A stretch of DNA of 41,944 nt from Asterionella formosa (taxonomy: Eukaryota). The stretch's first letter is position 1; each line of letters starts with the position of its first letter. A program made the position numbers and the translations under genes. The stretch spans positions 1 to 41,944 of the forward strand of contig NKIB01014630.1 of NCBI GenBank assembly GCA_002256025.1, in the 5' to 3' direction. Under the pieces are notes generated by a model, which saw nothing but the letters and a program-made list of their open reading frames with translations, was not told the origin of the DNA and did not search any database. Positions 1 to 41,944 of the stretch are shown here, piece by piece.

Positions 1-607
1 AGCAGCTAGATTAACATGTTTTTGTTGTGTATCTAAATGCTAGTATGGCTTGTCAGCTCACGCATTGTTGTTGATAACAGGCAGGGACAATGAGGTCCGG
101 AATGAAAGTTGTTCTGGTAAGATTACCACGCTATTTTGACGGCTATATGAGCAAAGCTACTGATAACTCACACTGATCTTCCTCTACATTCAATTGACAT
201 TGCAGCAAACCCTTTCAATTCAGGAGCATTCGGATGAAATCCAGGATTGAGTATTGATCCTTTCTGATTCTGTGTTAATGTCATATGATAACAGGGCTCC
301 GTAAATCATGAGTTGTTAGTGTGCCTTGGCTTGCTGTTTGTCATGCTGCCAGCTGATGCTGTATTTCTACTGAATTATTGAACGACTATGCGAATCTTTA
401 TGTGCCAGTTGTTCAATAATTCATTGCGTAACCTCACAGAATAGCTAAAGAAAAATAAAATTCATTTCAAACATTTAGCAGTAAAATTATAATCCATTTT
501 ATTTTGATTAGAATTTTCATTAAGGTAAGTTAGATACAACATGATGAAAGGATGTACATCATAGAATAATCTTTTGATAATTATATAGTGTGTTGTTTAT
601 TTCAAAA

Positions 608-935
608 AAGTTAGTATGTTTTATAGCCCATTCGTACTCCCCTCTTTCAAGGCAAGTATTTCATTGTGCTACCTGCCAACAAGACCGGTGCTTCCCTAGT
701 TTTATTAGCGTATGTGAGTCCCCAACCACCTTTCGCGAAGGGTGATCGTCTTAGCTGCAGCGTTAGGGGAAACTCCGACTGGCTAGGGAAGGCGGCACAA
801 GCTGCTTGTAGGAGGCCAACCCACTAAAGGAGTGAGGGAGTCGAACCCAAAAATTGCTTCTCAAAAAATTACGGGAATCAAATCTCACTACCTCAGATCA
901 AAGGCAATGTACTAAACCACTAATCCATTCGTGAC
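608..935 (-). mobile_element. tRNA-derived SINE-like element, family A, second copy
   Basis: Colinear with 25904-26271 but lacks the 40 bp at 26123-26162. A-box-like TGGATTAGTGG and B-box GGGTTCGACTCCC. No clear TSD. Confidence 0.8.
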
Positions 936-1332
936 ATGATCATATAATTGTACTATACATTTATCATACATAAAACAAAATATGTGTCAAAAAAATTCTC
1001 TGCCACCTAGCATGCCATATCCATGATCTTACAAAGATGATATTTTTTATTTGCAGATCATAAAAAATCTATTTGATATTTTGAAAATACGTATGTGATA
1101 GATAATATATATATTTAGGATCACACACTCAAAACGTTGCTAATCAATAACTTTTTATGTATGGCCAAAAAAGAAGTCATCCTTCGAGAATTTTGGGGCA
1201 GTCGATAAAGAGCAAAAGTGTTAGGCCTAACACTTTTTTCATTCACAGACACAGGGCGTTCCACAATGTGTGCTGCCTGTGCCAAAGGGGCATACCAAGC
1301 AAGCGAAACCTGTCACTGAAGGAGAAATGAAT

Positions 1333-1941
1333 GTCTGCAAATGAAAACTATCATGAATAAATGGTTCAAGGGTATTGTACGCTAAGTGGCACAGGATTTT
1401 TACATATATGATAGTTTTTCGATCAAAAATATGATCAATGTATCATATAATTATGATCATGCAGAAAATTTTTTTGGAGCTTGAAGTATGATGATACTAT
1501 CATAGTTATAATACCATTCCATCATATGATAAGTTAAACATGGTCCTATGATGTGTATACTTTTGTCATACATCTATCTTAGCATGATTGTAATTCTCAT
1601 CGATATCACTGTCTAAAATAGGATGAAATTGATCGAAATTTAGAACTATATTTAGCTAAGAATGGTTCTATGATTCTATCATATCTTAAGTGGCTACAGA
1701 ATGTTCTACAATGCTCTCTTCGCAATGATTGGTGCTTCAGCTTGTCACTTCCACCTTCCCCCCAATCCAACTCTGAAGGTTGTTGTACTGGTTGCCTTGC
1801 CGTTGTTCCCCTGCTTTGTTCCATTTACTCCTGACGGATCTGAGTTTGCATTCAAGCATTTTCCAATTACTATTGAATCCGTTTCGTTGTTCCAATCAGC
1901 CATACTAACAAAGAGAAGCAATTAATTGTTAGCTGTTCATG
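1333..1941 (+). repeat. ~610-bp dispersed repeat, copy 1
   Basis: Direct repeat of 15195-15803, including an identical run at 1590-1696 = 15451-15557. Confidence 0.93.
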
Positions 1942-3136
1942 ATGCTCTGGTGACAGACCGGAATTATTCGTCTTGTGTGATGAGCCATTTCGTTTTAATT
2001 GGATTTCTTTTCAAGCTCTTAACAGATTGCATAGTACGAACATACTGTGCAATGTAGATGATGATTCATTGAAGACATATGATGACTTGAATGATGAATG
2101 AAGATTTTATCACAAACACTTGTTCTTCTCGATATGGCTGCTTTGCTGTTGTTGCAATAATCAGAGTGAGGACTGGAGAGGATGATGAGCCAAACCACAT
2201 TGCTTTAACTGGTCCATTATCCTACCAAGAAATTTAAATAAAGGAATCTAAAAGAAACAATACATATAATAATTAAATTTCCATAATCAAAAGGGTTACT
2301 ATTTGAATTACAAGGGCATTTATCAAAATTATTAGATGATATAACGAAAAATTATGATCAGATGATCATAATCCTATGATGCATCATAGAAATATGATGG
2401 TTTTTATTTGCAGACAAAGGGGTCAAGGGGAAGTGTTAGATGAAGTCTATTGGTGGAACGAATTTTTCTAGACAAGCTCATCAGTACATGTTGGCTTAAC
2501 ATGTCATGCCATTGACTCTGGCCAATTCAATCTGCATTACAGCATGCAGAAGGGCTGGACATTGTTGACTGAATCAAAAATTGAATGAGTTGGGGGCATC
2601 AACATATGCAATGAAATTCACAGGGAAAACATACAGGCTGTGCCCAAAGAGGCTGTGTGCAGTGCAACAAGGTCCAAAAAGGTCATACATGGTGCAAATT
2701 ATGAAATTAATTCCAGAATGCCTTCAAAACTGACACATGCTTCTCTGTCCATCATATTATCGTCTTCTTTGTGTGCCCTAAGGTGATCATGTTGTTACAT
2801 CCAGGGAGGTCTTGAGGGTTCCGTAAATTTATGTAAAGGCTTTTAGGTTGAGCATTTGCACCAGTTGTGCATTTTCTCAGTATATCTATGTTACTACATA
2901 CCAGCCAGTATTAAAATTTACTGCGCATTGAAAAACACATTGATACAATATTTTTCTTTTGATTTATTTCAACCGAGATTTAGTAAATCATTAATGGACT
3001 TGTCAAACATCGCCCCATGTAGCATCCAACAAAGTATTCATCAAACTGTTGTAAAGTTTCCTGTTATTGCAATTCTAAAGGTAGAGTCCAGCCATAATCA
3101 GCAACAAAGCAACAATTGGCTTGCTTTTCTTTGTAT

Positions 3137-4792
3137 TTAGGCGAAGATACGCTTTTCTGCATCAGAGTTGACAATGTCGTCAAGGAGCACCTGGAAGTCT
3201 TCCGAGGTAATTGACTTCAGGTCCTCAACAGTGCAAAAACCACCATTCACTCCTTGAATAGCAAATCGCTCGAAAGTTCGGATAGCAGAGTTCATACGAG
3301 CACGGTCCATGGCATTGCGAACGGTACGGGCATTGGAGAAGAAAGGAAGTTCCATACGCTTCTCAATGTATTGCTTGAAGGTGGCATATGCTTTCTCGTC
3401 AATGTCGTATTCCAAATCTCGGGCCATGACAGAGGCGATCTCAACAAGCTCATCGGCAGAGTAGTTAGGGAAGTCAATGTGGTTACCGATACGGGACATC
3501 ATACCAGGGATATAGGAGAAGAACTTGTCCATACGGTCTTTGTAACCGGCAACTGCAACAACAAGATCATCTTGGTTGTTCTCCATAACGTTGAGAAGAA
3601 TCTCAATCGATTCCTGACCATAATCACGGTCATTGGCAGCGTTGTAGAGGTAGTAAGCTTCGTCGACAAGGAGCACTCCTCCCATCGCCTTCTTGATCAT
3701 CTCCTTGGTCTTTGGGGCGGTGTGTCCAACATACTGGCCGACAAGGTCATCACGTGTGGCAAGGACAACGTGACCACGACGGGAGTATCCCATCTTGGCA
3801 AGAATTTGACCCATACGCACCGCCACAGTAGTCTTTCCGGTTCCAGGAGCTCCGGTGAAGGACATGTGGAGCGATGGGACAGCGGTCTCGAAGCCAAGCT
3901 TACGACGCATCTTGTCAAGGACTAGCAGGGCTGCGATTTCCTTAACACGCTTCTTGACCGGGATAAGTCCAACGAGGTCGTTATCAAGCTTGTCAAGTTG
4001 CTCTTGGACCCCCTCCTTGAACATGAACTCATCAACTACATGTGTAGAAACGAAATGTCAGAAAGAGTCGGTAATCCAAGAACAATAGTGACACTGCTGA
4101 AGTATTGAAAGGTCACCATTAACTATTGACTTACCAGTACCAGCGGGAGTAGAATCAGGCATATTGGTCATGTAATCAATCTTCTTTTGACGCTCCTCTC
4201 GGCGCATTTCTGCGGCGCGTTCACGTTGCTCCGCGGCCTCTCTGGACTTTCTGCGTTCGGTATCAGCCTCTTGCAAAGCCGAACTGAGCTTAACGTAGTT
4301 GGAGTTGTTGGGATCCGTACCTCCTTGATATTCCAAAGATTTGGTTCCGAAAGGGTTCATGTTTGCGCCATAGAGACTGGTGGAAAGCTGCAGAGCAAGA
4401 ACATGAAGAGGAATGTGGTGAGGACAGGAAGAAAACAACGAGCGAAGGATGTCTCGACAGGGGAGCAATCAATTAAATTTGACCTGCACAAGAATCCTGG
4501 GTGGAACTCCGCGTGTTGCGCAGAAATGCAAAGGACAAAGATAGCGCTATAAAAAGGGTGATTCTTTGTTTTCGACGGCGACGACGGCTGAATTCTGAAA
4601 TGGATATCCATCTTGATTTCGGCCTATTGCTGTGTTTTTTCGTCCAGACTGACAATGCTTCGTACACAGCTCTGATATTACCATTTGCTGGTTGAACCGT
4701 CGAATGTAACTCACACGAGCTGCTTGCCCAGCAGGGCTGAAAGCCGAGCTAGAAGCAAGGAAGAAAGCAGAAACGGCGGCGGTGAACTTCAT
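3137..4792 (-). CDS. cbbX: Nuclear-encoded, plastid-targeted CbbX (red-type Rubisco activase, AAA+ ATPase); 3 exons
   Basis: Exons 4792-4715, 4387-4135 and 4035-3137; GT-AG introns 4714-4388 (GTGAGT..CAG) and 4134-4036 (GTAAGT..TAG) splice in frame. Walker A GAPGTGKT, RDDLVGQYVGHTAPKT, Walker B LLVDEAY, NDRDYGQE and FSNARTVRN are CbbX hallmarks. The N-terminus MKFTAAVSAFFLASSSA-FSP is a diatom-type bipartite presequence. Confidence 0.96.
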
Positions 4793-4972
4793 CGTCGAAT
4801 TGATCGATTGTTGTCAATGTGCGGCAGGAAGATCTTGCTGCAAATTTAGGAGACATAAAATGATGTGTACCGACTTTCCGTCTCATTTCTCGTGTCGATT
4901 TATTGAGTACGTAAGCGTCTAAATCGAGTTTCTTCAGGCATTTGAACATTCATGCACACCGAAGAACAAACG

Positions 4973-5066
4973 ACGTCAGCCTACCATACATTAGGCATCA
5001 CGCAGACGTCAAGGTCACCATCTTGTAAAGTAAGATTCCTACAATATGTGCGTAGAAATGACGTCA
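4973..5066 (-). promoter_or_regulatory. Three TGACGT (bZIP/CCRE-like) motifs upstream of cbbX
   Basis: ACGTCA at 4973-4978 and 5006-5011, and palindromic TGACGTCA at 5059-5066, lying 180-275 bp upstream of the ATG. Confidence 0.55.
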
Positions 5067-5126
5067 ACTTTGCCAGTGATCATCCGATTTCACATGCGTG
5101 GCAGGACCATCAAGGAGCGTAATGGT

Positions 5127-5160
5127 GGTACCAGGTACCAGGTACCTGGAGGACCAGGTA
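5127..5160. repeat. (CCAGGTA)n array upstream of cbbX
   Basis: GGTACCAGGTACCAGGTACCTGGAGGACCAGGTA. Confidence 0.8.
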
Positions 5161-7191
5161 TAGAGCTACTGGTATCATATGCATATCCTCATGATTTCGT
5201 CGACTAAACAAACGCACATCAACGAAATTTGGACCTACAACGTACGTACGCCGATCACCCAAGAACAATGCATCTGCCTCATTTGCTGTGGTGCTACATC
5301 ATGATAACCTGGTAGTTGCTTCAGCTTATTTCAGGGCCATTCTTATCATAATGTCATTGGGCAACATTGGTGTATTATCTCCGCAATAGGATACAAAAAT
5401 GACTGTTTGTATCATATTTTGGTATCACCACCGGGATTTTAGGGCTGTTCATATCATTTTTCATTGTGTATCACAAAATTGAAATTTTTTGAAAAAGTAT
5501 GAGCAACAGTAACTTGATTTGAACTGAATTTCATTCATTCCAAACTTGGCACTGTATCACAGTGTATCATGGTGTAACATGGATCATTAGCAGCAACAGG
5601 CCAGCTATGAGCATCTAAAAATATCTGAGCCGTAAATATGCATAGGCCTATGCATAGCCTAAATAAAAATAGCCAGAATATAATAACATATATATCATGT
5701 AACAGAGTCTGTGTATACATGCTACTAGTACCAGTACTGGTGGGAGACTTGTCCTCAGCATGTTGTTAACACATTGACCATGTTGATAATTGGCCATGGC
5801 TTGATCAAGTTGCTGCACCTTTGAAGTCTAATATGTCATTGTATGAACAATGCAATAGAGAAATAAATATAGATATGTCTTTAAAATTGCGTAGAAATTA
5901 CGAATCTACGATGTAAAAGAATATTCGTCAATTTTTAGGAATACAAATAGACGACCTATGGAATTGTTCCAGCAACACGATTACAGCTATAACTACTAAT
6001 ATGGCTAAAACAATACTATCATAGGACAAAAGGGCTTGCAAAAGTGGTATGAAGCTAGAATTTCAATTAAAGATGCTACTAAATCAATCGATTGGTGCAC
6101 CAGTGGTGTTTTCATGTTGCGCTGTGATGCTGATGTTGATTTCGGCACTGTCATGTTTACAGTTATTTTATCAGTGCTATCAATTATAGTGAGGACAACG
6201 ATAGCGACAACGACAACGACAGCAACAGCAATTTTGATGTCAAAAAAATTTATTAATGAAGAAGAAAAGACTCATGGCAACCACGACATGGACTCTGAGA
6301 AAAAGAAAAAAACCGGATGAAACAGAAGAACACGAAGAAGACCCTTACTTGTTCTTAATTCGCACACTAGCAGTGATGAGGATGACAAATCATTGCAACT
6401 TCCTATTGTAAAGAAGGCAAGAAAAAAAGAAGTCTACAGTTGCAAAATCAAATCCCCCAAGTAGTGTCATTTTTGGCTACACATATTTTTGTGTTATCAT
6501 TGTGTACATGTGTTCGAAACACAGAGGTGATCATGTATTGATGCTTGGCCAGCCTGCAACTATGGTCGAACTGGATACAAGAAAATTCAGGCACAAATAC
6601 ATTTTTGATCGACTCATAACTAAATCTTAGATGATGATGGTGATGACTGCAATGCTCTTGCCTTTTCACAAGACCCTCATTGGGATCAAGTGTTAATGCA
6701 GCGAAAATAAAAGTGCTGCGGTCTTCAGCAGCACCCAGACGCAAAAAGAGATCCTTCATGTTTTCGTTCTTTATAAAAGTCGTCTTAAGACTGCTCGGAA
6801 GGAATTGGAAGAGTTGGAAGATCGTGGCTGACGATGACTCCGAAAATTCTGATGAAATTCAGGCTCAGCTAGAAATTAAGATATTCAAGAAAAAGGGGGA
6901 TCACTATTTTCATCTGCTTTCAGAAGCTGAAATATCACATTAAATCCAAGTAGTGAATAAACTATTTAAAGGTCTACATTAAATTAATTTCATGTAATTC
7001 TTTTCTCCTCCTCTCTATATTGACATGAGTTCATTGCAAGCCCATGGTTTGCAATCTGGTAAGAAAAAAATCTGTCATAACATAGCTTCTAGGCATTACA
7101 CACAATGGTTCCACAGTTGGTACGAAGCCCCAACCAAGGGGTTGTGATGAGTCGACAAGGATTATTTCAGCAAATATTTGATTATTATCCA

Positions 7192-7412
7192 GTGGAATAG
7201 CTTAGTTGGTAAGCTCAGCTTTAAAGATGGCGGGGTCGATTCCCGCATTCTACACCTGCTTTGTTTATGTTGGTAGTCCCTTGGGTTTCAGTTGGTGAGG
7301 CAGACAACAAGCAGGTCTTAGGCCCTCTGGGGGGCCAAGTGCAACTTCACAACCTTCACAATTGTCAAGTTCTTTAACAATAGCGTAGTACTTTAAAAAT
7401 TACTTAATAATT
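7192..7412 (+). mobile_element. tRNA-derived SINE-like element, family B, copy with TSD
   Basis: A-box TAGCTTAGTTGGT, B-box GGGTCGATTCCC and an AT-rich tail. Flanked by TATTTGATTATTATCCA (7175-7191) and TATTTGATTATCGTCCA (7413-7429), a 15/17 match. Confidence 0.82.
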
Positions 7413-7519
7413 TATTTGATTATCGTCCATAATCTCGTTATCGATTTTCTTCTCATTAATAACGTTATTGTGAAGTCGAGCATTGATTCAAGAACCAGTG
7501 CAGATTTTTCCAAGCTTTT

Positions 7520-8510
7520 TGATAGATTCTATTTCAAGACACACAATTTCGTCTGAATTTTACCAAATGCCATTTCTATTCATATTCGCATCTGTGAAAG
7601 ATATAAGTTATATTTATCCTGTGATGAATCATCACGTTGTGAACCAACAAAGGGAATGAGCATTACATCAGACAATGTGTATGCTGCATCGCCAACCAGA
7701 TAAAAAGCTGTATCAAATGCAGCAACTCGATCGAAAGTGTGAAGTTCGTTCAACAGCTACTCGGTCACTGCATCTTCCTGGTGCAATCACACCAAAATGG
7801 ATAAATTGTGATTCAGCATCACAAACAGCCTGGAGATTGATTCCATAAGTCATTTTGTAACCTGAAACAGGGATTGTTGAAACTTTCAACTAACGTTGGG
7901 TGGTTGACCATGGCTAGGAAGCCATCAATAGCACGACCATCAAATCCTTTTATTTAGCCTTCGGAGTTTTTGCACTAAAAGTCATACTAGGCCAATTCAA
8001 TAAAGACTTTGCTTTCATCTGGAAAAATAATCTTTAACCCTTTACAATTGCTTACAGAAACAATGAAAGGATCACGGCATCGATAAATTAAAGCAATGCT
8101 TCAAATTTTAGCATGTCGAATAATGTCAATGTAACTGCCACCAGCCAACCATCACAAACTAAGAATGGCTACCACAATTTCGGGAATTAAGGGCTCTGAG
8201 GTGCCCCACTTGGAATAATTGCCTTCAATCTTAATTTACAGCATGAACGTCTGCTTTTTAAATGCTCTGTGTGACATCCTGTATGTTTTTTCGAAAGCAA
8301 TGACGATATTGAGTTTGTCAACATGTTATTGCCAGGAGATTCTTTCATGGTGCCATTTGAGCCTTTATCTTAGTCGTTTGGATAAATCTTCCTGTTCAGC
8401 TACTTCGGCTAGATGACAGAGTAAAAAGAAATCCAGAACGCTGGTGTCATCATCTGTTCCAAAATCAAAATCATTGCTGTCATCAAGTAACTCTGGTGGT
8501 GATGATTTGA
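7520..8510 (-). pseudogene. Harbinger/HARBI1-type DDE transposase remnant
   Basis: Minus-strand translation gives WLAGGSYIDI, AIDG (7921-7932), YGINLQAVCDAESQF..GVIAPGRCSD, FYLVGDAAY (7679-7693) and YNLYLSQMRI*IEMAFG. These cover all three DDE motifs, with stops and frameshifts. Boundaries are approximate. Confidence 0.9.
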
Positions 8511-8814
8511 TTGATGCAAAGGTTTGTGATGATTATTTTAATATTCATATTATATATTAATAATATACTGCTGCCTGACCATCAATATTGTCTGGAGGGA
8601 TATACACATTTTTATCGCTGGTCTGTTGCCGTTGAAACTCTGTGTTATACCATGATACACTGTGATACAAATTAGTGATTCAATTTTATGTGGAGAATGG
8701 AAGAAATTCAGTTCAAATCGGCTTACCGTTGCTGATACATTTTCAAAAAATTTCAAATGAAATGATACTATATGGAAAAATGATAAGAATGGTTCTCATT
8801 GTTTTCATGATTGT

Positions 8815-10060
8815 TGTTGTGGTCTCTATGCCGCATGAACCGCTTTCTTGCTATGACGGCGACAATGCGAAGCACCATGCTAATTATTACCCTCACATTA
8901 TAAGAATACTAAGCAGACTACTTTCCGGTAGACTGGAGTACCTGATGGTACAGCTAAGAGGCCACTGGTAGTTGATAGTGGTGATGTGTACTACGTGAAT
9001 CCATACTACATGCACAGCACTAGTACCATGAGACCATGACTACATGAATCTGCATCTGCTAATGCATCCATCTACAACACAATCTGCTTGCACTTTAAAT
9101 GAAGAATCACACTGAATCTACTTGCACTTCAAAGGAAGATTCATGATGTATCTACCAGCAATTTAATGGCTTGACTGGCTACTTTAAGTGGAAAGCTATA
9201 GGTTGCAATAGGCTTGATAACTTCCAGCATCATTCTTGCAAAACCAATGAAAAATAACAAATATTAGCTTAATTTAGCAAAACATACTTGAGAAAGCACT
9301 CTTTCAACTGTAAAGCTAGCTGCTACACCTAGCTTACCAAGAATTGGCCGCAATTTGAGCACTTGCTATCAGGCACTGTATCTACTGCCTGGCTAGCTTG
9401 GTGGACTGCCAGCTTCCTACACTTTGGGAAGGAATAACACGACTGGTTATGAGCCTACTAAGCAACTTCCGGTTTTTTTAACAGAGCATCCTGCTCTCAG
9501 CACAGCTTGCCTAGGCTTACAACTGCAGATTCACTGCAATCAAATCAAGGTGCTACCATACTTGTTTTTTATTCTTGAGGAACAAGAAGAACAGTTATTG
9601 ATACAATAAATTGAGCTGGAGAAGAACAAGAGCAAGAACATGGATACCTGATCAGTTTGTTGACTTTGCATCATCCCTTGTAAGAAGTTCATTTAAGAAG
9701 TGACCCACTTAATGTCAACAGGAACTACAGTACCCATAGGGCCTCCTACTACCCCGCCTCCCAGGCCTACTCCTTTGTTGCCACCAGTCCCTGCTGCAAC
9801 ATCTGGACCCCCTCTCATCATGCCATCACCCTCCTCAGTCACCATTCCTGCTGCAGCATCTGATAGCATTGTTAAGCCACAGCCTCCCATGGTTGGTGGA
9901 CTTACCCCACTCACTGACAAGGAATGGGCAGCCTGGACTGTTGGAAAGCCCAAAGTAGATTGGTCTGGTCTTGATGATGAAGAGTCCAGAGAATTCACGT
10001 AATTGTTGTTTCCCAGAAAATTATTCTACTTGTTTTGGTGGATCAACATCCAAAGTACTT
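8815..10060 (+). mobile_element. Ty1/copia LTR-retrotransposon remnant (putative LTR, PBS and gag start)
   Basis: GGTTATGAGCC at 9445-9455 is complementary to the anticodon arm of initiator tRNA-Met (half-tRNA PBS) and lies just after ..AACA. The downstream Pro-rich ORF 9700-10002 (MVGGL..WAAWTVGKPKVDWSGL) recalls diatom copia gag N-termini. Boundaries are uncertain. Confidence 0.55.
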
Positions 10061-10852
10061 GAGTTTTTCTGATTGATGGTGATTCATTGCCAATGACAGA
10101 TGATACATCACCCATCACTTTTCCTTTTTCCAACATGAAATCTCAAAAGCTTTTCACAAGAGATCACAATGGAGATATTGGGGCCTCACTTTTAACTGCT
10201 AAATATTGATTCAAGACAGGACAACTTGACTTAAAGTTGCTTAGCATCAATGAGTTCTCACTGCAAGATCGTGTTGCTTCATAAAAACCAAAGATGTGCA
10301 GTGGTCTCTGTTTTGAATTCATGGAGATTTATATGGTTAGTTGAGACTTTCATAATTAATGACTTTCAATAGCAAAATCAGATACCTTGCTTGATCACTC
10401 ATGAGCTTGTCCATTAAAGGAACTTTTGTCTTTCGCCTCTACCTTCCACAACCCCAAGTGCATTATCTGACAACCCATGCTTAGTATGTGTCCCCCAACA
10501 GATTGTATTAGGGACTTACTTGGTCAAATCGATGATTAAAAACAAATTTAATAATGGGGCGGTGCAGGGATAGTTAATAGCATGAGAAGTTCTAATCACT
10601 CCAGAAACATTTTTGAAAACACTTCTCATATTCAGGATCACACAACAGAACTGAAAATAATTGCATTATTTGCAAACGTATGGAGTGATGATTTCGAGCA
10701 ATTCCAAAAATCAAAAAATTAATATTTGATCAACAGCAGAGTTAGACATGTTGGGTACTACGACGGATGGAAGCACTATGTATCTACAACCCAGCAAAAA
10801 AGATATGTCACTTTCTTATATACAATACAAAACTGCCTTAACAATAACTATT

Positions 10853-12513
10853 TCACGACGCTGTAACCTTGCTGAAGACAAATATGGCACCATGATGTCC
10901 CTTCATTATCCGAAGCTTATCATCCATGTAGATCACATCACAATATGCGGATCCATGTCCTCCGATAGGTCTTGTGAGGGTGTACTTCATATTGCCGCTC
11001 TCGTCCATGGCGTCGGGAATGTCAGCACCGAGTAAGACTTTCGCGGCTAAAACACGAGCAAATTCCTTCATATCGCGCTTTGGAGCACTGCTATGGTCAA
11101 AGATGCGTCGCCAGTCGTCCATATCGTTATGTTCATCGTTTACTTCAAGCTGCCCGCCGGTGAACCAAATTGAGAGGCGATTAGGGCAAGTTGGGTCAGG
11201 GACAGCATAGCCAAAAGTTGTCATGATGCCGCGGATGGGCTTATTCAGTACGAATTCAGATGACGCAGAACCGGCATCGATGAGCTCGCCTGTGAGAGTT
11301 TGATTGGGTTCAATTGTGAAAGCGACCACAATACTGTGGAGACAAAAATGCTTTAGCGTCACTTCGAATAAAAAATTTGAACGAGATCCCGACACCCATG
11401 CATGACTTACTTGTAGGTTCGAAGGCCCTTGACACCACCATCCTTTAAGCCACTATGAATCGTTTTACGAAGACTCCTGGGGATATTCTGAGGAAGCTCA
11501 CCGTGAAGTTGATGGACGGTGTTGAAATTGCCTTGTATTGAACATCGGATCCCTGTTGGCCGAAACATGTCAAAGGACATTCGACCTAATGAGTATATTA
11601 GATCCCCAGTAGCACTGCGTCCCTTACACTCAGTGAAAGTCAGTTTTGAAAGAGTAAGCCATGTGCCGTCGATTTCAAAGGGGGCATCTGGTTTCCGAAC
11701 ATCACAATGCGATGAAAGATAGTAGGATTGAAGGATCTCCAAACTTGACTGGAATGTCGCACTCTCAAGATTCCCTCTGTTCTCTTTCAAGTCATCCATT
11801 ACTCTGTCTCTGACAGATTCTATCTGTGCCCAGGTCACCAACGACAAGTTGGGGATGCTGCTGATTCCAAAGCAGTCGCCTCGGTCGCTAGAAATGTTTG
11901 CAAGCTCAGCGTTACATGTTCCACGGTCATAGCTTATTTCGGGATTCGCAGAGCAATCAACTTTTCGGGAAAAGTTCATGGAATTAATGACATTCCGCAA
12001 TGATAGTCTCCTTCTCTTTGGGCAGCGTTCGTCCTCATGATGACTATCGTCACTGACAACTGGAACATACATCGCAGTTCTAGACTCATCGTCGTCTTGA
12101 ACAGCCTTTGCTTGCATCGAAGGTTCGTCATGAACTGTTCCGTTCACCCACCATTTCCTGTACATTTGTTGCACGCCAACAGCTGCGTTGTCGGCGTCAT
12201 TTGGTGTAACTCCTTTCAGAAAACATTCGCTGTAGTAGATAGCTGCATTATATGCCCTCTTTCGATCCAAGATATTCAATGGCTCAAGAGGAACAGAAAG
12301 CAAAGGCGCCACAATTCTATCCGCTGCAATTCTTTTCCATTTGAGAGGCGGCGTAGCTGGAGGTTCCCTGAGCGCTTCCTCCTGTGCCTCCCTTAAGTTG
12401 TTCGTGCGGCCCTCGCAGACTGGCGTCCCGTGAAAGCTCGTGCTGTAACCGATTCCTCCGATATTCATGCTTTGATTATCAGAAAGTAAGTGAGATCTCC
12501 CGGTGCGAAACAT
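10853..12513 (-). CDS. Hypothetical protein with a C-terminal PAP-fibrillin/lipocalin-like beta-barrel; 2 exons
   Basis: Exons about 12513-11411 and 11333-10853; intron 11410-11334 (GTAAGT..CAG) joins RTYN/IVVAF in frame. IDGTWLTLS and the terminal YCDVIYMDDKLRIMKGHHGAIFVF resemble the first and last motifs of fibrillins. Start codon is uncertain. Confidence 0.75.
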
Positions 12514-12949
12514 AATTAGTGTTCTCGTCCACTTGTTCCTTTCTACCAAGAAAGGAACAATCGAGCACAGTGGAGAGATTGACGGGAGTAGCTGGTACAG
12601 CTAGTTTTTCACGAATAATTTTATGCCGGCGGTGAGCTGTAGACATATCTCGGTTTATTTCAATAACATGTGACAGAAAGCCAAATATCGGTAGTGGGGT
12701 ACTGGTAACAGGTACCTACCTATACATAGACTCGAACAGGTGGGAGAGTACCCCCCTCGTTCGGTCCTAGAATTCCGCTATACTTACAAGAAACATAGAT
12801 GTCCGTTCGAGGTTGTTTTCAAGGAATCAGCCTCATCATAGTAAACAAGTTTTTGAATATGTCCCAAGGAAGGCGAAAAGATGTCGCAGCTTCGAGAGAA
12901 CAAAGGAATCAAATCTGGGAGCACTGATTTCAGCGAACACCGTGAGGGT

Positions 12950-13090
12950 GCCAGGTAGGAGGGTTACCAGGAACCGGTTACCTGGTTACCAGGTAGTAGT
13001 AGTATAGTACCTGGACCTGTTACGCACCTGCTAGAAGTTACATACCGGTACCTGGTACTCTGGTACTCAGTACCTGATACCAGGTACCAG
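12950..13090. repeat. Degenerate (CCAGGTA/TACCTGG)n array upstream of the hypothetical gene
   Basis: Multiple TACCAGG, TACCTGG and GGTACC units in both orientations. Confidence 0.75.
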
Positions 13091-15194
13091 TCATGTTTCC
13101 TTGTATGTCTACACTCGCAAACGTACTCCTACTTGTTCTCGACGATATACGCATGTTTCACTTGCCCTGGTTTTATTTTATGCGGAGTCTAGTCGTACCT
13201 GTTGCAACCAGGTGCCAGGTAGACTAATAAAACAATCTTGTATATACTATGCGCGTGGAAGCAAAACCCTAAACCTATATAGACGAATCCTGTATTGTTT
13301 AAGTACTGGCAAATAGGTTGAAGTTGTCGGGCGAACGATCATACCGGTCGTACATGTAGTTCTACATAAGCGATACAGCTACCACCGGTATATATGGCAA
13401 TTTCATATACCAGTACGCGTACTGATCAAAAATCCTATTCAAAAAAAATCATTCTAGTCCTTGACACAGTACCTGGTAGACTAGTCAAAACCCTAGCAGA
13501 ACCACATGGAGAACAACTTCTTATGTACAAACGCGAACACTGCTCTAGAATGTCACCTACATGAAACATGCATCGGCAGTTTAAAAAAGTTAGATGATAT
13601 AATAGATAAAAATAATATTTTAGCTTTTGTCATCTTGTAAATTCTTACAGACAAGGATGGACGCAATAGGGCCATGCCACGTCAGCCCGTACTACATATA
13701 ATCTCGCATTCGAATCGAAGGCATCAAAGCTGAGACAAAAATATTTTTTTTGCAGAGTGCAAGGCGGGGTGAAGCGCAAAATTTTTTGAAGCCAATTTTA
13801 GAGAAGCAGTCTAGCTAAAGCATCCTCACCAAGCCCTTTAAGAAGATTTATAGTCTACTAAATCAAACCAGACCTAGTGGTAGTATGAATCTGACAAACA
13901 CTTGGAAAATGCACTTTAAGGATATCCTCCTAGACAACAGGAGAGGAACCAACCTTTCAACCAAGTGCCATCATTTCGCAAACATGAACAGCAAAGCAAC
14001 AACAACACCAGACACCCATCAAGAGCTACTACCATCACCCTTTTCAGCAGCCATCCATGCAATGATCAACACCCTAGATCACAAATTTCATATCAGCCAC
14101 CATTTTAGCATGCTCCCAGGCAGCATATCCTTTGTGACAATTGATGGTTCAATTTTAGCTAAGCGGTAAGCAGGAACGACGTTCTGATAAGGCTGCTGAA
14201 ATAGAAGATTCTTGATAACAACATATGGACGCTTTTGAACCGAATTCCGACCTTTTGAATTATTAAGTTCATTGACCAATTTATAATACTATCCTTTGGC
14301 AAGCGCAAAGTGTTTTTCCCTTAGTTTGTCATGTACTTATTGGTCTGTATGATTAGAAAATTTATGAAATGGAATCATGTCTTCCATCTGCATCTGGGAG
14401 TTTGTAATGGTATTATCGACATGAGCCATTTTTCTTGTAGCAGCTACTAAAGAAGAAACGTCATCATCACTTTCAGTATCAATGAGGGGATCCTGTGTAG
14501 CTGATGGTGTCCCTGTGGACGATGGGGTAGTCTCCCCACTAACTTATCCCTGTCACCAATTGGGTTCCTTTGGATAATCGCCGATTCGCTTTTTCTTTGT
14601 TAACTCATTTTGGTACTTGCTTCTTTGTTCCATACCGGCGGTATTTGCCACAGCATGTCGCTTGTTTCCATGAACCTCTTTATTGTTTTTTGAAGACATT
14701 GTACTACTAGGTAACTGTTGTCGTTTTCAAAAGTTCGATGCTCTTAGAATCAGGTGTTGTAACAATAAAATGAATCATTAGCCACTACATCTTAATATTT
14801 TACGCTGTCTAGATACAAACCATACAATCAACAGTGCCATTTACATTATCACATACAAAATCAGAACCCAGTTTGAGTAATAGCATACAATCCTGAAACT
14901 ATGATGATTTACTGGTGTCCCGTTGCAATAGCAACAGTCCTGAACATATGGTGTTCTGTTGCTCGCTTACTACTCCAAGTACCAGTATATATACTTCTTA
15001 CCTGCTACTGGTACTCTGTATACATATGATAAAATGTTATGATCATATGATGTACACAGCATGTACATTGCTTCATCACACCAAATCAAAACCTTGCGCA
15101 TAAATATTGATACAAATCGGTTGTGACTGCCGCCAATTGAATGGCCTTAGTAATAAGATATAACTGGCATATAAAATATTGATGCAAAAACTGC

Positions 15195-15803
15195 GTCTGT
15201 AAATAAAACTTATCATGAAAATATGATCAAGGGTATCATACGCCAAGTGGCAAAGGATTTTCACATTTATGATAGTTTTTCGATCAAAAATATGATCAAT
15301 GTATCATATAATTATGATCATGCAGTAAACTTTTACCGAGCTTGAAGAATGATGAGACTATCATATTTATAATACCATTGCATCATATAATTAATTAAAC
15401 ATGGTCATATGATGTGTATACTTTTGTCATACATCTATCTTAGCATGATCGTAATTCTCATCGATATCACTGTCTAAAATAGGATGAAATTGATCGAAAT
15501 TTAGAACTATATTTAGCTAAGAATGGTTCTATGATTCTATCATATCTTAAGTGGCTAAAGAATGTTCTACAATGCTCTCATTGCAATGATTGTTGGTGCC
15601 GCTTTCACTTCCACCTCCCCCTCCCCCAATCCAATTCTGAAGGTTGTTGTAGTAGTGCTGGTTGCCTTGCCGTTGTTCCCCTGCTTTGTTCCATTTACTC
15701 CTGAGTGCTGTTCCGAGTTTGCATTCACGCACTATTGAATCCGTTTCGTTGTTCCAATCAGCCATACTAACAAAGAGAAGCAATTCATTGTTAGCTGTTC
15801 ATG
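15195..15803 (+). repeat. ~610-bp dispersed repeat, copy 2
   Basis: Direct repeat of 1333-1941. Confidence 0.93.
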
Positions 15804-17597
15804 TTTTGCTACACAACAACTTGCATTTCGCTTCTATCTGCCTTCACTTACCACAAATTGAGGACGAGGTAACTGATGCATATTTCTGTAGAAGAATGTG
15901 TCGGTCGAAGATTGAATGAGAAGCAAAGTATCGATCAATAAATGGGCTCCAACACTGCTGTTTGTAACTTACAAATACTGTTTGTCTACCATTATCCTGA
16001 AAGAAGCAACACACATGTGTCAGTTTTTCTAACAGTTGTGGATTGATCCAAAGATGGCTGATAGGCAGCACTTACCGATTTCTTTTGTCCACATTGATGG
16101 TTGACCAGCCACCAAATCGAAAAGGAGCTATTGAATCACTGAGAGGGGCGGGACGAGTCATTCTGTATTTGTTATCCCAGCAATTGATCATCTTGGCATT
16201 TGCTCTTGACAAACCGTGATGCTATGCACAGCTTGTTGATTCCGCCCTTCTCTATCATTTTCACTCATTCTTAGCCGCATGGTGTATCATCGTGTTGTAT
16301 TGTCACTTCAGTTTTTCGCATCGTCATGTGTTGCTTGAGATCCTTCATTTGAGGAAGTGGATGCAGCATGACAAGGAACATGAAAGGCATCTGCTCTTGA
16401 TTTACCATCAATTGATTCCGCCCTTCTCTTCTAAGCCACAAGTATCATTGTGCTTTATTATCACTTTCGTTTTCCGCATCATCATCTGTGTTAATCCTTC
16501 AAATCCGGAGCAAAGTGTATGCATGACAAGGAACATGAAAACATGATTTCAAATGTTTCAGCCATGAATACATATATACAAAGATTTGTAAGAAGTTTAA
16601 ATGTATACATAGTTGAACATTTGCATAGCTTTAAACACGCTCATTATACGGCACATCCTGTGTATACTAATATCAATTTTGATTATACATAGTTGAAATA
16701 TATACAATGCATGATGAGTTCATAGTTTTCCACGACCTGTTGAGTTTGTCAATTCTTGTACCTACAAGTCAGTGGCTGATTTAATTAAGCCCCTTAATAA
16801 ACGGGAGTCATCACCAATTTTTCAAATGGTCGAAATCATACATTTATGTATATAGACATATTGACCAAAATTCATATGGCCTACCGGTAGTACTGTATAA
16901 TTGCTGGTAATTACTTCTATCATGGAAATACCACAATAGTGCAACGGAAAACTGAATATGCTCATGTGTTTAGGATCATTTGATCATTTTTTTAAGATCA
17001 ATTAATCCTGATTCTTGAAAATAAATTTTGATCTTTCATTTTCTCATTAACGACACCGTTCATCATATGATCAATATGTTATGATTAAAGTTATAGGATA
17101 AACAAATCTAAATTCATTGATTAAAGATCATAGTTTATACCGGAGTAGTTGCTCATGCATGCAATCCCTTCCAACCCCTGTATACAGTCCGGAAGTGATA
17201 AATCCCAAGCTACCAAATTTTTATGTCTTGTAAGAATTATCGCAGCATGCATGCATACATGACTCCTACTGGTATACTATACAATGCGGAAATGATGACC
17301 AACAGACTACCAATCCTATAGGTCCTGTAGAATTATAGCAACATGGCTGCATATCTAATGAAAGGGCGGAAGGAGTCATCCATGCACATGTATAGCATGA
17401 AATATGGAAATGATCAAATACAGCTAGTCTACACAAGGAGCAGTGCATCATATATGCCCTGTTTTTTTAATTCCTATGAAATCTCTTGATCTGTTCTGCG
17501 CTTTTTCGCCACAATTGTTTTCATTGGCTGTTTCACTGGACAGTGTTCGAATTGATTGTGCTTTGAACGAAGCAATGATCAAAGTCCACCCCATACG

Positions 17598-17770
17598 ATT
17601 GCCAATAAATAAGATACACAGATAACAATCTTTAGCTTTTTTGATCTTACTTTTAACATGAATATATCTTACTACCAAAACAATTACACATCATACTTTC
17701 TGGTTAGATATGATTGCCATTAAATAAGATCACAAATAACAACTTTTAGCTCGCTTGATCTTACTTTTAA
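17598..17770. repeat. Two-copy direct repeat of about 58 bp
   Basis: GATTGCCA(A/T)TAAATAAGAT..ATAACAA..TTTAGCT..TTGATCTTACTTTTAA at about 17598 and about 17713. Confidence 0.8.
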
Positions 17771-17787
17771 ATTAAGTACGAGGTGAC

Positions 17788-18035
17788 AATAGACATCAAT
17801 GTCACCTTGTTTGTACGAGAACAACGTGTTATTGCGTCGCCTCCATCAGCAATAAATACCAATGTCATCACCTTATCTGTGCAAGAACGTGCTGTAGCCT
17901 GAGTACAAGGTGACATGGATACCAATGTCACCTTGTTTGTACGAGAAAGTGTTATTGCGTCACCTTCATCACCAACAGATACCAATGCCACATTGTTGTA
18001 CAACTACGTGATATTGCGTACCCTCAATCACCTTA
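17788..18035. repeat. Tandem repeat, unit about 60-67 bp, 4 degenerate copies
   Basis: Recurring ATACCAATGTCACC..TGTACGAGAA..GTGTTATTGCGTC. Confidence 0.8.
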
Positions 18036-18061
18036 AGATATACCAAAGTAACTACCTAATC

Positions 18062-18322
18062 CTATCCCTATCATGGGCATGATCAAATTCAAATCAATCG
18101 TACACGTAGTACATTTACATACAAATATCTGTGCAACATACCGGTATATAGGTATCACTATGATGGACATGATTTAAATTCAAATCAATCGTATACTGGC
18201 ACATACGTTTACATGCAAAAATATGTCTGCTGCATATATAGGTATCCCTTTGATGGGCATGATTTAAATTCAAATCAATCGTGTACATACATTTACATAC
18301 AAAAATATCTGTGCAACATATT
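18062..18322. repeat. Tandem repeat, unit about 90 bp, 3 copies
   Basis: Recurring TATCCCT..ATGGGCATGAT..AAATTCAAATCAATCGT..CATTTACATAC..ATATCTGTGCAACATA. Confidence 0.88.
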
Positions 18323-18730
18323 GGTACTAGTACAATAGATGATACAATAGACAGTAGTAATACCTGGTACCAGTACTCACACAACAGTTGACTCGCACAT
18401 GCATATCTATCATGTCTTCTGAACTATTGATTGCTACAGCAGATATGTACATATACCCATGTATGACTGTCCTACTCATGCAACACCAAGAATGATTCAA
18501 ATTCAGATTGACGGGTTGTTGATGTTTGCAGCCAGTGATGGTATACATGCAAAAATTCATGTATCAATATATATATATATACATATAATATTCTCTATGA
18601 CAATAATTATTATTCATATTAGATGATAAATCGAATTTATATGATCATATGATTGCCATTGTAAGATGCATCACACAAATTAAATGTTTTCTATTTGCAA
18701 ACGTTAGATACATAGGTAACTTTCAAATAG

Positions 18731-18889
18731 CATCAGTATATTGCTTCTGGCGAGAAACTGCAGAAAGGAACTTCGCTTTTTTTACTATGCCAATTAAACA
18801 GATTTCCCCCAAACTTTCGAGTCTTTTTAGCATAGTTAAAAAACCGAAGTTCCTTTCTGCAGTTTCTGACCAGATCCTATATACTGATG
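18731..18889. repeat. Long inverted repeat (60-bp arms, ~39-nt spacer)
   Basis: 18731-18790 versus the reverse complement of 18830-18889, with a perfect core AGAAACTGCAGAAAGGAACTTCG / CGAAGTTCCTTTCTGCAGTTTCT. Confidence 0.92.
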
Positions 18890-19696
18890 ATATATTGAGT
18901 GGACCTACACCCCTACTTTTTCCGAAGACTGTATTTAAGCATATGGACCACAGGCCAATGCCCCGACAGGTAGGGCAGACTGTGTACTGGTCAAGACTGG
19001 GGCTGCACACAGGTTTTGAGTGAGTGAAAGTCTCACACTACCTCACCCAGGTGAAGGGGCATGCCTCACCAGACACCAGGTCACTAATGGATGACGGGGT
19101 GCCTCAAAAACATCCCTGAGTACGTTCGAATCCTCCCATGATGCCCCCCAAGGACTCCACATCGATGGGGCGGGCGGGCAAAGTGGCCGGATAGGTTTTC
19201 TCCTAGTGCCTTGGAACGACAGCCAAAACAAAAAAACCCATTTTTTTAGCATATATGGAAAGGGTGTCTATTGGTGAAAGCTCCGTTGAGCGTTATACAT
19301 TTGATTTATATGTGGAAAGTACGTGTTTGATTAGTCTGACTCAATTATACTTAATAAACCCTACCTCGAGCTAGGGGTTCAAATGCAGCAACTTTAAGTA
19401 CCGGTAATTCACACGGTATCGTTGTTAGCTCCTAAAGATTCTCAATTCTAACGAAATTCCACAACCCTACCAGTACACACATAACATGATAGGGAATTCT
19501 TTTATTTTGCCTACCGGTCGCCTATAACTAGGAGTGGTCAAATCCAGGAACTTAAATTAAATCAAGATAACAAGTGCACAGAGAAATCGAATGATAGTAC
19601 GGTAGTTGGCCACCTTTCAAAAGGATACTTGGTACCTGCCTTGGCTTCCTTCATTTGTGTTATGTCTCCTTCGTTGTAAACTATAAGAAAAGAGCA

Positions 19697-22156
19697 ATGT
19701 GCAACTTTCGATGTCAACAAAGATTATTATTTTTTGCTTTGAAAGTGGCGCTTTCGTGTTGTTTCCGAGTAAGCCGCAGCAAATTCATGTTGTCCCTTCC
19801 AGCCTTTTCCGCACGTCGTGCCACGTTCCAACGAGGGGACCCATATGAAGATCAAAATAACCGAATATCTAGCCAGATATTATGCGTCAGGTTGAAATCC
19901 AGCACTTTCAGCGATCAAGAATTAGGAGTTTTACCGTCGGGAGGAGGAGATCGCGATTGGTACACGAGTCGCATTGCGTCAATCAAGGCCTACAACTTAG
20001 CTGGTGTTGTGAGCGAAGGCGCCGATAAGATCATTTCGATAGACTTCGGGGATTTCCCAAATCTTGTAGCTGTAACTGGTGAAACCGGGAGTGGCAAAAG
20101 CCTCCTCATTGCGAAGTTGGCTGATTTGGTAACTGGTGGCAAAGCCACAGCTTCTTTGCTGCCGACGTTAGGGGATGACAATGTTGTCATTGCGGAAATG
20201 GGTAAGAATAATTTTTGCACGCAGGATGCTCAAAACATATTACTCCTGTCAACTGATGATGAAATTTTTACAGAAATAGCGTTAAGCCAACCTCATCTGT
20301 CTCACGTGCAAACCTCGTTCGAGAACATTGGCCTTGATCCGTCACATTTTCTTGACCCCACATCAACAGCAGCTACCCTAAAACTGAGACGAGTTCTTTC
20401 TTTAGCAGGACCATCCATGAAAGGAGGAAAATCAAGGCTTAAGTCTATCTGCGAAATTAATGGAAGACCGGTTTCATTGAAGGATTTGAAGGCTGTGGCT
20501 TCTCCTCTTGTTGCTATTGTCGATGCATCGGCCGCGGCTACCGCTTTAGCAAAACCAAATTCCCGCATGGCGATTATTGACGCTGCAGTTTCTCCTAATG
20601 TTTTGGAAGAAGCAAGAAGAACGCAAGTAGAGTACAAGCGGCGGCGTGAGCAAAGGGAGAAATTGGAGAACGAAGTTGCGAATATGGCACTTCCGCCTTC
20701 GCTCTCTGGGGATGGCGAACAAGATCTCGAACTATTAAAGCACTGGGTAGATGAGTTAGATCATTTTCAGGGAAGGATGAATCAGTTTAGTGACGCTTTG
20801 GACCAGTTGCCAAAGTCGGAGGATTCGTTTGGTGATGCAGTTCGCACTCTTTCTGCTTTGTCTTGGTTCGACATTGCTGACACTGATTCATTTTCCTCTC
20901 TAATGTACATACACCTACTCGACTTTCGAGAAGCATTGAAATCTTTGGATTCACAACTTGATTCAGCAAGAATGGCTTTTGAAAAGCTTGCTTCGTTGTC
21001 TTCCACTGAATCTGCCATGACCGCTGTTGACCGTGCCAGAAACCATTTATTCGATGTTACTGCAAACGAGAATCCAGATGGAAGGTTTTCATTGTCTGCC
21101 GAAATATCCCACGATTTACTTAACCAGGTCGAAGAAAAACTACGGGATTGTCTGAAATCTCTTGAGGATGAGAGAATCGGATTGCTGACCATGCTAGAAA
21201 ATACTCGGGACAAAGTTGTATACAACGTCGGAGATATTGACACTATCATCGCGGATTGGAATTCATTAGCTCGAAAGCATGGCATGTCGCCTTACGCACT
21301 GCCTTCTTGTCATGCAGCACTTCAAAGTGAACTAAATGGAAACGTGGAAGCTAGAATGTTGCTCCCAAAAGCCATTGCTCAGGAAGGGGTTGCTCTCACC
21401 GCGTTTAAAAATGCATGCATAGCTCTTTCGACGGAAAGACAAAAAATTGGAAAAAAACTTTCTGTCTCGGTCACAAAACGAATGCCATTGTTAGGATTAG
21501 AAGGATCCAAGTTTGAAGTACAGACTTCCACTGGTGTTCGCCGCTGTGAAGATGCCAGTTGTTACGCCAGTTCAACCGTTGTAGGTTTTGATGCAGTTGA
21601 TTTTTTGTTGCTTCATGAAGTGGATAGTGCGATCGAGGAGCAGCAATCAAGGGGCGGAAAAATAGAGGTTGTGGCCAGCTCGGGTGAGAAGGCTCGGTTG
21701 CTTCTTGCTATAGAGTGCGAGCATCCCGGATCAATAGGTGCGTCTTGTGGCATTAGCATTGAGAATGACGCTACTGCAACGAGGAAAGCGTACCCACCAG
21801 TTTCTTTGATCTATGATGAGATTGATGCTCATGTGGGTGGGCGAGCAGCAGTGGCTATGGGCAACATGTTAGTAGATCAATCTCGAAAACGAAATGGGTC
21901 AGGAGCAAGAGGGCAAATTATCAGTATTACGCACAGCCCATCTGTTGCAGCAATCGCAGATGTTCACTTGGTGATTCAAAAGCAAAGCAATAGGATCGGA
22001 GAGCAAAGCGTTTCGGTCGTTACCGCTTTTGTAGAAGGGACAGAGCGACGCAAAGAACTCGCTAGAATGGCTTCTGGTGACCTAGCCCCAGAGGAAGCAG
22101 AAGCTTTCGCCCAAGCTCTCCTTCGCGACGCAGCAAAGCGACGGAGCAACAACTAG
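19697..22156 (+). CDS. recN: RecN-like SMC-family DNA repair ATPase, probably organelle-targeted
   Basis: Walker A VTGETGSGKS, central coiled coil with LARKHG, signature VASSGE, Walker B/D-loop LIYDEIDAHVGG, H-loop ITHSPSVAA and C-terminal ERRKELARMASG. Probable 72-nt intron at 20202-20273. Start is ATG 19697 or 19787. Confidence 0.9.
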   Translation: MCNFRCQQRLLFFALKVALSCCFRVSRSKFMLSLPAFSARRATFQRGDPYEDQNNRISSQILCVRLKSSTFSDQELGVLPSGGGDRDWYTSRIASIKAYNLAGVVSEGADKIISIDFGDFPNLVAVTGETGSGKSLLIAKLADLVTGGKATASLLPTLGDDNVVIAEMGKNNFCTQDAQNILLLSTDDEIFTEIALSQPHLSHVQTSFENIGLDPSHFLDPTSTAATLKLRRVLSLAGPSMKGGKSRLKSICEINGRPVSLKDLKAVASPLVAIVDASAAATALAKPNSRMAIIDAAVSPNVLEEARRTQVEYKRRREQREKLENEVANMALPPSLSGDGEQDLELLKHWVDELDHFQGRMNQFSDALDQLPKSEDSFGDAVRTLSALSWFDIADTDSFSSLMYIHLLDFREALKSLDSQLDSARMAFEKLASLSSTESAMTAVDRARNHLFDVTANENPDGRFSLSAEISHDLLNQVEEKLRDCLKSLEDERIGLLTMLENTRDKVVYNVGDIDTIIADWNSLARKHGMSPYALPSCHAALQSELNGNVEARMLLPKAIAQEGVALTAFKNACIALSTERQKIGKKLSVSVTKRMPLLGLEGSKFEVQTSTGVRRCEDASCYASSTVVGFDAVDFLLLHEVDSAIEEQQSRGGKIEVVASSGEKARLLLAIECEHPGSIGASCGISIENDATATRKAYPPVSLIYDEIDAHVGGRAAVAMGNMLVDQSRKRNGSGARGQIISITHSPSVAAIADVHLVIQKQSNRIGEQSVSVVTAFVEGTERRKELARMASGDLAPEEAEAFAQALLRDAAKRRSNN

Positions 22157-22493
22157 GGTATTACTAGCCGTTATACCGGTATTGCCACTTTTAAATTATT
22201 TTTTACGTGTATTATTATAGAAGGGCATTGTCCCTCGATGTCAGCGCGATTCAAACTCTTACACGGTATCGTGAAATGACGACAACGATGCACGAGTACA
22301 TCACTGGAAAGGCGCCCTCTATTGGTACTCAATTGCAGAAATCACACAATATGGCCGTCAATCTTTGGGTGGGTCTAGCAATTCGGCAAGGCTATGACAA
22401 CAAAAACGTCACTTTACGTTAGGCTACAAACACATTCTTCAAACGTGGACAGATACGTAAGCCCCTGTTGGCAATCAACAGCTTAGGATGATC

Positions 22494-23982
22494 CTACTTT
22501 GATTTCAAGGCCTTGTTCAATTGGTCGGTTGCATATTCAGCCAATTTTAAAGCTTCGATGCCAACGGTAATTGTCGCAACACCTTCAGGGCCCTCACTCC
22601 TGGAATCCAATGTAGCATTCACAACTCGATCCTTGAGTTCTTTATAGTCATCTGACTGAACCAAGAAGTAAGGCATCATTTGAGGATCCTTAGCCACTTT
22701 TTCGTCTATCAGAGCAGCAGTTTCTGGGTCGGGATAATCAAATCTCTTGACTTCCTTGCCAAGGACATCCTTGACCACTGCAAAACTAACGTTTCCTCCG
22801 CATCGATCCGCCATTAAGGACACATTAGTGCCAGCTTTTGTGGTTATCTTGAAGGCTACCCGTGAAAAATCAACAATGTACTCAGGATTGGGTAAGGACG
22901 TTCCTGGCTTCCATATACTGACCTGTTCGGAAAAGAGCTTGTCTGTATTGACCTTGAACTTTTCAATATTGTCGACTGTGACTTGAAAAAACATTACCAG
23001 CAGAGCCAATTCATGGATCGCCATGTTCTTTAGCATTCCCTCCGAGTTTCTCGCAAATACTTCGGGAATATCAGATGTGCTGTATGAGTTGTTGTGACAG
23101 AAGAATACATGGGAATTAGGAGTCTCGCGTGCAACCTTAATGGTGTTCAGGACGTAAGGGGTCACGTTCTTATTGTATCCCAAATACACCTTGACATTCT
23201 TTTCTTCCGCCAGCGTTCGCATGTCTTCCAATTCCTTAACAGTGGGAGCACCCGGTTTTTCAAGATAAATAACTTGGGCGCCCCTTTCCACGCACTGACG
23301 AAAGAGTTCAGGATTCTCGGCCGTCCTGCCGGCAATCAAACACATGGTAGGCTTAGTAAATACAGATAGGTCATCTACAGACTTTTTAGTCTCAATACCC
23401 ATTGCTTCTAGAGAATGCGTGAGTTCGAGGAAAACGGCTGGGGGTTCGGGGCATAGCTTTTCATTCATGAAAAAGGGCTCAACAACTGCTGTGACATTTA
23501 CTCTACTCATTTCCAACAATTGTGTCAAATGATACCAACCCATACCCTTAACGGTTTTCAAAAGGAGAAGTGAGAAATTTTTTGCTATTTAGTTCGCAAG
23601 GCAAATGCACAATCCACGATGAACAAAAGTGATAAAAGCGTTGGCCTACCTTCTTCGGGAGGCCGCATCCCACGACAACAACATCTAGTGTTCCATCAGT
23701 ATCTGGTCGATTTCCTCTCTGTTTCTTCACCACCAATTTCTGAGAATTCAAGAGGAATCCACCTATACCCGCAGCCACCAATAAGGTAACAATGTAGAAG
23801 AGCGTCTTGTTGATCTCAAGGCCGAAAATGACCACCAATTTGCTCAGTCTCAGGGCCTCTGCTTCTGCACGTTGTCGCTCGCGTTTCTTTCTACCGAAGG
23901 GGTCAAATGCTTCGGCAGCAAGCAATAGCTGCAAAGTCAACAAGAGGGTGAAGCAAAGCCTGGTCAGAAAGTCTCGAGCCAT
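22494..23982 (-). CDS. Gfo/Idh/MocA-family NAD(P)-dependent oxidoreductase with an N-terminal signal peptide and a transmembrane segment; 2 exons
   Basis: Exons 23982-23650 and 23546-22494; intron 23649-23547 (GTAGGC..AAG) gives the Rossmann-like motif VVVVGCGLPKKGMGWYH. YLEKP, VYLGYNK and KNMAIHE motifs are present. Confidence 0.88.
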
Positions 23983-24087
23983 TTGAAGTGTACAAATGTT
24001 CATGAAGGTCTTTATGACCACCGAGCTACTAATGATGGTTCATGACGCTGCTGAGGTGTAAAATGAGGTTGTTTTCTACTTCTTAAT

Positions 24088-24167
24088 TACCGGTATGACA
24101 CACCGGTACTCGGTACCTGGTGCTCCCCAGGTACCTTGTACCAGGTACCTGGTACTGGGACCTGGTA
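24088..24167. repeat. (CCAGGTA/TACCTGG)n array upstream of the oxidoreductase
   Basis: GGTACCTGGT..CCAGGTACCTTGTACCAGGTACCTGGTACTGGGACCTGGTA. Confidence 0.8.
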
Positions 24168-24216
24168 GGGAGTGGCCTCATCGCTTGCTCACTTCTTTTT
24201 GGGGGGTTTCTTTTGA

Positions 24217-24880
24217 GGGCCGTTCTTGCTTGCTTACCGGTACATCATTCCGAATTTGCTGTATCATTTCCGGGTTGTGGGCAAAAAGTGACGGTTGGTA
24301 TCAAAACGCGGTATCAGCAAAGGTAACTTGATGGTATCAATTTCTATCAGTGATACAAGCAAATTCAGGAAGTATAATTTCCATTGTCACCAATAAAATA
24401 ACTATAAATACGCCTTCAGGGCACTAATTTTTCAGGCAAATATGTGTAAATATTATTAAACCAGTGTGTGCATGAAAGCAAGAACATACAAATCATTCTG
24501 GAAGCACCAGTCAGACAGAAACTAATGTCTGTCTTGATTCTTGATGACCTACAACTGGCTTTATAAACTATATATACTTGAAAGTGAAGACCAAACTACC
24601 AGAACATGCTATAGTCTATAGATTATATCAAGTAGCTAGTACATACTATGTGTAAATTTCCTACATGTTTTCAGTAATGGTTACCTAACAATAAAGTCTG
24701 GAGGGAAAAACAAATGTTTACAGCGAGCCTAAAACTGTTGAAATTTTGGGATACTTTTGCGTGATAAAAAATTTATGTGGAGAATGAATATTTTCATTTC
24801 AATCATGTAGCGATTGCATGATACTTTTTAAAATATTATGATACCCTATCCAAAATATCTGTAGTTAGAATAGAGGCTTA
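24217..24880. mobile_element. Non-autonomous Harbinger-like element (MITE)
   Basis: Starts GGGCCGTTCTT, like the 5334 terminus. 24282-24320 resembles 5395-5430, and TTTATGTGGAGAATG at about 24772 matches 8685-8699. The right end is approximate. Confidence 0.5.
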
Positions 24881-25128
24881 CATTGAAGGAGTAGCTCTTT
24901 GCTGTTCATCCGACGAGACCAGCATGGCCAGTGGTCATTTCATCTGATTTGAGGAGTGTCTAACAATCGACTACTAATTAAGTCAAAACGTAGTTTACTA
25001 TAGGACAAGACAATGAAGCTAAGATAATATTTTCATTTAATTGTCATTTTTTTATACACGTTTCAACTAGGTAACATACTAGAGCAATTTTCGAGTATAT
25101 ACACATGTGATGTGTACCATGTGAACTA

Positions 25129-26644
25129 CACAGGGAACAAAAATGCCCTTTATTGGAATCCATTACAAAGTGAAAAAGATTTTACTAAAACAAGGATAAC
25201 CTTGTATTGCTTGGCTAGCCGTGTAATAAGTGTTGTGAATCCGTGCTCTCACCAGCCAATTCAAGGAAATAGGCACTTTCCGATACAAGATAATTTCAAA
25301 AATAATCCTCCCATACAATATAGGGATAGTTTCTCTGAAATATGGTTTAGTCCAATACAAGGTGTACCTTCTTGTATTTGTTTTTACTAAATTCTCATCA
25401 ATCTTAGTACTTTGTATTGATAAACCAATCAGATCACTAGTTCTGATTTAAGGTCTACCTTTTGGAGTACCTTGATTTGGACCCAATAACTCACTATCAG
25501 GAAAATCATTTTAAGGTTCTTTATAGCAAACTAATATCTACAATACTATATTCGTTTATAAATGTTAAAGTTATTATGCTATTTTAAGAAGAAATGCAAA
25601 CATTATGGAGTCCTATAGCAATATTGATTTTCTAGAAGTGTTGGAATCATCTGTTGGTTCTCAAATCCCAGCTTTGCCTTCATCGTAATTCACCACTTTA
25701 CCAGTCAAACAAAATTGGAGCGCTGAGAAAGATATTTACATCTGTTACCTGCCTTGTATTGGGACATGAAGTAGTACAGCCAAAACACAATACAGAGGCA
25801 ACCTTGAATTGCAAATTTTTTCACCTTCTATTGAGATGTGACACATTGCCAACAAAACACAATACGATCGCAAACTTGAATTGCAAAGTATTGTCACCTT
25901 GAAAAGATAGTATGTTTTATAGCCCATTCATACTCCCCTATTTCTAGGCAAGTATTTCATTATGCTACCTGCTGACAAGACTTGTGCTCCCTACTTTTTT
26001 AGCGTAGGTGAGTCCCCAACCACCTTTCACCAAATGTGATTGTCTTAGCCGCAGCGTTAGGGGAAACTCCGACCGCCTAGGAAGGCGGGGATACAAGCTG
26101 CTTGTAAGGGGGCAACCCACTATTTCTTGCACACCAAGCAAGGCAAGACCGCGCGGGACAGTAAGGAGTGTGAGAGTCGAATCCAACAATTGCTTCTCAA
26201 AAAATTGCGGGAATTGAACCTCAGGACCTCAGATCAAAGGCAACGTGCTTAATCACTAAGCTATTCCCTACATTGTCACCTTGAATTGTGACTAGGCTAG
26301 CTAGACCTTTTATTAGATATAAAGGGAAAACCTTGTCTTGGGTGATATTTCCTAGTAGCCAAATAACGGATCACCTTGAATTGGAGTGACGCCTGCAGTT
26401 GCTTGTTTTCACCTTGTACTACTGGAATTGACATACCAGCCTTTCGCCAACACAAGGTGAAAATTGTATTATTCTCTTCTATTGGAAATACATTAAATGA
26501 CCAATACCTTCTTGTATTGGACAATGTTGTGATGCCCAATACAGGGTATGCCTGGATTTGAAAGACGAAAACCAGTTGAAAACATCCAAAAAATGAAAAC
26601 ATCCAAAAAATTTCCAATACAACAAGGTAATCTTGTTTCCAGTG
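25129..26644. mobile_element. Non-autonomous CACTA/CMC-like element with subterminal motif arrays; hosts a SINE A insertion
   Basis: Left end CACAGGGAACAAAAATGCCCTTTATTGGAA versus reverse complement of the right end CACTGGAAACAAGATTACCTTGTTGTATTGGAA. Many CCTTGTATTG/CAATACAAGG and CACCTTGAATTG motifs in both orientations. The TSD is not clean. Confidence 0.55.
25904..26271 (-). mobile_element. tRNA-derived SINE-like element, family A, copy with TSD
   Basis: Minus-strand head GGGAATAGCTTAGTGATTAAGCACGTTGCCTTTGATCTGAGGTCCTGAGGTTCAATTCCC has an A-box and B-box, with a second B-box-like GGATTCGACTCTC. Exact 14-bp flanking direct repeat ATTGTCACCTTGAA at 25890-25903 and 26272-26285. Second copy at 608-935. 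Confidence 0.85.
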
Positions 26645-26884
26645 TTTATACATTGCTGGAGCAATGGGTAACTATAAGTAACCCGGGGCTTGGAATGACT
26701 GTGACAACACATTACCTGATGGTACCTCCTTGTACCATGGCACTCCCACCATTAGCACCCTAAATTCGCCAAGCTGAGCTCATTTTTGCAAGAATGTCTC
26801 CGACTTCAGGTAAGTTCATAGGCTGGTACCTTTAGACATTGTGGTAAAAGACGGTTCTTACTATAAGGAACACACATCTCAGAA

Positions 26885-27107
26885 GAATGGCTTAATTGGT
26901 TAGCACACATCATGAGGTGGAGGGTTCGATTCCTGCATTCTCCACCTGTCTATCTTTTATGAAGTTCCTAGGGTTTCAGGGGGTGAGGTTGACAAAGAGA
27001 CAGGTTCCAATGTACCGTACAAGCGAAAAAACCGGTACTAATTGTTTCCATTCAAGTGTGAACAAGCGAGATAATTGGATAGCTTTAACATACTTTAAAA
27101 TTTAATT
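26885..27107 (+). mobile_element. SINE-like family B, diverged third copy or subfamily
   Basis: A-box TGGCTTAATTGGT and canonical B-box GGTTCGATTCC, with the shared core CATTCTCCACCTG..GGGTTTCAG..GGTGAGG..CAGGT. The 3' half has diverged but ends in a similar TACTTTAAAA tail. Confidence 0.65.
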
Positions 27108-28230
27108 GCCTCAATTTCTCATTTACTGCAACCTGCTGGTGCTGTCAACTTGTGGTAGATTTGCCAATAAATGATGATATGTTCATTGCTGATATTCATG
27201 GCTGCTGATCCAATACTTAAATAATATTCTTGCCTGTCTGGAAAACAGTTATCTTTCATTTGTGGCACAATCATTTTGAATAATTTTCCACTTGAAATCG
27301 ATTTGGCTGGAACTGTTTTAGCACGAAACTCAATCCCCCAAATGTAGCAAGGTTTGGGAAAACTGGTTTTTCAGAAACTCATTCCTTACACTTGCATATT
27401 GAAATTAATTGGGCCAGCGTTGAATTTGAGTGTCTGTCTGGCGCCCTGTTTTATGTTTTGGTAAAATGATCGCAATTTGCAAGGGTAACAGCCCCCCCCC
27501 CCCTCTCCTTGATTGCACGCTGACTTAAGTCCATGTACTCCTGGTGGTACATGATGGTGACTTACATGTCAGTTTGTTAAAACTCATTGCTATTTGAATT
27601 ATGTCCATCATGACTGCTAATGATAATACTTCTGGTGCAAAGTCACAAATCAAGTAGCAGCAGATAAGAAATAGGAATTCTATCATTATGAATTCACTTT
27701 CTTTGAAATTTCATTGTGAAGCATTTGTCCTCCTTCAGATGGTGATATTGAAAGATAGTTGAATATTGATACCTTGTGTGAAAGTCTAATTCTTGTCCAC
27801 ATCTGGTAACCTGAAAAAGAAGCCCTTCTTCCACCACAGTAATTGAGTAATCCCAAATTGTTCTATTAGTCCCTGAATGTGTTGCTGGTTCCAAAGCAAA
27901 CAACCAAGACTTCAAATTACCCCAACACAATAAGCTTTATTCCAGGAGCCACGTTCTCGTGCCACCTAGTGAACGTTTATGGGACAAGTTGGGACTTGTA
28001 ACAAGAAGTAAGGTGTATAATGGTACACCTCTAAAAATAAGGGAGTTATGTACAAACTGTTCAAGACTTTTCAGTACTTCTTCAAAGCTCAGTGAATTCC
28101 AGGGTACACCTGCATCTGAAGAAGCTGCATGGCTGATCAGTTCTTTCTGAAAATGTGAGTGGACAGCAGGAGTGCTGCAAGGAGGATTGTTGAACTTGCC
28201 ATTATTCCGTGACATTCAAAATAAAAATAA

Positions 28231-29067
28231 TCACCCAGGCAACAATGGCGTGAGTCCTGCACGAAAGGTTTCATAGGCACCGAAGAATACAAATCCTCCT
28301 ATACTTATCCACATGACACGAGGTTGGATGCCACGAAAAAGTGTTGCCATTCCCTCTTCGTTTCGAATCCGGTACAATACGTCGAGTGCCGAGTTGTATG
28401 GGATACCTGCCTTGTCCTTGCCCAACATGAGGCGAGTTTTCAGAACGTCGAGCGGCGTGGTAACAGCAGCTGCGAGTGCTCCACTTGTGGATCCACAAAT
28501 TGCTGCTTGTACTGAAGAGACAGGCATTTCTTGCTGCGCGCTCCAAGCCACCTTGCCATATTCATAGAGGGGAAACTGGATCATGGCGAAGGGTATTTCA
28601 CGCAACAAGGTAATCCCATAACCTCGATACAGTCCTCCCAATAAACCATAAGGCTCTCGTAAGACGGTTTGAAACGTATGCATTAACCCAACTGTCTCAC
28701 CAATTTGTAATTTTGCTTTCAGGACTTCAGTTGGGACACGGACCAAACAAGCAGCAGCTTCACCGATCGAGGCTGCTATCATGTGTGACAGTGGTTCACT
28801 CTCTATGACTCGTGACTCCATAATTAGGGGCTTGAGGTATTCGTAAGTGCTGAAAAATAAGGCAGCTCCAGGAGCCGATCCAATGGCAGCAGCCCCAAGT
28901 CCGTTGTAGATGCCTCGCACTCCACCTGCCTTGAGGAACCCTTGGGGAGACTGCAACCGTGTTTTTATAGTATCAATAGGGAATAGGGCGACATCGACAG
29001 ACGTTCCCGCCATACCACCAGCGATAAGGGACACGAGGAAGGACGAGGCAACAGGAGCGTCCGCCAT
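28231..29067 (-). CDS. Mitochondrial carrier family protein, S-adenosylmethionine carrier-like (PET8/SLC25A26 type)
   Basis: Three carrier signatures (FPIDTIKTRLQ, VPTEVLKAKLQ, TPLDVLKTRLM), plus REIPFAMIQFPLYE and PRVMWISIGG typical of SAM carriers. Intronless; start taken at MADAPVASS. Confidence 0.9.
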   Translation of the reverse strand: MADAPVASSFLVSLIAGGMAGTSVDVALFPIDTIKTRLQSPQGFLKAGGVRGIYNGLGAAAIGSAPGAALFFSTYEYLKPLIMESRVIESEPLSHMIAASIGEAAACLVRVPTEVLKAKLQIGETVGLMHTFQTVLREPYGLLGGLYRGYGITLLREIPFAMIQFPLYEYGKVAWSAQQEMPVSSVQAAICGSTSGALAAAVTTPLDVLKTRLMLGKDKAGIPYNSALDVLYRIRNEEGMATLFRGIQPRVMWISIGGFVFFGAYETFRAGLTPLLPG

Positions 29068-30096
29068 GGTGATTATCTGTACAAGGTGGGATTTTGTATT
29101 GCGCTCTTCCTTGGACGAAGAAAGTGCCAATGATCGGTGGTCGTGATGTCGTGATGCCATAAATACTCTGTAGGAAAATCGGATTGAGGACAGCACACCG
29201 GTACATAAATATCATCGAATAAGTGTGTAGACCCAATTGGCCTATTATTAGCATAACCCTACCCCTATTGTATAAAACATTTTGCAGCTTAATTGGCCCC
29301 TTCTAATCACATTGACCATGTCGGTACTCTTCTGTTGCTTAACTCAGCAAAATAACAATCTCCTACGCCGCTTGAAATAGCCATATCTCCGCCATGAGCA
29401 GCGCTACCAGTAAACCCATCAAGCGGCATGGGAGCACATGATTTGGATTATATATGCACTATTTTGTGGTGGGCATGATGCCAATCATGCCTACATGCCT
29501 GATGGATTCACAATGACAAGCGTATTGGCAATTCTTGGTAGTTAAAGGTGATAAATTCCAACACAAGATTGCATGTGATGATGTTTCGCAATTTAAGATT
29601 GCCCCTGTATTGGTTTTTGGCCGTACTAACAATTCACATCCCAAGAATGCAAGATCATAGTAAGTTTAGGTGATGATAATTTACAATTCAAGGTTGACCC
29701 TGTATTGGACTATAGTGCGGCTGGTTAAGTGTATATATGAGATTATAGTAATTCATATTGACTCTACAAAACTGTCATTTGTTGCTGTACATCATCATCC
29801 AGAAATGCATATTTTCAAAAAGTCAAAATTTCGACAAGGTGTCTGTCTGGCTGACATATCATGATGTCACTCAAATAATTCTGAACTGAATACATAAATA
29901 AATGCGCGCATAAAAATTGCATACACACTGGAACATGATCACTAAGCCAACAATTCTATTTGAAAAGCCATCATAAAACCCAAACTTGCCTGGGTTAAGA
30001 CCCACATTGGCTGAAGGGTTAAGTTTTCCTGATTCAATTGTAGAAATCTTCTAAGTATATATGATATATACAAAAAAAACCGGTATATATTATATA

Positions 30097-30310
30097 GATA
30101 GCTTAGTGGGTGGGCTCACCATCCAAGGTGGCGGGTTGGATTCCTGCATTCTTCACCTGCTTTTTTATTTAGTCCCTTGGGTTCTGGGTGGTGAGACAGA
30201 GCGACAAGAAGCAGGTCTAAGGCCCTGTGGGAGGCCAAGTGCAACTTCACAAGCTCCACAATTGCTTAGTTCTTTAACAATAGCATACTATAAAATTTAC
30301 TTAATAATTA
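30097..30310 (+). mobile_element. SINE-like family B, second copy
   Basis: Colinear with 7196-7412, sharing TAGCTTAGT, TAGTCCCTTGGGTT, AAGCAGGTCT, GGCCAAGTGCAACTTCACAA, AGTTCTTTAACAATAGC and TTACTTAATAATT. Confidence 0.8.
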
Positions 30311-30586
30311 TACATAGATATACGTTAAGCATAGTTTGATAGCTTCTAGGATGGCACACATGAGGGCAATTGAGTTAGAGAAAATACTAGGAGTTTAAAT
30401 GGCCCTGACAAAACTTTTTGAATTGCTGCAATAACTTTCAACCTTAAGGATTACCTGGTACCAGGTAGTCTAGTCTAATGCTGTCATGTCTACAGGTAGA
30501 CTAGTCTGAGATTTTGGACATAAAGATACTTGATATAATTATGTAGTTAGTATTTGATTTCCATTTATTGCATAGCTGTTTTACTT

Positions 30587-32463
30587 CTATTGCAGTTGTC
30601 GCTCATAATCATCCCATTCTTCTCCAATCACAAACTTCATTTGCTGTAGACTATTGATAATCATACGTCGGACCTTGTCGGGTTTAAGACCAACTAATTT
30701 GCTGACTTCAGCGATAGTTAACGAGCCTTCGTACCCAGGTGGTAATTGCTCCTGATCCACCATTCCAAAGCGCAGCATCAGCAACTGGACTTCAGTTTGT
30801 GTCAAATGGCGATTGAGGGTCTCGATCAAGTCTTCGCGCAAAAAGACCCTTTCTAGCGTTCGGTGTTCTCCATCATCTGTTTTGCTGGCAATAATATCGT
30901 ACATGGTATCAGAGGAATGATCGCCATTGTTAGGTTTGAGAGAATTTGTCAGGGTTTGATCCAACGAATAAATTCGCTGATCCATGGCGCTTTTACACCG
31001 TTCTATTTGCGCCACACTCATATCAACGGCCGTACTCAACTCTATCTTGGTTGGTGCCCTCCCCAGGGTGAGCCTCAGCTCAATTTCTGTCTTGATGATT
31101 CTCTTGTAGTTTGCATGTAGTCGCTGCGGTATCGGAATGACTCGCGACTGGACTGTTTGCGATCGTTTGACGGCAGCACGAATCCAATACATGGCGTACG
31201 TGGAAAACCGAAAACCTCTTTGGGGCTCAAATTTTTCGGCGGCTCGGATCAGTGCCTTTTGGCAGAAACATATAAAATGAGAAATAATTCACTTTATACA
31301 ATCAGGACTTGCGGGAACAACGAACTCACCATGATCCCTTCCTGCATCATATCACCTGCATTGTATTGTCCACCCAACCCGTTTCTGATGTAGGTGTTGA
31401 CCACATACTGTACCATGCGCAGATTCGCAGTTACTAACTTGTTCTTGGCCTCTAACCCCTGATCCATGGCTTGTTGAATGGCTCCGAGATTGATCTTGCC
31501 CGCTGCTGCGCACCATTCTTCGTCTTTGGGCTCACGTCCCAACTTTGTTTGTAATTTGTCATATAAGTTTTGCAGTCGGATAGCTTCTTGTGTTAATTTC
31601 CCCAATTCACACTCTTCCGTGGGTGTAATTCTATCTTCCTGAACATCAGTACATTATTTGTTTCGTTCGCGAGTATTGGTTAGCTGAGTTGAACTTTGCG
31701 AAACGACTGTATTTGCCTCTTGCACATGAGGAGTACATACCTTATGAATCTGATTCGCAAAATGCATCATGGAATCTGGAACAGCCGCACTTGTCCTGTA
31801 CATGGCTTCACCGTGAGTTTGCTTCCGTTTTTGGCGCGCCTTTTCCGAAAAATGTGCCGCCAAACTATTCCCCGACCGTGATTCAGCCATAAAGATTCCG
31901 TCTTCAAATGCCGTTTCACGAGGGCTGGCAACAAACCCAGGCATTGTGGAAGATCTAGATTTAGTGCTTGGCTGACGATCCGGGACGATTCTGGGAGGGT
32001 GAATAGAATGTCGGTGCAAGGCAACTCGTTTAAAGGATGGTTTACCGGGGGAAGATTGAACGAGTTCTTCTTCTGAGATGTAATTTTCACTGTATGTGCG
32101 TTGTCGGACTGCATCTCGTTGAGTCGTGGATTTGGAGTGCACCTTGCTTTCGATTACGGCATTATCATGGTCATTGACTTCATCGAAAGCATCCGGAGAC
32201 GAAAGATTGTACATGGTTTCAATATCCGATAAATGCCTTCCCCACTGCTGCTTCGCCGCGGATTCTCGCAACAGAGTGTCTATGTCTCTCACAGCGTGGC
32301 GTTGTGTGGATCGAATGGCGTGCTGACATGACAAACTGGGGGAGAAGGGAGCCACAGACGAGGCAGACAGTGCCAGCGTGATAGCTGTAGAAATCCATGT
32401 TCGTCGTCGTCGCATAGCTGGTGCAGTGTCGGGGGCCATCAGCCTTCTACATTGAAGGCCCAT
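30587..32463 (-). CDS. Nuclear-encoded plastid RNA polymerase sigma70 factor; 3 exons
   Basis: Exons about 32463-31741, 31638-31330 and 31255-30587; introns 31740-31639 (GTATGT..CAG) and 31329-31256 (GTGAGT..AAG). Region 2 ([44 protein letters not shown]), region 3 (LGRAPT) and region 4 HTH (LTIAEVSKLVGLKPDKVRR). Signal-like ITLALSASSVAP-F. Start is 32463 or 32415. Confidence 0.93.
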
Positions 32464-33919
32464 GTTTTGTTTGATCGTGATGAGTAATAAGTATGCACTA
32501 AGTGTGCAAACGGTAACAAGAATTCGAGTTGAACAGCAAATAACCACTCAGAATCGAGCAGCACGTTCGTTGACAGCTGAAGCAGGAGCAGGAGCAGAAG
32601 CAGAAGCAGAATTCAGTTCAATATCTTTGGCTGCACTGACTTGATCCTGACAATCAATCTCATGACCTTTTCCAAGTCAATGATGTGTTCGTTCAGAGCT
32701 GGTGTTCGCACAGCAGCCAGTGGATCGGAAGACTGAAAAATGGCGGAGGTGGCGGACGAAGAAAAATTACAGAAACTCGAATGATGACGACATGTTTTGA
32801 CCACGACCATCAGCCATTCTTCTTCTGGTGCTTCGCGTCTTTTCGCTCGTGAGGATGCACGGTGGCGAACAAGCAGCAGCGGCAGCTTGTCAACCCGTGC
32901 GTTTGTCGTCACAATTACATCATACACCGGCATGGCTATGATATATATTTAATTAATTGGCATACATTTATAAATGTACATATCGGTACATGTTTGAGAT
33001 CCGAAAGATTCCTCCAAAAGTATATGTACTACGTACTTGTTGATACGTACAATCGATTAGTACCCGGTAGGTAAACTTCTGAAAGATGCACCAATTGAGA
33101 AATGTAGCTCTGTTTGTCGTACATAGCGGTGCGTAGTAGATAGAACCTTCGCCTTTTGCCGCAACTTCCCTGATAATCACGGTTTACCACGAATGCATAC
33201 GTAGTAAAGGGTTGACGTATACATATACCGGTAAACAAACCTGCCCAACACCTGTCATTCTACATCCATGCTTGCTGAGTGAGTGAGTCAGTGCTATTTT
33301 AAGCAATCTTGCTTGACGCTCGAGTGAATGACGTATGCACAGCATCAGAATGAGGTCAGTGTTCTCATCTGCCATGTCATACTGACGATACGTTGATGCG
33401 TACGAAGCAAGACCACATGTTATGTGTTACTGAGGTAAATGAGATTTTTAGCTATGTTTTCCTTATAGTAAGAACAGTAGTTTACCGCAACTGCCCTGGT
33501 AAGATGAAACCTGGTAGCAGGTACCTGTAGCTATTAATTAGGTGGGTTTTCCCGCACCTAAAATTCCAAGAAATGAAAAGGAAGTTTACCTTTGTCTGTT
33601 GTAGCCTTGTACCAACATTTGTGTGTAAGGCGAGAAAAAATTCTCGATCATTTCCTGAATTGAATTGTTGCGGAATAACCTAAATTCCCCACATTCTTAG
33701 AGAGCTGTTTTTCCTTCATTTAGTAATGAAGAACTTTAGCGCCTGCCCTGCGTCAGAAGCAAAATGACTGCAACTCATTGCTTGCTGATGCGACTGCTGC
33801 TGCTGCTGGACAAGCCTATCATTGCCGGTATAAACTACCAGGTACACGTGTTACCTTGTGCTCACCTACAGTAGTGGTACCAGCAGTGATGTCTATCATT
33901 GATGACAATCATTCGTTAT

Positions 33920-34645
33920 GACAGTTAGAGCCAGAATGCACAGCTACCAAAGATGATCACACCGAAATAAAGAGGCTCTTTCAATGTGTCACTGCTGCAC
34001 GGGACGTCTCGTGGTCTGGAGACTTCATAGACGCTGTGTATTTTTATTCTCGAGTCATCAATACTAATTTCGTGATAATATCGACATCTACATTTTACCT
34101 TTAATTACATAATGAAAGAGCGAAAGCCCAGCTGGTCTCAAAAACTACGAGGAGGCACTAGATGACACAGCTCTGGCCTTGGCTTCGAAAGGAGACTACC
34201 ATGCTGCAATGGTAACGAGAGTAAAAACGTACCAAGCAATGAACCGATATATAGAACTACGAACTGAGTTGAAGCCAATCATGCAGACTTGGGGAGCCGA
34301 CATTGATTTCTTCGAGCGTGCATACGCAGATGCTAAGATGAAGCAAAAAGATGACTCCCAGAAAAGCGTGTCACTCGAGAATTTTTCCCCGGAAATTACT
34401 ATGATATTCTCGGCGTCCCTAAATCTGATACCAAAGAGGAAGTCCATAAGCAGTATTTGAAATTATCTAGTGAATACCACCCTGATTGACTCGCTACGAA
34501 ACCAGCGAAGGCACGGAAAGAGGCCTAAGACCGATTAAAACAAATTGTCGAGTGTATGGAGGTTCTGTGTGATGATTACCATCGCAGCTTCTACGATCAA
34601 GGAGTTACGATGCAATCAATTCAGCGGAAAGGAACAGCACCCTAG
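33920..34645 (+). pseudogene. Decayed TPR + DnaJ-domain (DNAJC7-like) co-chaperone
   Basis: TPR-like AKAQLVSKNYEEALDDTALAL..., then a frameshift near 34392 into NYYDILGVPKSDTKEEVHKQYLKLSSEYHPD*. TGA at 34487 and TAA at 34526 interrupt the frame, which continues DRLKQIVECMEVLCDDYHRSFYDQG to TAG at 34643. The 5' boundary is approximate. Confidence 0.8.
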
Positions 34646-34959
34646 ATGTAGTCTGGCAGGAGGGAAATTTTAGGAAATGCAGGAAATTATCATAGTATGC
34701 GTCAATGAGTTGCGGCCCGAGAAATGTGTTCAAGGATAATTCTAATACTTAATGGATCGGTGCCGTCGCTATTGTCAAAACATGAGCAATACGGTGTCTC
34801 TATACAATCAATTCGACCCTGAAACGATTGATCAACACTATATCTAGAGCAGTAGACTTCATATTTTATGTCACTCATGTCCTTTTTTGAAATGATAGAA
34901 ATGTTTGACTTCGTGTATCGGAAATGAGGATTGAGAATTTCTTAATAATCAAAATCCTG

Positions 34960-37627
34960 TTAGTTGACTGGGATCCCTCTCACAAGAGCGACGCGCTGCT
35001 CAATTGAAAGAACAGCTCCTTCAAACGGAATGTTTCTGTCCCGTGAGCGGATTTGTGCCTGCAAATCTTCACAATCCATAACCGCCAATTCTGCGACATG
35101 ACTAACTAGAGGATGCGGGTGTCCAGAAACGCCGAGAGCAGCCAAGACATTTACAAGATAATTTAGATCAACCGACAAATGCTCACAACCCTTTGGAGTC
35201 AACTTCGGAATACGTAATATTTTCTCCAAAAGGAAGCCCGTCACAGCCAATCCTACCACATCCAGCCACTTGTTGCAAAATGAGGCACTAGCCTTGGTTG
35301 CTGCATCCATGTCTTCATCGTCGTCCTCCTCCATGTCCAACTCACCAGAATCTTCAAAACCAGAACTAACATATTTCATCAACTCTTTGCCATTCATTAA
35401 GGTTGGTACAACAGAATCAGTAACTCCAGTTGCTGTAGCAACTTCTCGCCATGCTTGCTTTGCAACAGCCTGAACACCACCCATGACTTCATCCGCTAAA
35501 GCCAATGAAACTGGGTCGGATGCAAAAGGTTCCAGTGCTTGAACCAATGCCAACATGTGCTCACCCACAAGGGTGATGTATGACTGAGGCAAAGTTCCAT
35601 ATGAGTCATATGCATTGGTGTCAGAGGCTTCCGTCCAGCATGGCATGTTCGAAACATTAGCCAATCGCTTGCGAGGAACTGCGCAGCAAACGTCAAAAAC
35701 AAAAGCATGACAACTGCTGGCCAATCCGGCCACAGCGTCCTTGGATTCAGGATACACGACAGCCATGGACGAATCCTTGGAACCCAATCTTTGCAACAAT
35801 TGAGCATTTCCTTCATCATCCAGGCCTGATAAGACAGCTTTGGTTATAAATGAATCGATTTCAACAACAGAGAGCGAGTCAGGAAGCATGAAAGACTTTG
35901 CAGAGGACTCAAGAAAAGCATTTTCTTGTGAAGCAAATGACACCATACGCTCCCTTAGCATAGTCATCTGCTCTCTGGACTTGATTTCAATGTCGGCCAA
36001 ACAGCGTTGAAATATGCCTGCCACCTTTAAAACTTCCAATGCACACAAGACATGCTGATCATCGAAAGTGTCGGCAAATGAATGCGAGTCTGAAGTCATC
36101 GCAGCGGACAAAGTACGAATAGCGATTGATAATTCACCTGCATGGCTTTTCATCAATCCATCGATCGCTTGCAAATTCTCTGCTGTGCGATATCCACCAG
36201 TCATAAGCTCAAAACGCCCAACTGCGGCTTCTGCCAAGGGGAAAATAAATGGCGCCAACCCTTTGAGCTTCTCCGTCGCGTCTTGCAAGATACCAATTGA
36301 ATTGCTTACGCCACCGACCGCTTGCTGAATATCTTTGGCAACCATTTGTTGAGAAATTGCAGAATGCTTCTTTTCTAACTTGGCGAGGTTCGTTTGATAG
36401 ACAGAAAATGGTTGAGCAATCAATAGAAAAGCACTCGTGACATTTGCGTATACAGTTGACCCATTGGTGGACGTCACATCAGCAACATCATGCCATCCAC
36501 CTGCAACAACTTCATAAACCATGGCCAAAAACTGAAGGGTGGATTCGTAGAGATGGCAAATAGATTCCAAGGAACCTCCCGTCATGCTAATTCCTTCTTT
36601 TGAGTAAACAGACTCGATGCGTGCTTGAAATGATGACATAATTGGGCGAAAGCATTCCCCGAGTACCTGCGTGAAAATAAAAGGTGTAAGGATAATAGTA
36701 TAACGGACGGAAATCCGTGGTATAAACGCTAGCATTGCGTACCTTGGCAGTCATATCTGGACCTAAGTCAGCCCCGAAGACAGCCAACGACTGTCTCCTC
36801 TCTTCCGTAACTAAGTTCAGGACGAGTTCGTACCAGCTTGGTAACCAAAGCTCCAAGGTATCTCCGGATGCAGGATCATATTGAAACCACTGCTTGTGAA
36901 TAATTTGAGGTCGGTTGGAAATGTATTCTTGTTGCAAGAGTTCCATCTTGTCCAGTGCACTATACAACGTAACACATTGTTGGAGAGGCGCCAAACGAGT
37001 ATTCATATTTTGCAATGCGTGCTTAAGTTGCGGTGTGAGCATAACCTGGACTTGAGACCTAGTCGTTGCAATCGCTTCTTCTCGCTCTGCTCGACCCGAT
37101 GGCATGCCCCGAAGAGCACGTTCCCCAGATTCCAATAAAGCGAGTGCTTTAACTGCTTCCGTCAAATTCTGTGCCGCCAGCAAGGGAGGAATGCTATTTA
37201 AGCTCGTGTCCCACGTTGCAGCTGCCTTCACAATGTCCTTGGTATGTCCCAAATTGCTTCGCAGGGCGTGCAATGTCGAGAGCGTTTCGAGCGAATTTGA
37301 GACTTCTGCATTTTGCAGCAAGGCAGACTCCTCTAGCAATTGATGAGCGTCCATGCGCATCCCTTCCAACCCTACCCCCACACGCCCTACGTCAGCTGCG
37401 CATCTAGGCAGAATCGCTTGCAGTTCCGCTCCAATCCGACCAATGTCTTCGTGACAAGACTGCGTTTGGATCTGAAGTTGTAAGGCAAGTTCTGCCATTC
37501 GTCGCTGCAGATCTTCGGGGTTGTCTTGGCCCTCTAACGCTGCATTGATATATGAAGCAACGGAAAAGGACGAAGAACTCAAAAGAGACGAGAGGCGTTC
37601 TTCGAGAGCGGCAGATGTTGTCGTCAT
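34960..37627 (-). CDS. COG7: Conserved oligomeric Golgi complex subunit 7; 2 exons
   Basis: Exons 37627-36743 and 36666-34960; intron 36742-36667 (GTACGC..CAG) is in frame. N-terminal FSVASYINAAL..LALQLQ, and C-terminal LPQSYITLVGEHMLALVQALEPF and HLSVDLNYLVNVLAALG, match recalled COG7 motifs. Confidence 0.88.
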
Positions 37628-39048
37628 GATGGTTCAGGTACTAAGGTGGTGCACTGTAATAAAAATAAATAATTTGGACAACAATTATTATGATACCACA
37701 AGCTTCTCATGGCAGTTGTATTACGGGTATATTGTACTTGCTTTAATCGTTTGTACTTTGTGGTATGGTACGTATGTACGGTATGCATTCGCTATTCCTA
37801 CCGGTAGAAATAAGAGGTTTTGTCTTTCGCTTTGCTCCAGTGCGTTCATGAGTGTTTTGATAATTGATGCACATTTGCATATTGTTGGAAAGTGTGAGAG
37901 CAAGGCAAACAACCCTTTAGTATGTGGTGGTATCGATTATCTCAGCATACCATGTTCGGACTGTTGAGAAGAATATTTGATTCTTACAATGAATGAATAT
38001 TCTCTAGAGATATTTAATTATAATTTGGGTGGTTATAAATATCTGTAATGAGGCAAAGACATCCAGAATGAGGGTAAGGTATGATGTGCACATGGAAGGA
38101 GTTGTTCACTATCATGGCAGGAATAATCTACATGAATTATCTGGTTCTGAAATATTGCAAGGAAAAGTGGGCGGGAGTTGGATCGAACAAGGGAATCAAT
38201 TTGGGCAAACTAGATAATAGACTCACAATACACAGATAGGGATAAACTATTCCTAATGTTTTGTCTGATCACCAGCAGCAAACTAGCTATTGAAGTATAC
38301 AACAGTACTAATATACTACATCCAATCAGCAATGGCAGGAACACTATCTTAGACATTGATGGCTCATCCAAAGGCTACCAATGTATCTGTGATATATTCC
38401 TAATGGAGGACGATAGAGATCAAGATTACAACAATGAATTGTTTTGCATGGCATATGATCATTCGATTGTCATTTCGAAGCAATATTTCTTACTGCATGC
38501 AGCTGAAGTAGCTAGAGTCATTGCCAAGCCCAGCTTATGAGCATATCAATCTTGTTCTTGGCAAAATTAGGCAACAAGTACGATTCATGTAGTGGTCATA
38601 ACATTGGGCATAGCATTGATTGAGCACTGCACCTTCAAGCTGACATCCACACAAGCTATTCTCGCAGGTTCTTGATGATGTGCGTACTGTCGTCATTCCA
38701 ACATTCGCAGGTACATGGTGTGGTTATCATCCCCACCTTCTTTAGGAGCTGAGTTGTTGATCATGTACAATGCCATGAAGAACACAGTTGTTGAAAAATT
38801 AAAATGACAAAGTGATGACACACATCAACAAATGGACTGTGGGAACAAGGTCAATACTCAGGGAGACAGTCAGGATCTGCTTTTCCAGGAAGTCCATTCA
38901 TGATAAAGCATTTGGAATAAATTGTAAAAAGATAATTATCATACCACAAACAATGCCAGGTACCTGTGATATAAGGTGTACATGTATAACAATAGTAATG
39001 GCTAGCATAGCAAATTTCCTATAGACAGTAAAAAAATTACAATGATGC

Positions 39049-40932
39049 TTATTCTGAGCGTCGCAATGGAGTACTCACCGCTTCAGTGGAAGAGGCCAAA
39101 TCTCCCCACGACACTGGGTCAACATCTCGTCGATCTATGGTAACCCGTTCGCGTTCAATTTTTTGCTCAATGATATCACCAACCAAACTGGCAACTCCCG
39201 CACTCGCCATCAATGGCAAAATTACATCATAATCTCGGGTCAGCTCAAACAAGAGTAGGCTGGCAGTAAGTGGAGCTCGAAAGAGTGCTGCAAGGGTGCT
39301 GGCAGCACCTACCATAGCATAGGCGGGCACATCAGCAAGCTCCAATACCGTTCCACCCAAAACGGCAGGAACAATTCGACTGTCCATTGCATGCATCAAT
39401 ACCCACGAGGCTATATTGTGAAAGGATGCCCCTGTCATGGCTCCCAAAAATAGGGATGGAGCGAAAGTTCCTCCTACCAATCCACTTCCTGCGACCAATG
39501 CTGTTGACAAGATCTTGACAATCAAGAGAGTCAAAAGCAGTGTTGTTGGAAGCGAGCTGTTGGCCAAGAGTGAATTTAGGGTTTCATATCCGAAAAATAG
39601 AACCTGTGGAAAGGCGATCCCAATCAATCCACAAAGTAGACCACCAATGACTGGCTTGATGGAGTTGGGCAGAGCTGAAAAGGTTGCACGAATTGGACCA
39701 GGGCCTACTTCGCCATCAAATAAACTCTTAGCCCATTTGGCAGTTTGCGAGAACACAGCAGCAACCACTCCAGATGTTGCACCCAATAGAAGATAGAGTG
39801 GCATCTCCACCAGAGGTGCCTTCAGAGTGTAATCCGACAATTCCAGAACAAGGTGATTTCCAAGCAGTGCCCTAGACACTAAAGCCGACAGCACAGATGC
39901 CAATAGAATTGCCGAGATATTGCCTGGTGACGTAGTAAATTGTTCAGGATCAATACGGTCTTCCCTCCTGGCACTATCGGCAAGACTAACAAAGGTACCC
40001 TGCATAATTTCCAAGGCACAGAAAACTCCTGCAATCGGTGCATTGAACCCAGCCGAGACACCAGCAGCTGCACCACACGAGAGTAAAAGTCTATTACGTT
40101 TAATGCGTCGAAGAATCGCACCCCTGGAGTTGGTATTGGACTCAACTGATCCAGTTTCCATGGGGAGAAACGTCATGCAAGTTTGACTCATGGCCATTCC
40201 AACCTCAACTGCAGGACCCTCGGGCCCAAGACTGTTACCAGTTCCCAGTGTGAAAATAGCAGCTGCAGTTTTTCGAAGGAACTGGAGTCCCTTTCGACCC
40301 CCTGACATTATCTGATTCCCTTCAGTATATATAGCTTCTCTGGACCGTTCGTCAACTTCCTTAACAGTCCCTCTGAGACCTGGTGGAAAGGCCCCACACA
40401 ATCGCAAGGTACCAACGACAACGCCACCCAGAGCTGGAATCAACGGCAGGAGTAAAGTTGAAGAGGAAAGTACTGATCCATACGATAGCTGTCGAACAGC
40501 ATCAATTGCAAGCTTAAAGGCACCTACGCTCAAACCAGACGTCACGCCAATAATTCCGGCCTGGGTCAGCACGTATGACTCCGATCCGAATCTGGGAATC
40601 TGTTCGTTGTCTTCCTCATCATCGACAAGGATTTGGTCCGATTCGTAGTTTTCCTCATCATGAAAAGAATCGTGAAGAATGTCTCCGTTGCCAATCATCG
40701 CTGTGACTTCATTCTCATCCTGGGATGGCGACGACGACATCCGTCGCGTTACCATCGCCCGTGATGGATCTGAGATTGGGCCAAGTTCGATTCCTTGACC
40801 ACCGCCACCCTGTTGCCGAACTGAGCTATACATACTAGGGGGCGATGCTATCGGAGCGAAGGACATAGTTTGACGAGAGTTCGAAAGGGCTAGGAATAAG
40901 ATCCACAACACAGTCATTCTTCTCTTTCTCAT
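39049..40932 (-). CDS. CLC chloride channel/transporter, CLC-e/f (prokaryote-like) type, probably plastid-targeted
   Basis: GNSLGPEGP, GAAAGVSAGFNAPIAG, GSGLVGGTFAPSLFLGA and RAPLTASLLLFELTRDY. Signal peptide plus TMS-FAP followed by a Ser-rich transit-like region. Intronless. Confidence 0.93.
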   Translation of the reverse strand: MRKRRMTVLWILFLALSNSRQTMSFAPIASPPSMYSSVRQQGGGGQGIELGPISDPSRAMVTRRMSSSPSQDENEVTAMIGNGDILHDSFHDEENYESDQILVDDEEDNEQIPRFGSESYVLTQAGIIGVTSGLSVGAFKLAIDAVRQLSYGSVLSSSTLLLPLIPALGGVVVGTLRLCGAFPPGLRGTVKEVDERSREAIYTEGNQIMSGGRKGLQFLRKTAAAIFTLGTGNSLGPEGPAVEVGMAMSQTCMTFLPMETGSVESNTNSRGAILRRIKRNRLLLSCGAAAGVSAGFNAPIAGVFCALEIMQGTFVSLADSARREDRIDPEQFTTSPGNISAILLASVLSALVSRALLGNHLVLELSDYTLKAPLVEMPLYLLLGATSGVVAAVFSQTAKWAKSLFDGEVGPGPIRATFSALPNSIKPVIGGLLCGLIGIAFPQVLFFGYETLNSLLANSSLPTTLLLTLLIVKILSTALVAGSGLVGGTFAPSLFLGAMTGASFHNIASWVLMHAMDSRIVPAVLGGTVLELADVPAYAMVGAASTLAALFRAPLTASLLLFELTRDYDVILPLMASAGVASLVGDIIEQKIERERVTIDRRDVDPVSWGDLASSTEAVSTPLRRSE

Positions 40933-41049
40933 AATATACGGTATAAAAAAATTATATACCAGTGGTTGCATTCACAACTTCATTATGATTGTTGGATGTT
41001 CCTTCTTTGCTTTTGAAATATTTATGTTTTTTAATATTTTATACATGTC

Positions 41050-41160
41050 CTACCAGGTACCCTGGTACCTGGTACCAGGTAGCAGGTCTGCAGCTTGTTT
41101 GTGGATGTGTTTTGATTTATTTTACCACCTGGGACCCTGGTACCAGGTACCTGGTACCTA
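41050..41160. repeat. (CCAGGTA/TACCTGG)n array upstream of the CLC gene
   Basis: TACCAGGTACCCTGGTACCTGGTACCAGGTA, followed by CCTGGTACCAGGTACCTGGTACC. Confidence 0.85.
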
Positions 41161-41944
41161 TGACGCTTGGACGATGCAACTGTTTGCTGACGCATCCGAT
41201 GATGTCATAATTCTTGACCAAAATTCATATAAGCGATGTGGTTGGCTTATTTTAATATCCAGTACGATCAAGTAGTTGAACCTACACAAATTAATTCCAT
41301 TGTAGGATTAGGTACAAACGGTACTCACTATAGGAATTAATTAAATGCCATAAATAACATTACATACCATCACGAGCACCAAAAAATAGAAATTCTATGC
41401 ATTGATCATAGCAACCATTTGAACCTACACCAATATATCTTTGAATATTTGTGTTTTAGACCATGAAGAAAATGGTAGTTTAGTTGGTTTGCTCATAATG
41501 TTTGGTGATCAAAAAAGGGCCAGTGTCTTGTACTCCCCTCTAAGTAAAATCAATAGCAGCTGTTGTTATAAATCGCAAGTCTGTCCTTCTCATCTATCTT
41601 TTTGTCTGACGCATGAAGTATTGTGTACTCGTGTGACTCGTTATTCTAGTCCGGATAAACTACCGGTAATCTAATCACTCTTTTAACATACCCCCTTCCA
41701 AACTCTCTTTGAGCTTGTCAGGTTCGTTAATCGACTCACACAACTCTCCTCGTCCTCGTTCGTCCTCGTCGTCCTTCTCCATCGTTCCCTCTTTCACTAC
41801 AGGTTATAAGCCCAAGTTGTTTCCTTGAAAGAAACGAAATTGTTGATTGTTGATTCGATCTCACCATCGGCGCCGACCACAAACTCTCATTCGCATTCGA
41901 TTGCTTTCACATCGTTCATTTGTCTTCTACATCTGTCTAGCTGT

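Follow-up and report, generated by a model that had tools for sequence, protein, structure and literature searches.

The evidence is strong that three repeats in a genome contig of the freshwater diatom Asterionella formosa are copies of a tRNA-derived SINE family, which comprises two lineages built from common modules. We assign them to this class because they combine a tRNA-like head, target-site duplications (TSDs), empty sites, sharp ends that recur family-wide and a high summed depth in public sequencing runs. The window analyzed here (the whole stretch of 41,944 nucleotides) and the public data establish the anatomy of this family, its insertion signatures, its presence in many copies and the pattern of pairing. 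It carries an 8-bp helix that encloses a conserved core and that differs between the two lineages by a two-sided change.

SINE copies and their layout

All three copies named in an earlier note on this DNA were found, each on the + strand, with refined bounds for copies 2 and 3:

7192..7412, + strand: SINE copy 1, lineage 1, full length, 221 nt (nhmmer E 7.9e-47; CM 131.7 bits)
26882..27108, + strand: SINE copy 2, lineage 2, full length, 227 nt (nhmmer E 4e-66; CM 139.7 bits)
30097..30309 (start approximate), + strand: SINE copy 3, lineage 1, 5'-truncated by a few nt (nhmmer E 1.3e-46; CM 106 bits)

These were the only matches in the window to an nhmmer profile built from seven copies. A 20-nt pattern from the head, with up to 3 mismatches allowed, matched exactly these three places (chance expectation 0.01), as did a 21-nt pattern from the core (chance expectation 0.00). 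The window copies are 213-227 nt long and, like SINEs in general, they are short (SINEs span about 80-500 nt), dispersed and non-coding; no ORF of at least 150 aa was found at any of them. None of the 16 ORFs of at least 150 aa in the window matched reverse transcriptase, and no partner LINE or reverse transcriptase ORF for the SINE was found there.

The copies share a layout of four parts: a tRNA-like head of about 62 nt, the 8-bp helix with its core of 46-47 nt, a lineage-specific hairpin and an A/T-rich tail. The head and the 63-nt unit of helix plus core are common to lineages 1 and 2, and the next 60-90 nt differ between them.

Insertion signatures

TSDs flank three of the four copies tested, and the fourth, copy 2, has paralogous empty sites.

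7175..7191, + strand: 5' TSD of copy 1, 15/17 identical to 7413-7429
7413..7429, + strand: 3' TSD of copy 1, 15/17 identical to 7175-7191
26839..26881, + strand: left part of the host repeat invaded by copy 2; its paralogue at 33445-33490 (- strand) is without the SINE

The 17-bp duplication claimed for copy 1 is identical at 15 of 17 positions and was equalled by 2 of 1000 shuffles. Duplications at other loci were seen as well, at copy 3 (30085-30100 and 30304-30320, about 16 nt with indels and overlapping the copy bounds; 19 of 1000 shuffles score as well) and at the metagenome copy L005 (11/12 identical, with a single indel; equalled by 31 of 1000 shuffles). The short TSD of copy 2, about 6 nt, is not significant alone (719 of 1000 shuffles, best local match). 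Contigs from the public DNA runs X1 and X2 run across the copy-2 site with the SINE absent, joining 26864, 26870 or 26874 to 27113 or 27115.

An altogether different origin would make these repeats MITEs or fragments of a larger transposon that were never retroposed. Copy 1 does lie between long inverted repeats (5479-5608 and 8614-8756) and copy 2 is nested in another repeat, yet we consider this origin highly improbable. There are no terminal inverted repeats at the copy ends, the TSDs vary in length (17, about 16, about 12 and about 6 nt), the flanks of the three window copies are all different, the family-wide ends are tRNA position +1 and the A/T tail, and the host repeat of copy 2 has paralogues without the SINE.

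Abundance and further copies in public data

Contigs from the public DNA runs were placed on the window at a likeness of at least 80%, 2579 of them from X1 and 506 from X2. Relative to the single-copy depth level (741.6 in X1, 32.9 in X2), the summed depth reached about 365x in X1 and about 162x in X2 over the head bin and 32-122x over the body bins, ratios that are not to be read as copy number. Loose-ended contigs stack at 26897 (39 in X1, 14 in X2), and the 3' end of copy 2 at 27108 is common to 53 such contigs in X1 and 19 in X2; the 3' end of copy 3 at 30309 is common to 36 in X1. Agreement of the flank consensus at these pile-ups is low, 0.45-0.68.

A metagenome scan returned six loci, of which four are family copies, all from lineage 2, and one (L002) consists of a head only; the remaining locus, L004, is unrelated to the SINE. 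The head and core patterns each had 0 matches in viral contigs. Four matches of the head pattern in a genome contig collection proved to be unrelated bacterial DNA, and two phage contigs that matched a pattern from the lineage-1 body were likewise unrelated.

tRNA-like head

7192..7254, + strand: tRNA-like head of copy 1, match to Rfam tRNA RF00005 (23 bits, E 0.012, model positions 1-71)

In the head of copy 1 the acceptor, D and T arms are present and the anticodon arm is shortened, and the alignment of this head to the Rfam model preserves the consensus letters of the D and T arms. ARAGORN called no tRNA gene, which fits with the shortened anticodon arm. In the metagenome copy L003, the head scored 30 bits against the same family, over the gathering score of 29. 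The Pol III A and B boxes that the earlier note placed at the copy starts belong to a tRNA-derived 5' part with a Rfam tRNA match. Both box regions, which we take to lie at about 7198-7209 (A) and 7233-7243 (B) in copy 1, are well preserved in all three window copies.

The predicted minimum free energy (MFE) fold of the head is cloverleaf-like, with z-scores against shuffles of -3.32 for copy 1 and -2.64 for L003. Its second acceptor pair shows a two-sided change, T-A in copy 1 and G-C in L003. Public-run contigs together with the Rfam alignment place the 5' end of the family at tRNA position +1.

Helix and enclosed core

7254..7261, + strand: helix 5' arm of copy 1, ACCTGCTT, beginning directly behind the acceptor stem
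7262..7308, + strand: core domain of copy 1, 47 nt, enclosed by the helix arms and conserved between lineages
7309..7316, + strand: helix 3' arm of copy 1, AAGCAGGT, pairing with 7254..7261
26944..26951, + strand: helix 5' arm of copy 2, ACCTGTCT, lineage 2
26998..27005, + strand: helix 3' arm of copy 2, AGACAGGT, lineage 2
30155..30162, + strand: helix 5' arm of copy 3, ACCTGCTT, same as copy 1
30209..30216, + strand: helix 3' arm of copy 3, AAGCAGGT, same as copy 1

The helix directly follows the head and lies 90-100 nt away from the 3' end of the SINE. As had been claimed, an 8-bp stem encloses 46-47 nt (47, 46 and 46 nt in copies 1, 2 and 3), and each window copy has the motif GGGTT..GGTGAG. 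Few parts of the element are as well conserved as the core and the two helix arms. The local MFE fold predicts the helix in each of the three window copies, and both RNAalifold consensus folds contain it.

The two compensatory swaps described in the earlier note are seen as well: the lineages differ at two adjacent pairs (C-G/T-A vs T-A/C-G) with all 8 of 8 pairs kept. Since both MAFFT and covariance-model alignments placed gaps within the arms, pairs were counted from anchored ends. Over seven copies, 53 of the 56 cells of this pair table are paired, and in a control in which the 3' arm was shifted by 1-3 nt, pairing drops to 16-24 of 56 cells. Pair 6 is T-A in four copies, C-G in two and mismatched in one; pair 7 is T-A in two, C-G in two, a T-G wobble in two (L003 and L006) and mismatched in one. 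The mismatches (3/56 cells: pairs 6 and 7 of L001, pair 8 of L005) may reflect decay after insertion. Conservation of the first 5 nt of the 5' arm is uninformative in the metagenome copies, where these letters were fixed by the search pattern; CAGGT in the 3' arm, which lies outside that pattern, is intact in all four. Among the 42 variant rows listed for the public runs, which give variants per position and without linkage between the helix arms, no majority variant falls on a stem position, while flanking positions do appear. This is a weak hint, from which the arms of copies 2 and 3 probably represent the consensus of their lineages.

How far does this pattern exceed chance? When each of the three copies was put through 300 mononucleotide shuffles, perfect 8-bp stems arose in 62, 82 and 61 of them (20-27%). 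The stem alone is not rare, and what goes beyond chance is its occurrence at the same place in both lineages together with the two-sided change. We simulated neutral evolution at the observed divergence of 24.6% in 2,000,000 trials. All 8 pairs were still paired in 3.5% of trials, all paired with at least two two-sided changes in 0.13%, and all Watson-Crick with at least two two-sided changes in 0.04%. Folding energies were no better than those of shuffles, both for the 71-nt helix domain (z -0.01, +1.02 and -1.02 for the three copies) and for the 144-nt 5' part (z -0.57, +1.23 and +0.12), and the covariation term of RNAalifold for the three lineage-2 copies was unfavourable, at +2.12.

We lean towards the view that the helix was kept by selection acting on RNA from the source genes; the lineages differ by a two-sided change that preserves all 8 pairs. 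The claim of the earlier note that the structure was under selection in the source genes is, in our data, no more than suggestive. Pairing kept through a two-sided change, a wobble in two copies and the simulated 0.13% speak for it; on the other side, only two lineages were sampled, the two-sided change may have arisen just once in evolution, and a coupled mutational event is a serious rival explanation.

According to that rival, the helix is a neutral ancestral inverted repeat, and the apparent compensation came about by chance or by one coupled mutation such as intra-hairpin template switching or a paired indel. Template switching can reportedly give rise to hairpins and maintain them, with changes that look compensatory (PMC8794818 / bioRxiv 10.1101/2021.04.15.439925). 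The pairs that changed are neighbours and distinguish no more than two lineages, and the reading favoured by a pairwise aligner is a single T..A pair inserted on both arms. The frequency of 8-bp stems in shuffles and the fold z-scores are also in keeping with a neutral repeat. In addition, one X1 contig among the pieces listed joins the two arms 2 nt apart (26948 to 30209), a joint expected if an inverted repeat is prone to hairpin-mediated rearrangement of DNA or cDNA. However, full pairing survived in just 3.5% of the simulations, the T-G wobble of L003 and L006 is the intermediate expected under a pairing constraint, two-sided changes also occur in acceptor pair 2 (copy 1) and in hairpin 2, and core and arms stand out within the element by their conservation. 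We regard a neutral repeat as a realistic possibility, somewhat short of probable.

The earlier note also proposed a ribozyme or another structured non-coding RNA, for which Rfam gave no support. At gathering scores the whole window had 0 matches. At E<=10, copy 1 matched tRNA and permuted tmRNA on the head, and Plastid-ycf2 on the opposite strand (17.4 bits, E 0.47). The five metagenome loci at E<=1 gave only tRNA and tmRNA matches, again on the heads. The helix-enclosed core had no Rfam match in either search, nor did any ribozyme family appear. Capture by the SINE of an independent structured RNA or self-cleaving ribozyme would account for a core that is closed by a helix and conserved between lineages that diverge in the next segment, but apart from the Rfam result the helix domain folds no better than shuffles and the predicted internal pairs differ between the two lineages. 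Such a capture seems to us highly improbable.

Lineage-specific hairpin and tail

7321..7336, + strand: lineage-1 hairpin 2, GGCCC / GGGCC, predicted fold
27012..27038, + strand: lineage-2 hairpin 2, GTACCG / CGGTAC, 6 pairs, RNAalifold
7375..7412, + strand: A/T-rich 3' tail, common to lineage 2, no poly(A)

Behind the core, the lineage-specific segment folds into a predicted hairpin of 5-6 bp in both lineages. In lineage 1, the majority letters of public-run contigs at 30227 and 30232 restore the hairpin for the lineage of copy 3. In lineage 2, one pair varies: copy 2 has G-C, L003 has A-U and L005 has G-U. The A/T-rich tail common to both lineages spans about 25 nt, and its folding was in no case significant against shuffles (z +0.08, +0.57 and -0.61).

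Transcription and proposed life cycle

Runs of T4-T6 lie 6-12 nt into the helix domain in five of the seven copies and are absent from copy 1 and L005. Judged from sequence, T runs at this position might terminate Pol III transcription prematurely. Should diatom Pol III stop at them, the internal promoter would not yield the full-length RNA, nor the helix with it.

The RNA data available to us are contigs of poly(A) or cDNA metatranscriptomes, in which RNA ends cannot be read. In both runs, X10 and X11, SINE copies occurred only within longer, unrelated contigs, which lay only partly on the window in 46 of 50 cases (X10) and 34 of 40 cases (X11). SINE pieces were present in a 681-nt contig of depth 3036 in X10, where the neighbouring carrier gene had a depth of 226.9, and in a 912-nt contig of depth 1503.5 in X11, a poly(A) library, where the neighbouring carrier gene had 42.8. 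RNA contigs from the loci themselves do not cover copies 2 or 3, and uncovered parts are no evidence either way.

In the life cycle that we propose, the SINE RNA would begin at tRNA position +1, through either Pol III initiation or RNase P cleavage. The reverse transcriptase of a LINE would prime on the common tail and copy the RNA into new sites; the dependence on a LINE is our inference. Each insertion would leave TSDs of variable length.

One variant of this cycle dispenses with Pol III. Copies would ride in longer Pol II or read-through RNAs, a cut by RNase P at the head would make the precise 5' end, and the processed RNA would be reverse-transcribed; the cloverleaf would then be preserved for cutting by RNase P and the helix for what becomes of the fragment downstream. 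The T runs behind the helix start, the abundance of SINE pieces within long RNA contigs, the coincidence of the family-wide 5' end with tRNA position +1 and the pairing of the acceptor stem kept through a two-sided change all agree with this variant. It is harder to reconcile with the well-preserved A- and B-box regions of the window copies and with the two copies without a T4 run. In addition, the letters CTTTG after 26948 at joints suggest that lineage 1, the more abundant one, is often without a T run. On balance we think this variant unlikely.

For the helix under selection, the reading we favor, the role that we prefer is protection of the RNA. Stacked on the acceptor stem, the helix would leave no single-stranded 3' trailer, and the full-length RNA would thus be shielded from a cut behind the head by the tRNA 3'-end nuclease, with the shape of the core fixed. 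Our literature search on trailer protection in tRNA-related SINEs found nothing for or against this role. A domain for reverse transcriptase recognition, as the earlier note had suggested, finds no support in our data: priming is expected at the 3' end, where the tail lies, and the 3'-end part common to both lineages is this A/T-rich tail and not the helix.

A broader proposal is that the helix-closed core is a functional module of a diatom SINE superfamily, which is selected, decides the fate of the RNA and has been exchanged between lineages. Such a module might block cleavage behind the head, or bind a host or LINE protein. We put this forward tentatively and consider it rather unlikely as a whole. 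If true, diatoms would gain their first defined SINE core domain, and with it a way into how their non-LTR retrotransposition works.

Significance and comparison with known systems

The clear anatomy, the clear insertion signatures and the large summed depth across public runs indicate that non-LTR retrotransposition has been substantial in at least one freshwater diatom. The family might be used as a marker in phylogenetic and population studies; it tags intergenic insertions close to genes, and its copies are carried within abundant mRNAs. The tRNA-like head with its adjoining helix is a defined RNA for testing tRNA-processing enzymes and the LINE machinery. Constraint on SINE RNA structure is in itself a known idea.

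Central-domain SINE superfamilies include CORE, V, Deu, Ceph and Meta. Mollusc SINE families with a common central domain have also been reported (PMC4758252). The diatom family resembles these in its modular head, conserved central domain and variable 3' part, a likeness of layout. Unlike theirs, the conservation of the diatom core is seen in a single diatom and a small number of metagenome contigs, and not across classes or phyla.

Structural constraint on SINE RNA has been reported for S1/SB1 of Brassica and Arabidopsis (PMC2408557). Like these elements, the diatom SINEs have a tRNA-related head with an internal Pol III promoter region, are short, non-coding, dispersed and TSD-flanked, and have RNA stems that, as reported for S1/SB1, seem to be under a common structural constraint. 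The tRNA fold is reportedly lost in SB1 RNA (PMC2408557), whereas the diatom head is still recognized as tRNA (30 bits in L003) and has a cloverleaf-like predicted fold. The diatom host, the A/T-rich tail without poly(A) and the helix abutting the acceptor stem are further differences.

Compensatory changes have also been reported in SINE/LINE stems (PMC3747384), where, in the 3' stem-loops of the stringent type, they are taken as a sign of functional RNA structure, much as we do here for the helix. Those stems are described as part of a LINE-derived 3' end recognized by reverse transcriptase (PMC3747384), in contrast to the diatom helix, which lies right behind the head, and to the diatom tail, which has no significant fold.

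SINEs were said in the earlier note to be little described in diatoms, and in the portions of the literature cited here they appear as repeat-annotation classes only (Cyclotella cryptica, PMC7466962; summary, PMC8147415; Phaeodactylum tricornutum, with 13 'putative SINE' copies totalling 1,454 bp, PMC5859163). The family described here shares host group and transposable element class with these annotations, and differs from such pipeline classes, as far as those sources describe them, in that its boundaries, TSDs, modules and high summed depth are documented.

Genomic context and copies of the element

Judged from its sequence, the window is nuclear diatom DNA. Its open reading frames match eukaryotic families such as COG7, a CLC channel and a mitochondrial carrier, among others. 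The best named relatives of the carrier share 58-69% identity with it and come from many diatom genera, and a single 99% match lies in an ENA assembly. The region is present in public runs from lake or freshwater metagenomes and from one "algae metagenome". Pattern and profile searches of the window bore out the three plus-strand SINE copies proposed earlier.

7192-7412, plus strand: copy 1 (lineage 1)
26882-27108, plus strand: copy 2 (lineage 2)
28231-29211, minus strand: mitochondrial carrier gene
about 30097-30309, plus strand: copy 3 (lineage 1)
30587-31288, minus strand: probable nuclear-encoded plastid sigma factor

Allowing up to three mismatches, a 20-nt head pattern matched only these copies (0.01 matches expected in the window), as did a 21-nt core pattern (0.00 expected). 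A profile of seven copies likewise found only these three (E 4e-66, 7.9e-47 and 1.3e-46). The putative sigma factor, with sigma-70 region 2 (E 1.7e-06) and region 3 (E 3.3e-07) domains, lies about 280 nt from copy 3.

Other repeats were detected in the window. One of about 380 nt (606-942 and 25902-26278, minus strand; 82-89% identical with one 40-nt indel) is probably "family A" of the earlier note. It has, on the minus strand, a tRNA-like start in which a T6 run and a second motif resembling a B box occur; Rfam tRNA gave no match to it at E up to 5. The only extra match of our SINE covariance model in the window, a weak one (26145-26269, minus strand, E 0.066), falls within this different repeat. 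Inverted repeats of about 130 nt (5479-5608 and 8614-8756, 79-80% complementary) flank a 3.3-kb segment including copy 1; this segment may be a DNA transposon or other TIR element that received the SINE insertion. Direct repeats 13.86 kb apart (1366-1941 and 15227-15803), with several blocks 93-99% identical, may have arisen by recent duplication or be a young transposable element. Finally, other repeats occupy 29240-29747, lying between copy 3 and the carrier gene, and 27208-27334, just downstream of copy 2; in both public DNA runs, X1 and X2, their summed depth is about 6-20 times that of single-copy DNA.

Anatomy of the element

The element starts with a tRNA-like head of about 62 nt, to which the entire Rfam tRNA model could be aligned, the anticodon arm being shortened. 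The head of copy 1 scored 23 bits (E 0.012), and that of L003, one of four lineage-2 copies retrieved by a metagenome pattern scan, scored 30 bits, above the gathering score of 29; ARAGORN called no tRNA at the heads. In isolation, the head of copy 1 and that of L003 adopt cloverleaf-like structures (z -3.32 and -2.64), and no such fold was found for the copy 2 head alone (z +0.50). An 8-bp helix closing a core follows, with arms, coordinates and 46-47-nt spacing in agreement with the earlier note. Its 5' arm starts at the first nucleotide past the acceptor stem, and an unpaired trailer is therefore absent. The core is well conserved among all copies, and the two lineages begin to diverge in the segment 3' of it. 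Here copies 1 and 3 are 88% identical over 88 nt and copy 2 and the metagenome copies have another sequence in common, with a short hairpin at an equivalent relative place in both lineages. The 3' tail is A/T-rich, similar in both lineages and without poly(A), and no significant fold was found in it.

Insertion signatures and abundance

The target site duplication (TSD) of copy 1 is identical at 15 of 17 positions, which was equaled in 2 of 1000 shuffles. In copy 3 it spans about 16 nt, including indels (19 of 1000 shuffles), and in metagenome copy L005 it is identical at 11 of 12 positions (31 of 1000), while that of copy 2, a by-eye reading of about 5-6 nt, is not significant alone. Copy 2 is nested in another repeat (26839-26884), of which a paralogue at 33445-33490 (minus strand) is continuous across the insertion point, and SINE-free contigs in X1 and X2 join 26863-26874 to 27113-27115. 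Since several such paralogous contigs occur in these runs, the host repeat is itself multi-copy.

Similarity to the window ends at 26897 in 39 contigs of X1 and 14 of X2, at 27108 in 53 and 19, and at 30309 in 36 contigs of X1. The loose-end consensus at 26897 reads first into the family 5' end and is variable beyond. Summed contig depth in X1 was 741.6 for the neighbouring single-copy gene, 270,631 for the head bin and 41,879-90,273 for the body bins (X2: 32.9, 5,334 and 1,051-1,620); these sums do not equal copy number and are interpreted only as "tens to hundreds". By the same measure the head is several-fold commoner than the body of either lineage, and on a further metagenome contig (L002:556-620) the same head continues into unrelated sequence that lacks the helix. 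The head is therefore apparently common to further SINE families. At 26916, 41 loose-ended X1 contigs have a consensus that is a similar variant of the head.

Terminal inverted repeats are absent from the copy ends, and no reverse transcriptase ORF was found within the window. Our analysis establishes the modular anatomy, insertion signatures and abundance of the element and the pairing pattern of its helix. The observation in the earlier note is confirmed as a whole. Its interpretation stands in part: by the criteria tested, the element is a tRNA-derived SINE, and the suggested ribozyme found no match in Rfam, where the element's strand hit tRNA-type models only.

Is the helix conserved?

The helix occurs in the local minimum-energy fold of all three window copies. 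RNAalifold predicted it for three lineage-2 and for two lineage-1 copies, beside a further 3' hairpin (hairpin 2) and a head cloverleaf that is partial in lineage 1. Counted from anchored ends in seven copies, 53 of 56 cells (7 copies x 8 pairs) are paired, 51 as Watson-Crick and 2 as wobble pairs; only 16-24 pair when the 3' arm is slid by 1-3 nt. Pairs 1-5 are invariant. In the four metagenome copies the search pattern fixed the 5' half of these pairs and left the 3' half free, and that half is intact in all four.

Variable helix pairs in seven copies
Pair 6: C-G in copies 1 and 3; T-A in copy 2, L003, L005 and L006; C/A in L001
Pair 7: T-A in copies 1 and 3; C-G in copy 2 and L005; T-G in L003 and L006; C/C in L001
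Pair 8: T-A in six copies; G/A in L005

Among the family majority variants listed (42 of 165), many fall at flanking positions and none at stem positions, suggesting that copies 2 and 3 carry arms identical to their lineage consensus. Two-sided changes were also found elsewhere: copy 1 has T-A at acceptor pair 2 where L003 has G-C, and one hairpin 2 pair occurs as G-C, A-U and G-U. Both sites of the latter are CpG, and transitions at CpG sites come easily.

Neutral or coupled mutation could also have produced the helix change. A perfect 8-bp stem is present somewhere in 20-27% of shuffled copies, and neither the helix domain nor the 5' 144 nt has better folding energies than shuffles do. The changed pairs are adjacent and distinguish two lineages only; the pairwise aligner favours an alternative reading, in which a single T..A pair was gained by insertion across both arms, and under either reading one or two coupled events could suffice. 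Template switching inside hairpins yields such changes without selection, according to PMC8794818. One X1 contig joins 26948 to 30209, leaving the arms 2 nt apart with the core deleted exactly between them; therefore this inverted repeat can also drive rearrangement. However, in a neutral simulation at the divergence of copies 1 and 2 (30 of 122 aligned sites substituted, transitions making up one third; 2,000,000 trials), all eight pairs were kept in 3.5% of trials, together with at least two two-sided changes in 0.13%, and with all pairs Watson-Crick and at least two such changes in 0.04%. Corrected for a few candidate stems, the simulated chance is still about 1 in 100 or better. Given the chance stems, shuffle-like energies and coupled-event reading, we lean only slightly towards selection keeping the helix and regard neutral or coupled mutation as a less probable, still serious, explanation. 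That the helix is conserved is plausible but unproven.

Transcripts and a possible mechanism

A run of 4-6 T is present 6-12 nt past the helix start in five of the seven copies and absent from copy 1 and L005. Letters after 26948 in several contig joints resemble copy 1, suggesting that many lineage-1 copies are like it at this site. In a tRNA gene, a Pol III terminator is expected at the equivalent position. If diatom Pol III ends at the T run, full-length RNA would require read-through, or host transcripts that RNase P cleaves at the tRNA-like head.

RNA contigs contain copies of the element inside long RNAs, although contigs do not reveal RNA ends. A 5'-truncated copy (aligned to 26926-27019) sits in a very abundant RNA contig, of 681 nt and depth 3036 in run X10 and of 912 nt and depth 1503.5 in X11, a poly(A) library (neighbouring carrier gene, 226.9 and 42.8), and some host mRNA therefore contains a SINE fragment. 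This copy has 17 differences over 94 nt; among the variants listed (42 of 165), none of its 9 attributable differences falls in the 16 stem positions.

By analogy with established SINE biology, the head may provide a promoter and/or an RNase P site setting the 5' end, and a putative partner LINE may prime on the shared tail, leaving TSDs of variable length. We propose that the helix would do away with a single-stranded trailer 3' of the acceptor stem, shielding the full-length RNA from tRNA 3'-end processing, and might also hold the core in a fixed shape. Our literature search found no paper on such trailer protection.

Comparison with known SINEs

Earlier work already describes SINE RNA folds under constraint as well as compensatory changes in SINE and LINE stems (PMC2408557, PMC3747384), and modular SINE families with shared central domains are likewise known (PMC4758252). 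The earlier remark that SINEs are little described in diatoms agrees with the literature found, where they appear only as annotation classes. Thirteen putative SINE copies are given for P. tricornutum (PMC5859163), C. cryptica has SINEs as an annotation class (PMC7466962), and diatom SINEs are described as reported from few species and not understood (PMC8147415); PMC12803021 contributes GC content only. Compared with Rfam and the literature found, the family is a new, well-defined tRNA-derived SINE, an addition to a class barely characterised in diatoms.

Follow-up and report, generated by a model that had tools for sequence, protein, structure and literature searches.

A short, dispersed non-coding repeat in the diatom Asterionella formosa and its likely identity as a tRNA-type SINE

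The contig NKIB01014630.1 of Asterionella formosa (assembly GCA_002256025.1, positions 1 to 41,944; the whole of this stretch is hereafter called the window) contains a 368-bp sequence which is held between two exact copies of a 14-mer, ATTGTCACCTTGAA. The question which this locus raises is whether the sequence is a mobile element and, if so, to which class it belongs and by what means it was inserted. An earlier note, made from the letters of the sequence, had proposed a short interspersed element (SINE) with a tRNA-like head, a highly structured body and a partner LINE. As set out below, the sequence (copy A) is in our judgement likely to be one copy of a short, non-coding, high-copy tRNA-type SINE family, here termed family A, of which the minus strand is the sense strand. 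The features on which the discussion draws are collected in Table 1.

Table 1. Coordinates of copy A, its parts and its flanking repeats, and of copy B, within the window.
Feature	Position	Strand	Basis
Copy B, older family A copy, 40-nt deletion	608-935	-	repeat alignment
Target-site duplication, 3'-end side of element (minus-strand sense)	25890-25903		exact 14-mer ATTGTCACCTTGAA
Family A SINE copy A (likely), 368 bp	25904-26271	- (taken as sense)	window copy, metagenome copies and contig depth
3' tail ending ...CATACTATCTT	25904-25945	-	conserved in 3 full copies
Degenerate 18-nt palindromic hairpin in body	26021-26038		majority letters restore palindrome
Second B-box-like motif	26173-26183	-	9/11 consensus positions in copy A
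Run of six T, then G, directly after head	26199-26204	-	T6 to T8 in 6/6 copies
tRNA-like head (minus-strand nt 1-67)	26205-26271	-	boxes and collinearity with second family
B-box-like GGTTCAATTCC	+26220-26210	-	10/11 consensus positions in copy A
A-box-like TAGCTTAGTGA	+26263-26253	-	10/11 consensus positions in copy A
Target-site duplication, 5'-end side of element	26272-26285		exact 14-mer ATTGTCACCTTGAA

Copies, ends and flanking duplications

The 14-mer has two exact occurrences in the 41,944-base window, and these directly abut the two ends of copy A, such that the 368-bp interval between exact 14-bp repeats described in the earlier note is borne out. Two matches of this 14-mer were reached in 0/100 dinucleotide-preserving shuffles of the window. 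The second copy which the note had placed at 608-935 is likewise present, but diverged; it is 77% identical to copy A by BLAST over 366 aligned columns, the 40-nt gap included, with a mean column identity of 86% in the alignment. When both copies were compared by BLAST with the window, no further family A copies besides these two were found. The sole frame in copy A runs to 87 amino acids from stop to stop and is disrupted in copy B by the 40-nt deletion; family A has no conserved reading frame. Nor were terminal inverted repeats found, the termini on the minus strand being AGGGAAT... and ...ATCTT, and there is neither poly(A) nor a simple repeat at the 3' end, the missing poly(A) having been remarked upon before. 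Bases 26270-26271 are two extras private to copy A, lying between the 5' end of the family and the duplication.

Beyond the window, a search with an 18-mer from the head matched 17 metagenome loci, 4 of which hold copies of family A, the other 13 sharing with the head a stretch of 18-24 nt or less. The same 18-mer had no match in viral contigs and met seven prokaryote genome loci, every match being of 18-24 nt only, and a 20-nt pattern from the tail had no match in metagenome contigs or in viral contigs. One of the four metagenome copies (L013, element at 534-917) is full, such that the lengths of the full copies are 368 bp (copy A), 328 bp (copy B) and 384 bp (L013); the other three (L010, L011 and L002) are cut by contig ends. 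Both L010 (1-3127) and L002 (1-2092) are low-coverage marine metagenome contigs in which a family A fragment is fused to prokaryote- or phage-like genes, these being a DnaB helicase and DUF6291 in L010, and a glycosyltransferase 2 and a gluconate 2-dehydrogenase subunit 3 in L002. The opening string of L010 is presumably the end of a sequencing adapter. These two contigs are probably chimeric assemblies, and their flanks were left out of the analysis because of this appearance.

The flanks of L013 (516-533 and 918-935) match at 16/18 positions, and this 18-bp duplication is unrelated in sequence to the 14-mer of the window. A single scoring rule, applied also to 1000 position pairs drawn at random from the window as a null, gave 14 for copy A and 11 for L013, the maximum of the null being 7; copy B, with a score of 0, lies within the null range and has no detectable duplication. 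Significant duplications are therefore found in two of the three full copies, and they differ in length and in sequence. Both of them end in AA on the plus strand.

The dispersal of the family is seen most clearly in public sequencing runs, 20 of which, mostly freshwater metagenomes, contain parts of this locus; no RNA run is listed among them. Contigs of four runs (X2, X7, X8 and X16) were aligned to 25300-26900 at 80% likeness, giving 1529, 947, 937 and 122 aligned contigs, respectively, the majority of which lie on the element. The summed contig depth in X2, which is no copy number, amounts to 16,176-55,727 across the seven bins of the element and to 88-188 in the adjoining bins, and the depths of the two contigs that come from this locus itself are 68 and 72. 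Since summed depth is not a count of copies, the expression 'hundreds of copy-equivalents' which we use for family A is a rough reading only. Within the element, the head is deeper (35,886-55,727) than the tail (16,176-22,902), which is the opposite of what 5' truncation would predict. In likeness to copy A, the X2 contigs fall into bands of 84 at 99% or above, 245 at 95-99%, 565 at 90-95% and 635 below 90%, from which it follows that most copies of family A are old.

The same contigs place the ends of the family. Loose ends, where likeness to the window stops, accumulate at 25902 (48 contigs in X2, 30 in X7 and 33 in X8) and at 26269 (38, 26 and 22 contigs, respectively). Beyond these loose ends the consensus of the flanks agrees at 0.41-0.43 only, and the flanks are therefore unrelated from copy to copy, albeit with left flanks that end A-rich in the consensus. 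The family's own ends, as defined at other loci, thus coincide with the inner edges of both 14-mers. In X2, 26 further contigs have their loose end at 26249; they mark a subfamily which has an insertion in the region of the A box, like L013. As is the case for SINEs, then, the copies of family A are dispersed, with fixed ends and unrelated flanks. At the locus itself, one contig (X7 record 17) bridges the left junction and two (X2 record 16 and X8 record 31) bridge the right junction, each with at least 31 letters on either side, and their flanks differ from the window by 0.3-3%; the insertion site is filled in other runs, which carry slightly different strains. None of the 15 joints listed (of 81 in all) skips 25904-26285, as an empty site would, and none of the contigs listed spans the whole element.

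The tRNA-like head and the T run that follows it

A and B boxes are the consensus motifs of type-2 promoters of RNA polymerase III (Pol III). In the majority sequence of six copies, which starts AGGGAATGGCTTAGTGG..., the A box is exact and stands at aligned position 9, which is about +7 or +8 when counted on the element proper; two B boxes, likewise exact, stand at aligned positions 52 and 90, the first of these at ~+51. The two tandem B-box-like motifs described in the earlier note can accordingly be seen in copy A and are exact in the family majority. Among individual copies, L010 agrees with the consensus throughout all three boxes, L011 in the A box and in the second of the B boxes, and copy B in the second B box. 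The B boxes of copy A are restored by the majority letters of the contigs, which have C for T at 26215 and 26182 and G for A at 26173. In a count over 94,756 bases, which took in the window and loci L001-L017 on both strands, exact A and B pairs on one strand at promoter spacing occur only in family A copies, namely L010 and L011. Family A thus has what is expected of a SINE in this regard, namely an internal Pol III promoter whose A and B boxes lie close to the 5' end and are spaced as in a tRNA, and the 5' end of the family is the first base of the head in five of the six copies.

Whether the head is a recognisable tRNA is a different matter. ARAGORN found no tRNA in the window nor in the 17 metagenome loci, such that the head 18-mer led to no parent tRNA gene. 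At its default and 90% thresholds the program called a tRNA in 0/6 copies and none in the majority sequence, and at an 80% threshold it returned the discordant anticodons Gly-GCC, Leu-TAG and Ala-AGC. Rfam, searched to an E-value of 10, gave no tRNA match on any family A copy, and the minimum-free-energy folds of the head contain no cloverleaf. The head is therefore called tRNA-like without a recognised fold, on the grounds of its promoter boxes and of its collinearity with a second repeat family (see below). Of the tRNA-like minus-strand head which had been proposed, the loop CTTTGAT and the boxes are there to be seen and a tRNA call by ARAGORN or Rfam is not; the more specific ancestry in tRNA-Gln(TTG), for which canonical spacing is the sole basis, could not be confirmed, no tool calling a tRNA and the anticodons at the 80% threshold being inconsistent.

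The second short repeat family lies on the plus strand of the window at 7192-7413, 26882-~27105 and 30097-~30325. The copies at 7192 and 30097 are 81% alike and the copy at 26882 shares the first ~120 nt only; by eye, and unscored, the copy at 7192 stands between 16-mers matching at 14/16 positions (7176-7191 and about 7414-7429). The Rfam tRNA model (RF00005) is matched over its full length by the head at 7192-7254, with 23 bits (E 0.012) against a gathering score of 29; the head at 26882-26944 reaches 14.7 bits (E 2.5). The heads of family A align collinearly with those of this second family, the acceptor 5' half, the D arm and the T loop being common to both families and the anticodon region being longer in family A. 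On a hand-drawn cloverleaf, 71.9% of cells are paired across the alignment as against 44.5-64.8% with slid partners, and the T stem is paired in 55% of cells; the covariation of this cloverleaf over both families is not significant, its score being reached by 212/500 shuffles. The two families also meet in L011, in which the 31 nt of 157-187 resemble the 3' tail of the 26882 type (87%) and adjoin the head end of a family A copy, an arrangement which may be a SINE-in-SINE insertion.

An unusual feature of family A is the T run between its head and body, in that six to eight T are a canonical Pol III terminator. The run, followed by G, is kept in all six copies, so family A does not have the terminator-free interior expected of a SINE. 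In the alignment its counterpart in the second family is the acceptor 3' half, and in RNA the run could pair by G-U pairs with the 5' AGGGAAU, such that an acceptor-like stem would be kept. Some SINEs do have internal runs of 4-5 T, all of which, in the part of the source available, are followed by C, favouring read-through (PMC4758252). One reading of the run in family A, which we put forward as a rather doubtful one, is that it is the fossil of a pre-tRNA 3' trailer, captured at the birth of the family by a template switch; on this same speculative reading the reverse transcriptase would have passed from a LINE-derived RNA to a primary Pol III transcript.

Body, 3' tail and the question of a partner element

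The short stems listed for the body in the earlier note are all present in the sequence of copy A. The description of the body as highly structured did not hold up, however, there being no excess of folding over shuffled sequence. The minimum free energy of copy A has a z-score of -1.02 on the minus strand and -1.45 on the plus strand, most of the L013 element (533-912) has one of -1.75, and the covariation term for three copies folded as a consensus is 0.03, with compensatory changes in 3 of 97 predicted pairs. The hairpin at 26021-26038 is of some interest in that the majority letters of the contigs at 26029, 26031 and 26035 restore the 18-nt palindrome; copy B has a palindrome of the same kind one position off, and L013 keeps one pair of the hairpin by a double change. 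Overall, the hairpin has no statistical support.

With respect to the 3' tail, comparison with the tails of the second family gave no significant similarity (p 0.06-0.87 over 9 pairs, with an end coordinate for the 30097 copy that lies ~20 nt beyond the element). A LINE partner, which the note had supposed, is without support here, and so is an origin of the stems in a LINE. A scan of 39 open reading frames of the window, comprising 10 chosen of the 14 frames of at least 150 amino acids and 29 of the 77 stop-to-stop frames of at least 85 amino acids, brought up neither a reverse transcriptase nor an endonuclease domain; likewise, none was found in the six open reading frames of L010 and L002. 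The window itself is eukaryotic in its genes, which encode a COG7 protein, a CLC channel, a mitochondrial carrier and a sigma-70 region 3 protein, and one lead from a protein atlas points to a diatom host. It also contains, at 19598-22156 on the plus strand, an 852-amino-acid open frame with no Pfam family above threshold and with faint P-loop hints (E 0.006).

Mode of insertion, alternatives and relation to known SINEs

Taken together, the fixed ends of the family, the variable duplications, the promoter boxes, the lack of inverted repeats and the A-rich left flanks lead us to a SINE which was probably inserted by target-primed reverse transcription, as had been proposed in the earlier note. 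In such a scheme, transcription by Pol III would begin with the first base of the head, and a non-LTR element would supply the reverse transcriptase and endonuclease by which the RNA is copied into the genome. The target would be nicked behind an ...AA able to pair with the 3'-terminal UU of the RNA, and a second, staggered nick would give rise to the duplication of 14-18 bp. The two extra bases of copy A at the head junction may then reflect untidy 5' joining, of a kind that is typical of target-primed reverse transcription.

The T run bears directly on the first step of this scheme. Pol III would be expected to stop at six to eight T, after ~70 nt, and it can be supposed on these grounds that the element is instead a LINE-mobilised short retroposon in which the tRNA-like head is a passenger, the template having come from Pol II or from read-through transcription. 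The retention of the run with its following G in every copy speaks for this, as do the decay of the cloverleaf, of which little more than half of the T-stem cells (55%) are paired, and the shorter, C-followed runs of those other SINEs in the available part of PMC4758252. Against it stands the fixed 5' end, which coincides with the first base of the head in 5/6 copies and in the loose ends of 64 X2 contigs (26269 and 26249); this fits an internal promoter that sets the start. Moreover, the stems have decayed and yet the majority sequence keeps exact A and B boxes, as if these had been under selection. On balance a passenger head seems to us unlikely, and a Pol III-transcribed SINE is preferred.

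Two further explanations dispense with a SINE altogether, and both appear highly improbable. An element which is short, non-coding, high in copy number and found in AT-rich target sites might be a non-autonomous DNA transposon (MITE-like) or a solo LTR, and yet it has no terminal inverted repeats, and its duplications of 14 and 18 bp differ in sequence and are longer and more variable than either would give, DNA transposon duplications being fixed at 2-10 bp and those of LTR elements at 4-6 bp. A MITE is disfavoured by the lack of a terminal inverted repeat together with these duplications, and a solo LTR, which would have TG...CA termini, by the termini of family A and the same two duplications. 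It could also be, with a similarly very small likelihood, that the two 14-mers are part of a periodic host repeat and no insertion scar at all. Indeed, the target DNA of copy A (25732-25839 and 26488-26595) is a moderately repeated element with the motif CACCTTGAA, in which the summed X2 depth is 2,063-3,339 and 826-1,381, respectively, as against about 70-400 nearby. The flanks are themselves repeated in that 25781-25827 resembles 25853-25900 at 83%, making a local 72-bp duplication, and a 60-bp tandem array of a related motif is found at 17787-18032. The objection that the 14-mer might occur twice in uninterrupted host sequence was examined in the neighbouring paralogous unit, which contains the counterpart of the 14-mer once only and continues for six bases like the right flank of the insertion. 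This arrangement lends weak support to an insertion, 10/500 controls with a random right flank scoring as well. A stronger argument against a host repeat is that the family ends, defined elsewhere, coincide exactly with the inner edges of both 14-mers.

As a SINE, family A can be compared with known elements. SINEs are under about 700 bp in length and have no coding capacity, and their 3' tails are A-rich, are made of a simple repeat or are shared with a partner LINE. In its non-coding length of ~330-385 bp, its 5' A and B boxes, its fixed 5' end, its variable duplications of 14-18 bp and its high-copy dispersal, family A is like the tRNA-derived SINEs (SINE2). It differs from them in a head too decayed for a tRNA call by ARAGORN or Rfam, in the run of T6-8 that separates head from body, in an additional exact B box lying ~38 nt downstream of the other, and in a 3' end of ...CTT without poly(A) or a simple repeat. 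With respect to the T run, the closest likenesses are the mollusc Vhc and Snail SINEs and the crocodilian SINEU, which also have potential internal Pol III terminators, although, as given in the available part of that source, these are of 4-5 T followed by C, whereas family A has 6-8 T followed by G (PMC4758252).

Among stramenopiles, the infSINE families of the oomycete Phytophthora infestans are non-autonomous with an internal Pol III promoter, one of them, infSINEm, having 32 copies (PMC3429519, as far as the part available goes), and they are like family A in class and promoter type, the comparison being one of descriptions only. Putative SINEs have been annotated in diatoms, namely in Phaeodactylum tricornutum (Phatr3), Cyclotella cryptica, Skeletonema costatum and Pleurosigma, and these probably belong to the same class of element; in the portions of the reports available they are pipeline calls without described anatomy, and can be set beside family A by description only. 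Thus, in excerpts of the respective papers, P. tricornutum has 13 putative SINE copies over 1,454 bp (PMC5859163), putative SINEs make up 0.2% of a diatom genome (PMC8147415), and in C. cryptica SINEs made their first appearance with assembly version 2 (PMC7466962). Against these annotations, sparse as they appear in the same excerpts, family A reaches hundreds of copy-equivalents, in the rough sense of summed contig depth. The accessible portions of the literature, supplementary tables aside, contain no described anatomy of a diatom SINE, and it is plausible that family A is undescribed.

What the finding offers is chiefly of use to diatom genomics, for which its value is moderate. Family A would be a concrete SINE for the annotation of diatom genomes, would offer presence/absence markers for strains, and would be a handle on which non-LTR element is active. 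Knowledge of how SINEs work is left unchanged by it, and for transposon biology its value is low unless the internal T run matters. In this last regard, were the run indeed a fossil trailer, the family would have reached hundreds of copies in spite of a canonical terminator inside it, and then either the Pol III of diatoms would have to read through six to eight T or the SINE would be mobilised from transcripts of some other origin than Pol III. The internal T run, conserved as it is, offers a simple test of the termination rules of Pol III in diatoms.
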